The notes under the pieces were generated by a model that searched no databases, was not told where the DNA came from, and saw nothing but the letters and a program-made list of their open reading frames with translations. From positions 406,906,001 through 406,970,000 of the forward strand of contig OZ024740.1 in assembly GCA_964016885.1 (NCBI GenBank): a DNA stretch of 64,000 bases, given 5' to 3'. The position numbers were made by a program, and so were the translations under genes. Source of the DNA: Eledone cirrhosa (taxonomy: Eukaryota). Of the stretch, positions 1-64,000 are shown piece after piece (position 1 is the stretch's first letter; every line of letters starts with the position of its first letter).

Positions 1-3000
1 CCAGATATTAATGGAGTGCACCTCACATTGGTACCTATTACAGACACCAGATATCAATGGAGTGCACCTCACATTGGTACCTATTACAGACACCAGATAT
101 CAATGGAGTGTACCTCACATTGGTACCTATTACAGACACCAGATATCAATGGAGTGCACCTCACATTGGTACCTATTACAGACACCAGATATCAATGGAG
201 TGCACCTCACATTGGTACCTATTACAGACACCAGATATCAATGGAGTGCACCTCTCATTGGTACCTATTACAGACACCAGATATCAATGGAGTGCACCTC
301 ACATTAGTACCTATTACAGACACCAGATATCAATGGAGTGCACCTCACATTGGTACCTATTACAGACACCAGATATCAATGGAGTGCACCTCACATTGGT
401 ACCTATTACAGACACCAGATATCAATGGAGTGCACCTCACATTGGTACCTATTACAGACACCAGATATCAATGGAGTGCACCTCACACTGGTACCTATTA
501 CAGACACCAGATATCAATGGAGTGCACCTCACATTGGTACCTATTACAGACACCAGATATCAATGGAGTGCACCTCACATTGGTACCTATTACAGACACC
601 AGATATCAATGGAGTGCACCTTACATTGGTACTTATTACAGACACCAGATATCAATGGAGTGCACCTCACATTGGTACCTATTACAGACACCAGATATCA
701 ATGGAGTGCACCTCACATTGGTACCTATTACAGACACCAGATATCAATGGAGTGCACCTCACATTAGTACCTATTACAGACACCATATATCAATGGAGTG
801 CACCTCACATTGGTACCTATTACAGACACCAGATATCAATGGAGTGCACCTCACATTGGTACCTATTACAGACACCAGATATGAATGGAGTACACCTCAC
901 ATTGATACCTATTACAGACACCAGATATCAATGGAGTGCACCTCACACTGGTACCTAATACAGACACCAGATATCAATGGAGTGCACCTCACATTGGTAC
1001 CTATTACAGACACCAGATATCAATGGAGTGCACCTCACATTGGTACCTATTACAGACACCAGATATCAATGGAGTGCACCTCACATTGGTACCTATTACA
1101 GACACCAGATATCAATGGAGTGCACCTCACATTTGTACCTATTACAGACACCAGATATCAATGGAGTGCACCTCATATTGGTACCTATTACAGACACCAG
1201 ATATTAATGGAGTGCACCTCACATTGGTACCTATTACAGACACCAGATATCAATGGAGTGCACCTCACATTGGTACCTATTACAGACACCAGATATCAAT
1301 GGAGTGTACCTCACATTGGTACCTATTACAGACACCAGATATCAATGGAGTGCACCTCACATTGGTACCTATTACAGACACCAGATATCAATGGAGTGCA
1401 CCTCACATTGGTACCTATTACAGACACCAGATATCAATGGAGTGCACCTCACATTGGTACCTATTACAGACACCATATATCAATGGAGTGCACCTCACAT
1501 TGGTACTTATTACAGACACCAGATATCAATGGAGTGCACCTTACATTTGTACGTATTACAGACACCATATATCAATGGAGTGTACCTCACATTGGTACCT
1601 ATTACAGACACCAGATACCAATGGAGTGCACCTCACATTGGTACCTATTACAGACACCAGATTTCAATGGAGTGCACCTCACATTGGTACCTATTACAGA
1701 CACCAGATATCAATGGTGTGCACCTCACATTGGTACCTATTACAGACACCAGATATCAATGGAGTGCACCTCACATTGGTACCTATTACAAACACCAGAT
1801 ATCAATGGAGTGCACCTCACATTGGTACCTATTACAGACACCAGATATCAATGGAGTGCACCTCACATTGGTACCTATTACAGACACCAGATATCAATGG
1901 AGAGCACCTCATATTGGTACCTATTACGGACACCAGATATCAATGGAGTACACTTCACATTAGTACCTATTACAGACACCAGATATCAATGGAGTGCACC
2001 TCACATTGGTACCTATTACAGACACCAGATATCAATGGAGTGCACCTCACATTGGTACCTATTACAGACACCAGATATCAATGGAGTGCACCTCTCATTA
2101 GTACCTATTACAGACACCAGATATCAATGGAGTGCACCTCACATTAGTACCTATTACAGACACCAGATATCAATGGAGTGCACCTCATATTGGTACCTAT
2201 TACAGACACCAGATATCAATGGAGTGCACCTCACATTGGTACCTATTACAGACACCAGATATCAATGGAGTGCACCTCACATTGTTACCTATTACAGACA
2301 CCAGATATCAATGGAGTGCACCTCACATTGGTACCTATTACAGACACCAGATATCAATGGAGTGCACCTCTCATTGGTACCTATTACAGACACCAGATAC
2401 CAATGGAGTGCACCTCACATTGGTACCTATTACAGACACCAGATATCAATGGAGTGCACCTCACATTAGTACCTATTACAGACACCATATATCAATGGAG
2501 TGCACCTCACATTGGTACCTATTACAGACACCAGATATCAATGGAGTGCACCTCACATTGGTACCTATTACAGACACCAGATATGAATGGAGTACACCTC
2601 ACATTGATACCTATTACAGACACCAGATATCAATGGAGTGCACCTCACACTGGTACCTAATACAGACACCAGATATCAATGGAGTGCACCTCACATTGGT
2701 ACCTATTACAGACACCAGATATCAATGGAGTGCACCTCACATTGGTACCTATTACAGACACCAGATATCAATGGAGTGCACCTCACATTGGTACCTATTA
2801 CAGACACCAGATATCAATGGAGTGCACCTCACATTTGTACCTATTACAGACACCAGATATCAATGGAGTGCACCTCATATTGGTACCTATTACAGACACC
2901 AGATATTAATGGAGTGCACCTCACATTGGTACCTATTACAGACACCAGATATCAATGGAGTGCACCTCACATTGGTACCTATTACAGACACCAGATATCA

Positions 3001-6000
3001 ATGGAGTGTACCTCACATTGGTACCTATTACAGACACCAGATATCAATGGAGTGCACCTCACATTGGTACCTATTACAGACACCAGATATCAATGGAGTG
3101 CACCTCACATTGGTACCTATTACAGACACCAGATATCAATGGAGTGCACCTCACATTGGTACCTATTACAGACACCATATATCAATGGAGTGCACCTCAC
3201 ATTGGTACTTATTACAGACACCAGATATCAATGGAGTGCACCTTACATTTGTACGTATTACAGACACCATATATCAATGGAGTGTACCTCACATTGGTAC
3301 CTATTACAGACACCAGATACCAATGGAGTGCACCTCACATTGGTACCTATTACAGACACCAGATTTCAATGGAGTGCACCTCACATTGGTACCTATTACA
3401 GACACCAGATATCAATGGTGTGCACCTCACATTGGTACCTATTACAGACACCAGATATCAATGGAGTGCACCTCACATTGGTACCTATTACAAACACCAG
3501 ATATCAATGGAGTGCACCTCACATTGGTACCTATTACAGACACCAGATATCAATGGAGTGCACCTCACATTGGTACCTATTACAGACACCAGATATCAAT
3601 GGAGAGCACCTCATATTGGTACCTATTACGGACACCAGATATCAATGGAGTACACTTCACATTAGTACCTATTACAGACACCAGATATCAATGGAGTGCA
3701 CCTCACATTGGTACCTATTACAGACACCAGATATCAATGGAGTGCACCTCACATTGGTACCTATTACAGACACCAGATATCAATGGAGTGCACCTCTCAT
3801 TAGTACCTATTACAGACACCAGATATCAATGGAGTGCACCTCACATTAGTACCTATTACAGACACCAGATATCAATGGAGTGCACCTCATATTGGTACCT
3901 ATTACAGACACCAGATATCAATGGAGTGCACCTCACATTGGTACCTATTACAGACACCAGATATCAATGGAGTGCACCTCACATTGTTACCTATTACAGA
4001 CACCAGATATCAATGGAGTGCACCTGACATTGGTACCTATTACAGACACCAGATATCAATGGAGTGCACCTCTCATTGGTACCTATTACAGACACCAGAT
4101 ACCAATGGAGTGCACCTCACATTGGTACCTATTACAGACACCAGATATCAATGGAGTGCACCTCACATTGGTACCTATTACAGACACCAGATATCAATGG
4201 AGTGCACCTCACATTGTTACCTATTACAGACACCAGATATCAATGGAGTGCACCTCACATTGGTACCTATTACAGACACCAGATATCAATGGTGTGCACC
4301 TCTCATTGGTACCTATTACAGACACCAGATATCAATGGAGTGCACCTCACATTAGTACCTATTACAGACACCAGATATCAATGGAGTGCACCTCACATTG
4401 GTACCTATTACAGACACCAGATATCAATGGAGTGCACCTCACATTGGTACCTATTACAGACACCAGATATCAATGGAGTGCACCTCACATTGGTACCTAT
4501 TACAGACACCAGATATCAATGGAGTGCACCTCACACTGGTACCTATTACAGACACCAGATATCAATGGAGTGCACCTCACATTGGTACCTATTACAGACA
4601 CCAGATATCAATGGAGTGCACCTCACATTGGTACCTATTACAGACACCAGATATCAATGGAGTGCACCTTACATTGGTACTTATTACAGACACCAGATAT
4701 CAATGGAGTGCACCTCACATTGGTACCTATTACAGACACCAGATATCAATGGAGTGCACCTCACATTGGTACCTATTACAGACACCAGATATCAATGGAG
4801 TGCACCTCACATTAGTACCTATTACAGACACCATATATCAATGGAGTGCACCTCACATTGGTACCTATTACAGACACCAGATATCAATGGAGTGCACCTC
4901 ATATTGGTACCTATTACAGACACCAGATATTAATGGAGTGCACCTCACATTGGTACCTATTACAGACACCAGATATCAATGGAGTGCACCTCACATTGGT
5001 ACCTATTACAGACACCAGATATCAATTGAGTGTACCTCACATTGGTACCTATTACAGACACCAGATATCAATGGAGTGTACCTCACATTGGTACCTATTA
5101 CAGACACTAGATATCAATGGAGTGCACCTCACATTGGTACCTATTACAGACACCAGATATCAATGGAGTGCACCTCACATTGGTACCTATTACAGACACC
5201 ATATATCAATGGAGTGAACCTCACATTGGTACCTATTACAGACACCAGATATCAATGGAGTGCACCTTACATTTGTACGTATTACAGACACCATATATCA
5301 ATGGAGTGTACCTCACATTGGTACCTATTACAGACACCAGATACCAATGGAGTGCACCTCACATTGGTACCTATTACAGACACCAGATATCAATGGAGTG
5401 CACCTCACATTGGTACCTATTACAGACACCAGATATCAATGGAGTGCACCTCACATTGGTACCTATTACAGACACCAGATATCAATGGAGTGCACCTCAC
5501 ATTGGTACCTATTACAAACACCAGATATCAATGGAGTGCACCTCACATTGGTACCTATTACAGACACCAGATATCAATGGAGTGCACCTCACATTGGTAC
5601 CTATTACAGACACCAGATATCAATGGAGTGCACCTCATATTGGTACCTATTACGGACACCAGATATCAATGGAGTACACTTCACATTAGTACCTATTACA
5701 GACACCAGATATCAATGGAGTGCACCTCACATTGGTACCTATTACAGACACCAGATATCAATGGAGTGCACCTCACATTGGTACCTATTACAGACACCAG
5801 ATATCAATGGAGTGCACCTCCCATTGGTACCTATTACAGACACCAGATATCAATGGAGTGCACCTCACATTAGTACCTATTACAGACACCAGATATCAAT
5901 GGAGTGCACCTCATATTGGTACCTATTACAGACACCAGATATCAATGGAGTGCACCTCACATTGGTACCTATTACAGACACCAGATATCAATGGAGTGCA

Positions 6001-9000
6001 CCTCACATTGGTACCTATTACAGACACCAGATATCAATGGAGTGCACCTCACACTGGTACCTATTACAGACACCAGATATTAATGGAGTGCACCTCACAC
6101 TGGTACCTATTACAGACACCAGATATCAATGGAGTGCACCTCACATTGGTACCTATTACAGACACCAGATATCAATGGAGTGCACCTCACATTGGTACCT
6201 ATTACAGACACCAGATATCAATGGAGTGCACCTTACATTGGTACCTATTACAGACACCAGATATCAATGGAGTGCACCTTACATTGGTACCTATTACAGA
6301 CACCAGATATCAATGGAGTACACCTCACATTGGTACCTATTACAGACACCAGATATCAATGGAGTGCACCTCACATTGGTACCTATTACAGACACCAGAT
6401 ATCAATGGAGTGCACCTCACATTGGTACCTATTACAGACACCAGATATCAATGGAGTGCACCTCACATTGGTACCTATTACAGACACCAGATATCAATGG
6501 AGTGCACCTCACATTGGTACCTATTACAGACACCAGATATCAATGGAGTGCACCTCACATTGGTACCTATTACAGACACCAGATATCAATGGAGTGCACC
6601 TCACATTGGTACCTATTACAGACACCAGATATCAATGGAGTGCACCTCACATTGGTACCTATTGCAGACACCAGATACCAATGGAGTGCACCTCACATTT
6701 GTACCTATTACAGACACCAGATACCAATGGAGTGCACCTCACATTGGTACCTATTACAGACACCAGATATCAATGGAGTGCTCCTCACATTGCTACCTAT
6801 TACAGACACCAGATACCAATGGAGTGCACCTGACATTGGTACCTATTACAGACACCAGATATCAATGGAGTGCACCTCACATTGGTACCTATTACAGACA
6901 CCAGATACCAATGGAGTGCACCTCACATTGGTACCTATTACAGACACCAGATATCAATGGAGTGCACCTCACATTGGTACCTATTACAGACACCAGATAT
7001 CAATGGAGTGCACCTCACATTGTTACCTATTACAGACACCAGATATCAATGGAGTGCACCTCACATTGGTACCTATTACAGACACCAGATATCAATGGAG
7101 TGCACCTCTCATTGGTACCTATTACAGACACCAGATATCAATGGAGTGCACCTCACATTAGTACCTATTACAGACACCAGATATCAATGGAGTGCACCTC
7201 ACATTGGTACCTATTACAGACACCAGATATCAATGGAGTGCACCTCACATTGGTACCTATTACAGACACCAGATATCAATGGAGTGCACCTCACATTGGT
7301 ACCTATTACAGACACCAGATATCAATGGAGTGCACCTCACACTGGTACCTATTACAGACACCAGATATCAATGGAGTGCACCTCACACTGGTACCTATTA
7401 CAGACACCAGATATCAATGGAGTGCACCTCACATTGGTACCTATTACAGACACCAGATATCAATGGAGTGCACCTCACATTGGTACCTATTACAGACACC
7501 AGATATCAATGGAGTGCACCTTACATTGGTACTTATTACAGACACCAGATATCAATGGAGTGCACCTCACATTGGTACCTATTACAGACACCATATATCA
7601 ATGGAGTGTACCTCACATTCGTACATATTACAGATACCAGATATCAATAGAGTACACCTCACATTGATACCTATTACAGACACCAGATATCAATGGAGTG
7701 CACCTCACATTGGTACCTATTACAGACACCAGATATCAATGGAGGGCACCTCACATTGGTACCTATTACAGACACCAGATATCAATGGAGTGCACCTCAC
7801 ATTGGTACCTATTACAGACACCAGATATCAATGGAGTGCACCACACATTGGTACCTATTACAGACACCAGATATCAATGGAGTGCACCTCACATTGGTAC
7901 ATATTACAGACACCAGATATCAATGGAGTGCACCTCACATTGGTACCTATTACAGACACCAGATATCAATGCAGTGCACCTCACATTGGTACATATTACA
8001 GATACCAGATATCAATGGAGTGCACCTCACATTGGTACCTATTACAGACACCAGATATCAATGGAGTGCACCTCACATTGGTACCTATTACAGACACCAG
8101 ATATCAATGGAGTGCACCTCATATTGGTACCTATTACGGACACCAGATATCAATGGAGTACACTTCACATTAGTACCTATTACAGACACCAGATATCAAT
8201 GGAGTGCACCTCACATTGGTACCTATTACAGACACCAGATATCAATGGAGTGCACCTCACATTGGTACCTATTACAGACACCAGATATCAATGGAGTGCA
8301 CCTCCCATTGGTACCTATTACAGACACCAGATATCAATGGAGTGCACCTCACATTAGTACCTATTACAGACACCAGATATCAATGGAGTGCACCTCATAT
8401 TGGTACCTATTACAGACACCAGATATCAATGGAGTGCACCTCACATTGGTACCTATTACAGACACCAGATATCAATGGAGTGCACCTCACATTGGTACCT
8501 ATTACAGACACCAGATATCAATGGAGTGCACCTCACACTGGTACCTATTACAGACACCAGATATTAATGGAGTGCACCTCACACTGGTACCTATTACAGA
8601 CACCAGATATCAATGGAGTGCACCTCACATTGGTACCTATTACAGACACCAGATATCAATGGAGTGCACCTCACATTGGTACCTATTACAGACACCAGAT
8701 ATCAATGGAGTGCACCTTACATTGGTACCTATTACAGACACCAGATATCAATGGAGTGCACCTTACATTGGTACCTATTACAGACACCAGATATCAATGG
8801 AGTACACCTCACATTGGTACCTATTACAGACACCAGATATCAATGGAGTGCACCTCACATTGGTACCTATTACAGACACCAGATATCAATGGAGTGCACC
8901 TCACATTGGTACCTATTACAGACACCAGATATCAATGGAGTGCACCTCACATTGGTACCTATTACAGACACCAGATATCAATGGAGTGCACCTCACATTG

Positions 9001-12000
9001 GTACCTATTACAGACACCAGATATCAATGGAGTGCACCTCACATTGGTACCTATTACAGACACCAGATATCAATGGAGTGCACCTCACATTGGTACCTAT
9101 TACAGACACCAGATATCAATGGAGTGCACCTCACATTGGTACCTATTGCAGACACCAGATACCAATGGAGTGCACCACACATTTGTACCTATTACAGACA
9201 CCAGATACCAATGGAGTGCACCTCACATTGGTACCTATTACAGACACCAGATATCAATGGAGTGCACCTCACATTGCTACCTATTACAGACACCAGATAC
9301 CAATGGAGTGCACCTGACATTGGTACCTATTACAGACACCAGATATCAATGGAGTGCACCTCACATTGGTACCTATTACAGACACCAGATACCAATGGAG
9401 TGCACCTCACATTGGTACCTATTACAGACACCAGATATCAATGGAGTGCACCTCACATTGGTACCTATTACAGACACCAGATATCAATGGAGTGCACCTC
9501 ACATTGTTACCTATTACAGACACCAGATATCAATGGAGTGCACCTCACATTGGTACCTATTACAGACACCAGATATCAATGGAGTGCACCTCTCATTGGT
9601 ACCTATTACAGACACCAGATATCAATGGAGTGCACCTCACATTAGTACCTATTACAGACACCAGATATCAATGGAGTGCACCTCACATTGGTACCTATTA
9701 CAGACACCAGATATCAATGGAGTGCACCTTACATTGGTACTTATTACAGACACCAGATATCAATGGAGTGCACCTCACATTGGTACCTATTACAGACACC
9801 AGATATCAATGGAGTGCACCTCATATTGGTACCTATTACAGACACCAGATATCAATGGAGTGCACCTCACATTGGTACCTATTACAGACACCAGATATCA
9901 ATGGAGTGCACCTCACATTGGTACCTATTACAGACACCAGATATCAATGGAGTGCACCTCACACTGGTACCTATTACAGACACCAGATATTAATGGAGTG
10001 CACCTCACACTGGTACCTATTACAGACACCAGATATCAATGGAGTGCACCTCACATTGGTACCTATTACAGACACCAGATATCAATGGAGTGCACCTCAC
10101 ATTGGTACCTATTACAGACACCAGATATCAATGGAGTGCACCTTACATTGGTACCTATTACAGACACCAGATATCAATGGAGTGCACCTTACATTGGTAC
10201 CTATTACAGACACCAGATATCAATGGAGTACACCTCACATTGGTACCTATTACAGACACCAGATATCAATGGAGTGCACCTCACATTGGTACCTATTACA
10301 GACACCAGATATCAATGGAGTGCACCTCACATTGGTACCTATTACAGACACCAGATATCAATGGAGTGCACCTCACATTGGTACCTATTACAGACACCAG
10401 ATATCAATGGAGTGCACCTCACATTGGTACCTATTACAGACACCAGATATCAATGGAGTGCACCTCACATTGGTACCTATTACAGACACCAGATATCAAT
10501 GGAGTGCACCTCACATTGGTACCTATTACAGACACCAGATATCAATGGAGTGCACCTCACATTGGTACCTATTGCAGACACCAGATACCAATGGAGTGCA
10601 CCACACATTTGTACCTATTACAGACACCAGATACCAATGGAGTGCACCTCACATTGGTACCTATTACAGACACCAGATATCAATGGAGTGCACCTCACAT
10701 TGCTACCTATTACAGACACCAGATACCAATGGAGTGCACCTGACATTGGTACCTATTACAGACACCAGATATCAATGGAGTGCACCTCACATTGGTACCT
10801 ATTACAGACACCAGATACCAATGGAGTGCACCTCACATTGGTACCTATTACAGACACCAGATATCAATGGAGTGCACCTCACATTGGTACCTATTACAGA
10901 CACCAGATATCAATGGAGTGCACCTCACATTGTTACCTATTACAGACACCAGATATCAATGGAGTGCACCTCACATTGGTACCTATTACAGACACCAGAT
11001 ATCAATGGAGTGCACCTCTCATTGGTACCTATTACAGACACCAGATATCAATGGAGTGCACCTCACATTAGTACCTATTACAGACACCAGATATCAATGG
11101 AGTGCACCTCACATTGGTACCTATTACAGACACCAGATATCAATGGAGTGCACCTTACATTGGTACTTATTACAGACACCAGATATCAATGGAGTGCACC
11201 TCACATTGGTACCTATTACAGACACCATATATCAATGGAGTGTACCTCACATTCGTACATATTACAGATACCAGATATCAATAGAGTACACCTCACATTG
11301 ATACCTATTACAGACACCAGATATCAATGGAGTGCACCTCACATTGGTACCTATTACAGACACCAGATATCAATGGAGGGCACCTCACATTGGTACCTAT
11401 TACAGACACCAGATATCAATGGAGTGCACCTCACATTGGTACCTATTACAGACACCAGATATCAATGGAGTGCACCACACATTGGTACCTATTACAGACA
11501 CCAGATATCAATGGAGTGCACCTCACATTGGTACATATTACAGACACCAGATATCAATGGAGTGCACCTCACATTGGTACCTATTACAGACACCAGATAT
11601 CAATGCAGTGCACCTCACATTGGTACCTATTACAGACACCAGATATCAATGGAGTACACCTCACATTGGTACCTATTATAGACACCAGATATCAATGGAG
11701 TGCACCTCACGTTGGTACCTATTACAGACACCAGATATCAATGGAGTGCACCTCACATTGGTACCTATTACAGACACCATATATCAATGGAGTGTACCTC
11801 ACATTGGTACCTATTACAGACACCAGATACCAATGGAGTGCACCTCACATTGGTACATATTACAGATACCAGATATCAATGGAGTGCACCTCACATTGGT
11901 ACCTATTACAGACACCAGATATCAATGGAGTGCACCTCACATTGGTACCTATTACAGACACCAGATATCAATGGAGTGCACCTCACATTGGTACCTATTA

Positions 12001-15000
12001 CAGACACCAGATATCAATGGAGTGCACCTCACCTTGGTACCTATTACAGACACCAGATATCAATGGAGTGCACCTCACATTGGTACCTATTACAGACACC
12101 AGATATCAATGGAGTGCACCTCACATTGGTACCTATTACAGACACCAGATATCAATGGAGTGCACCTCACATTGGTACCTATTACAGACACCAGATATCA
12201 ATGGAATGCATCTCACACTGGTACATATTACGGACAGCAGATATCAATGGAGTGCACCTCATATTGGTACCTATTACAGACACCAGATATCAATGGAGTG
12301 CACCTCACATTGGTACCTATTACAGACACCAGATATCAATGGAGTGCACCTCACATTGGTACCTATTACAGACACCAGATATCAACGGAGTGCACCTCAC
12401 ACTGGTACCTATTACAGACACCAGATATCAACGGAGTGCACCTCACATTGGTACCTATTACAGACACCATATATCAATGGAGTGCACCTCACACTGGTAC
12501 CTATTACAGACACCAGATATCAATGGAGTGCACCTTACATTGGTATCTATTACAGACACCAGATATCAATGGAGTGCACCTTACATTGGTACTTATTACA
12601 GACACCAGATATCAATGGAGTGCACCTCACATTGGTACCTATTACAGACACCATATATCAATGGAGTGTACCTCACATTCGTACATATTACAGATACCAG
12701 ATATCAATAGAGTACACCTCACATTGGTACCTATTACAGACACCAGATATCAATGGAGTGCACCTCACATTGGTACCTATTACAGACACCAGATATCAAT
12801 GGAGGGCACCTCACATTGGTACCTATTACAGACACCAGATATCAATGGAGTGCACCTCACATTGGTACCTATTACAGACACCAGATATCAATGGAGTGCA
12901 CCACACATTGGTACCTATTACAGACACCAGATATCAATGGAGTGCACCTCACATTGGTACATATTACAGACACCAGATATCAATGGAGTGCACCTCACAT
13001 TGGTACCTATTACAGACACCAGATACCAATGGAGTGCACCTCACATTGGTACCTATTACAGACACCAGATATCAATGGAGTGCACCTCTCATTGGTACCT
13101 ATTACAGACACCAGATATCAATGGAGTGCACCTCACATTAGTACCTATTACAGACACCAGATATCAATGGAGTGCACCTCACATTGGTACCTATTACAGA
13201 CACCAGATATCAATGGAGTGCACCTCACATTGGTACCTATTACAGACACCAGATATCAATGGAGTGCACCTCACATTGGTACCTATTACAGACACCAGAT
13301 ATCAATGGAGTGCACCTCACACTGGTACCTATTACAGACACCAGATATCAATGGAGTGCACCTCACATTGGTACCTATTACAGACACCAGATATCAATGG
13401 AGTGCACCTCACATTGGTACCTATTACAGACACCAGATATCAATGGAGTGCACCTTACATTGGTACTTATTACAGACACCAGATATCAATGGAGTGCACC
13501 TCACATTGGTACCTATTACAGACACCAGATATCAATGGAGTGCACCTCACATTGGTACCTATTACAGACACCAGATATCAATGGAGTGCACCTCACATTA
13601 GTACCTATTACAGACACCATATATCAATGGAGTGCACCTTACATTGGTACTTATTACAGACACCAGATATCAATGGAGTGAACCTCACATTGGTACCTAT
13701 TACAGACACCAGATATCAATGGAGTGCACCTCATATTGGTACCTATTACAGACACCAGATATCAATGGAGTGCACCTCACATTGGTACCTATTACAGACA
13801 CCAGATATCAATGGAGTGCACCTCACATTGGTACCTATTACAGACACCAGATATCAATGGAGTGCACCTCACACTGGTACCTATTACAGACACCAGATAT
13901 TAATGGAGTGCACCTCACACTGGTACCTATTACAGACACCAGATATCAATGGAGTGCACCTCACATTGGTACCTATTACAGACACCAGATATCAATGGAG
14001 TGCACCTCACATTGGTACCTATTACAGACACCAGATATCAATGGAGTGCACCTTACATTGGTACCTATTACAGACACCAGATATCAATGGAGTGCACCTT
14101 ACATTGGTACCTATTACAGACACCAGATATCAATGGAGTACACCTCACATTGGTACCTATTACAGACACCAGATATCAATGGAGTGCACCTCACATTGGT
14201 ACCTATTACAGACACCAGATATCAATGGAGTGCACCTCACATTGGTACCTATTACAGACACCAGATATCAATGGAGTGCACCTCACATTGGTACCTATTA
14301 CAGACACCAGATATCAATGGAGTGCACCTCACATTGGTACCTATTACAGACACCAGATATCAATGGAGTGCACCTCACATTGGTACCTATTACAGACACC
14401 AGATATCAATGGAGTGCACCTCACATTGGTACCTATTACAGACACCAGATATCAATGGAGTGCACCTCACATTGGTACCTATTGCAGACACCAGATACCA
14501 ATGGAGTGCACCACACATTTGTACCTATTACAGACACCAGATACCAATGGAGTGCACCTCACATTGGTACCTATTACAGACACCAGATATCAATGGAGTG
14601 CACCTCACATTGCTACCTATTACAGACACCAGATACCAATGGAGTGCACCTGACATTGGTACCTATTACAGACACCAGATATCAATGGAGTGCACCTCAC
14701 ATTGGTACCTATTACAGACACCAGATACCAATGGAGTGCACCTCACATTGGTACCTATTACAGACACCAGATATCAATGGAGTGCACCTCACATTGGTAC
14801 CTATTACAGACACCAGATATCAATGGAGTGCACCTCACATTGTTACCTATTACAGACACCAGATATCAATGGAGTGCACCTCACATTGGTACCTATTACA
14901 GACACCAGATATCAATGGAGTGCACCTCTCATTGGTACCTATTACAGACACCAGATATCAATGGAGTGCACCTCACATTAGTACCTATTACAGACACCAG

Positions 15001-18000
15001 ATATCAATGGAGTGCACCTCACATTGGTACCTATTACAGACACCAGATATCAATGGAGTGCACCTTACATTGGTACTTATTACAGACACCAGATATCAAT
15101 GGAGTGCACCTCACATTGGTACCTATTACAGACACCATATATCAATGGAGTGTACCTCACATTCGTACATATTACAGATACCAGATATCAATAGAGTACA
15201 CCTCACATTGATACCTATTACAGACACCAGATATCAATGGAGTGCACCTCACATTGGTACCTATTACAGACACCAGATATCAATGGAGGGCACCTCACAT
15301 TGGTACCTATTACAGACACCAGATATCAATGGAGTGCACCTCACATTGGTACCTATTACAGACACCAGATATCAATGGAGTGCACCACACATTGGTACCT
15401 ATTACAGACACCAGATATCAATGGAGTGCACCTCACATTGGTACATATTACAGACACCAGATATCAATGGAGTGCACCTCACATTGGTACCTATTACAGA
15501 CACCAGATATCAATGCAGTGCACCTCACATTGGTACCTATTACAGACACCAGATATCAATGGAGTACACCTCACATTGGTACCTATTATAGACACCAGAT
15601 ATCAATGGAGTGCACCTCACGTTGGTACCTATTACAGACACCAGATATCAATGGAGTGCACCTCACATTGGTACCTATTACAGACACCATATATCAATGG
15701 AGTGTACCTCACATTGGTACCTATTACAGACACCAGATACCAATGGAGTGCACCTCACATTGGTACATATTACAGATACCAGATATCAATGGAGTGCACC
15801 TCACATTGGTACCTATTACAGACACCAGATATCAATGGAGTGCACCTCACATTGGTACCTATTACAGACACCAGATATCAATGGAGTGCACCTCACATTG
15901 GTACCTATTACAGACACCAGATATCAATGGAGTGCACCTCACCTTGGTACCTATTACAGACACCAGATATCAATGGAGTGCACCTCACATTGGTACCTAT
16001 TACAGACACCAGATATCAATGGAGTGCACCTCACATTGGTACCTATTACAGACACCAGATATCAATGGAGTGCACCTCACATTGGTACCTATTACAGACA
16101 CCAGATATCAATGGAATGCATCTCACACTGGTACATATTACGGACAGCAGATATCAATGGAGTGCACCTCATATTGGTACCTATTACAGACACCAGATAT
16201 CAATGGAGTGCACCTCACATTGGTACCTATTACAGACACCAGATATCAATGGAGTGCACCTCACATTGGTACCTATTACAGACACCAGATATCAACGGAG
16301 TGCACCTCACACTGGTACCTATTACAGACACCAGATATCAACGGAGTGCACCTCACATTGGTACCTATTACAGACACCATATATCAATGGAGTGCACCTC
16401 ACACTGGTACCTATTACAGACACCAGATATCAATGGAGTGCACCTTACATTGGTATCTATTACAGACACCAGATATCAATGGAGTGCACCTTACATTGGT
16501 ACTTATTACAGACACCAGATATCAATGGAGTGCACCTCACATTGGTACCTATTACAGACACCATATATCAATGGAGTGTACCTCACATTCGTACATATTA
16601 CAGATACCAGATATCAATAGAGTACACCTCACATTGGTACCTATTACAGACACCAGATATCAATGGAGTGCACCTCACATTGGTACCTATTACAGACACC
16701 AGATATCAATGGAGGGCACCTCACATTGGTACCTATTACAGACACCAGATATCAATGGAGTGCACCTCACATTGGTACCTATTACAGACACCAGATATCA
16801 ATGGAGTGCACCACACATTGGTACCTATTACAGACACCAGATATCAATGGAGTGCACCTCACATTGGTACATATTACAGACACCAGATATCAATGGAGTG
16901 CACCTCACATTGGTACCTATTACAGACACCAGATACCAATGGAGTGCACCTCACATTGGTACCTATTACAGACACCAGATATCAATGGAGTGCACCTCAC
17001 ATTGCTACCTATTACAGACACCAGATACCAATGGAGTGCACCTGACATTGGTACCTATTACAGACACCAGATATCAATGGAGTGCACCTCACATTGATAC
17101 CTATTACAGACACCAGATACCAATGGAGTGCACCTCACATTGGTACCTATTACAGACACCAGATATCAATGGAGTGCACCTCACATTGGTACCTATTACA
17201 GACACCAGATATCAATGGAGTGCACCTCACATTGTTACCTATTACAGACACCAGATATCAATGGAGTGCACCTCACATTGGTACCTATTACAGACACCAG
17301 ATATCAATGGAGTGCACCTCTCATTGGTACCTATTACAGACACCAGATATCAATGGAGTGCACCTCACATTGGTACCTATTACAGACACCAGATATCAAC
17401 GGAGTGCACCTCACACTGGTACCTATTACAGACACCAGATATCAACAGAGTGCACCTCACATTGGTACCTATTACAGACACCATATATCAATGGAGTGCA
17501 CCTCACACTGGTACCTATTACAGACACCAGATATCAATGGAGTGCACCTTACATTGGTATCTATTACAGACACCAGATATCAATGGAGTGCACCTTACAT
17601 TGGTACTTATTACAGACACCAGATATCAATGGAGTGCACCTCACATTGGTACCTATTACAGACACCATATATCAATGGAGTGTACCTCACATTCGTACAT
17701 ATTACAGATACCAGATATCAATAGAGTACACCTCACATTGGTACCTATTACAGACACCAGATATCAATGGAGTGCACCTCACATTGGTACCTATTACAGA
17801 CACCAGATATCAATGGAGGGCACCTCACATTGGTACCTATTACAGACACCAGATATCAATGGAGTGCACCTCACATTGGTACCTATTACAGACACCAGAT
17901 ATCAATGGAGTGCACCACACATTGGTACCTATTACAGACACCAGATATCAATGGAGTGCACCTCACATTGGTACATATTACAGACACCAGATATCAATGG

Positions 18001-21000
18001 AGTGCACCTCACATTGGTACCTATTACAGACACCAGATACCAATGGAGTGCACCTCACATTGGTACCTATTACAGACACCAGATATCAATGGAGTGCACC
18101 TCACATTGCTACCTATTACAGACACCAGATACCAATGGAGTGCACCTGACATTGGTACCTATTACAGACACCAGATATCAATGGAGTGCACCTCACATTG
18201 ATACCTATTACAGACACCAGATACCAATGGAGTGCACCTCACATTGGTACCTATTACAGACACCAGATATCAATGGAGTGCACCTCACATTGGTACCTAT
18301 TACAGACACCAGATATCAATGGAGTGCACCTCACATTGTTACCTATTACAGACACCAGATATCAATGGAGTGCACCTCACATTGGTACCTATTACAGACA
18401 CCAGATATCAATGGAGTGCACCTCTCATTGGTACCTATTACAGACACCAGATATCAATGGAGTGCACCTCACATTAGTACCTATTACAGACACCAGATAT
18501 CAATGGAGTGCACCTCACATTGGTACCTATTACAGACACCAGATATCAATGGAGTGCACCTCACATTGGTACCTATTACAGACACCAGATATCAATGGAG
18601 TGCACCTCACATTGGTACCTATTACAGACACCAGATATCAATGGAGTGCACCTCACACTGGTACCTATTACAGACACCAGATATCAATGGAGTGCACCTC
18701 ACATTGGTACCTATTACAGACACCAGATATCAATGGAGTGCACCTCACATTGGTACCTATTACAGACACCAGATATCAATGGAGTGCACCTTACATTGGT
18801 ACTTATTACAGACACCAGATATCAATGGAGTGCACCTCACATTGGTACCTATTACAGACACCAGATATCAATGGAGTGCACCTCACATTGGTACCTATTA
18901 CAGACACCAGATATCAATGGAGTGCACCTCACATTAGTACCTATTACAGACACCATATATCAATGGAGTGCACCTTACATTGGTACTTATTACAGACACC
19001 AGATATCAATGGAGTGAACCTCACATTGGTACCTATTACAGACACCAGATATCAATGGAGTGCACCTCATATTGGTACCTATTACAGACACCAGATATCA
19101 ATGGAGTGCACCTCACATTGGTACCTATTACAGACACCAGATATCAATGGAGTGCACCTCACATTGGTACCTATTACAGACACCAGATATCAATGGAGTG
19201 CACCTCACACTGGTACCTATTACAGACACCAGATATTAATGGAGTGCACCTCACACTGGTACCTATTACAGACACCAGATATCAATGGAGTGCACCTCAC
19301 ATTGGTACCTATTACAGACACCAGATATCAATGGAGTGCACCTCACATTGGTACCTATTACAGACACCAGATATCAATGGAGTGCACCTTACATTGGTAC
19401 CTATTACAGACACCAGATATCAATGGAGTGCACCTTACATTGGTACCTATTACAGACACCAGATATCAATGGAGTACACCTCACATTGGTACCTATTACA
19501 GACACCAGATATCAATGGAGTGCACCTCACATTGGTACCTATTACAGACACCAGATATCAATGGAGTGCACCTCACATTGGTACCTATTACAGACACCAG
19601 ATATCAATGGAGTGCACCTCACATTGGTACCTATTACAGACACCAGATATCAATGGAGTGCACCTCACATTGGTACCTATTACAGACACCAGATATCAAT
19701 GGAGTGCACCTCACATTGGTACCTATTGCAGACACCAGATACCAATGGAGTGCACCACACATTTGTACCTATTACAGACACCAGATACCAATGGAGTGCA
19801 CCTCACATTGGTACCTATTACAGACACCAGATATCAATGGAGTGCACCTCACATTGCTACCTATTACAGACACCAGATACCAATGGAGTGCACCTGACAT
19901 TGGTACCTATTACAGACACCAGATATCAATGGAGTGCACCTCACATTGGTACCTATTACAGACACCAGATACCAATGGAGTGCACCTCACATTGGTACCT
20001 ATTACAGACACCAGATATCAATGGAGTGCACCTCACATTGGTACCTATTACAGACACCAGATATCAATGGAGTGCACCTCACATTGTTACCTATTACAGA
20101 CACCAGATATCAATGGAGTGCACCTCACATTGGTACCTATTACAGACACCAGATATCAATGGAGTGCACCTCTCATTGGTACCTATTACAGACACCAGAT
20201 ATCAATGGAGTGCACCTCACATTAGTACCTATTACAGACACCAGATATCAATGGAGTGCACCTCACATTGGTACCTATTACAGACACCAGATATCAATGG
20301 AGTGCACCTTACATTGGTACTTATTACAGACACCAGATATCAATGGAGTGCACCTCACATTGGTACCTATTACAGACACCATATATCAATGGAGTGTACC
20401 TCACATTCGTACATATTACAGATACCAGATATCAATAGAGTACACCTCACATTGATACCTATTACAGACACCAGATATCAATGGAGTGCACCTCACATTG
20501 GTACCTATTACAGACACCAGATATCAATGGAGGGCACCTCACATTGGTACCTATTACAGACACCAGATATCAATGGAGTGCACCTCACATTGGTACCTAT
20601 TACAGACACCAGATATCAATGGAGTGCACCTCACATTGGTACATATTACAGACACCAGATATCAATGGAGTGCACCTCACATTGGTACCTATTACAGACA
20701 CCAGATATCAATGCAGTGCACCTCACATTGGTACCTATTACAGACACCAGATATCAATGGAGTACACCTCACATTGGTACCTATTATAGACACCAGATAT
20801 CAATGGAGTGCACCTCACGTTGGTACCTATTACAGACACCAGATATCAATGGAGTGCACCTCACATTGGTACCTATTACAGACACCATATATCAATGGAG
20901 TGTACCTCACATTGGTACCTATTACAGACACCAGATACCAATGGAGTGCACCTCACATTGGTACATATTACAGATACCAGATATCAATGGAGTGCACCTC

Positions 21001-24000
21001 ACATTGGTACCTATTACAGACACCAGATATCAATGGAGTGCACCTCACATTGGTACCTATTACAGACACCAGATATCAATGGAGTGCACCTCACATTGGT
21101 ACCTATTACAGACACCAGATATCAATGGAGTGCACCTCACCTTGGTACCTATTACAGACACCAGATATCAATGGAGTGCACCTCACATTGGTACCTATTA
21201 CAGACACCAGATATCAATGGAGTGCACCTCACATTGGTACCTATTACAGACACCAGATATCAATGGAGTGCACCTCACATTGGTACCTATTACAGACACC
21301 AGATATCAATGGAATGCATCTCACACTGGTACATATTACGGACAGCAGATATCAATGGAGTGCACCTCATATTGGTACCTATTACAGACACCAGATATCA
21401 ATGGAGTGCACCTCACATTGGTACCTATTACAGACACCAGATATCAATGGAGTGCACCTCACATTGGTACCTATTACAGACACCAGATATCAACGGAGTG
21501 CACCTCACACTGGTACCTATTACAGACACCAGATATCAACGGAGTGCACCTCACATTGGTACCTATTACAGACACCATATATCAATGGAGTGCACCTCAC
21601 ACTGGTACCTATTACAGACACCAGATATCAATGGAGTGCACCTTACATTGGTATCTATTACAGACACCAGATATCAATGGAGTGCACCTTACATTGGTAC
21701 TTATTACAGACACCAGATATCAATGGAGTGCACCTCACATTGGTACCTATTACAGACACCATATATCAATGGAGTGTACCTCACATTCGTACATATTACA
21801 GATACCAGATATCAATAGAGTACACCTCACATTGGTACCTATTACAGACACCAGATATCAATGGAGTGCACCTCACATTGGTACCTATTACAGACACCAG
21901 ATATCAATGGAGGGCACCTCACATTGGTACCTATTACAGACACCAGATATCAATGGAGTGCACCTCACATTGGTACCTATTACAGACACCAGATATCAAT
22001 GGAGTGCACCACACATTGGTACCTATTACAGACACCAGATATCAATGGAGTGCACCTCACATTGGTACATATTACAGACACCAGATATCAATGGAGTGCA
22101 CCTCACATTGGTACCTATTACAGACACCAGATACCAATGGAGTGCACCTCACATTGGTACCTATTACAGACACCAGATATCAATGGAGTGCACCTCACAT
22201 TGCTACCTATTACAGACACCAGATACCAATGGAGTGCACCTGACATTGGTACCTATTACAGACACCAGATATCAATGGAGTGCACCTCACATTGATACCT
22301 ATTACAGACACCAGATACCAATGGAGTGCACCTCACATTGGTACCTATTACAGACACCAGATATCAATGGAGTGCACCTCACATTGGTACCTATTACAGA
22401 CACCAGATATCAATGGAGTGCACCTCACATTGGTACCTATTACAGACACCAGATATCAATGGAGTGCACCTCACATTGTTACCTATTACAGACACCAGAT
22501 ATCAATGGAGTGCACCTCACATTGGTACCTATTACAGACACCAGATATCAATGGAGTGCACCTCTCATTGGTACCTATTACAGACACCAGATATCAATGG
22601 AGTGCACCTCACATTAGTACCTATTACAGACACCAGATATCAATGGAGTGCACCTCACATTGGTACCTATTACAGACACCAGATATCAATGGAGTGCACC
22701 TCACATTGGTACCTATTACAGACACCAGATATCAATGGAGTGCACCTCACATTGGTACCTATTACAGACACCAGATATCAATGGAGTGCACCTCACACTG
22801 GTACCTATTACAGACACCAGATATCAATGGAGTGCACCTCACATTGGTACCTATTACAGACACCAGATATCAATGGAGTGCACCTCACATTGGTACCTAT
22901 TACAGACACCAGATATCAATGGAGTGCACCTTACATTGGTACTTATTACAGACACCAGATATCAATGGAGTGCACCTCACATTGGTACCTATTACAGACA
23001 CCAGATATCAATGGAGTGCACCTCACATTGGTACCTATTACAGACACCAGATATCAATGGAGTGCACCTCACATTAGTACCTATTACAGACACCATATAT
23101 CAATGGAGTGCACCTTACATTGGTACTTATTACAGACACCAGATATCAATGGAGTGAACCTCACATTGGTACCTATTACAGACACCAGATATCAATGGAG
23201 TGCACCTCATATTGGTACCTATTACAGACACCAGATATCAATGGAGTGCACCTCACATTGGTACCTATTACAGACACCAGATATCAATGGAGTGCACCTC
23301 ACATTGGTACCTATTACAGACACCAGATATCAATGGAGTGCACCTCACACTGGTACCTATTACAGACACCAGATATTAATGGAGTGCACCTCACACTGGT
23401 ACCTATTACAGACACCAGATATCAATGGAGTGCACCTCACATTGGTACCTATTACAGACACCAGATATCAATGGAGTGCACCTCACATTGGTACCTATTA
23501 CAGACACCAGATATCAATGGAGTGCACCTTACATTGGTACCTATTACAGACACCAGATATCAATGGAGTGCACCTTACATTGGTACCTATTACAGACACC
23601 AGATATCAATGGAGTACACCTCACATTGGTACCTATTACAGACACCAGATATCAATGGAGTGCACCTCACATTGGTACCTATTACAGACACCAGATATCA
23701 ATGGAGTGCACCTCACATTGGTACCTATTACAGACACCAGATATCAATGGAGTGCACCTCACATTGGTACCTATTACAGACACCAGATATCAATGGAGTG
23801 CACCTCACATTGGTACCTATTACAGACACCAGATATCAATGGAGTGCACCTCACATTGGTACCTATTACAGACACCAGATATCAATGGAGTGCACCTCAC
23901 ATTGGTACCTATTACAGACACCAGATATCAATGGAGTGCACCTCACATTGGTACCTATTGCAGACACCAGATACCAATGGAGTGCACCACACATTTGTAC

Positions 24001-27000
24001 CTATTACAGACACCAGATACCAATGGAGTGCACCTCACATTGGTACCTATTACAGACACCAGATATCAATGGAGTGCACCTCACATTGCTACCTATTACA
24101 GACACCAGATACCAATGGAGTGCACCTGACATTGGTACCTATTACAGACACCAGATATCAATGGAGTGCACCTCACATTGGTACCTATTACAGACACCAG
24201 ATACCAATGGAGTGCACCTCACATTGGTACCTATTACAGACACCAGATATCAATGGAGTGCACCTCACATTGGTACCTATTACAGACACCAGATATCAAT
24301 GGAGTGCACCTCACATTGTTACCTATTACAGACACCAGATATCAATGGAGTGCACCTCACATTGGTACCTATTACAGACACCAGATATCAATGGAGTGCA
24401 CCTCTCATTGGTACCTATTACAGACACCAGATATCAATGGAGTGCACCTCACATTAGTACCTATTACAGACACCAGATATCAATGGAGTGCACCTCACAT
24501 TGGTACCTATTACAGACACCAGATATCAATGGAGTGCACCTTACATTGGTACTTATTACAGACACCAGATATCAATGGAGTGCACCTCACATTGGTACCT
24601 ATTACAGACACCATATATCAATGGAGTGTACCTCACATTCGTACATATTACAGATACCAGATATCAATAGAGTACACCTCACATTGATACCTATTACAGA
24701 CACCAGATATCAATGGAGTGCACCTCACATTGGTACCTAATACAGACACCAGATATCAATGGAGGGCACCTCACATTGGTACCTATTACAGACACCAGAT
24801 ATCAATGGAGTGCACCTCACATTGGTACCTATTACAGACACCAGATATCAATGGAGTGCACCTCACATTGGTACATATTACAGACACCAGATATCAATGG
24901 AGTGCACCTCACATTGGTACCTATTACAGACACCAGATATCAATGCAGTGCACCTCACATTGGTACCTATTACAGACACCAGATATCAATGGAGTACACC
25001 TCACATTGGTACCTATTATAGACACCAGATATCAATGGAGTGCACCTCACGTTGGTACCTATTACAGACACCAGATATCAATGGAGTGCACCTCACATTG
25101 GTACCTATTACAGACACCATATATCAATGGAGTGTACCTCACATTGGTACCTATTACAGACACCAGATACCAATGGAGTGCACCTCACATTGGTACATAT
25201 TACAGATACCAGATATCAATGGAGTGCACCTCACATTGGTACCTATTACAGACACCAGATATCAATGGAGTGCACCTCACATTGGTACCTATTACAGACA
25301 CCAGATATCAATGGAGTGCACCTCACATTGGTACCTATTACAGACACCAGATATCAATGGAGTGCACCTCACCTTGGTACCTATTACAGACACCAGATAT
25401 CAATGGAGTGCACCTCACATTGGTACCTATTACAGACACCAGATATCAATGGAGTGCACCTCACATTGGTACCTATTACAGACACCAGATATCAATGGAG
25501 TGCACCTCACATTGGTACCTATTACAGACACCAGATATCAATGGAATGCATCTCACACTGGTACATATTACGGACAGCAGATATCAATGGAGTGCACCTC
25601 ATATTGGTACCTATTACAGACACCAGATATCAATGGAGTGCACCTCACATTGGTACCTATTACAGACACCAGATATCAATGGAGTGCACCTCACATTGGT
25701 ACCTATTACAGACACCAGATATCAACGGAGTGCACCTCACACTGGTACCTATTACAGACACCAGATATCAACGGAGTGCACCTCACATTGGTACCTATTA
25801 CAGACACCATATATCAATGGAGTGCACCTCACACTGGTACCTATTACAGACACCAGATATCAATGGAGTGCACCTTACATTGGTATCTATTACAGACACC
25901 AGATATCAATGGAGTGCACCTTACATTGGTACTTATTACAGACACCAGATATCAATGGAGTGCACCTCACATTGGTACCTATTACAGACACCATATATCA
26001 ATGGAGTGTACCTCACATTCGTACATATTACAGATACCAGATATCAATAGAGTACACCTCACATTGGTACCTATTACAGACACCAGATATCAATGGAGTG
26101 CACCTCACATTGGTACCTATTACAGACACCAGATATCAATGGAGGGCACCTCACATTGGTACCTATTACAGACACCAGATATCAATGGAGTGCACCTCAC
26201 ATTGGTACCTATTACAGACACCAGATATCAATGGAGTGCACCACACATTGGTACCTATTACAGACACCAGATATCAATGGAGTGCACCTCACATTGGTAC
26301 ATATTACAGACACCAGATATCAATGGAGTGCACCTCACATTGGTACCTATTACAGACACCAGATACCAATGGAGTGCACCTCACATTGGTACCTATTACA
26401 GACACCAGATATCAATGGAGTGCACCTCACATTGCTACCTATTACAGACACCAGATACCAATGGAGTGCACCTGACATTGGTACCTATTACAGACACCAG
26501 ATATCAATGGAGTGCACCTCACATTGATACCTATTACAGACACCAGATACCAATGGAGTGCACCTCACATTGGTACCTATTACAGACACCAGATATCAAT
26601 GGAGTGCACCTCACATTGGTACCTATTACAGACACCAGATATCAATGGAGTGCACCTCACATTGTTACCTATTACAGACACCAGATATCAATGGAGTGCA
26701 CCTCACATTGGTACCTATTACAGACACCAGATATCAATGGAGTGCACCTCTCATTGGTACCTATTACAGACACCAGATATCAATGGAGTGCACCTCACAT
26801 TAGTACCTATTACAGACACCAGATATCAATGGAGTGCACCTCACATTGGTACCTATTACAGACACCAGATATCAATGGAGTGCACCTCACATTGGTACCT
26901 ATTACAGACACCAGATATCAATGGAGTGCACCTCACATTGGTACCTATTACAGACACCAGATATCAATGGAGTGCACCTCACACTGGTACCTATTACAGA

Positions 27001-30000
27001 CACCAGATATCAATGGAGTGCACCTCACATTGGTACCTATTACAGACACCAGATATCAATGGAGTGCACCTCACATTGGTACCTATTACAGACACCAGAT
27101 ATCAATGGAGTGCACCTTACATTGGTACTTATTACAGACACCAGATATCAATGGAGTGCACCTCACATTGGTACCTATTACAGACACCAGATATCAATGG
27201 AGTGCACATCACATTGGTACCTATTACAGACACCAGATATCAATGGAGTGCACCTCACATTAGTACCTATTACAGACACCATATATCAATGGAGTGCACC
27301 TCACATTGGTACCTATTACAGAGACCAGATATCAATGGAGTGCACCTCACATTGGTACCTATTACAGACACCAGATATGAATGGAGTACACCTCACATTC
27401 ATACCTATTACAGACACCAGATATCAATGGAGTGCACCTCACACTGGTACCTAATACAGACACCAGATATCAATGGAGTGCACCTCACATTGGTACCTAT
27501 TACAGACACCAGATATCAATGGAGTGCACCTCACATTGGTACCTATTACAGACACCAGATATCAATGGAGTGCACCTCACATTGGTACCTATTACAGACA
27601 CCAGATATCAATGGAGTGCACCTCACATTGGTACCTATTACAGACACCAGATATCAATGGAGTGCACCTCACATTTGTACCTATTACAGACACCAGATAT
27701 CAATGGAGTGCACCTCATATTGGTACCTATTACAGACACCAGATATTAATGGAGTGCACCTCACATTGGTACCTATTACAGACACCAGATATCAATGGAG
27801 TGCACCTCACATTGGTACCTATTACAGACACCAGATATCAATGGAGTGTACCTCACATTGGTACCTATTACAGACACCAGATATCAATGGAGTGCACCTC
27901 ACATTGGTACCTATTACAGACACCAGATATCAATGGAGTGCACCTCACATTGGTACCTATTACAGACACCAGATATCAATGGAGTGCACCTCACATTGGT
28001 ACCTATTACAGACACCATATATCAATGGAGTGCACCTCACATTGGTACTTATTACAGACACCAGATATCAATGGAGTGCACCTTACATTTGTACGTATTA
28101 CAGACACCATATATCAATGGAGTGTACCTCACATTGGTACCTATTACAGACACCAGATACCAATGGAGTGCACCTCACATTGGTACCTATTACAGACACC
28201 AGATATCAATGGAGTGCACCTCACATTGGTACCTATTACAGACACCAGATATCAATGGAGTGCACCTCACATTGGTACCTATTACAGACACCAGATATCA
28301 ATGGAGTGCACCTCACATTGGTACCTATTACAAACACCAGATATCAATGGAGTGCACCTCACATTGGTACCTATTACAGACACCAGATATCAATGGAGAG
28401 CACCTCATATTGGTACCTATTACGGACACCAGATATCAATGGAGTACACTTCACATTAGTACCTATTACAGACACCAGATATCAATGGAGTGCACCTCAC
28501 ATTGGTACCTATTACAGACACCAGATATCAATGGAGTGCACCTCACATTGGTACCTATTACAGACACCAGTTATCAATGGAGTGCACCTCTCATTGGTAC
28601 CTATTACAGACACCAGATATCAATGGAGTGCACCTCACATTAGTACCTATTACAGACACCAGATATCAATGGAGTGCACCTCATATTGGTACCTATTACA
28701 GACACCAGATATCAATGGAGTGCACCTCACATTGGTACCTATTACAGACACCAGATATCAATGGAGTGCACCTCACATTGGTACCTATTACAGACACCAT
28801 ATATCAATGGAGTGCACCTCACATTGGTACTTATTACAGACACCAGATATCAATGGAGTGCACCTTACATTTGTACGTATTACAGACACCATATATCAAT
28901 GGAGTGTACCTCACATTGGTACCTATTACAGACACCAGATACCAATGGAGTGCACCTCACATTGGTACCTATTACAGACACCAGATATCAATGGAGTGCA
29001 CCTCACATTGGTACCTATTACAGACACCAGATATCAATGGAGTGCACCTCACATTGGTACCTATTACAGACACCAGATATCAATGGAGTGCACCTCACAT
29101 TGGTACCTATTACAAACACCAGATATCAATGGAGTGCACCTCACATTGGTACCTATTACAGACACCAGATATCAATGGAGAGCACCTCATATTGGTACCT
29201 ATTACGGACACCAGATATCAATGGAGTACACTTCACATTAGTACCTATTACAGACACCAGATATCAATGGAGTGCACCTCACATTGGTACCTATTACAGA
29301 CACCAGATATCAATGGAGTGCACCTCACATTGGTACCTATTACAGACACCAGATATCAATGGAGTGCACCTCTCATTGGTACCTATTACAGACACCAGAT
29401 ATCAATGGAGTGCACCTCACATTAGTACCTATTACAGACACCAGATATCAATGGAGTGCACCTCATATTGGTACCTATTACAGACACCAGATATCAATGG
29501 AGTGCACCTCACATTGGTACCTATTACAGACACCAGATATCAATGGAGTGCACCTCACATTGGTACCTATTACAGACACCAGATATCAATGGAGTGCACC
29601 TCACACTGGTACCTATTAGAGACACCAGATATTAATGGAGTGCACCTCACACTGGTACCTATTACAGACACCAGATATCAATGGAGTGCACCTCACATTG
29701 GTACCTATTACAGACACCAGATATCAATGGAGTGCACCTCACATTGGTACCTATTACAGACACCAGATATCAATGGAGTGCACCTCACATTTGTACCTAT
29801 TACAGACACCAGATACCAATGGAGTGCACCTCACATTGGTACCTATTACAGACACCAGATATCAATGGAGTGCACCTCACATTGCTACCTATTACAGACA
29901 CCAGATACCAATGGAGTGCACCTGACATTGGTACCTATTACAGACACCAAATATCAATGGAGTGCACCTCACATTGGTACCTATTACAGACACCAGATAC

Positions 30001-33000
30001 CAATGGAGTGCACCTCACATTGGTACCTATTACAGACACCAGATATCAATGGAGTGCACCTCACATTGGTACCTATTACAGACACCAGATATCAATGGAG
30101 TGCACCTCACATTGTTACCTATTACAGACACCAGATATCAATGGAGTGCACCTCACATTGGTACCTATTACAGACACCAGATATCAATGGAGTGCACCTC
30201 TCATTGGTACCTATTACAGACACCAGATACCAATGGAGTGCACCTCACATTGGTACCTATTACAGACACCAGATATCAATGGAGTGCACCTCACATTGGT
30301 ACCTATTACAGACACCAGATATCAATGGAGTGCACCTCACATTGTTACCTATTACAGACACCAGATATCAATGGAGTGCACCTCACATTGGTACCTATTA
30401 CAGACACCAGATATCAATGGTGTGCACCTCTCATTGGTACCTATTACAGACACCAGATATCAATGGAGTGCACCTCACATTAGTACCTATTACAGACACC
30501 AGATATCAATGGAGTGCACCTCACATTGGTACCTATTACAGACACCAGATATCAATGGAGTGCACCTCACATTGGTACCTATTACAGACACCAGATATCA
30601 ATGGAGTGCACCTCACATTGGTACCTATTACAGACACCAGATATCAATGGAGTGCACCTCACACTGGTACCTATTACAGACACCAGATATCAATGGAGTG
30701 CACCTCACATTGGTACCTATTACAGACACCAGATATCAATGGAGTGCACCTCACATTGGGACCTATTACAGACACCAGATATCAATGGAGTGCACCTTAC
30801 ATTGGTACTTATTACAGACACCAGATATCAATGGAGTGCACCTCACATTGGAACCTATTACAGACACCAGATATCAATGGAGTGCACCTCACATTGGTAC
30901 CTATTACAGACACCAGATATCAATGGAGTGCACCTCACATTAGTACCTATTACAGACACCATATATCAATGGAGTGCACCTCACATTGGTACCTATTACA
31001 GACACCAGATATCAATGGAGTGCACCTCACATTGGTACCTATTACAGACACCAGATATGAATGGAGTACACCTCACATTGATACCTATTACAGACACCAG
31101 ATATCAATGGAGTGCATCTCACACTGGTACCTAATACAGACACCAGATATCAATGGAGTGCACCTCACATTGGTACCTATTACAGACACCAGATATCAAT
31201 GGAGTGCACCTCACATTGGTACCTATTACAGACACCAGATATCAATGGAGTGCACCTCACATTGGTACCTATTACAGACACCAGATATCAATGGAGTGCA
31301 CCTCACATTGGTACCTATTACAGACACCAGATATCAATGGAGTGCACCTCACATTTGTACCTATTACAGACACCAGATATCAATGGAGTGCACCTCATAT
31401 TGGTACCTATTACAGACACCAGATATTAATGGAGTGCACCTCACATTGGTACCTATTACAGACACCAGATATCAATGGAGTGCACCTCACATTGGTACCT
31501 ATTACAGACACCAGATATCAATGGAGTGTACCTCACATTGGTACCTATTACAGACACCAGATATCAATGGAGTGCACCTCACATTGGTACCTATTACAGA
31601 CACCAGATATCAATGGAGTGCACCTCACATTGGTACCTATTACAGACACCAGATATCAATGGAGTGCACCTCACATTGGTACCTATTACAGACACCATAT
31701 ATCAATGGAGTGAACCTCACATTGGTACCTATTACAGACACCAGATATCAATGGAGTGCACCTCACATTGGTACCTATTACAGACACCAGATATCAATGG
31801 AGTGTACCTCACATTAGTACCTATTACAGACACCAGATACCAATGGAGTGCACCTCACATTGGTACCTATTACAGCCACCAGATATCAATGGAGTGCACC
31901 TCACATTGGTACCTATTACAGACACCAGATATCAATGGAGTGCACCTCACATTGGTACCTATTACAGACACCAGATATCAATGGAGTGCACCTCATATTG
32001 GTACCTATTACGGACACCAGATATCAATGGAGTACACTTCACATTAGTACCTATTACAGACACCAGATATCAATGGAGTGCACCTCACATTGGTACCTAT
32101 TACAGACACCAGATATCAATGGAGTGCACCTCACATTGGTACCTATTACAGACACCAGATATCAATGGAGTGCACCTCTCATTGGTACCTATTACAGACA
32201 CCAGATATCAATGGAGTGCACCTCACATTAGTACCTATTACAGACACCAGATATCAATGGAGTGCACCTCATATTGGTACCTATTACAGACACCAGATAT
32301 CAATGGAGTGCACCTCACATTGGTACCTATTACAGACACCAGATATCAATGGAGTGCACCTCACATTGGTACCTATTACAGACACCAGATATCAATGGAG
32401 TGCACCTCACACTGGTACCTATTACAGACACCAGATATTAATGGAGTGCACCTCACACTGGTACCTATTACAGACACCAGATATCAATGGAGTGCACCTC
32501 ACATTGGTACCTATTACAGACACCAGATATCAATGGAGTGCACCTCACATTGGTACCTATTACAGACACCAGATATCAATGGAGTGCACCTTACATTGGT
32601 ACCTATTACAGACACCAGATATCAATGGAGTGCACCTTACATTGGTACCTATTACAGACACCAGATATCAATGGAGTACACCTCACATTGGTACCTATTA
32701 CAGACACCAGATATCAATGGAGTGCACCTCACATTGGTACCTATTACAGACACCAGATATCAATGGAGTGCACCTCACATTGGTACCTATTACAGACACC
32801 AGATATCAATGGAGTGCACCTCACATTGGTACCTATTACAGACACCAGATATCAATGGAGTGCACCTCACATTGGTACCTATTACAGACACCAGATATCA
32901 ATGGAGTGCACCTCACATTGGTACCTATTACAGACACCAGATATCAATGGAGTGCACCTCACATTGGTACCTATTACAGACACCAGATATCAATGGAGTG

Positions 33001-36000
33001 CACCTCACATTGGTACCTATTGCAGACACCAGATATCAATGGAGTGCACCTCACATTGGTACCTATTACAGACACCAGATACCAATGGAGTGCACCTCAC
33101 ATTTGTACCTATTACAGACACCAGATACCAATGGAGTGCACCTCACATTGGTACCTATTACAGACACCAGATATCAATGGAGTGCACCTCACATTGCTAC
33201 CTATTACAGACACCAGATACCAATGGAGTGCACCTGACATTGGTACCTATTACAGACACCAGATATCAATGGAGTGCACCTCACATTGGTACCTATTACA
33301 GACACCAGATACCAATGGAGTGCACCTCACATTGGTACCTATTACAGACACCAGATATCAATGGAGTGCACCTCACATTGGTACCTATTACAGACACCAG
33401 ATATCAATGGAGTGCACCTCACATTGTTACCTATTACAGACACCAGATATCAATGGAGTGCACCTCACATTGGTACCTATTACAGACACCAGATATCAAT
33501 GGAGTGCACCTCTCATTGGTACCTATTACAGACACCAGATATCAATGGAGTGCACCTCACATTAGTACCTATTACAGACACCAGATATCAATGGAGTGCA
33601 CCTCACATTGGTACCTATTACAGACACCAGATATCAATGGAGTGCACCTCACATTGGTACCTATTACAGACACCAGATATCAATGGAGTGCACCTCACAT
33701 TGGTACCTATTACAGACACCAGATATCAATGGAGTGCACCTCACACTGGTACCTATTACAGACACCAGATATCAATGGAGTGCACCTCACACTGGTACCT
33801 ATTACAGACACCAGATATCAATGGAGTGCACCTCACCTTGGTACCTATTACAGACACCAGATATCAATGGAGTGCACCTCACATTGGTACCTATTACAGA
33901 CACCAGATATCAATGGAGTGCACCTTACATTGGTACTTATTACAGACACCAGATATCAATGGAGTGCACCTCACATTGGTACCTATTACAGACACCATAT
34001 ATCAATGGAGTGTACCTCACATTCGTACATATTACAGATACCAGATATCAATAGAGTACACCTCACATTGATACCTATTACAGACACCAGATATCAATGG
34101 AGTGCACCTCACATTGGTACCTATTACAGACACCAGATATCAATGGAGGGCACCTCACATTGGTACCTATTACAGACACCAGATATCAATGGAGTGCACC
34201 TCACATTGGTACCTATTACAGACACCAGATATCAATGGAGTGCACCACACATTGGTACCTATTACAGACACCAGATATCAATGGAGTGCACCTCACATTG
34301 GTACATATTACAGACACCAGATATCAATGGAGTGCACCTCACATTGGTACCTATTACAGACACCAGATATCAATGCAGTGCACCTCACATTGGTACCTAT
34401 TACAGACACCAGATATCAATGGAGTACACCTCACATTGGTACCTATTATAGACACCAGATATCAATGGAGTGCACCTCACGTTGGTACCTATTACAGACA
34501 CCAGATATCAATGGAGTGCACCTCACATTGGTACCTATTACAGACACCATATATCAATGGAGTGTACCTCACATTGGTACCTATTACAGACACCAGATAC
34601 CAATGGAGTGCACCTCACATTGGTACATATTACAGATACCAGATATCAATGGAGTGCACCTCACATTGGTACCTATTACAGACACCAGATATCAATGGAG
34701 TGCACCTCACATTGGTACCTATTACAGACACCAGATATCAATGGAGTGCACCTCACATTGGTACCTATTACAGACACCAGATATCAATGGAGTGCACCTC
34801 ACCTTGGTACCTATTACAGACACCAGATATCAATGGAGTGCACCTCACATTGGTACCTATTACAGACACCAGATATCAATGGAGTGCACCTCACATTGGT
34901 ACCTATTACAGACACCAGATATCAATGGAGTGCACCTCACATTGGTACCTATTACAGACACCAGATATCAATGGAATGCATCTCACACTGGTACATATTA
35001 CGGACAGCAGATATCAATGGAGTGCACCTCATATTGGTACCTATTACAGACACCAGATATCAATGGAGTGCACCTCACATTGGTACCTATTACAGACACC
35101 AGATATCAATGGAGTGCACCTCACATTGGTACCTATTACAGACACCAGATATCAACGGAGTGCACCTCACACTGGTACCTATTACAGACACCAGATATCA
35201 ACGGAGTGCACCTCACATTGGTACCTATTACAGACACCATATATCAATGGAGTGCACCTCACACTGGTACCTATTACAGACACCAGATATCAATGGAGTG
35301 CACCTTACATTGGTATCTATTACAGACACCAGATATCAATGGAGTGCACCTTACATTGGTACTTATTACAGACACCAGATATCAATGGAGTGCACCTCAC
35401 ATTGGTACCTATAACAGACACCATATATCAATAGAGTGTACCTCACATTCGTACATATTACAGATACCAGATATCAATAGAGTACACCTCACATTGGTAC
35501 CTATTACAGACACCAGATATCAATGGAGTGCACCTCACATTGGTACCTATTACAGACACCAGATATGAATGGAGTACACCTCACATTGATACCTATTACA
35601 GACACCAGATATCAATGGAGTGCATCTCACACTGGTACCTAATACAGACACCAGATATCAATGGAGTGCACCTCACATTGGTACCTATTACAGACACCAG
35701 ATATCAATGGAGTGCACCTCACATTGGTACCTATTACAGACACCAGATATCAATGGAGTGCACCTCACATTGGTACCTATTACAGACACCAGATATCAAT
35801 GGAGTGCACCTCACATTGGTACCTATTACAGACACCAGATATCAATGGAGTGCACCTCACATTTGTACCTATTACAGACACCAGATATCAATGGAGTGCA
35901 CCTCATATTGGTACCTATTACAGACACCAGATATTAATGGAGTGCACCTCACATTGGTACCTATTACAGACACCAGATATCAATGGAGTGCACCTCACAT

Positions 36001-39000
36001 TGGTACCTATTACAGACACCAGATATCAATGGAGTGTACCTCACATTGGTACCTATTACAGACACCAGATATCAATGGAGTGCACCTCACATTGGTACCT
36101 ATTACAGACACCAGATATCAATGGAGTGCACCTCACATTGGTACCTATTACAGACACCAGATATCAATGGAGTGCACCTCACATTGGTACCTATTACAGA
36201 CACCATATATCAATGGAGTGAACCTCACATTGGTACCTATTACAGACACCAGATATCAATGGAGTGCACCTCACATTGGTACCTATTACAGACACCAGAT
36301 ATCAATGGAGTGTACCTCACATTAGTACCTATTACAGACACCAGATACCAATGGAGTGCACCTCACATTGGTACCTATTACAGCCACCAGATATCAATGG
36401 AGTGCACCTCACATTGGTACCTATTACAGACACCAGATATCAATGGAGTGCACCTCACATTGGTACCTATTACAGACACCAGATATCAATGGAGTGCACC
36501 TCATATTGGTACCTATTACGGACACCAGATATCAATGGAGTACACTTCACATTAGTACCTATTACAGACACCAGATATCAATGGAGTGCACCTCACATTG
36601 GTACCTATTACAGACACCAGATATCAATGGAGTGCACCTCACATTGGTACCTATTACAGACACCAGATATCAATGGAGTGCACCTCTCATTGGTACCTAT
36701 TACAGACACCAGATATCAATGGAGTGCACCTCACATTAGTACCTATTACAGACACCAGATATCAATGGAGTGCACCTCATATTGGTACCTATTACAGACA
36801 CCAGATATCAATGGAGTGCACCTCACATTGGTACCTATTACAGACACCAGATATCAATGGAGTGCACCTCACATTGGTACCTATTACAGACACCAGATAT
36901 CAATGGAGTGCACCTCACACTGGTACCTATTACAGACACCAGATATTAATGGAGTGCACCTCACACTGGTACCTATTACAGACACCAGATATCAATGGAG
37001 TGCACCTCACATTGGTACCTATTACAGACACCAGATATCAATGGAGTGCACCTCACATTGGTACCTATTACAGACACCAGATATCAATGGAGTGCACCTT
37101 ACATTGGTACCTATTACAGACACCAGATATCAATGGAGTGCACCTTACATTGGTACCTATTACAGACACCAGATATCAATGGAGTACACCTCACATTGGT
37201 ACCTATTACAGACACCAGATATCAATGGAGTGCACCTCACATTGGTACCTATTACAGACACCAGATATCAATGGAGTGCACCTCACATTGGTACCTATTA
37301 CAGACACCAGATATCAATGGAGTGCACCTCACATTGGTACCTATTACAGACACCAGATATCAATGGAGTGCACCTCACATTGGTACCTATTACAGACACC
37401 AGATATCAATGGAGTGCACCTCACATTGGTACCTATTACAGACACCAGATATCAATGGAGTGCACCTCACATTGGTACCTATTACAGACACCAGATATCA
37501 ATGGAGTGCACCTCACATTGGTACCTATTGCAGACACCAGATATCAATGGAGTGCACCTCACATTGGTACCTATTACAGACACCAGATACCAATGGAGTG
37601 CACCTCACATTTGTACCTATTACAGACACCAGATACCAATGGAGTGCACCTCACATTGGTACCTATTACAGACACCAGATATCAATGGAGTGCACCTCAC
37701 ATTGCTACCTATTACAGACACCAGATACCAATGGAGTGCACCTGACATTGGTACCTATTACAGACACCAGATATCAATGGAGTGCACCTCACATTGGTAC
37801 CTATTACAGACACCAGATACCAATGGAGTGCACCTCACATTGGTACCTATTACAGACACCAGATATCAATGGAGTGCACCTCACATTGGTACCTATTACA
37901 GACACCAGATATCAATGGAGTGCACCTCACATTGTTACCTATTACAGACACCAGATATCAATGGAGTGCACCTCACATTGGTACCTATTACAGACACCAG
38001 ATATCAATGGAGTGCACCTCTCATTGGTACCTATTACAGACACCAGATATCAATGGAGTGCACCTCACATTAGTACCTATTACAGACACCAGATATCAAT
38101 GGAGTGCACCTCACATTGGTACCTATTACAGACACCAGATATCAATGGAGTGCACCTCACATTGGTACCTATTACAGACACCAGATATCAATGGAGTGCA
38201 CCTCACATTGGTACCTATTACAGACACCAGATATCAATGGAGTGCACCTCACACTGGTACCTATTACAGACACCAGATATCAATGGAGTGCACCTCACAC
38301 TGGTACCTATTACAGACACCAGATATCAATGGAGTGCACCTCACCTTGGTACCTATTACAGACACCAGATATCAATGGAGTGCACCTCACATTGGTACCT
38401 ATTACAGACACCAGATATCAATGGAGTGCACCTTACATTGGTACTTATTACAGACACCAGATATCAATGGAGTGCACCTCACATTGGTACCTATTACAGA
38501 CACCATATATCAATGGAGTGTACCTCACATTCGTACATATTACAGATACCAGATATCAATAGAGTACACCTCACATTGATACCTATTACAGACACCAGAT
38601 ATCAATGGAGTGCACCTCACATTGGTACCTATTACAGACACCAGATATCAATGGAGGGCACCTCACATTGGTACCTATTACAGACACCAGATATCAATGG
38701 AGTGCACCTCACATTGGTACCTATTACAGACACCAGATATCAATGGAGTGCACCACACATTGGTACCTATTACAGACACCAGATATCAATGGAGTGCACC
38801 TCACATTGGTACATATTACAGACACCAGATATCAATGGAGTGCACCTCACATTGGTACCTATTACAGACACCAGATATCAATGCAGTGCACCTCACATTG
38901 GTACCTATTACAGACACCAGATATCAATGGAGTACACCTCACATTGGTACCTATTATAGACACCAGATATCAATGGAGTGCACCTCACGTTGGTACCTAT

Positions 39001-42000
39001 TACAGACACCAGATATCAATGGAGTGCACCTCACATTGGTACCTATTACAGACACCATATATCAATGGAGTGTACCTCACATTGGTACCTATTACAGACA
39101 CCAGATACCAATGGAGTGCACCTCACATTGGTACATATTACAGATACCAGATATCAATGGAGTGCACCTCACATTGGTACCTATTACAGACACCAGATAT
39201 CAATGGAGTGCACCTCACATTGGTACCTATTACAGACACCAGATATCAATGGAGTGCACCTCACATTGGTACCTATTACAGACACCAGATATCAATGGAG
39301 TGCACCTCACCTTGGTACCTATTACAGACACCAGATATCAATGGAGTGCACCTCACATTGGTACCTATTACAGACACCAGATATCAATGGAGTGCACCTC
39401 ACATTGGTACCTATTACAGACACCAGATATCAATGGAGTGCACCTCACATTGGTACCTATTACAGACACCAGATATCAATGGAATGCATCTCACACTGGT
39501 ACATATTACGGACAGCAGATATCAATGGAGTGCACCTCATATTGGTACCTATTACAGACACCAGATATCAATGGAGTGCACCTCACATTGGTACCTATTA
39601 CAGACACCAGATATCAATGGAGTGCACCTCACATTGGTACCTATTACAGACACCAGATATCAACGGAGTGCACCTCACACTGGTACCTATTACAGACACC
39701 AGATATCAACGGAGTGCACCTCACATTGGTACCTATTACAGACACCATATATCAATGGAGTGCACCTCACACTGGTACCTATTACAGACACCAGATATCA
39801 ATGGAGTGCACCTTACATTGGTATCTATTACAGACACCAGATATCAATGGAGTGCACCTTACATTGGTACTTATTACAGACACCAGATATCAATGGAGTG
39901 CACCTCACATTGGTACCTATTACAGACACCATATATCAATAGAGTGTACCTCACATTCGTACATATTACAGATACCAGATATCAATAGAGTACACCTCAC
40001 ATTGGTACCTATTACAGACACCAGATATCAATGGAGTGCACCTCACATTGGTACCTATTACAGACACCAGATATCAATGGAGGGCACCTCACATTGGTAC
40101 CTATTACAGACACCAGATATCAATGGAGTGCACCTCACATTGGTACCTATTACAGACACCAGATATCAATGGAGTGCACCACACATTGGTACCTATTACA
40201 GACACCAGATATCAATGGAGTGCACCTCACATTGGTACATATTACAGACACCAGATATCAATGGAGTGCACCTCACATTGGTACCTATTACAGACACCAG
40301 ATATCAATGCAGTGCACCTCACATTGGTACCTATTACAGACACCAGATATCAATGGAGTACACCTCACATTGGTACCTATTATAGACACCAGATATCAAT
40401 GGAGTGCACCTCACGTTGGTACCTATTACAGACACCAGATATCAATGGAGTGCACCTCACATTGGTACCTATTACAGACACCATATATCAATGGAGTGTA
40501 CCTCACATTGGTACCTATTACAGACACCAGATACCAATGGAGTGCACCTCACATTGGTACATATTACAGATACCAGATATCAATGGAGTGCACCTCACAT
40601 TGGTACCTATTACAGACACCAGATATCAATGGAGTGCACCTCACATTGGTACCTATTACAGACACCAGATATCAATGGAGTGCACCTCACATTGGTACCT
40701 ATTACAGACACCAGATATCAATGGAGTGCACCTCACCTTGGTACCTATTACAGACACCAGATATCAATGGAGTGCACCTCACATTGGTAACTATTACAGA
40801 CACCAGATATCAATGGAGTGCACCTCACATTGGTACCTATTACAGACACCAGATATCAATGGAGTGCACCTCACATTGGTACCTATTACAGACACCAGAT
40901 ATCAATGGAGTGCACCTCACACTGGTACATATTACGGACAGCAGATATCAATGGAGTGCACCTCATATTGGTACCTATTACAGACACCAGATATAAACGG
41001 AGTGCACCTCACATTGGTACCTATTACAGACACCATATATCAATGGAGTGCACCTCACATTGGTACCTATTACAGACACCAGATATCAATGGAGTGCACC
41101 TCACATTGGTACCTATTACAGACACCAGATATGAATGGAGTACACCTCACATTGATACCTATTACAGACACCAGATATCAATGGAGTGCACCTCACACTG
41201 GTACCTATTACAGACACCAGATATCAATGGAGTGCACCTCACATTGGTACCTATTACAGACACCAGATATCAATGGAGTGCACCTCACATTGGTACCTAT
41301 TACAGACACCAGATATCAATGGAGTGCACCTCACATTGGTACCTATTACAGACACCAGATATCAATGGAGTGCACCTCACATTGGTACCTATTACAGACA
41401 CCAGATATCAATGGAGTGCACCTCACATTGGTACCTATTACAGACACCAGATATCAATGGAGTGCACCTCATATTGGTACCTATTACAGACACCAGATAT
41501 CAATGGAGTGCACCTTACATTGGTACCTATTACAGACACCAGATATCAATGGAGTGCACCTTACATTGGTACCTATTACAGACACCAGATATCAATGGAG
41601 TACACCTCACATTGGTACCTATTACAGACACCAGATATCAATGGAGTGCACCTCACATTGGTACCTATTACAGACACCAGATATCAATGGAGTGCACCTC
41701 ACATTGGTACCTATTACAGACACCAGATATCAATGGAGTGCACCTCACATTGGTACCTATTACAGACACCAGATATCAATGGAGTGCACCTCACATTGGT
41801 ACCTATTACAGACACCAGATATCAATGGAGTGCACCTCACATTGGTACCTATTACAGACACCAGATATCAATGGAGTGCACCTCACATTGGTACCTATTA
41901 CAGACACCAGATATCAATGGAGTGCACCTCACATTGGTACCTATTACAGACACCAGATATCAATGGAGTGCACCTCACATTGGTACCTATTACAGACACC

Positions 42001-45000
42001 AGATACCAATGGAGTGCACCTCACATTGGTACCTATTACAGACACCAGATACCAATGGAGTGCACCTCACATTGGTACCTATTACAGACACCAGATATCA
42101 ATGGAGTGCACCTCACATTGCTACCTATTACAGACACCAGATACCAATGGAGTGCACCTGACATTGGTACCTATTACAGACACCAGATATCAATGGAGTG
42201 CACCTCACATTGGTACCTATTACAGACACCAGATACCAATGGAGTGCACCTCACATTGGTACCTATTACAGACACCAGATATCAATGGAGTGCACCTCAC
42301 ATTGGTACCTATTACAGACACCAGATATCAATGGAGTGCACCTCACATTGGTACCTATTACAGACACCAGATATCAATGGAGTGCACCTCACATTGGTAC
42401 CTATTACAGACACCAGATATCAATGGAGTGCACCTCACACTGGTACCTATTACAGACACCAGATATCAATGGAGTGCACCTCACATTGGTACCTATTACA
42501 GACACCAGATATCAATGGAGTGCACCTCACATTGGTACCTATTACAGACACCAGATATCAATAGAGTACACCTCACATTGGTACCTATTACAGACACCAG
42601 ATATCAATGGAGTGCACCTCACATTGGTACCTATTACAGACACCAGATATCAATGGAGGGCACCTCACATTTGTACCTATTACAGACACCAGATATCAAT
42701 GGAGTGCACCTCACATTGGTACCTATTACAGACACCAGATATCAATGGAGTGCACCACACATTGGTACCTATTACAGACACCAGATATCAATGGAGTGCA
42801 CCTCACATTGGTACATATTACAGACACCAGATATCAATGGAGTGCACCTCACATTGGTACCTATTACAGACACCAGATATCAATGCAGTGCACCTCACAT
42901 TGGTACCTATTACAGACACCAGATATCAATGGAGTACACCTCACATTGGTACCTATTATAGACACCAGATATCAATGGAGTGCACCTCACGTTGGTACCT
43001 ATTACAGACACCAGATATCAATGGAGTGCACCTCACATTGGTACCTATTACGTACAGCAGATATCAATGGAGTGCACCTCATATTGGTACCTATTACAGA
43101 CAACAGATATCAACGGAGTGCACCTCACATTGGTACCTATTACAGACACCATATATCAATGGAGTTCACCTCACATTGGTACCTATTACAGACACCAGAT
43201 ATCAATGGAGTGCACCTCACATTGGTACCTATTACAGACACCAGATATGAATGGAGTACACCTCACATTGATACCTATTACAGACACCAGATATCAATGG
43301 AGTGCACCTCACACTGGTACCTATTACAGACACAAGATATCAATGGAGTGCACCTCACATTGGTACCTATTACAGACACCAGATATCAATGGAGTGCACC
43401 TCACATTGGTACCTATTACAGACACCAGATATCAATGGAGTGCACCTCACATTGGTACCTATTACAGACACCAGATATCAATGGAGTGCACCTCACATTG
43501 GTACCTATTACAGACACCAGATATCAATGGAGTGCACCTCACATTGGTACCTATTACAGACACCAGATATCAATGGAGTGCACCTCATATTGGTACCTAT
43601 TACAGACACCAGATATCAATGGAGTGCACCTTACATTGGTACCTATTACAGACACCAGATATCAATGGAGTGCACCTTACATTGGTACCTATTACAGACA
43701 CCAGATATCAATGGAGTACACCTCACATTGGTACCTATTACAGACACCAGATATCAATGGAGTGCACCTCACATTGGTACCTATTACAGACACCAGATAT
43801 GAATGGAGTACACCTCACATTGATACCTATTACAGACACCAGATATCAATGGAGTGCACCTCACACTGGTACCTATTACAGACACCAGATATCAATGGAG
43901 TGCACCTCACATTGGTACCTATTACAGACACCAGATATCAATGGAGTGCACCTCACATTGGTACCTATTACAGACACCAGATATCAATGGAGTGCACCTC
44001 ACATTGGTACCTATTACAGACACCAGATATCAATGGAGTGCACCTCACATTGGTACCTATTACAGACACCAGATATCAATGGAGTGCACCTCACCTTGGT
44101 ACCTATTACAGACACCAGATATCAATGGAGTGCACCTCATATTGGTACCTATTACAGACACCAGATATCAATGGAGTGCACCTTACATTGGTACCTATTA
44201 CAGACACCAGATATCAATGGAGTGCACCTTACATTGGTACCTATTACAGACACCAGATATCAATGGAGTACACCTCACATTGGTACCTATTACAGACACC
44301 AGATATCAATGGAGTGCACCTAACATTGGTACCTATTACAGACACCAGATATCAATGGAGTGCACCTCACATTGGTACCTATTACAGACACCAGATATCA
44401 ATGGAGTGCACCTCACATTGGTACCTATTACAGACACCAGATATCAATGGAGTGCACCTCACATTGGTACCTATTACAGACACCAGATATCAATGGAGTG
44501 CACCTCACATTGGTACCTATTACAGACACCAGATATCAATGGAGTGCACCTCACATTGGTACCTATTACAGACACCAGATATCAATGGAGTGCACCTCAC
44601 ATTGGTACCTATTACAGACACCAGATATCAATGGAGTGCACCTCACATTGGTACCTATTACAGACACCAGATACCAATGGAGTGCACCTCACATTGGTAC
44701 CTATTACAGACACCAGATACCAATGGAGTGCACCTCACATTGGTACCTATTACAGACACCAGATATCAATGGAGTGCACCTCACATTGCTACCTATTACA
44801 GACACCAGATACCAATGGAGTGCACCTGACATTGGTACCTATTACAGACACCAGATATCAATGGAGTGCACCTCACATTGGTACCTATTACAGACACCAG
44901 ATACCAATGGAGTGCACCTCACATTGGTACCTATTACAGACACCAGATATCAATGGAGTGCACCTCACATTGGTACCGATTACAGACACCAGATATCAAT

Positions 45001-48000
45001 GGAGTGCACCTCACATTGTTACCTATTACAGACACCAGATATCAATGGAGTGCACCTCACATTGGTACCTATTACAGACACCAGATGTCAATGGAGTGCA
45101 CCTTACATTGGTACTTATTACAGACACCAGATATCAATGGAGTGCACCTCACATTGGTACCTATTACAGACACCATATATCAATGGAGTGTACCTCACAT
45201 TCGTACATATTACAGATACCAGATATCAATAGAGTACACCTCACATTGGTACCTATTACAGACACCAGATATCAATGGAGTGCACCTCACATTGGTACCT
45301 ATTACAGACACCAGATATCAATGGAGTGCACCTCACATTGGTACCTATTACAGACACCAGATATCAATGGAGTGCACCACACATTGGTACCTATTACAGA
45401 CACCAGATATCAATGGAGTGCACCTCACATTGGTACATATTACAGACACCAGATATCAATGGAGTGCACCTCACATTGGTACCTATTACAGACACCAGAT
45501 ATCAATGCAGTGCACCTCACATTGGTACCTATTACAGACACCAGATATCAATGGAGTACACCTCACATTGGTACCTATTATAGACACCAGATATCAATGG
45601 AGTGCACCTCACGTTGGTACCTATTACAGACACCAGATATCAATGGAGTGCACCTCACATTGGTACCTATTACAGACACCATATATCAATGGAGTGTACC
45701 TCACATTGGTACCTATTACAGACACCAGATACCAATGGAGTGCACCTCACATTGGTACATATTACAGATACCAGATATCAATGGAGTGCACCTCACATTG
45801 GTACCTATTACAGACACCAGATATCAATGGAGTGCACCTCACATTGGTACCTATTACAGACACCAGATATCAATGGAGTGCACCTCACATTGGTACCTAT
45901 TACAGACACCAGATATCAATGGAGTGCACCTCACATTGGTACCTATTACAGACACCAGATATCAATGGAGTACACCTCACTTTGGTACCTATTATAGACA
46001 CCAGATATCAATGGAGTGCACCTCACGTTGGTACCTATTACAGACACCAGATATCAATGGAGTGCACCTCACATTGGTACCTATTACGTACAGCAGATAT
46101 CAATGGAGTGCACCTCATATTGGTACCTATTACAGACACCAGATATCAATGGAGTGCACCTTACATTGGTACCTATTACAGACACCAGATATCAATGGAG
46201 TGCACCTTACATTGGTACCTATTACAGACACCAGATATCAATGGAGTACACCTCACATTGGTACCTATTACAGACACCAGATATCAATGGAGTGCACCTC
46301 ACATTGGTACCTATTACAGACACCAGATATGAATGGAGTACACCTCACATTGATACCTATTACAGACACCAGATATCAATGGAGTGCACCTCACACTGGT
46401 ACCTATTACAGACACCAGATATCAATGGAGTGCACCTCACATTGGTACCTATTACAGACACCAGATATCAATGGAGTGCACCTCACATTGGTACCTATTA
46501 CAGACACCAGATATCAATGGAGTGCACCTCACATTGGTACCTATTACAGACACCAGATATCAATGGAGTGCACCTCACATTGGTACCTATTACAGACACC
46601 AGATATCAATGGAGTGCACCTCACATTGGTACCTATTACAGACACCAGATATCAATGGAGTGCACCTCATATTGGTACCTATTACAGACACCAGATATCA
46701 ATGGAGTGCACCTTACATTGGTACCTATTACAGACACCAGATATCAATGGAGTGCACCTTACATTGGTACCTATTACAGACACCAGATATCAATGGAGTA
46801 CACCTCACATTGGTACCTATTACAGACACCAGATATCAATGGAGTGCACCTCACATTGGTACCTATTACAGACACCAGATATCAATGGAGTGCACCTCAC
46901 ATTGGTACCTATTACAGACACCAGATATCAATGGAGTGCACCTCACATTGGTACCTATAGACACCAGATAATCAATGGAGTGCACCTCACATTGGTACCT
47001 ATTACAGACACCAGATACCAATGGAGTGCACCTCACATTGGTACCTATTACAGACACCAGATACCAATGGAGTGCACCCCACATTGGTACCTATTACAGA
47101 CACCAGATATCAATGGAGTGCACCTCACATTGGTACCTATTACAGACACCAGATATCAATGGAGTGCACCTCACATTGGTACCTATTACAGACACCAGAT
47201 ATCAATGGAGTGCACCTCACATTGGTACCTATTACAGACACCAGATATCAATGGAGTGCACCTCACATTGGTACCTATTACAGACACCAGGTACCAATGG
47301 AGTGCACCTCACATTGGTACCTATTACAGACACCAGATATCAATGGAGTGCACCTCACATTGGTACCTATTACAGACACCAGATATCAATGGAGTGCAGC
47401 CTCACATTGGTACCTATTACAGACACCAGATATCAATGGAGTGCACCTCACATTGGTACCTATTACAGACACCAGATTCCAATGGAGTGCACCTCACATT
47501 GGTACCTATTACAGACACCAGATATCAATGGAGTGCACCTCACATTGGTACCTATTACAGACACCAGATATCAATGGAGTGCACCTCACATTGGTACCTA
47601 TTACAGACACCAGATATCGAATGGAGTGCACCTCACATTGGTACCTATTTCAGACACCAGATATCAATGGAGTGCACCTCACACTGGTACCTATTACAGA
47701 CACCAGATTCCAATGGAGTGCACCTCACATTGGTACCTATTACAGACACCAGATATCAATGGAGTGCACCTCACATTGGTACCTATTACAGACACCATAT
47801 ATCAATGGAGTGCACCTCACTTTGGTACCTATTACAGACACCAGATATCAATGGAGTGCACCTCACATTGGTACCTATTACAGACACCAGATACCAATGG
47901 AGTGCACCTCACATTGGTACCTATTAAAGACACCAGATATCAATGGAGTGCACCTCACATTGGTACCTATTACAGACACCAGATATCAATGGAGTGCACC

Positions 48001-51000
48001 TCACATTGGTACCTATTACAGACACCATATATCAATGGAGTGCACCTCACTTTGGTACCTATTACAGACACCAGATATCAATGGAGTGCACCTCACATTG
48101 GTACCTATTACAGACACCAGATATCAATGGAGTGCACCTCACATTGGTACCTATTACAGACACCAGATACCAATGGAGTGCACCTCACATTGGTACCTAT
48201 TACAGACACCAGATACCAATGGAGTGCACCTCACATTGGTACCTATTACAGACACCAGATATCAATGGAGTGCACCTCACATTGGTACCTATTACAGACA
48301 CCAGATACCAATGGAGTGCACCTCACATTGGTACCTATTACAGACACCATATATCAATGGAGTGCACCTCACATTGGTACCTATTACAGACACCAGATAT
48401 CAATGGAGTGCACCTCACATTGGTACCTATTACAGACACCAGATATCAATGGAGTGCACCTCACATTGGTACCTATTAAAGACACCAGATATCAATGGAG
48501 TGCACCTCACATTGGTACCTATTACAGACACCAGATATCAATGGAGTGCACCTCACATTGGTACCTATTACAGACACCAGATATCAATGGAGTGCACCTC
48601 ACATTGGTACCTATTACAGACACCAGATACCAATGGAGTGCACCTCACATTGGTACCTATTACAGACACCAGATACCAATGGAGTGCACCTCACATTGGT
48701 ACCTATTATAGACACCAGATATCAATGGAGTGCACCTCACATTGCTACCTATTACAGACACCAGATACCAATGGAGTGCACCTCACATTGGTACCTATTA
48801 CAGACACCAGATATCAATGGAGTGCACCTCACATTGGTACCTATTACAGACACCAGATACCAATGGAGTGCACCTCACATTGGTACCTATTACAGACACC
48901 AGATACCAATGGAGTGCACCTCACATTGGTACCTATTACAGACACCAGATATCAATGGAGTGCACCTCACATTGGTACCTATTACAGACACCAGATATCA
49001 ATGGAGTGCACCTCACATTGGTACCTATTACAGACACCAGATACCAATGGAGTGCACCTCACATTGGTACCTATTACAGACACCAGATACCAATGGAGTG
49101 CACCTCACATTGGTACCTATTACAGACACCAGATATCAATGGAGTGCACCTGACATTGGTACCTATTACAGACACCAGATACCAATGGAGTGCACCTCAC
49201 ATTGGTACCTATTACAGACACCATATATCAATGGAGTGCACCTCACATTGGTACCTATTACAGACACCAGATATCAATGGAGTGCACCTCACATTGGTAC
49301 CTATTACAGACACCAGATATCAATGGAGTGCACCTCACATTGGTACCTATTAAAGACACCAGATATCAATGGAGTGCACCTCACATTGGTACCTATTACA
49401 GACACCAGATATCAATGGAGTGCACCTCACATTGGTACCTATTACAGACACCAGATATCAATGGAGTGCACCTCACATTGGTACCTATTACAGACACCAG
49501 ATATCAATGGAGTGCACCTCACATTGGTACCTATTACAGACACCAGATACCAATGGAGTGCACCTCACATTGGTACCTATTACAGACACCAGATATCAAT
49601 GGAGTGCACCTCACATTGGTACCTATTACAGACACCAGATATCAATGGAGTGCACCTCACATTGGTACCTATTACAGACACCAGATATCAATGGAGTGCA
49701 CCAAACATTGGTACCTATTACAGACACCATATATCAATGGAGTGCACCTCACATTGGTACCTATTACAGACACCAGATATCAATGGAGTGCACCTCACAT
49801 TGGTACCTATTACAGACACCAGATATCAATGGAGTGCACCTCACATTGGTACCTATTACAGACACCAGATACCAATGGAGTGCACCTCACATTGGTACCT
49901 ATTACAGACACCAGATACCAATGGAGTGCACCTCACATTGGTACCTATTACAGACACCAGATATCAATGGAGTGCACCTCACATTGGTACCTATTACAGA
50001 CACCAGATACCAATGGAGTGCACCTCACATTGGTACCTATTACAGACACCATATATCAATGGAGTGCACCTCACATTGGTACCTATTACAGACACCAGAT
50101 ATCAATGGAGTGCACCTCACATTGGTACCTATTACAGACACCAGATATCAATGGAGTGCACCTCACATTGGTACCTATTAAAGACACCAGATATCAATGG
50201 AGTGCACCTCACATTGGTACCTATTACAGACACCAGATATCAATGGAGTGCACCTCACATTGGTACCTATTACAGACACCAGATATCAATGGAGTGCACC
50301 TCACATTGGTACCTATTACAGACACCAGATATCAATGGAGTGCACCTCACATTGGTACCTATTACAGACACCAGATACCAATGGAGTGCACCTCACATTG
50401 GTACCTATTAAAGACACCAGATATCAATGGAGTGCACCTCACATTGGTACCTATTACAGACACCAGATATCAATGGAGTGCACCTCACATTGGTACCTAT
50501 TACAGACACCATATATCAATGGAGTGCACCTCACATTGGTACCTATTACAGACACCAGATATCAATGGAGTGCACCTCACATTGGTACCTATTACAGACA
50601 CCAGATATCAATGGAGTGCACCTCAAATTGGTACCTATTAAAGACACCAGATATCAATGGAGTGCACCTCACATTGGTACCTATTACAGACACCAGATAT
50701 CAATGGAGTGCACCTCACATTGGTACCTATTACAGACACCAGATATCAATGGAGTGCACCTCACATTGGTACCTATTACAGACACCAGATATCAATGGAG
50801 TGCACCTCACATTGGTACCTATTACAGACACCAGATACCAATGGAGTGCACCTCACATTGGTACCTATTACAGACACCAGATACCAATGGAGTGCACCTC
50901 ACATTGGTACCTATTACAGACACCAGATATCAATGGAGTGCACCTCACATTGCTACCTATTACAGACACCAGATACCAATGGAGTGCACCTCACATTGGT

Positions 51001-52663
51001 ACCTATTACAGACACCAGATATCAATGGAGTGCACCTCACATTGGTACCTATTACAGACACCAGATACCAATGGAGTGCACCTCACATTGGTACCTATTA
51101 CAGACACCAGATACCAATGGAGTGCACCTCACATTGGTACCTATTACAGACACCAGATATCAATGGAGTGCACCTCACATTGGTACCTATTACAGACACC
51201 AGATATCAATGGAGTGCACCTCACATTGGTACCTATTACAGACACCAGATATCAATGGAGTGCACCTCACATTGGTACCTATTACAGACACCAGATACCA
51301 ATGGAATGCACCTCACATTGGTACCTATTACAGACACCAGATATCAATGGAGTGCACCTCACATTGGTACCTATTACAGACACCAGATATCAATGGAGTG
51401 CGCCTCACATTGGCACCTATTACAGACACCAGATACCAATGGAGTGCACCTCACATTGGTACCTATTACAGACACCAGATTCCAATGGAGTGCACCTCAC
51501 ATTGGTACCTATTACAGACACCAGATATCAATGGAGTGCACCTCACATTGGTACCTATTACAGACACCAGATATCAATGGAGTGCACCTCACATTGGTAC
51601 CTATTACAGACACCAGATATGAATGGAGTGCACCTCACATTGGTACCTATTACAGACACCAGATATCAATGGAGTGCACCAAACATTGGTACCTATTACA
51701 GACACCATATATCAATGGAGTGCACCTCACATTGGTACCTATTACAGACACAAGATATCAATGGAGTGCACCTCACATTGGTACCTATTACAGACACCAG
51801 ATATCAATGGAGTGCACCTCACATTGGTACCTATTACAGACACCAGATACCAATGGAGTGCACCTCACATTGGTACCTATTACAGACACCAGATACCAAT
51901 GGAGTGCACCTCACATTGGTACCTATTACAGACACCAGATATCAATGGAGTGCACCTCACATTGGTACCTATTACAGACACCAGATACCAATGGAGTGCA
52001 CCTCACATTGGTACCTATTACAGACACCATATATCAATGGAGTGCACCTCACATTGGTACCTATTACAGACACCAGATATCAATGGAGTGCACCTCACAT
52101 TGGTACCTATTACAGACACCAGATATCAATGGAGTGCACCTCACATTGGTACCTATTAAAGACACCAGATATCAATGGAGTGCACCTCACATTGGTACCT
52201 ATTACAGACACCAGATATCAATGGAGTGCACCTCACATTGGTACCTATTACAGACACCAGATATCAATGGAGTGCACCTCACATTGGTACCTATTACAGA
52301 CACCAGATATCAATGGAGTGCACCTCACATTGGTACCTATTACAGACACCAGATATCAATGGAGTGCACCTCACATTGGTACCTATTACAGACACCAGAT
52401 ATCAATGGAGTGCACCTCACATTGGTACCTATTACAGACACCAGATATCAATGGAGTGCACTTCACATTGGTACCTATTACAGACACCAGATTCCAATGG
52501 AGTGCACCTCACATTGGTACCTATTACAGACACCAGATATCAATGGAGTGCACCTCACATTGGTACCTATTACAGACACCAGATATCAATGGAGTGCACC
52601 TCACATTGGTACCTATTAAAGACACCAGATATCAATGGAGTGCACCTCACATTGGTACCTATT
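1..52663. repeat. 46-bp tandem satellite array, about 1145 monomers, open at the left window edge
   Basis: Continuous head-to-tail copies of CCAGATATCAATGGAGTGCACCTCACATTGGTACCTATTACAGACA, mostly with 0-2 substitutions each. Phase check: CCAGAT starts at 1 and again at 46921 (1020 x 46). The array ends at ...GGTACCTATT (52663). Each consensus monomer has EcoRV (GATATC), ApaLI (GTGCAC) and KpnI (GGTACC) sites and no CpG. Confidence 0.99.
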
Positions 52664-52865
52664 TTACTGATTCGAGAAGATTGAAACAAAGTCGAATCAG
52701 TGGATTTGTAATTTGGCTTAATTTTTTTTTATTCAAAACTGAGTGGTTTATATCCACAGGTGGTGAATAGTAGTGTGCTACCTGGATATATGGGTTATCT
52801 GTGAATATCAAATGAGCAGTCATGAACAAAATGACGATAAGTCTGCCAGGAAGAAGTGGGGTGAA

Positions 52866-52890
52866 TGTGTGTGTGTGTGGGGGGGGGGGG
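52866..52890. repeat. Short (TG)n microsatellite followed by a G homopolymer
   Basis: TGTGTGTGTGTGT followed by a run of 12 G. Confidence 0.85.
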
Positions 52891-53206
52891 TCCTTCCCTT
52901 TAAAATACATCAAAACAGCAAATTAGATGCACTGAAGAGCCACTGCTACACTTTTTAGGCTGGTGCAGGAATGCAAATGCTAAAGAAGAAAACCTTAAAT
53001 ATAGAAGGACCTGAGGAACAGCTAAACAACTTGTCAATGAAACCTCAAATCTAAGAGAAGCAATGAATGACTTTGTGATAAAAATGTAAAAATACTTTGG
53101 ACAAATAAAGCATTCAAAGTGGACTGGTTTGAAGTAAAAATGTATTGATACTCATACCACTGTTGTGGGGAAAGAAAAACAATTCATTGAACTACAAAAA
53201 ATAAAG

Positions 53207-53390
53207 TAATAATAATAATTGTTTCTACTTTTGGCACAAGGCCAGCAATTACCAGTACATTGCTGGTACTTATTTTATCGACCCCGTAAGGATGAAAGGT
53301 AAAGTTAACCTTGGCGGGATTTCAACTCAGAATTGCAAGGGCCATAATTCTATGCGTCAAAGCATGGCGTCCGACCCTCTACCGATACTG
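53207..53390 (-). mobile_element. tRNA-derived SINE (octopod-like), 5' end clipped
   Basis: The minus strand reads CAGTATCGGTAG (A-box remnant), GAGTTGAAATCCC (B-box-like), CCTTTCATCCTTACGGGGTCGATAAAATAAGTACCAG (central domain resembling the Nin/Deu-type SINE core), GGCCTTGTGCCAAAAGTAGAAAC, then an (ATT)n tail. It is homologous to the copy at 56385-56579. Confidence 0.8.
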
Positions 53391-53589
53391 TGAAATTATT
53401 GTGTACAGTGGTCAGGTAACTTCAGCCCGTCAAAAGTGCATGTATAATACATAGAATAATGTACAAATGTCAGGAAAGTGAACAGTGTTTGAATCATGAT
53501 ATACATGTGTGCGTGTGTATGGAAAGGGGATATCAGGTGTAGTGTTGGTGAATTTCAGGAAGCATGAATGTTTTAAAGGATGCAGTGTC

Positions 53590-54982
53590 TCAGCAGCTAA
53601 CAATTGATGAAGGTAGTTTGTTCCATGCTTCAGCAACTCTGAGTGTGAAAAAATGTTTCCGAAAGTCATGGGAGCTGTGCTGTTTTCTAACTTTGTAGTC
53701 ATGCCCATGTGTGTTAGACACATAGAATTCAAAAAGGTGCTCAGGGTTGCTGTTGGCAAGATGGTTAATAATTTTGTGGGTGTTTACCAAGTCAGTTGCC
53801 AGACGTTGGAGCTTCAATGTATCCATGCCCAGGTAAGCAAGGCGTTCAGAGTATGGTAGATGCCTGATGGAGGGTATTTGCTTGGTTGCATGTCCCTGAA
53901 CAGTTTTCAGGAGGTCAATGTTCTGAGCAAGATAGGGGTTTCAGACTGATGATCAACTTCTAACTGTGGCCGCACCATAGCTATATATAGCTTTAAATAA
54001 ATAGATGGAGAGTGGCTGACAAAGGTCTTGCTGAGTGATGCTAAGACACCCTCGGCCTTCTTGACAATTTTAGAGACATGCTTTGTCCAACGCAAATCGC
54101 TGCTGACAGTAATGCCCAGGTCACGTTCACAAGAAGACTTCTTGATATTAGTGTTGTGGAGGGAGAATGTGGACGCTGGGTTTTTCCTCCTAAAATGCAT
54201 GGTGGTACACTTGTCCACAGCCAGCTTAAGTTGCCAGTCCATGATCCATTGCTGCATTATGTCTAGGTCTGATTGCAGGAATGATCTATAGTGTTCAGGA
54301 TCTGTCCTTTTTATCTCAAGGTACAGCTTAATGTCATCTGCATATTTCAGTACTGTGGCGTTCTTTAAGTTGGCATCTATGTCATTATTATTTGCAACAA
54401 ACAAAAGGGGACCAAGAACAGATCCCTGTGGTACACCAGATAACAACTCATACGGTGAAGAATGCTGTCCTAGAACCGTGACTCTTCGACTGAGAATAAA
54501 GGACTTCAACCAGTTAAAAAGATCATCCTTCACACCCATTGCAGAGAGTTTTTCCATAAGTCTTTTGTGTGGGACAGAATTGAAAGCTTTAGCAAAGTCA
54601 AGGTAAACAACATCCACCTATGAGCTGCCATCAGTGTCCAGGTGATGTCTTCAAGAAACTCGATAAGTTGATCACAGCAGCTGGAGTTAGGGATAAATCC
54701 AAATTGCAAGGGCCGGATAAGACTGTGAGAAATTCCAGAAATTCCAAAGTGTTTCTCTGGCACAGGATTCCATCAGTTTGACAATGCAGCTAGTAAGACT
54801 GACTGGACGATAGTTGACAAGCGAAGTTCGGTCACCCTTTTTGAACAGAGGAATGACACTGGTAGTTTTCCACTGCTCCAGAGTAGCACCATTGTTAAGA
54901 CAGAGTGAAAGCTAGTGCAGAAGAAGGTACCCACCATGTTTGAAAAGCAGGTACGTAACACCATCAAGACCAGGAGAGGCAT
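53590..54982 (-). pseudogene. LINE reverse transcriptase region, broken by frameshifts and stops
   Basis: ORF pieces 54773-54982, 54530-54763, 53907-54617 and 53590-53826 carry successive RT motifs (LDFAKAF, GVPQGSVLGP, YADD) split across frames and stops. Confidence 0.92.
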
Positions 54983-55510
54983 GGTTGCGCTTATTCTGAA
55001 GGTGACGTTGCAGCATTGCAGATGTAAATTCCATAGTTGTTATTGAATTTGATGTCAGAGGTGGTGGAGATGGTATGTTTTGGTTTTCAACAGTAAAAAT
55101 GCCTGCATAGCATTCAGCAATGAGTACTGCGCATTCTTTGGGGTCGTAAGTAATCTGCTTGTGTGGGGATTGAGAAGAGGACCAACTGGTGAGTGAGGCC
55201 TCTGCTTTGAGTGAACATATTTCTAGAACACCTTACTGTCACGGTTGTTGCTATGTGCTGTTCAAATTCAAGCACTGCCTTTTTTGTCACCTGCTTGAGA
55301 TGGTTGGATGATTTATTTCGCTTTTTTCTATTGGTATCTGATTTATGCAGTTTGTACTCACGTTCAGCATTACAACGTTCTTTCCTGGCAAGTTGGACTG
55401 CTGCAGTCTCCCAAATTGCACTTTTTGGCTGTTTTTTCTGCTTACGTGGCACTGATGCTGCACATGTTGTCCATATTGAGTTCAGGATGTTCTGGAGTAG
55501 TGTTGACATC

Positions 55511-56095
55511 TCAAGAGTCGTAAAATTCAAGCCAGTTTTGGCATTGCAGCTCGGTGCAGTAATAGTTCCAGTCTGCTTTATTCCAGTCAAAGTGAGCAGT
55601 TTGGAGATGGTTGTGGTTTTTGTTACTGCCCATGAGGGATAGATTGGCAATGATCATAGCATGATCAGAGTCACCTAAAGGTTCCTCAGTAGTAACACTA
55701 ATAACCGTTTCAGGAGTAGTGGTAAAGAGTAGATCCAAAGTGTTGTCACCTTTTGTGGGGGAAGTGACTACTTGAGTCCAGTAAACAACTCCAAGTAGAA
55801 GTGTTGACATAGTCATACCTATATCGCAAAAAAATACTTCTTGTTGTGATTGGTTCAAATCAATGCAAGGAATTGCTGAAAAGTTTGAACAAACGTAGAC
55901 CATTACACCACCACCACAACGGTTAATGCGGTCTTTGCGAAACAAGTTGTAGCCAGCTATGCTGAAAACCCCATCACAGAGTAAGCAATGTACCCATGTT
56001 TCCCTGACTGTAATGAAATTAGGGTTGATACTTTTGATGTAAGAATCAAAAAGATGTATCTTGTTGCATAAACTACGAGCATTTAATGACAACAA
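55511..56095 (-). pseudogene. LINE apurinic-like (APE) endonuclease domain with an internal deletion
   Basis: 194-aa ORF with N-x-R-S-L, ETW, DR..GGGV, LDL and SDH motifs. The GDFN block expected between GVVY and PT...LDL is absent. Confidence 0.88.
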
Positions 56096-56184
56096 TTTGT
56101 ACCTTGATTTCAGTTTATGATCTGGTTTTGACTACTATTTGGTACTATTTCAGCTCACTTAAATCATTAACTCTTCAAAGCTCC

Positions 56185-56384
56185 CATGCTTCCTGAAATT
56201 CACCAACACTACACCTGATATTCCCCCTCCACACACACACACACACGCATGTATCTGTGTGTATATCATGACTCATACACTGTTCACTTACCTGACATTT
56301 GTACATTATTCTATGTACTACACATGCACCTTTGATGAGTTGCAGTGCACCTGAGCACTGTGCACAATAATTTTCATTATTATT
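56185..56384 (+). mobile_element. 5'-truncated second copy of the same LINE family (3' end only)
   Basis: CATGCTTCCTGAAATTCACCAACACTACACCTGATAT...CCTGACATTTGTACATTATTCTATGTA...CACAATAATTTTCATTATTATT matches the reverse complement of 53391-53566. The first 37 nt are identical, and identity is roughly 80-90% overall by eye. Confidence 0.9.
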
Positions 56385-56579
56385 GGATTGGCAGTATCAG
56401 TAGCGGATTGGACGCCATGCTTTGCAGCATATAGTTACGACCCTTTACGGTCTGAGTTCAAATTCCGTCAAGGTTAAAGTAGCCTATCATCATTACAGGG
56501 TCGATAAAATAAAGCACCAGTAATGTACTGAGATAATTGCTGGCCTTGTGCCAAAAGTAGAAACAATTATTATTATTAT
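56385..56579 (+). mobile_element. tRNA-derived SINE (octopod-like)
   Basis: A-box-like TGGCAGTATCAG (56389-56400), B-box-like GAGTTCAAATTCC (56454-56466), core GGGTCGATAAAATAAAGCACCAG, 3' GGCCTTGTGCCAAAAGTAGAAAC, then an (ATT)n tail. Confidence 0.82.
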
Positions 56580-56867
56580 AACAGTATTTCAAATGAAATA
56601 CACTCCATTTCGATTAATGGGAGAAAACACACACACACACACACATAACAAATCTAGTTATGAATTAGAAAAATAAAACAAAACAAAAAAACAACAACAA
56701 AATACAAACATTTATTCCATATTAGAATTGTATTAATATGATGTAAATTGTTTAGTGAGTATCACTAATAAAATGAAGTTGTACAGATTTTGTTTTCATA
56801 AAATTCATTTTGGATACGAAACTAAGATTAAAGTTAGTGGCAAGACCCAGGTTAGCTAAATTAGTGC

Positions 56868-57317
56868 AGAAAGTGGAGTGAAGTTGAGAAAGGTGGAGTG
56901 TGACATAGAAAGGTGGAGTGTGACAGAGAAAGGTGGAGTGTAGCTGAGAAAGGTGGAGTGTGACAGAGAAGGGTGGAGTGTGACAGAGAAAGGTAGTGTG
57001 ACAGAGAAAGGTGGAGTGTAGCTGAGAAAGGTGGAGTGTGACAGAGAAAGGTGGAGTGTGACAGAAAAAGGTGGAGTGTGACAGAGAAGGGTGGAGTGTG
57101 ACAGAGAAAGGTGGAGTGTAGCTGAGAAAGGTGGAGTGTGACAGAGAAAGGTGGAGTATGACAGAAAAAGGTGGAGTGCAGCTGAGAATGGTGGAGTGTG
57201 ACAGAGAAAGATGGAGTGTAGCTGAGAAAGGTGGAGTGTAACAGAGAAGGGTGGAGTGTGACAGAGAAAGGTGGAGTGTGACAGAGAAAGGTGGAGTGTA
57301 GCTGAGAAAGGTAGAGT
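56868..57317. repeat. 20-bp purine-rich minisatellite, about 22 copies
   Basis: Unit AGAAAGGTGGAGTGTGACAG with a second variant AGAAAGGTGGAGTGTAGCTG. One unit near 56995 has a 2-bp deletion. Confidence 0.95.
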
Positions 57318-57485
57318 TGCTATGAAAAATAAAAGAAAGTTTCAAGAGGATAAAAACAAATAAATTTAAAGAATTGAATTGACTGGCGGCAAGGAAGAAA
57401 ATTTATGTAAATGGACACTGAAAAATGATGAGATGAGTAATGCAGACTATGAATAGGATGTAGCAGGAAGTGCAGCATGATTTAA

Positions 57486-57696
57486 CCCTTTAGCATTTAA
57501 ACTGGCCACTGAATTCTCTCAACTCTTTCTGTTCGAGTCAGCCATAACTGGCTGCTCATACCAACATTCAGATATTGTTCTCAAAATAAATAACATCAAA
57601 ATCTCGTAGATTTGATATTATGTGAGAATTATTTAAGATAAAGCCTTTACTGTGAAAATACAATAGTAAATATAGAATAATGTAAATACTAAAGGG
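57486..57696. mobile_element. piggyBac-type MITE (211 bp, non-autonomous)
   Basis: TTAA target-site duplication at 57482-57485 and 57697-57700. Terminal inverted repeats CCCTTTAGCATTTA / TAAATACTAAAGGG match at 13/14. There is no ORF. Confidence 0.85.
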
Positions 57697-58209
57697 TTAA
57701 GTTACTAAGCAAGATCAAAGTATTTGACAAATAAACTGATAGGACTGAAGTTACAAAAAAATGCACAGAAAATGGAGACAAAAAAAAACAATGTGAGTAG
57801 TTATATTAAAGTGTCACATAAAATATATATTATTTCTAAACTAAAAAAAAAAAAATCTATATTCATATTTTAGTTTTTAAGAATCCCTAAAATTTTTCCA
57901 AACTTCCATAAGTGTGGTATTACAGGTAAAATACCATTATAATAAATTTTTCAGTATAATAAAAAATTTTTCAATCCCCGGCCACACGCTCGATGTGTTA
58001 GGTCAATCTCGTTATAAAGAACTTTTCATTAAAACAAATTATTTTTTATTGCCCGTGAATTTCATTGTGAATATATATATATATATCTATATATTAATAA
58101 GAGGAATTCCAACTTTATCTGATTTACTCGTTTTATTTACAATCTTTTAAAATTTATAATGGTATTATAAGGAAATAGTATGATAGAATATTAAATTCGA
58201 AGTGTTAAT

Positions 58210-58248
58210 TGAACAAGTACTTTCGTGCTTTCGCAATCTTCAGGTTCA
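58210..58248 (-). ncRNA. Minimal type I hammerhead ribozyme motif (left arm of the palindrome)
   Basis: Minus strand UGAAC-CUGAAGA-U-UGC-GAAA-GCA-C-GAA-AGUACU-U-GUUCA. It has a 5-bp stem I (UGAAC/GUUCA), the CUGANGA core, a 3-bp stem II with a GNRA loop, GAAA, a palindromic stem III region (AGUACU) and a UH site. Confidence 0.75.
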
Positions 58249-58321
58249 TAATATGTGGTGACAGTCAAGTTTGCAATTTTCAACTGTTGAAAATTGCAAA
58301 CTTGACTGTCACCACATATTA

Positions 58322-58360
58322 TGAACCTGAAGATTGCGAAAGCATGAAAGTACTTGTTCA
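58322..58360 (+). ncRNA. Minimal type I hammerhead ribozyme motif (right arm of the palindrome)
   Basis: TGAAC-CTGAAGA-T-TGC-GAAA-GCA-T-GAA-AGTACT-T-GTTCA. Same fold as the left-arm copy, with one C-to-T difference before GAAA. Confidence 0.72.
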
Positions 58361-58510
58361 ATTAACACTTAGAATTTAATATTCTATCATACTATTTCCT
58401 TATAATACCATTATAAATTTTAAAAGATTGTAAATAAAACGAGTAAATCAGACAAAGTTGGAATTCCTCTTATTAATATAATCTTCTATACACAATCATA
58501 CACACCCGTG

Positions 58511-58520
58511 TATATTTATC

Positions 58521-58568
<48 letters not shown>
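58511..58568. repeat. (TA)n microsatellite at the 3' end of Penelope-like element 1
   Basis: Interrupted TA dinucleotide run. Confidence 0.92.
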
Positions 58569-58571
<3 letters not shown>

Positions 58572-58618
58572 AATGAATAATAACAGGTAGACATCATAAA
58601 AAGGTAGTTTATTCCGTG

Positions 58619-58730
58619 TGCTTACAAGTGTTTCCACGGTGGTACTGCAGCCTAGTTCCGCTACGTGCAAATTCACAAGTATTTGCAGAACTCGAATATC
58701 CAATGCTGTGACCACTGTTTCCTCAGAGCA
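58619..58730 (-). ncRNA. Type I hammerhead ribozyme motif with a greatly extended stem II
   Basis: Minus strand UGCU-CUGAGGA-[85 nt closed by ACAGUGGU/ACCACCGU, with inner pairings CAGC/GCUG, AGUUC/GAACU, UGCAAAU/AUUUGCA]-GAAAC-ACUU-GUA-AGCA. Stem I is UGCU/AGCA and the cleavage triplet is GUA. Confidence 0.7.
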
Positions 58731-59223
58731 GAATGGTAAATATACAATGTAAAAACCCTTAAGTGGGGTTGTTGGGGAAGATAGAGTGGAACAGGAAGAG
58801 AGAAAAGTAGGGAAGATGGAGAGAGAAGGAAAGATATGCAGGGGTTGGAGAAGTAGGAGAGAGTGGCTTGTAGATATCTTAATCAAAATGTTATGGTAGG
58901 GGTTTTATTAGTTACTTTTGGAGAGATGCGTAGATAGTTGAGGTCGGAATTATTTATTGCCCCAGAGGTCAAGTTCATAGATGTTGAGAGGGAGGTAGGT
59001 CAAAGGTGAGAGAGAGAGAGTGTAATGGATGTAGAGAGAGATATATAGGTAGAGAGGGGACAGATAAAGTATATGTGGTGAGTGAACTTTTGGTTTTGTA
59101 GTAGTAATCTAGGAATTGTACTGAGTTACCATGTATAGTGATAAGCAGTGTATTGTCTTGTAGTGTGGGGGAGAAGAGAAGGTTGTTAGCTAGAAAGTGG
59201 TGTTGTAGTTACGGGTTCGAATG

Positions 59224-61323
59224 TTAAGTTATTTTATAGTGAGAGAATTTAGCTTTTAGTTTGTGGTTGCAGTATAATGATCGTTCAATTCTATCGTTAA
59301 GTAGTTTGTTTTTGGATTTTAGTATGTAAAATAGCTCAAGGTTACATAACCTGCAGTACTTCAAACCACTCCGATATGCATTTGCGCTGGAAAGTATATC
59401 CCATTTTAAGGTGAACTGTTGGTTGTGTTCACGGAGTTGCCAGGTCTTGTTGGCGAGCGTGGTCACAAAACGGTGATTCTGATGTTTGATTGAGAATCGA
59501 TGACGGTACCAGCGAGATTTAAACGATGTGGTGGTAGATCCGATATAATACCATTTCTGGTCGTCCGATTCAACCGTGCATTGGTAAACAATGTTGGACT
59601 TTAGGCATTCATTCTGCAATGGACATCTTTCAGGTAGATGGCAGTTACATGCTTTGTTGTGGGTAGCGGGTATACCATGGATAGGTTGTGATAGCGGTAC
59701 AGGTGGGTTGTGCAATATCCGTCTCCCATTTAGTGGTTGGGAGGCAGATATTGCGTTCTGCCCACCTGTTACTAAGATGTTTTGTTTTGTAGAGTTGTTT
59801 AATTGCCTTAAGTTAAGTTTTTTTATGTATGCTTCAAGGTTTGGTGCCGTGGAGTATGATAGTCTAATAGTTTTGGAGTTCAGAATTTTGCTGTACTTAT
59901 GGGAACTAGGGAAGTGTTTATTGATTAATTTAAAGAATGAAAGAGATAGTTTTGTACTAATCGAGGCATTAAAAATAGGATTATACCAGATATACTTTCT
60001 ACAACGTGATTTATTTGGTGGTGAACTTCTATTATTAGTATGTCTGGTAGTATAGTGTGTGTGTGCTTGTGTTTTAGTCCCCCGGTTACGAATACCTTGA
60101 TTACGTGTAGAGCTATGTGTGTTGTGGAAATTACTATCGATGTATTCTATTGTATCCCGGTGGTCAGCATTCCTTAATGCATTATTGTAGTATTCAGCAT
60201 GTTCGCTAAAAATATCAGAGTTAGACGATAGGCGAGAGATTCTAAGAGAAATACTCCGGGGAACTGATTTGATCATGGAGAGTGGGTGGTTAGAGTTAAA
60301 GTTAATATACGTAAGGTTCTCATTTACCTTGTGGAAGGGTCGTATCTGTCCGGTATTTAAATTAAGAGTTACGTCCAGAAAGTTTACTACCTTAAGATTG
60401 TATTCGTATGTTATTTTTAGGCCCAGTTCACTAAAAGATCTTCTAATATTTTTCCGTAGCCTTTCAAGATTTTGGTTATTCAAGTTATTAACTAATAAGA
60501 GCCCGTCATCTCTATATATCCCCCCCTGTAGATTACTAAATCTACTATGTAATATGTGGGCTATGTAAATTCCCACGAGATCCGTGACCTCCGCCGAGTC
60601 GTTGGAACCCATGGTAATATCGAAATTTGTGGGTCTGTCCTTACGTTCCCAGTAGCAGTTATCGAACTTAATAATGGTTTTTCTAGCCTCGAGAATAATA
60701 TTAATTTCTTCCTCCGTTAGGTCGGAATTGGCCTTAGCAAACGATAGGGCCTTACGTAAAGTGCTTGGTGAGATGGAAGAGTAGTATTCGTCTATGTCAA
60801 ATTGTATAAACTTAGATTTATTCTTATTCTTAACATTATTAAACCAGCGAATTGCTTCGCTAGTGTTGCCCCATAATTTAATTTCAATTTTCTTTTTCAC
60901 TTGAGTTATTACTCTGTCAAGTATATGTTTACTAATTTTCCCTATGTCTGATTTAGAAGGGCATATAAGTCTAATCTTAGGGTTAGAGTCAAAATTTACC
61001 TTATGGTCCTTCAGGTTGAAGGTGGGGGTAGCGGGTATAATCGGCTCGGTTCTATCGTCTATCTTGAGATTCTTTACCACTTTGTATGCCTCGTTGTTAA
61101 TATTTGCTAGCGTAGTTTCATTTGTTTTTCTATATTTTTTGTGTAGTTCGTTGCGTATGAAGTTATTATACGTATCGATATCCATGGTATACACGTTAGA
61201 AGTCTTGTCAGCTTTCACAACAATTCCATTGGTATTTTGCAATCTTCGGAGTAGTGCTTTCATGTTGTTCTGCAGCTCATTATTTCTATGTCTGTTGAAC
61301 TTAATGTTCATGGTAGTTTTCAA
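59224..61323 (-). CDS. Penelope-like reverse transcriptase / GIY-YIG endonuclease polyprotein (699 aa open frame)
   Basis: RT motifs KADKT, LKDHK..PKIRLICP, QFDIDEYYSSI, ITMGS..SAEV, GIYRDDGL, VNFLDVTL and YINFNSNHP. Linker IWYNP and CNCHLPERCPL. GIY-YIG as IVYQ..YYIG..FKSRWYRH, then CRLCNLE and LLN. The frame stays open upstream through EAFEQDLL to about 61345, so the annotated start is probably not the native one. Confidence 0.9.
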   Translation of the reverse strand: MKTTMNIKFNRHRNNELQNNMKALLRRLQNTNGIVVKADKTSNVYTMDIDTYNNFIRNELHKKYRKTNETTLANINNEAYKVVKNLKIDDRTEPIIPATPTFNLKDHKVNFDSNPKIRLICPSKSDIGKISKHILDRVITQVKKKIEIKLWGNTSEAIRWFNNVKNKNKSKFIQFDIDEYYSSISPSTLRKALSFAKANSDLTEEEINIILEARKTIIKFDNCYWERKDRPTNFDITMGSNDSAEVTDLVGIYIAHILHSRFSNLQGGIYRDDGLLLVNNLNNQNLERLRKNIRRSFSELGLKITYEYNLKVVNFLDVTLNLNTGQIRPFHKVNENLTYINFNSNHPLSMIKSVPRSISLRISRLSSNSDIFSEHAEYYNNALRNADHRDTIEYIDSNFHNTHSSTRNQGIRNRGTKTQAHTHYTTRHTNNRSSPPNKSRCRKYIWYNPIFNASISTKLSLSFFKLINKHFPSSHKYSKILNSKTIRLSYSTAPNLEAYIKKLNLRQLNNSTKQNILVTGGQNAISASQPLNGRRILHNPPVPLSQPIHGIPATHNKACNCHLPERCPLQNECLKSNIVYQCTVESDDQKWYYIGSTTTSFKSRWYRHRFSIKHQNHRFVTTLANKTWQLREHNQQFTLKWDILSSANAYRSGLKYCRLCNLELFYILKSKNKLLNDRIERSLYCNHKLKAKFSHYKIT

Positions 61324-61398
61324 TAAGTCCTGTTCGAAAGCTTCCCATATCCAGTGTAGTAATTAACCATCACTGCATCTTGGATAATCCTATACCTA

Positions 61399-61444
61399 AT
61401 ATATATATATATATATATATATGTACATATATACATATATATAT
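61399..61444. repeat. (TA)n microsatellite between the two Penelope-like elements
   Basis: Interrupted TA run directly abutting both 5' ends. Confidence 0.9.
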
Positions 61445-62497
61445 GGTTGGCCTTTTTATCTTAGACATATTACGTGTTAGATTCCCGGACTTCCACACAG
61501 GAATATACCGCGACGATGGACTGACTTTATCGAGCCATAAAAGTGGTCACGACCTCGACCGGTTTAAAAAAGACTTAGCTTCTACCTTCAATGAGTTAGG
61601 CCTTAGGATAACAGTAGCCACCAACCTCTCTAGCGTAGACTTCTTAGACATTAATTTAGACCTTCGCATGCACACCCACAGACCCTTCCATAAGCTAAAC
61701 GAGAAACTTAATTACATTCACAAGGACTCATGCCACCCTCCCACTGTTTTTAGAAACTCCGTTAAGAATATCAGTACTAGAATCTCAAACCACTCCTCTA
61801 ATAAGGCTATCTTTGACAGGGCAGCACCCTACTATAACACGCGTTAGCTAACAGCGGCTTCTCACAACCTATCACCTACTCTCCCACTAGCAACAACACC
61901 ATTAAGAAAAGTAAGCGCAACAATAGACAAACTATCTGGTTCTCTCCTCCCTTCTCACTCAACGTTAAAACCAATGTAGGAAAAAAATGTCTAGCCCTCT
62001 TAGATAGACACTTTCCCATAGGTCATAAATACCGCTCCATCTTTAACCGACACAAAGTAAAACTAGGATACTCCTGTGCTAAGAACATGAAGGCCCACAT
62101 CACCAGCAGCATTAGGAACAACACCCCACCAGGGTGCTCTTGCCGTAAGCCTGAAGCTTGCCCCCTTCAACAGCAATGCAACACACCCGCTGTAATGTAT
62201 GAAGCTGTGGTCACTTCCAACCGACCAAACGAACCAGAGTAGGTCAAATCCTATGTGGGCATGGCGGAGGGCCGATTCAAGGAGCGTTTCCTGAACCACA
62301 AGTCTACCTTCAGATACCCGGACAGACGTTCATCCACGAGACTCGCGAGCCACGTATGGTCCCTCAAGGACTCAAGTATAGGCTACTCCATTCAATGGAA
62401 AGCCATCACTAAGTCCAAGCCATACGCAAGGGGAAATCCGACGTGTGGTTTATGTATTGACGAACGAATAACTATCCTAAGCTTCCTGTTCATATAA
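61443..62497 (+). pseudogene. Penelope-like RT (C-terminal half) + GIY-YIG pseudo-ORF
   Basis: GIYRDDGL, VDFLDINLDL and YIHKDSCHP, then a frameshift near 61840. The next frame gives IWFSPPFS, RHFPIGHKY, CSCRKPEACPL and VMYEAVV, an in-frame TAG at 62240-62242, then SYVG..FKERFLNH..CGLCIDE. The C-terminal LN.R.E..C.H segment seen in element 1 is missing. Confidence 0.88.
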
Positions 62498-62553
62498 CCA
62501 TACACATCCGGAGCTGAAGATCCACTAAGGTGAAACAATTGCTCTCGGTATGG
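62498..62553 (+). ncRNA. Degenerate minimal hammerhead-like motif
   Basis: GAG-CTGAAGA-T-CC-ACTAA-GG-T-GAAA-CAATTG-CT-CTC, with a palindromic stem III (CAATTG) and outer pairing CCATAC/GTATGG. The conserved U before the cleavage base appears as C. Confidence 0.55.
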
Positions 62554-62985
62554 TCAACTAACTGTTGTGTAACCACTTCTACCTAATTCGTCCCTTGGAC
62601 AGAGTGCTCTATCACTACGGATATTACCTTCCAGTGTTCCACCACTCTATATATATATATATATAAATTTTAGTACAGCATTAACAAAGCTTTAGAACAC
62701 GGCCAAGCTAACGAATGCATAATCGGTCTGTAGCTTTAGCACTAGGATGAGGAAGAACCCCAGAGTAATAACATTACGTTCAGACAGCTCAGCAAATCAG
62801 ATATAGCGGTCGGCAGTCCAGCCAGATCACTAGAGCAACGAAAATACAGGACCCAGAAAAAGATTTTATACTGACCCGGACAGAGCGGTGAGGCTGAGTG
62901 CAAAATATATAACTTACATCGTATATCACACAATATACATCACATAGAACACCCAACATCAGCGCTAAGTTTCTGCAAATCCAAG

Positions 62986-62986
62986 A

Positions 62987-63036
<50 letters not shown>

Positions 63037-63093
63037 CATATATATATATACATATATATACATATATATATATATATAAATATATATATACAC

Positions 63094-63162
<69 letters not shown>

Positions 63163-63176
63163 CATATATATATATA
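62986..63176. repeat. (TG)n/(TA)n microsatellite with CA interruptions
   Basis: About 190 bp of TA repeat with periodic TACA. It is the source of the YIYI ORFs. Confidence 0.96.
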
Positions 63177-63397
63177 CATCATCATCATCGTTTAACGTCC
63201 ATATTCCACGCTTGCATGGGTTTGGACGGGGGTTTTCCCACTTGAGGCAAGGGAGGTTGTCTTGCTCGCATAGGACTGTCTGGCAGGTTTTCTACGGCTG
63301 GATGCCCTTCCTAACACATTTACAGTGTGGAACTGGGAGGTTTTTACCGTGTTGCCTACACGGCCACATTACAGCGTGGACTGTGTGTTTTTTTGTC
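63177..63397 (-). mobile_element. SINE-like retroposon fragment with an (ATG)n tail, copy 1
   Basis: The minus strand has GTTAGGAAGGGCATCCAGCCGTAGAAAA and ends CCATGCAAGCGTGGAATATGGACGTTAAACGATGATGATG. It is near-identical to 63710-63940. The family is not securely named. Confidence 0.7.
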
Positions 63398-63417
63398 TCA
63401 CTGCCATGTAACATTGC

Positions 63418-63418
<1 letters not shown>

Positions 63419-63499
<81 letters not shown>

Positions 63500-63569
63500 C
63501 ATATATATATATACATATATATATATACATATATATATATACATATATATATATACATATATATACATA
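63419..63569. repeat. (TA)n microsatellite with CA interruptions
   Basis: Direct observation. Confidence 0.95.
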
Positions 63570-63628
63570 TTAGAATTAGCCGTCGAAACGGCTTGAGCTC
63601 AGCCGTCGGGATCTTACTTGTTCCTATT
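63570..63628 (-). other. Short GC-rich hairpin island, possibly a Helitron-type 3' terminus
   Basis: Minus strand ACGGCT-GAGCTCA-AGCCGT-TTCG-ACGGCT-AATT-CTAA followed by T. Hairpin, then CTRR, then T matches the Helitron 3' end pattern. Confidence 0.35.
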
Positions 63629-63644
63629 ACATATATATATATAC

Positions 63645-63709
<65 letters not shown>
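63629..63709. repeat. (TA)n microsatellite with CA interruptions
   Basis: Direct observation. Confidence 0.95.
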
Positions 63710-63715
<6 letters not shown>

Positions 63716-64000
63716 CATCATCAAGGTTTAGCGTCCGTGTTCCACGCTTGCATGGGTTTGGACGGGGGTTTTCCCACTTGAGGCAAGAGTGGTTGTCTTG
63801 CTCACATAGGACTGTCTGGCGGGTTTTCTACAGCTGGATGCCCTTCCTAACACCAACCACATTTACAGTGTGGGGCTGGGAGGTTTTTACCGTGTTGCCT
63901 ACAAGGCCACATTTACAGCGTGGACTGTGTGTTTTTTGTCGTGACACCTACACGATCTCATTTGTTTCGGCCTGGATGTTGTGGCACCAACATAACTTTA
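63710..64000 (-). mobile_element. SINE-like retroposon with an (ATG)n tail, copy 2 (may extend beyond the window)
   Basis: Same sequence as copy 1 (GGTTGGTGTTAGGAAGGGCATCCAGCTGTAGAAAA on the minus strand). It retains a 7-nt segment missing from copy 1. Confidence 0.7.

What the first reader, a model, noticed from the sequence alone, without database searches (positions are those of the whole stretch)
58090..58480. Stand-alone 391-bp palindrome carrying a hammerhead ribozyme on each strand
Seen: two 195-bp arms with a 1-nt spacer and three mismatches. Each arm, read outward from the centre, has a minimal type I hammerhead (UGAAC-CUGAAGA-stem II-GAA-AGUACU-U-GUUCA), an AATAAA and a TA-rich end. 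It has no ORF and I see no similarity to the 3' ends of the two neighbouring Penelope-like elements. Established: Penelope-like pLTRs carry minimal hammerheads with a palindromic stem III thought to act as dimers, and these elements form inverted 5'-truncated structures. Inference: this is a head-to-head pair of 3' termini from a third family, possibly a non-autonomous fold-back ribozyme retroelement. A read-through transcript from either strand would form a 195-bp dsRNA that masks its own ribozyme and could be an ADAR or Dicer substrate.
Basis: partly seen in the sequence, partly recalled or inferred. Interest (0 to 1): 0.75.

Follow-up and report, generated by a model that had tools for sequence, protein, structure and literature searches.

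The report
Twin run-off Penelope retrotransposon palindrome
This 391-base mirror-image repeat is one of more than a thousand back-to-back stubs of a Penelope-type jumping gene in this genome; the stubs meet at one fixed spot, likely where the element's RNA begins, and each was likely built on landing by copying that RNA from both cut DNA strands, which would help explain how these elements make their inverted ends.

Summary
The palindrome is real: 195-bp arms, 1-nt centre, three mismatches, a minimal hammerhead motif per arm. It is not stand-alone. The arm is the end of the pseudo-LTR, and also the 5' UTR, of a 4.2-kb Neptune-like Penelope element found elsewhere in the genome. The right arm continues into that element's 40-nt tail.

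The same centre recurs exactly 582 times, 1,116 with variant joints. It lies 31 nt after a TATA-like box of the parent; only 11 joints sit at the ribozyme cut.

In 106 of 107 full palindromes exactly one arm has the tail. Arms share variants within a locus, form no left/right lineages, and the centre base is A:T 21:20. Each palindrome was therefore built afresh. Best model (0.65): both nicked strands prime on the element's RNA, both cDNAs run off its 5' end and join by microhomology.

The architecture is in print (PMC4209133, PMC8557442). No RNA data were available, and 393 arms show no editing footprint. The scan already noted this class in this and other genomes.

The parts
58090..58284 (-). 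Left, untailed arm: parent positions 1-195 read outward, ending at a TA-like site (inferred second priming site). Carries the three changes from the family majority (60C, 86C, 168T).
58281..58289 (.). Head-to-head joint CAAC-T-GTTG; the fixed family centre, inferred RNA 5' end (ACAG), 31 nt after the parent's TATA-like box
58286..58480 (+). Right arm: parent positions 1-195 (end of pLTR and 5' UTR of the full-length element)
58322..58360 (+). Minimal type I hammerhead motif; predicted cut 58355/58356 (CUU); U.U in place of G10.1-C11.1; zero-loop palindromic stem III (dimer type)
   Evidence: cleavage untested; no Rfam hit
58210..58248 (-). Mirror copy of the hammerhead motif
58481..58523 (+). 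Penelope 'tail' (about 40 nt, predicted 7-bp stem with AC-rich loop), on this arm only; in the parent it lies just before the ORF1 ATG
58071..58089 (.). (TA)n target, left side; no target-site duplication can be resolved
58524..58568 (.). (TA)n target, right side; the 3' end of an unrelated, very young neighbouring Penelope-like element abuts it

Best explanation
The palindrome is a single, ORF-less insertion of the pseudo-LTR end of a Neptune-like Penelope retrotransposon, likely built at this site by two target-primed cDNAs that both ran off the 5' end of the element's RNA and were joined head to head. Shown: arm identity, parent, fixed centre, one-sided tail, same-template arms, split centre base. 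Inferred: (1) the parent's pLTR promoter (three CCAAT-like boxes, TATA-like box at -31) starts an RNA at ACAG; (2) the RT-GIY-YIG enzyme nicks both strands of a (TA)n target; (3) the two 3' ends prime at the two TA-like sites flanking the tail (about 195 and 235), as the Anolis enzyme does in vitro (PMC11167929); (4) when the 5'-proximal sites are used, both cDNAs stop at the RNA 5' end, like a retroviral strong-stop product; (5) the two ends ending ACTGT pair across a T.T mismatch and are filled in, so the centre resolves to A or T at random. One RNA copied twice with strand displacement, or two RNAs from one locus, is not resolved. The hammerhead is a passenger here: copied through, not used to set the end, and decaying after insertion.
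For: Parent unit of 4,207 bp in tandem in L114: promoter motifs, arm, tail, ATG, ORF1, RT-GIY-YIG. Fixed end: 13 of 30 arms sampled by an internal 25-mer begin within -3..+6 of the centre; in 28 of 28 arms without the parent promoter, the exact match to parent upstream sequence ends within 0-4 nt; 1,116 joints here versus 11 at the hammerhead cut. Tail on exactly one arm in 106 of 107 distinct full palindromes, never on two (35/35, one of them classed by hand; 14/15; 45/45 and 16/16; 4 loci shared between sets). Same template: 2.0% within versus 5.1% between loci; a microsatellite length variant on both arms in 12, one arm in 1, neither in 32; shared private indels, e.g. 39 nt in L091. Two cDNA ends: centre A:T 21:20 with the tail on the right, 15:14 in the youngest subfamily; the untailed arm keeps the full ACAG while the tailed arm is trimmed in 7 of 46 young loci, the reverse in 10; some joints hold two complete ACAG ends (L120, L125, L132, L135). 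Arm mismatches are not depleted near the centre (2.9% versus 0.9-1.3%), against later centre flipping. Hammerhead core 2.2% versus rest 1.5% rare changes.
Against: No RNA evidence for the start site; the promoter is read from motifs whose consensus I recall. A cap-derived extra G is weak: 13 of 23 spacer-joint ends have G before ACAG, but by my reading only 3 of these cannot be explained by the other arm, and only 1 of 15 true solo copies has it. Long ORF1-bearing copies mostly pass the site: 3 of 30 stop there, 19 extend upstream, 8 stop inside the UTR; this needs tandem read-through RNAs or template jumps. About 17-18 of 74 palindromes have one arm of only 16-37 nt, and short templated inserts occur (L134, L150, L170), so DNA-templated copy-back does happen. 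Shared private variants (14 versus 63 unshared) also fit copy-back or conversion. Centre base trends A in young (9:5) and T in older (7:14) loci of the first set. Samples are the first loci listed on contigs C1-C3, selected by exact motifs.
Confidence: 0.65

Rival explanations
1. Snap-back: one tail-primed cDNA folds back at its 3' end, copies itself to position 195 and is joined to the other target end (self-priming, as proposed in PMC3846280).
For: Explains one tail only, shared private variants, short templated inserts and 16-37-nt arms.
Against: Predicts centre A with the tail on the right and an intact tailed arm; observed 21:20 and 15:14, and an intact untailed arm in 7 of 46. It would need a 1-nt hairpin loop. 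No sign of centre-local homogenisation that could flip the centre later.
Confidence: 0.15
2. Twin priming as in the best model, but the fixed centre is an RT pause or RNA processing site in a longer RNA, not the capped start.
For: 19 of 30 long copies pass the site; weak cap signature; the parent has a pyrimidine-rich CAG there that resembles a splice acceptor; the D. virilis Penelope promoter is internal and TATA-less (PMC2377424, passages).
Against: Textbook -31 spacing to a TATA-like box with CCAAT-like boxes upstream. Ends lie 4 nt before the AG boundary, not after it. The arm has no unusual predicted structure (z -0.11). It is not the hammerhead cut.
Confidence: 0.15
3. One reading: a non-autonomous fold-back ribozyme retroelement that transposes as a whole palindrome.
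For: At least 582 copies with one centre; constant outer ends.
Against: No arm-specific lineages; both centre bases within subfamilies; a spectrum of independent joints and solo arms with the same start; the palindrome lacks the parent's promoter; the ribozyme is not conserved after insertion.
Confidence: 0.04
4. Assembly or library fold-back chimera, or a DNA-transposon TIR pair.
For: No read-derived contig spans this exact locus.
Against: Arms differ at three sites, ends are asymmetric in a family-wide pattern, read contigs cross the centre, and the arm lies directly downstream of an RT-GIY-YIG ORF.
Confidence: 0.01

Closest known systems
EN+ Penelope-like insertions with an inverted 5'-truncated copy and a one-sided 30-40-bp tail (Craig et al. 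2021, PMC8557442; Arkhipova et al. 2013, PMC3846280; passages read)
   Same: Head-to-head arrangement, tail at one end only, (TA)n target; longer copies of this family show the same layout (L110, L113, L115).
   Different: Both copies are cut at one fixed base, giving a uniform ORF-less 435-bp class of more than 1,000 loci; the joints favour two cDNA ends over the self-priming proposed in PMC3846280.
Dual minimal hammerheads on opposite strands about 100-700 bp apart in Schistosoma PLE remnants (Cervera and De la Pena 2014, PMC4209133; parts 1-2 of 4 read)
   Same: Same arrangement, minimal type I core, palindromic stem III, link to pLTRs.
   Different: Lacks G10.1-C11.1, has only a 3-bp stem II; the parent, copy number and joint anatomy are resolved here.
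Poseidon of Anolis carolinensis in vitro (Frangieh et al. 2024, PMC11167929; parts 1-2 of 4 read)
   Same: Two RT start sites bracketing the tail, AC-rich stem-loop, both target strands cut and extended, hammerhead cleavage not needed for insertion.
   Different: Different clade; sites lie in the 5' UTR here, inside the ORF there; the parts read do not describe run-off palindromes.
Animal non-LTR retrozymes (bioRxiv 10.64898/2026.07.22.740005; part 1 of 5 read)
   Same: Short, non-coding, pLTR-derived, type I hammerhead.
   Different: Not a tandem array; no cut-to-cut monomer; ends are not at the ribozyme.
L1 twin priming and retroviral strong-stop DNA (recalled, no call)
   Same: Two target ends priming on the RNA; RT running off the RNA 5' end.
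   Different: L1 twin priming gives an inversion without large duplication; here both cDNAs cover the same 195 nt.

Membership tests
EN+ Penelope-like element (parent) | RT followed by C-terminal GIY-YIG endonuclease | tested here: met
   Pfam GIY-YIG 27.9 bits (cut-off 22.6); RVT_1 E 3e-6 but 27.6 bits, below its 29.6 cut-off; relatives carry both
EN+ Penelope-like element (parent) | Partial tandems forming pLTRs; inverted 5'-truncated copy; one-sided tail | tested here: met
EN+ Penelope-like element (parent) | Hammerhead motif in the pLTR | tested here: met
Neptune clade | CX2-5CxxC linker and CCHH motif in the endonuclease (PMC8557442) | tested here: met
   C-x4-C-x2-C before the GIY-YIG core, CxxC inside it, two downstream His, read from the translation
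Neptune clade | RT phylogeny with named Neptune versus Nematis references | not tested
   No named reference elements among the sequences fetched; hence 'Neptune-like'
Minimal type I hammerhead | Catalytic core C3-A9, G12-A14, A15.1-U16.1, H17; stem I; palindromic stem III | tested here: met
   (dimer co-fold -18.0 kcal/mol versus -5.0 monomer)
Minimal type I hammerhead | G10.1-C11.1 pair | tested here: not met
   U.U in 64 of 65 ungapped arms at position 60
Minimal type I hammerhead | Selection on the motif | tested here: inconclusive
   0 of 13 subfamily variants fall in its 39 nt (about 3 expected); no protection after insertion
Minimal type I hammerhead | Self-cleavage | not testable with these tools
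   needs an assay
Non-LTR retrozyme | Tandem head-to-tail monomers bounded by hammerhead cuts | tested here: not met
   head-to-head pair; 11 joints at the cut versus 1,116 at the centre
Non-autonomous element moving as a unit (MITE or SINE-like) | Copies descend from master copies of the whole unit | tested here: not met

The most novel reading that the evidence does not exclude
Penelope-like elements make a strong-stop-like cDNA from the capped 5' end of their RNA and prime twice on a single RNA (or on an RNA dimer held by the hammerhead's palindromic stem III). These palindromes are then a 1,000-copy fossil record that maps the start site to the base and shows the sense-strand, two-primer origin of the class's inverted ends and one-sided tail.
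Probability: 0.45. Interest if true: 0.65.

Novelty: new variant of a known kind. Interest (0 to 1): 0.45.

Why it matters
How Penelope-like elements form their inverted structures is stated as open (PMC8557442), and the printed proposal is self-priming on an antisense template (PMC3846280). This family gives countable features that separate the models (one tail in 106 of 107, centre base near 50:50, either arm intact, fixed end at promoter distance). It also supplies a defined protein, RNA and target for an in vitro test. Over a thousand near-perfect 400-bp hairpins are also a potential source of double-stranded RNA and of genome instability, though no function is shown. The locus itself is an ordinary copy.

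Tried and rejected
Rfam: no hammerhead hit; the miRNA hits are hairpin artefacts below their thresholds. RNA runs: no RNA holder listed, so no statement on expression. Ribozyme cut as the end-defining event: 11 joints, 2 of them exact. ADAR footprint: A>G 85 on 78 A versus T>C 79 on 66 T in 393 arms, at most 3 A>G per arm; shared rare variants lean A>G (7 of 24 versus 12 of 100 unshared, p 0.055), not significant, and only 1 of 4 in the youngest set. Two different RNAs per palindrome: 17 loci mixed at position 35 versus 131 concordant; linked markers agree in most, leaving about 3 candidates (L078, L290, L292), so rare at most. Cap G: inconclusive. The sigma-70 scan, phage tblastn (no match) and PDB search of the neighbour were uninformative. 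Rows dropped: 4 of 35 loci with misaligned indels; 7 of 35. One search stopped on a script error after printing the tail counts. Not-in-print claim rests on seven searches of the open library; none returned a paper on fixed-centre run-off palindromes. Lunse et al. 2017 (recalled) is not held, and no supplements or Repbase entries were seen, so such stubs may be described there. The neighbour family sample was selected for long copies and cannot show whether it has a fixed-centre class.

Full report
Observation. The inverted repeat has arms 58090-58284 and 58286-58480, centre T58285 and three mismatches. Each arm carries, read outward, a minimal type I hammerhead motif with a zero-loop palindromic stem III. 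Two copies co-fold into the dimer form at -18.0 kcal/mol against -5.0 for the monomer. Rfam finds no hammerhead. The motif has U.U where PMC4209133 reports a conserved G10.1-C11.1 pair, so activity is uncertain.

Parent. A search of the own genome with one arm gave 42 near-full-arm matches at 95-100% among 40 scored of 203 candidates. In L009, L021 and L027 the arm follows a 3' UTR and an RT-GIY-YIG frame. L114 holds a tandem with a 4,207-bp period: CCAAT-like boxes, TATA-like box, arm, 40-nt tail, ATG of a 395-aa ORF1, then a 728-aa RT-GIY-YIG frame with a C-x4-C-x2-C linker and CCHH motif. These are the Neptune/Nematis features listed in PMC8557442 (passages). Named protein relatives are mostly from bivalve molluscs and their symbiont assemblies. 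The arm is thus both the end of the pLTR and the 5' UTR. Neither neighbour in the window matches it.

Abundance. Exact-match counts, all lower bounds with controls at 0: 7,061 for an internal arm 25-mer; 4,805 for the arm start, of which 1,353 have the parent's upstream bases; 130 for the ORF1 start; 582 for this exact centre; 1,116 for head-to-head joints with up to 30 nt between; 11 for joints at the hammerhead cut.

Fixed end. Of 30 arms sampled by an internal motif, 13 begin within -3..+6 of the centre; the other 17 are spread over more than 1.4 kb. In all 28 arms without the promoter, identity to parent upstream sequence stops within 0-4 nt, most often at ACAG. That A lies 31 nt after the first T of the TATA-like box. 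I infer a transcription start; the consensus motifs are recalled. Against a hard stop: of 30 ORF1-bearing copies 3 end there, 19 pass it and 8 end inside the UTR. The cap-G sign is weak.

One tail. The right arm continues 58481-58523 into a stretch that is the parent's tail; the left arm stops at position 195 in TA. Exactly one arm is tailed in 35 of 35 (L095 classed by hand), 14 of 15, 45 of 45 and 16 of 16 full palindromes: 106 of 107 distinct loci, none with two. PMC8557442 describes the one-sided tail. PMC11167929 shows in vitro that the tail is the stretch between two RT start sites, that both target strands are cut and extended, and that hammerhead cleavage is not needed.

Built afresh from one source. 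Arms within a locus differ by 2.0% and between loci by 5.1%, with no left/right lineages (5.0, 5.3, 5.1%; 35 loci). Subfamily variants agree between arms (184T: both 13, one 0, neither 22). In the youngest subfamily a microsatellite variant is on both arms in 12, one in 1, neither in 32. Loci mixed at position 35 number 17 against 131; linked markers mostly agree, leaving about three candidates for two different templates.

Two cDNA ends. With the tail on the right the centre is A in 21 and T in 20, and 15:14 in the youngest set. A fold-back of the tailed cDNA would always give A. In 7 of 46 young loci the untailed arm keeps the full ACAG and the tailed arm is trimmed, the reverse in 10. Several joints hold two complete ends. 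Mismatches are not depleted near the centre, so later flipping is unlikely. The ACTGT ends are self-complementary except for a central T.T, which explains the commonest joint. Against: 17-18 of 74 loci have one arm of 16-37 nt, and short templated inserts occur, so copy-back operates at least sometimes.

Ribozyme and RNA fate. Copies run through the hammerhead. After insertion it changes as fast as the rest (2.2% versus 1.5%), while none of 13 subfamily variants falls in it, a weak hint of selection in active elements. A read-through RNA would fold at -296.6 kcal/mol, but no RNA run was listed and 393 arms show no editing footprint. Read-derived contigs cross the family centre and their summed depth falls about tenfold at the same site on the parent (not a copy number).

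Comparison and verdict. Opposite-strand minimal hammerhead pairs 100-700 bp apart are noted in PMC4209133, and head-to-head palindromic joints in PMC3846280, which proposes self-priming on an antisense template. Seven literature searches found no account of a fixed-centre run-off class; subscription papers and supplements were not seen. Earlier unchecked notes of this scan describe the same class: 313 findings hold the search words in at least 39 genomes, and several are in this genome. My reading was recorded before seeing them; they prompted the one-versus-two-RNA and editing tests. Verdict: real, a known architecture in a sharply defined variant, useful as a test bed for mechanism. Interest 0.45.

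Noticed in passing
window 1-52663: A 46-bp satellite, about 1,145 copies, 96% matches; it lacks stop codons on the plus strand and so gives long spurious frames.
   Followed up: no
window 58569-61362 (minus): Neighbouring Penelope-like element, 712-aa frame with RWK, DKT and CxCX5C motifs, as PMC8557442 describes for the Hydra clade. Very young: 40 of 40 scored copies are 100% identical over 226 nt. Its copies also show two 3' ends, with and without a tail.
   Followed up: partly
L239, L240 and other neighbour-family loci, 3' flank: The neighbour family's tail holds a hammerhead-like stretch that is absent from the untailed copy in the window.
   Followed up: no
window 61440-62650 (plus): A second, broken Hydra-like element with a degenerate hammerhead-like motif at 62508-62550, again with U on both sides of stem II.
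   Followed up: partly
window 53907-56131 (minus): Fragments of an endonuclease-RT non-LTR element: RVT_1 E 4e-24, weak Exo_endo_phos_2.
   Followed up: no
window 56886-57317: 20-bp minisatellite, about 22 copies.
   Followed up: no
L061, L062, L065, L072, L077, L085, L086, L096, L116, L118, L120-L123, L128, L137: One arm stops after only 16-37 nt, four times at position 26, the end of a small local palindrome; copy-back, internal second priming or later deletion are all open.
   Followed up: partly
L284-L300, arm position 35: C/T disagreement between arms is more frequent than the background rate suggests; the T form perfects a local inverted repeat, a possible template-switch hot spot.
   Followed up: partly
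L114 8607-5025 (minus): In this copy ORF1 (395 aa) and the RT frame are in different frames; whether this is a natural frameshift or damage was not checked.
   Followed up: no
run X5 (organism B): A second organism holds pieces of this family, including promoter and arm, with few differences.
   Followed up: partly
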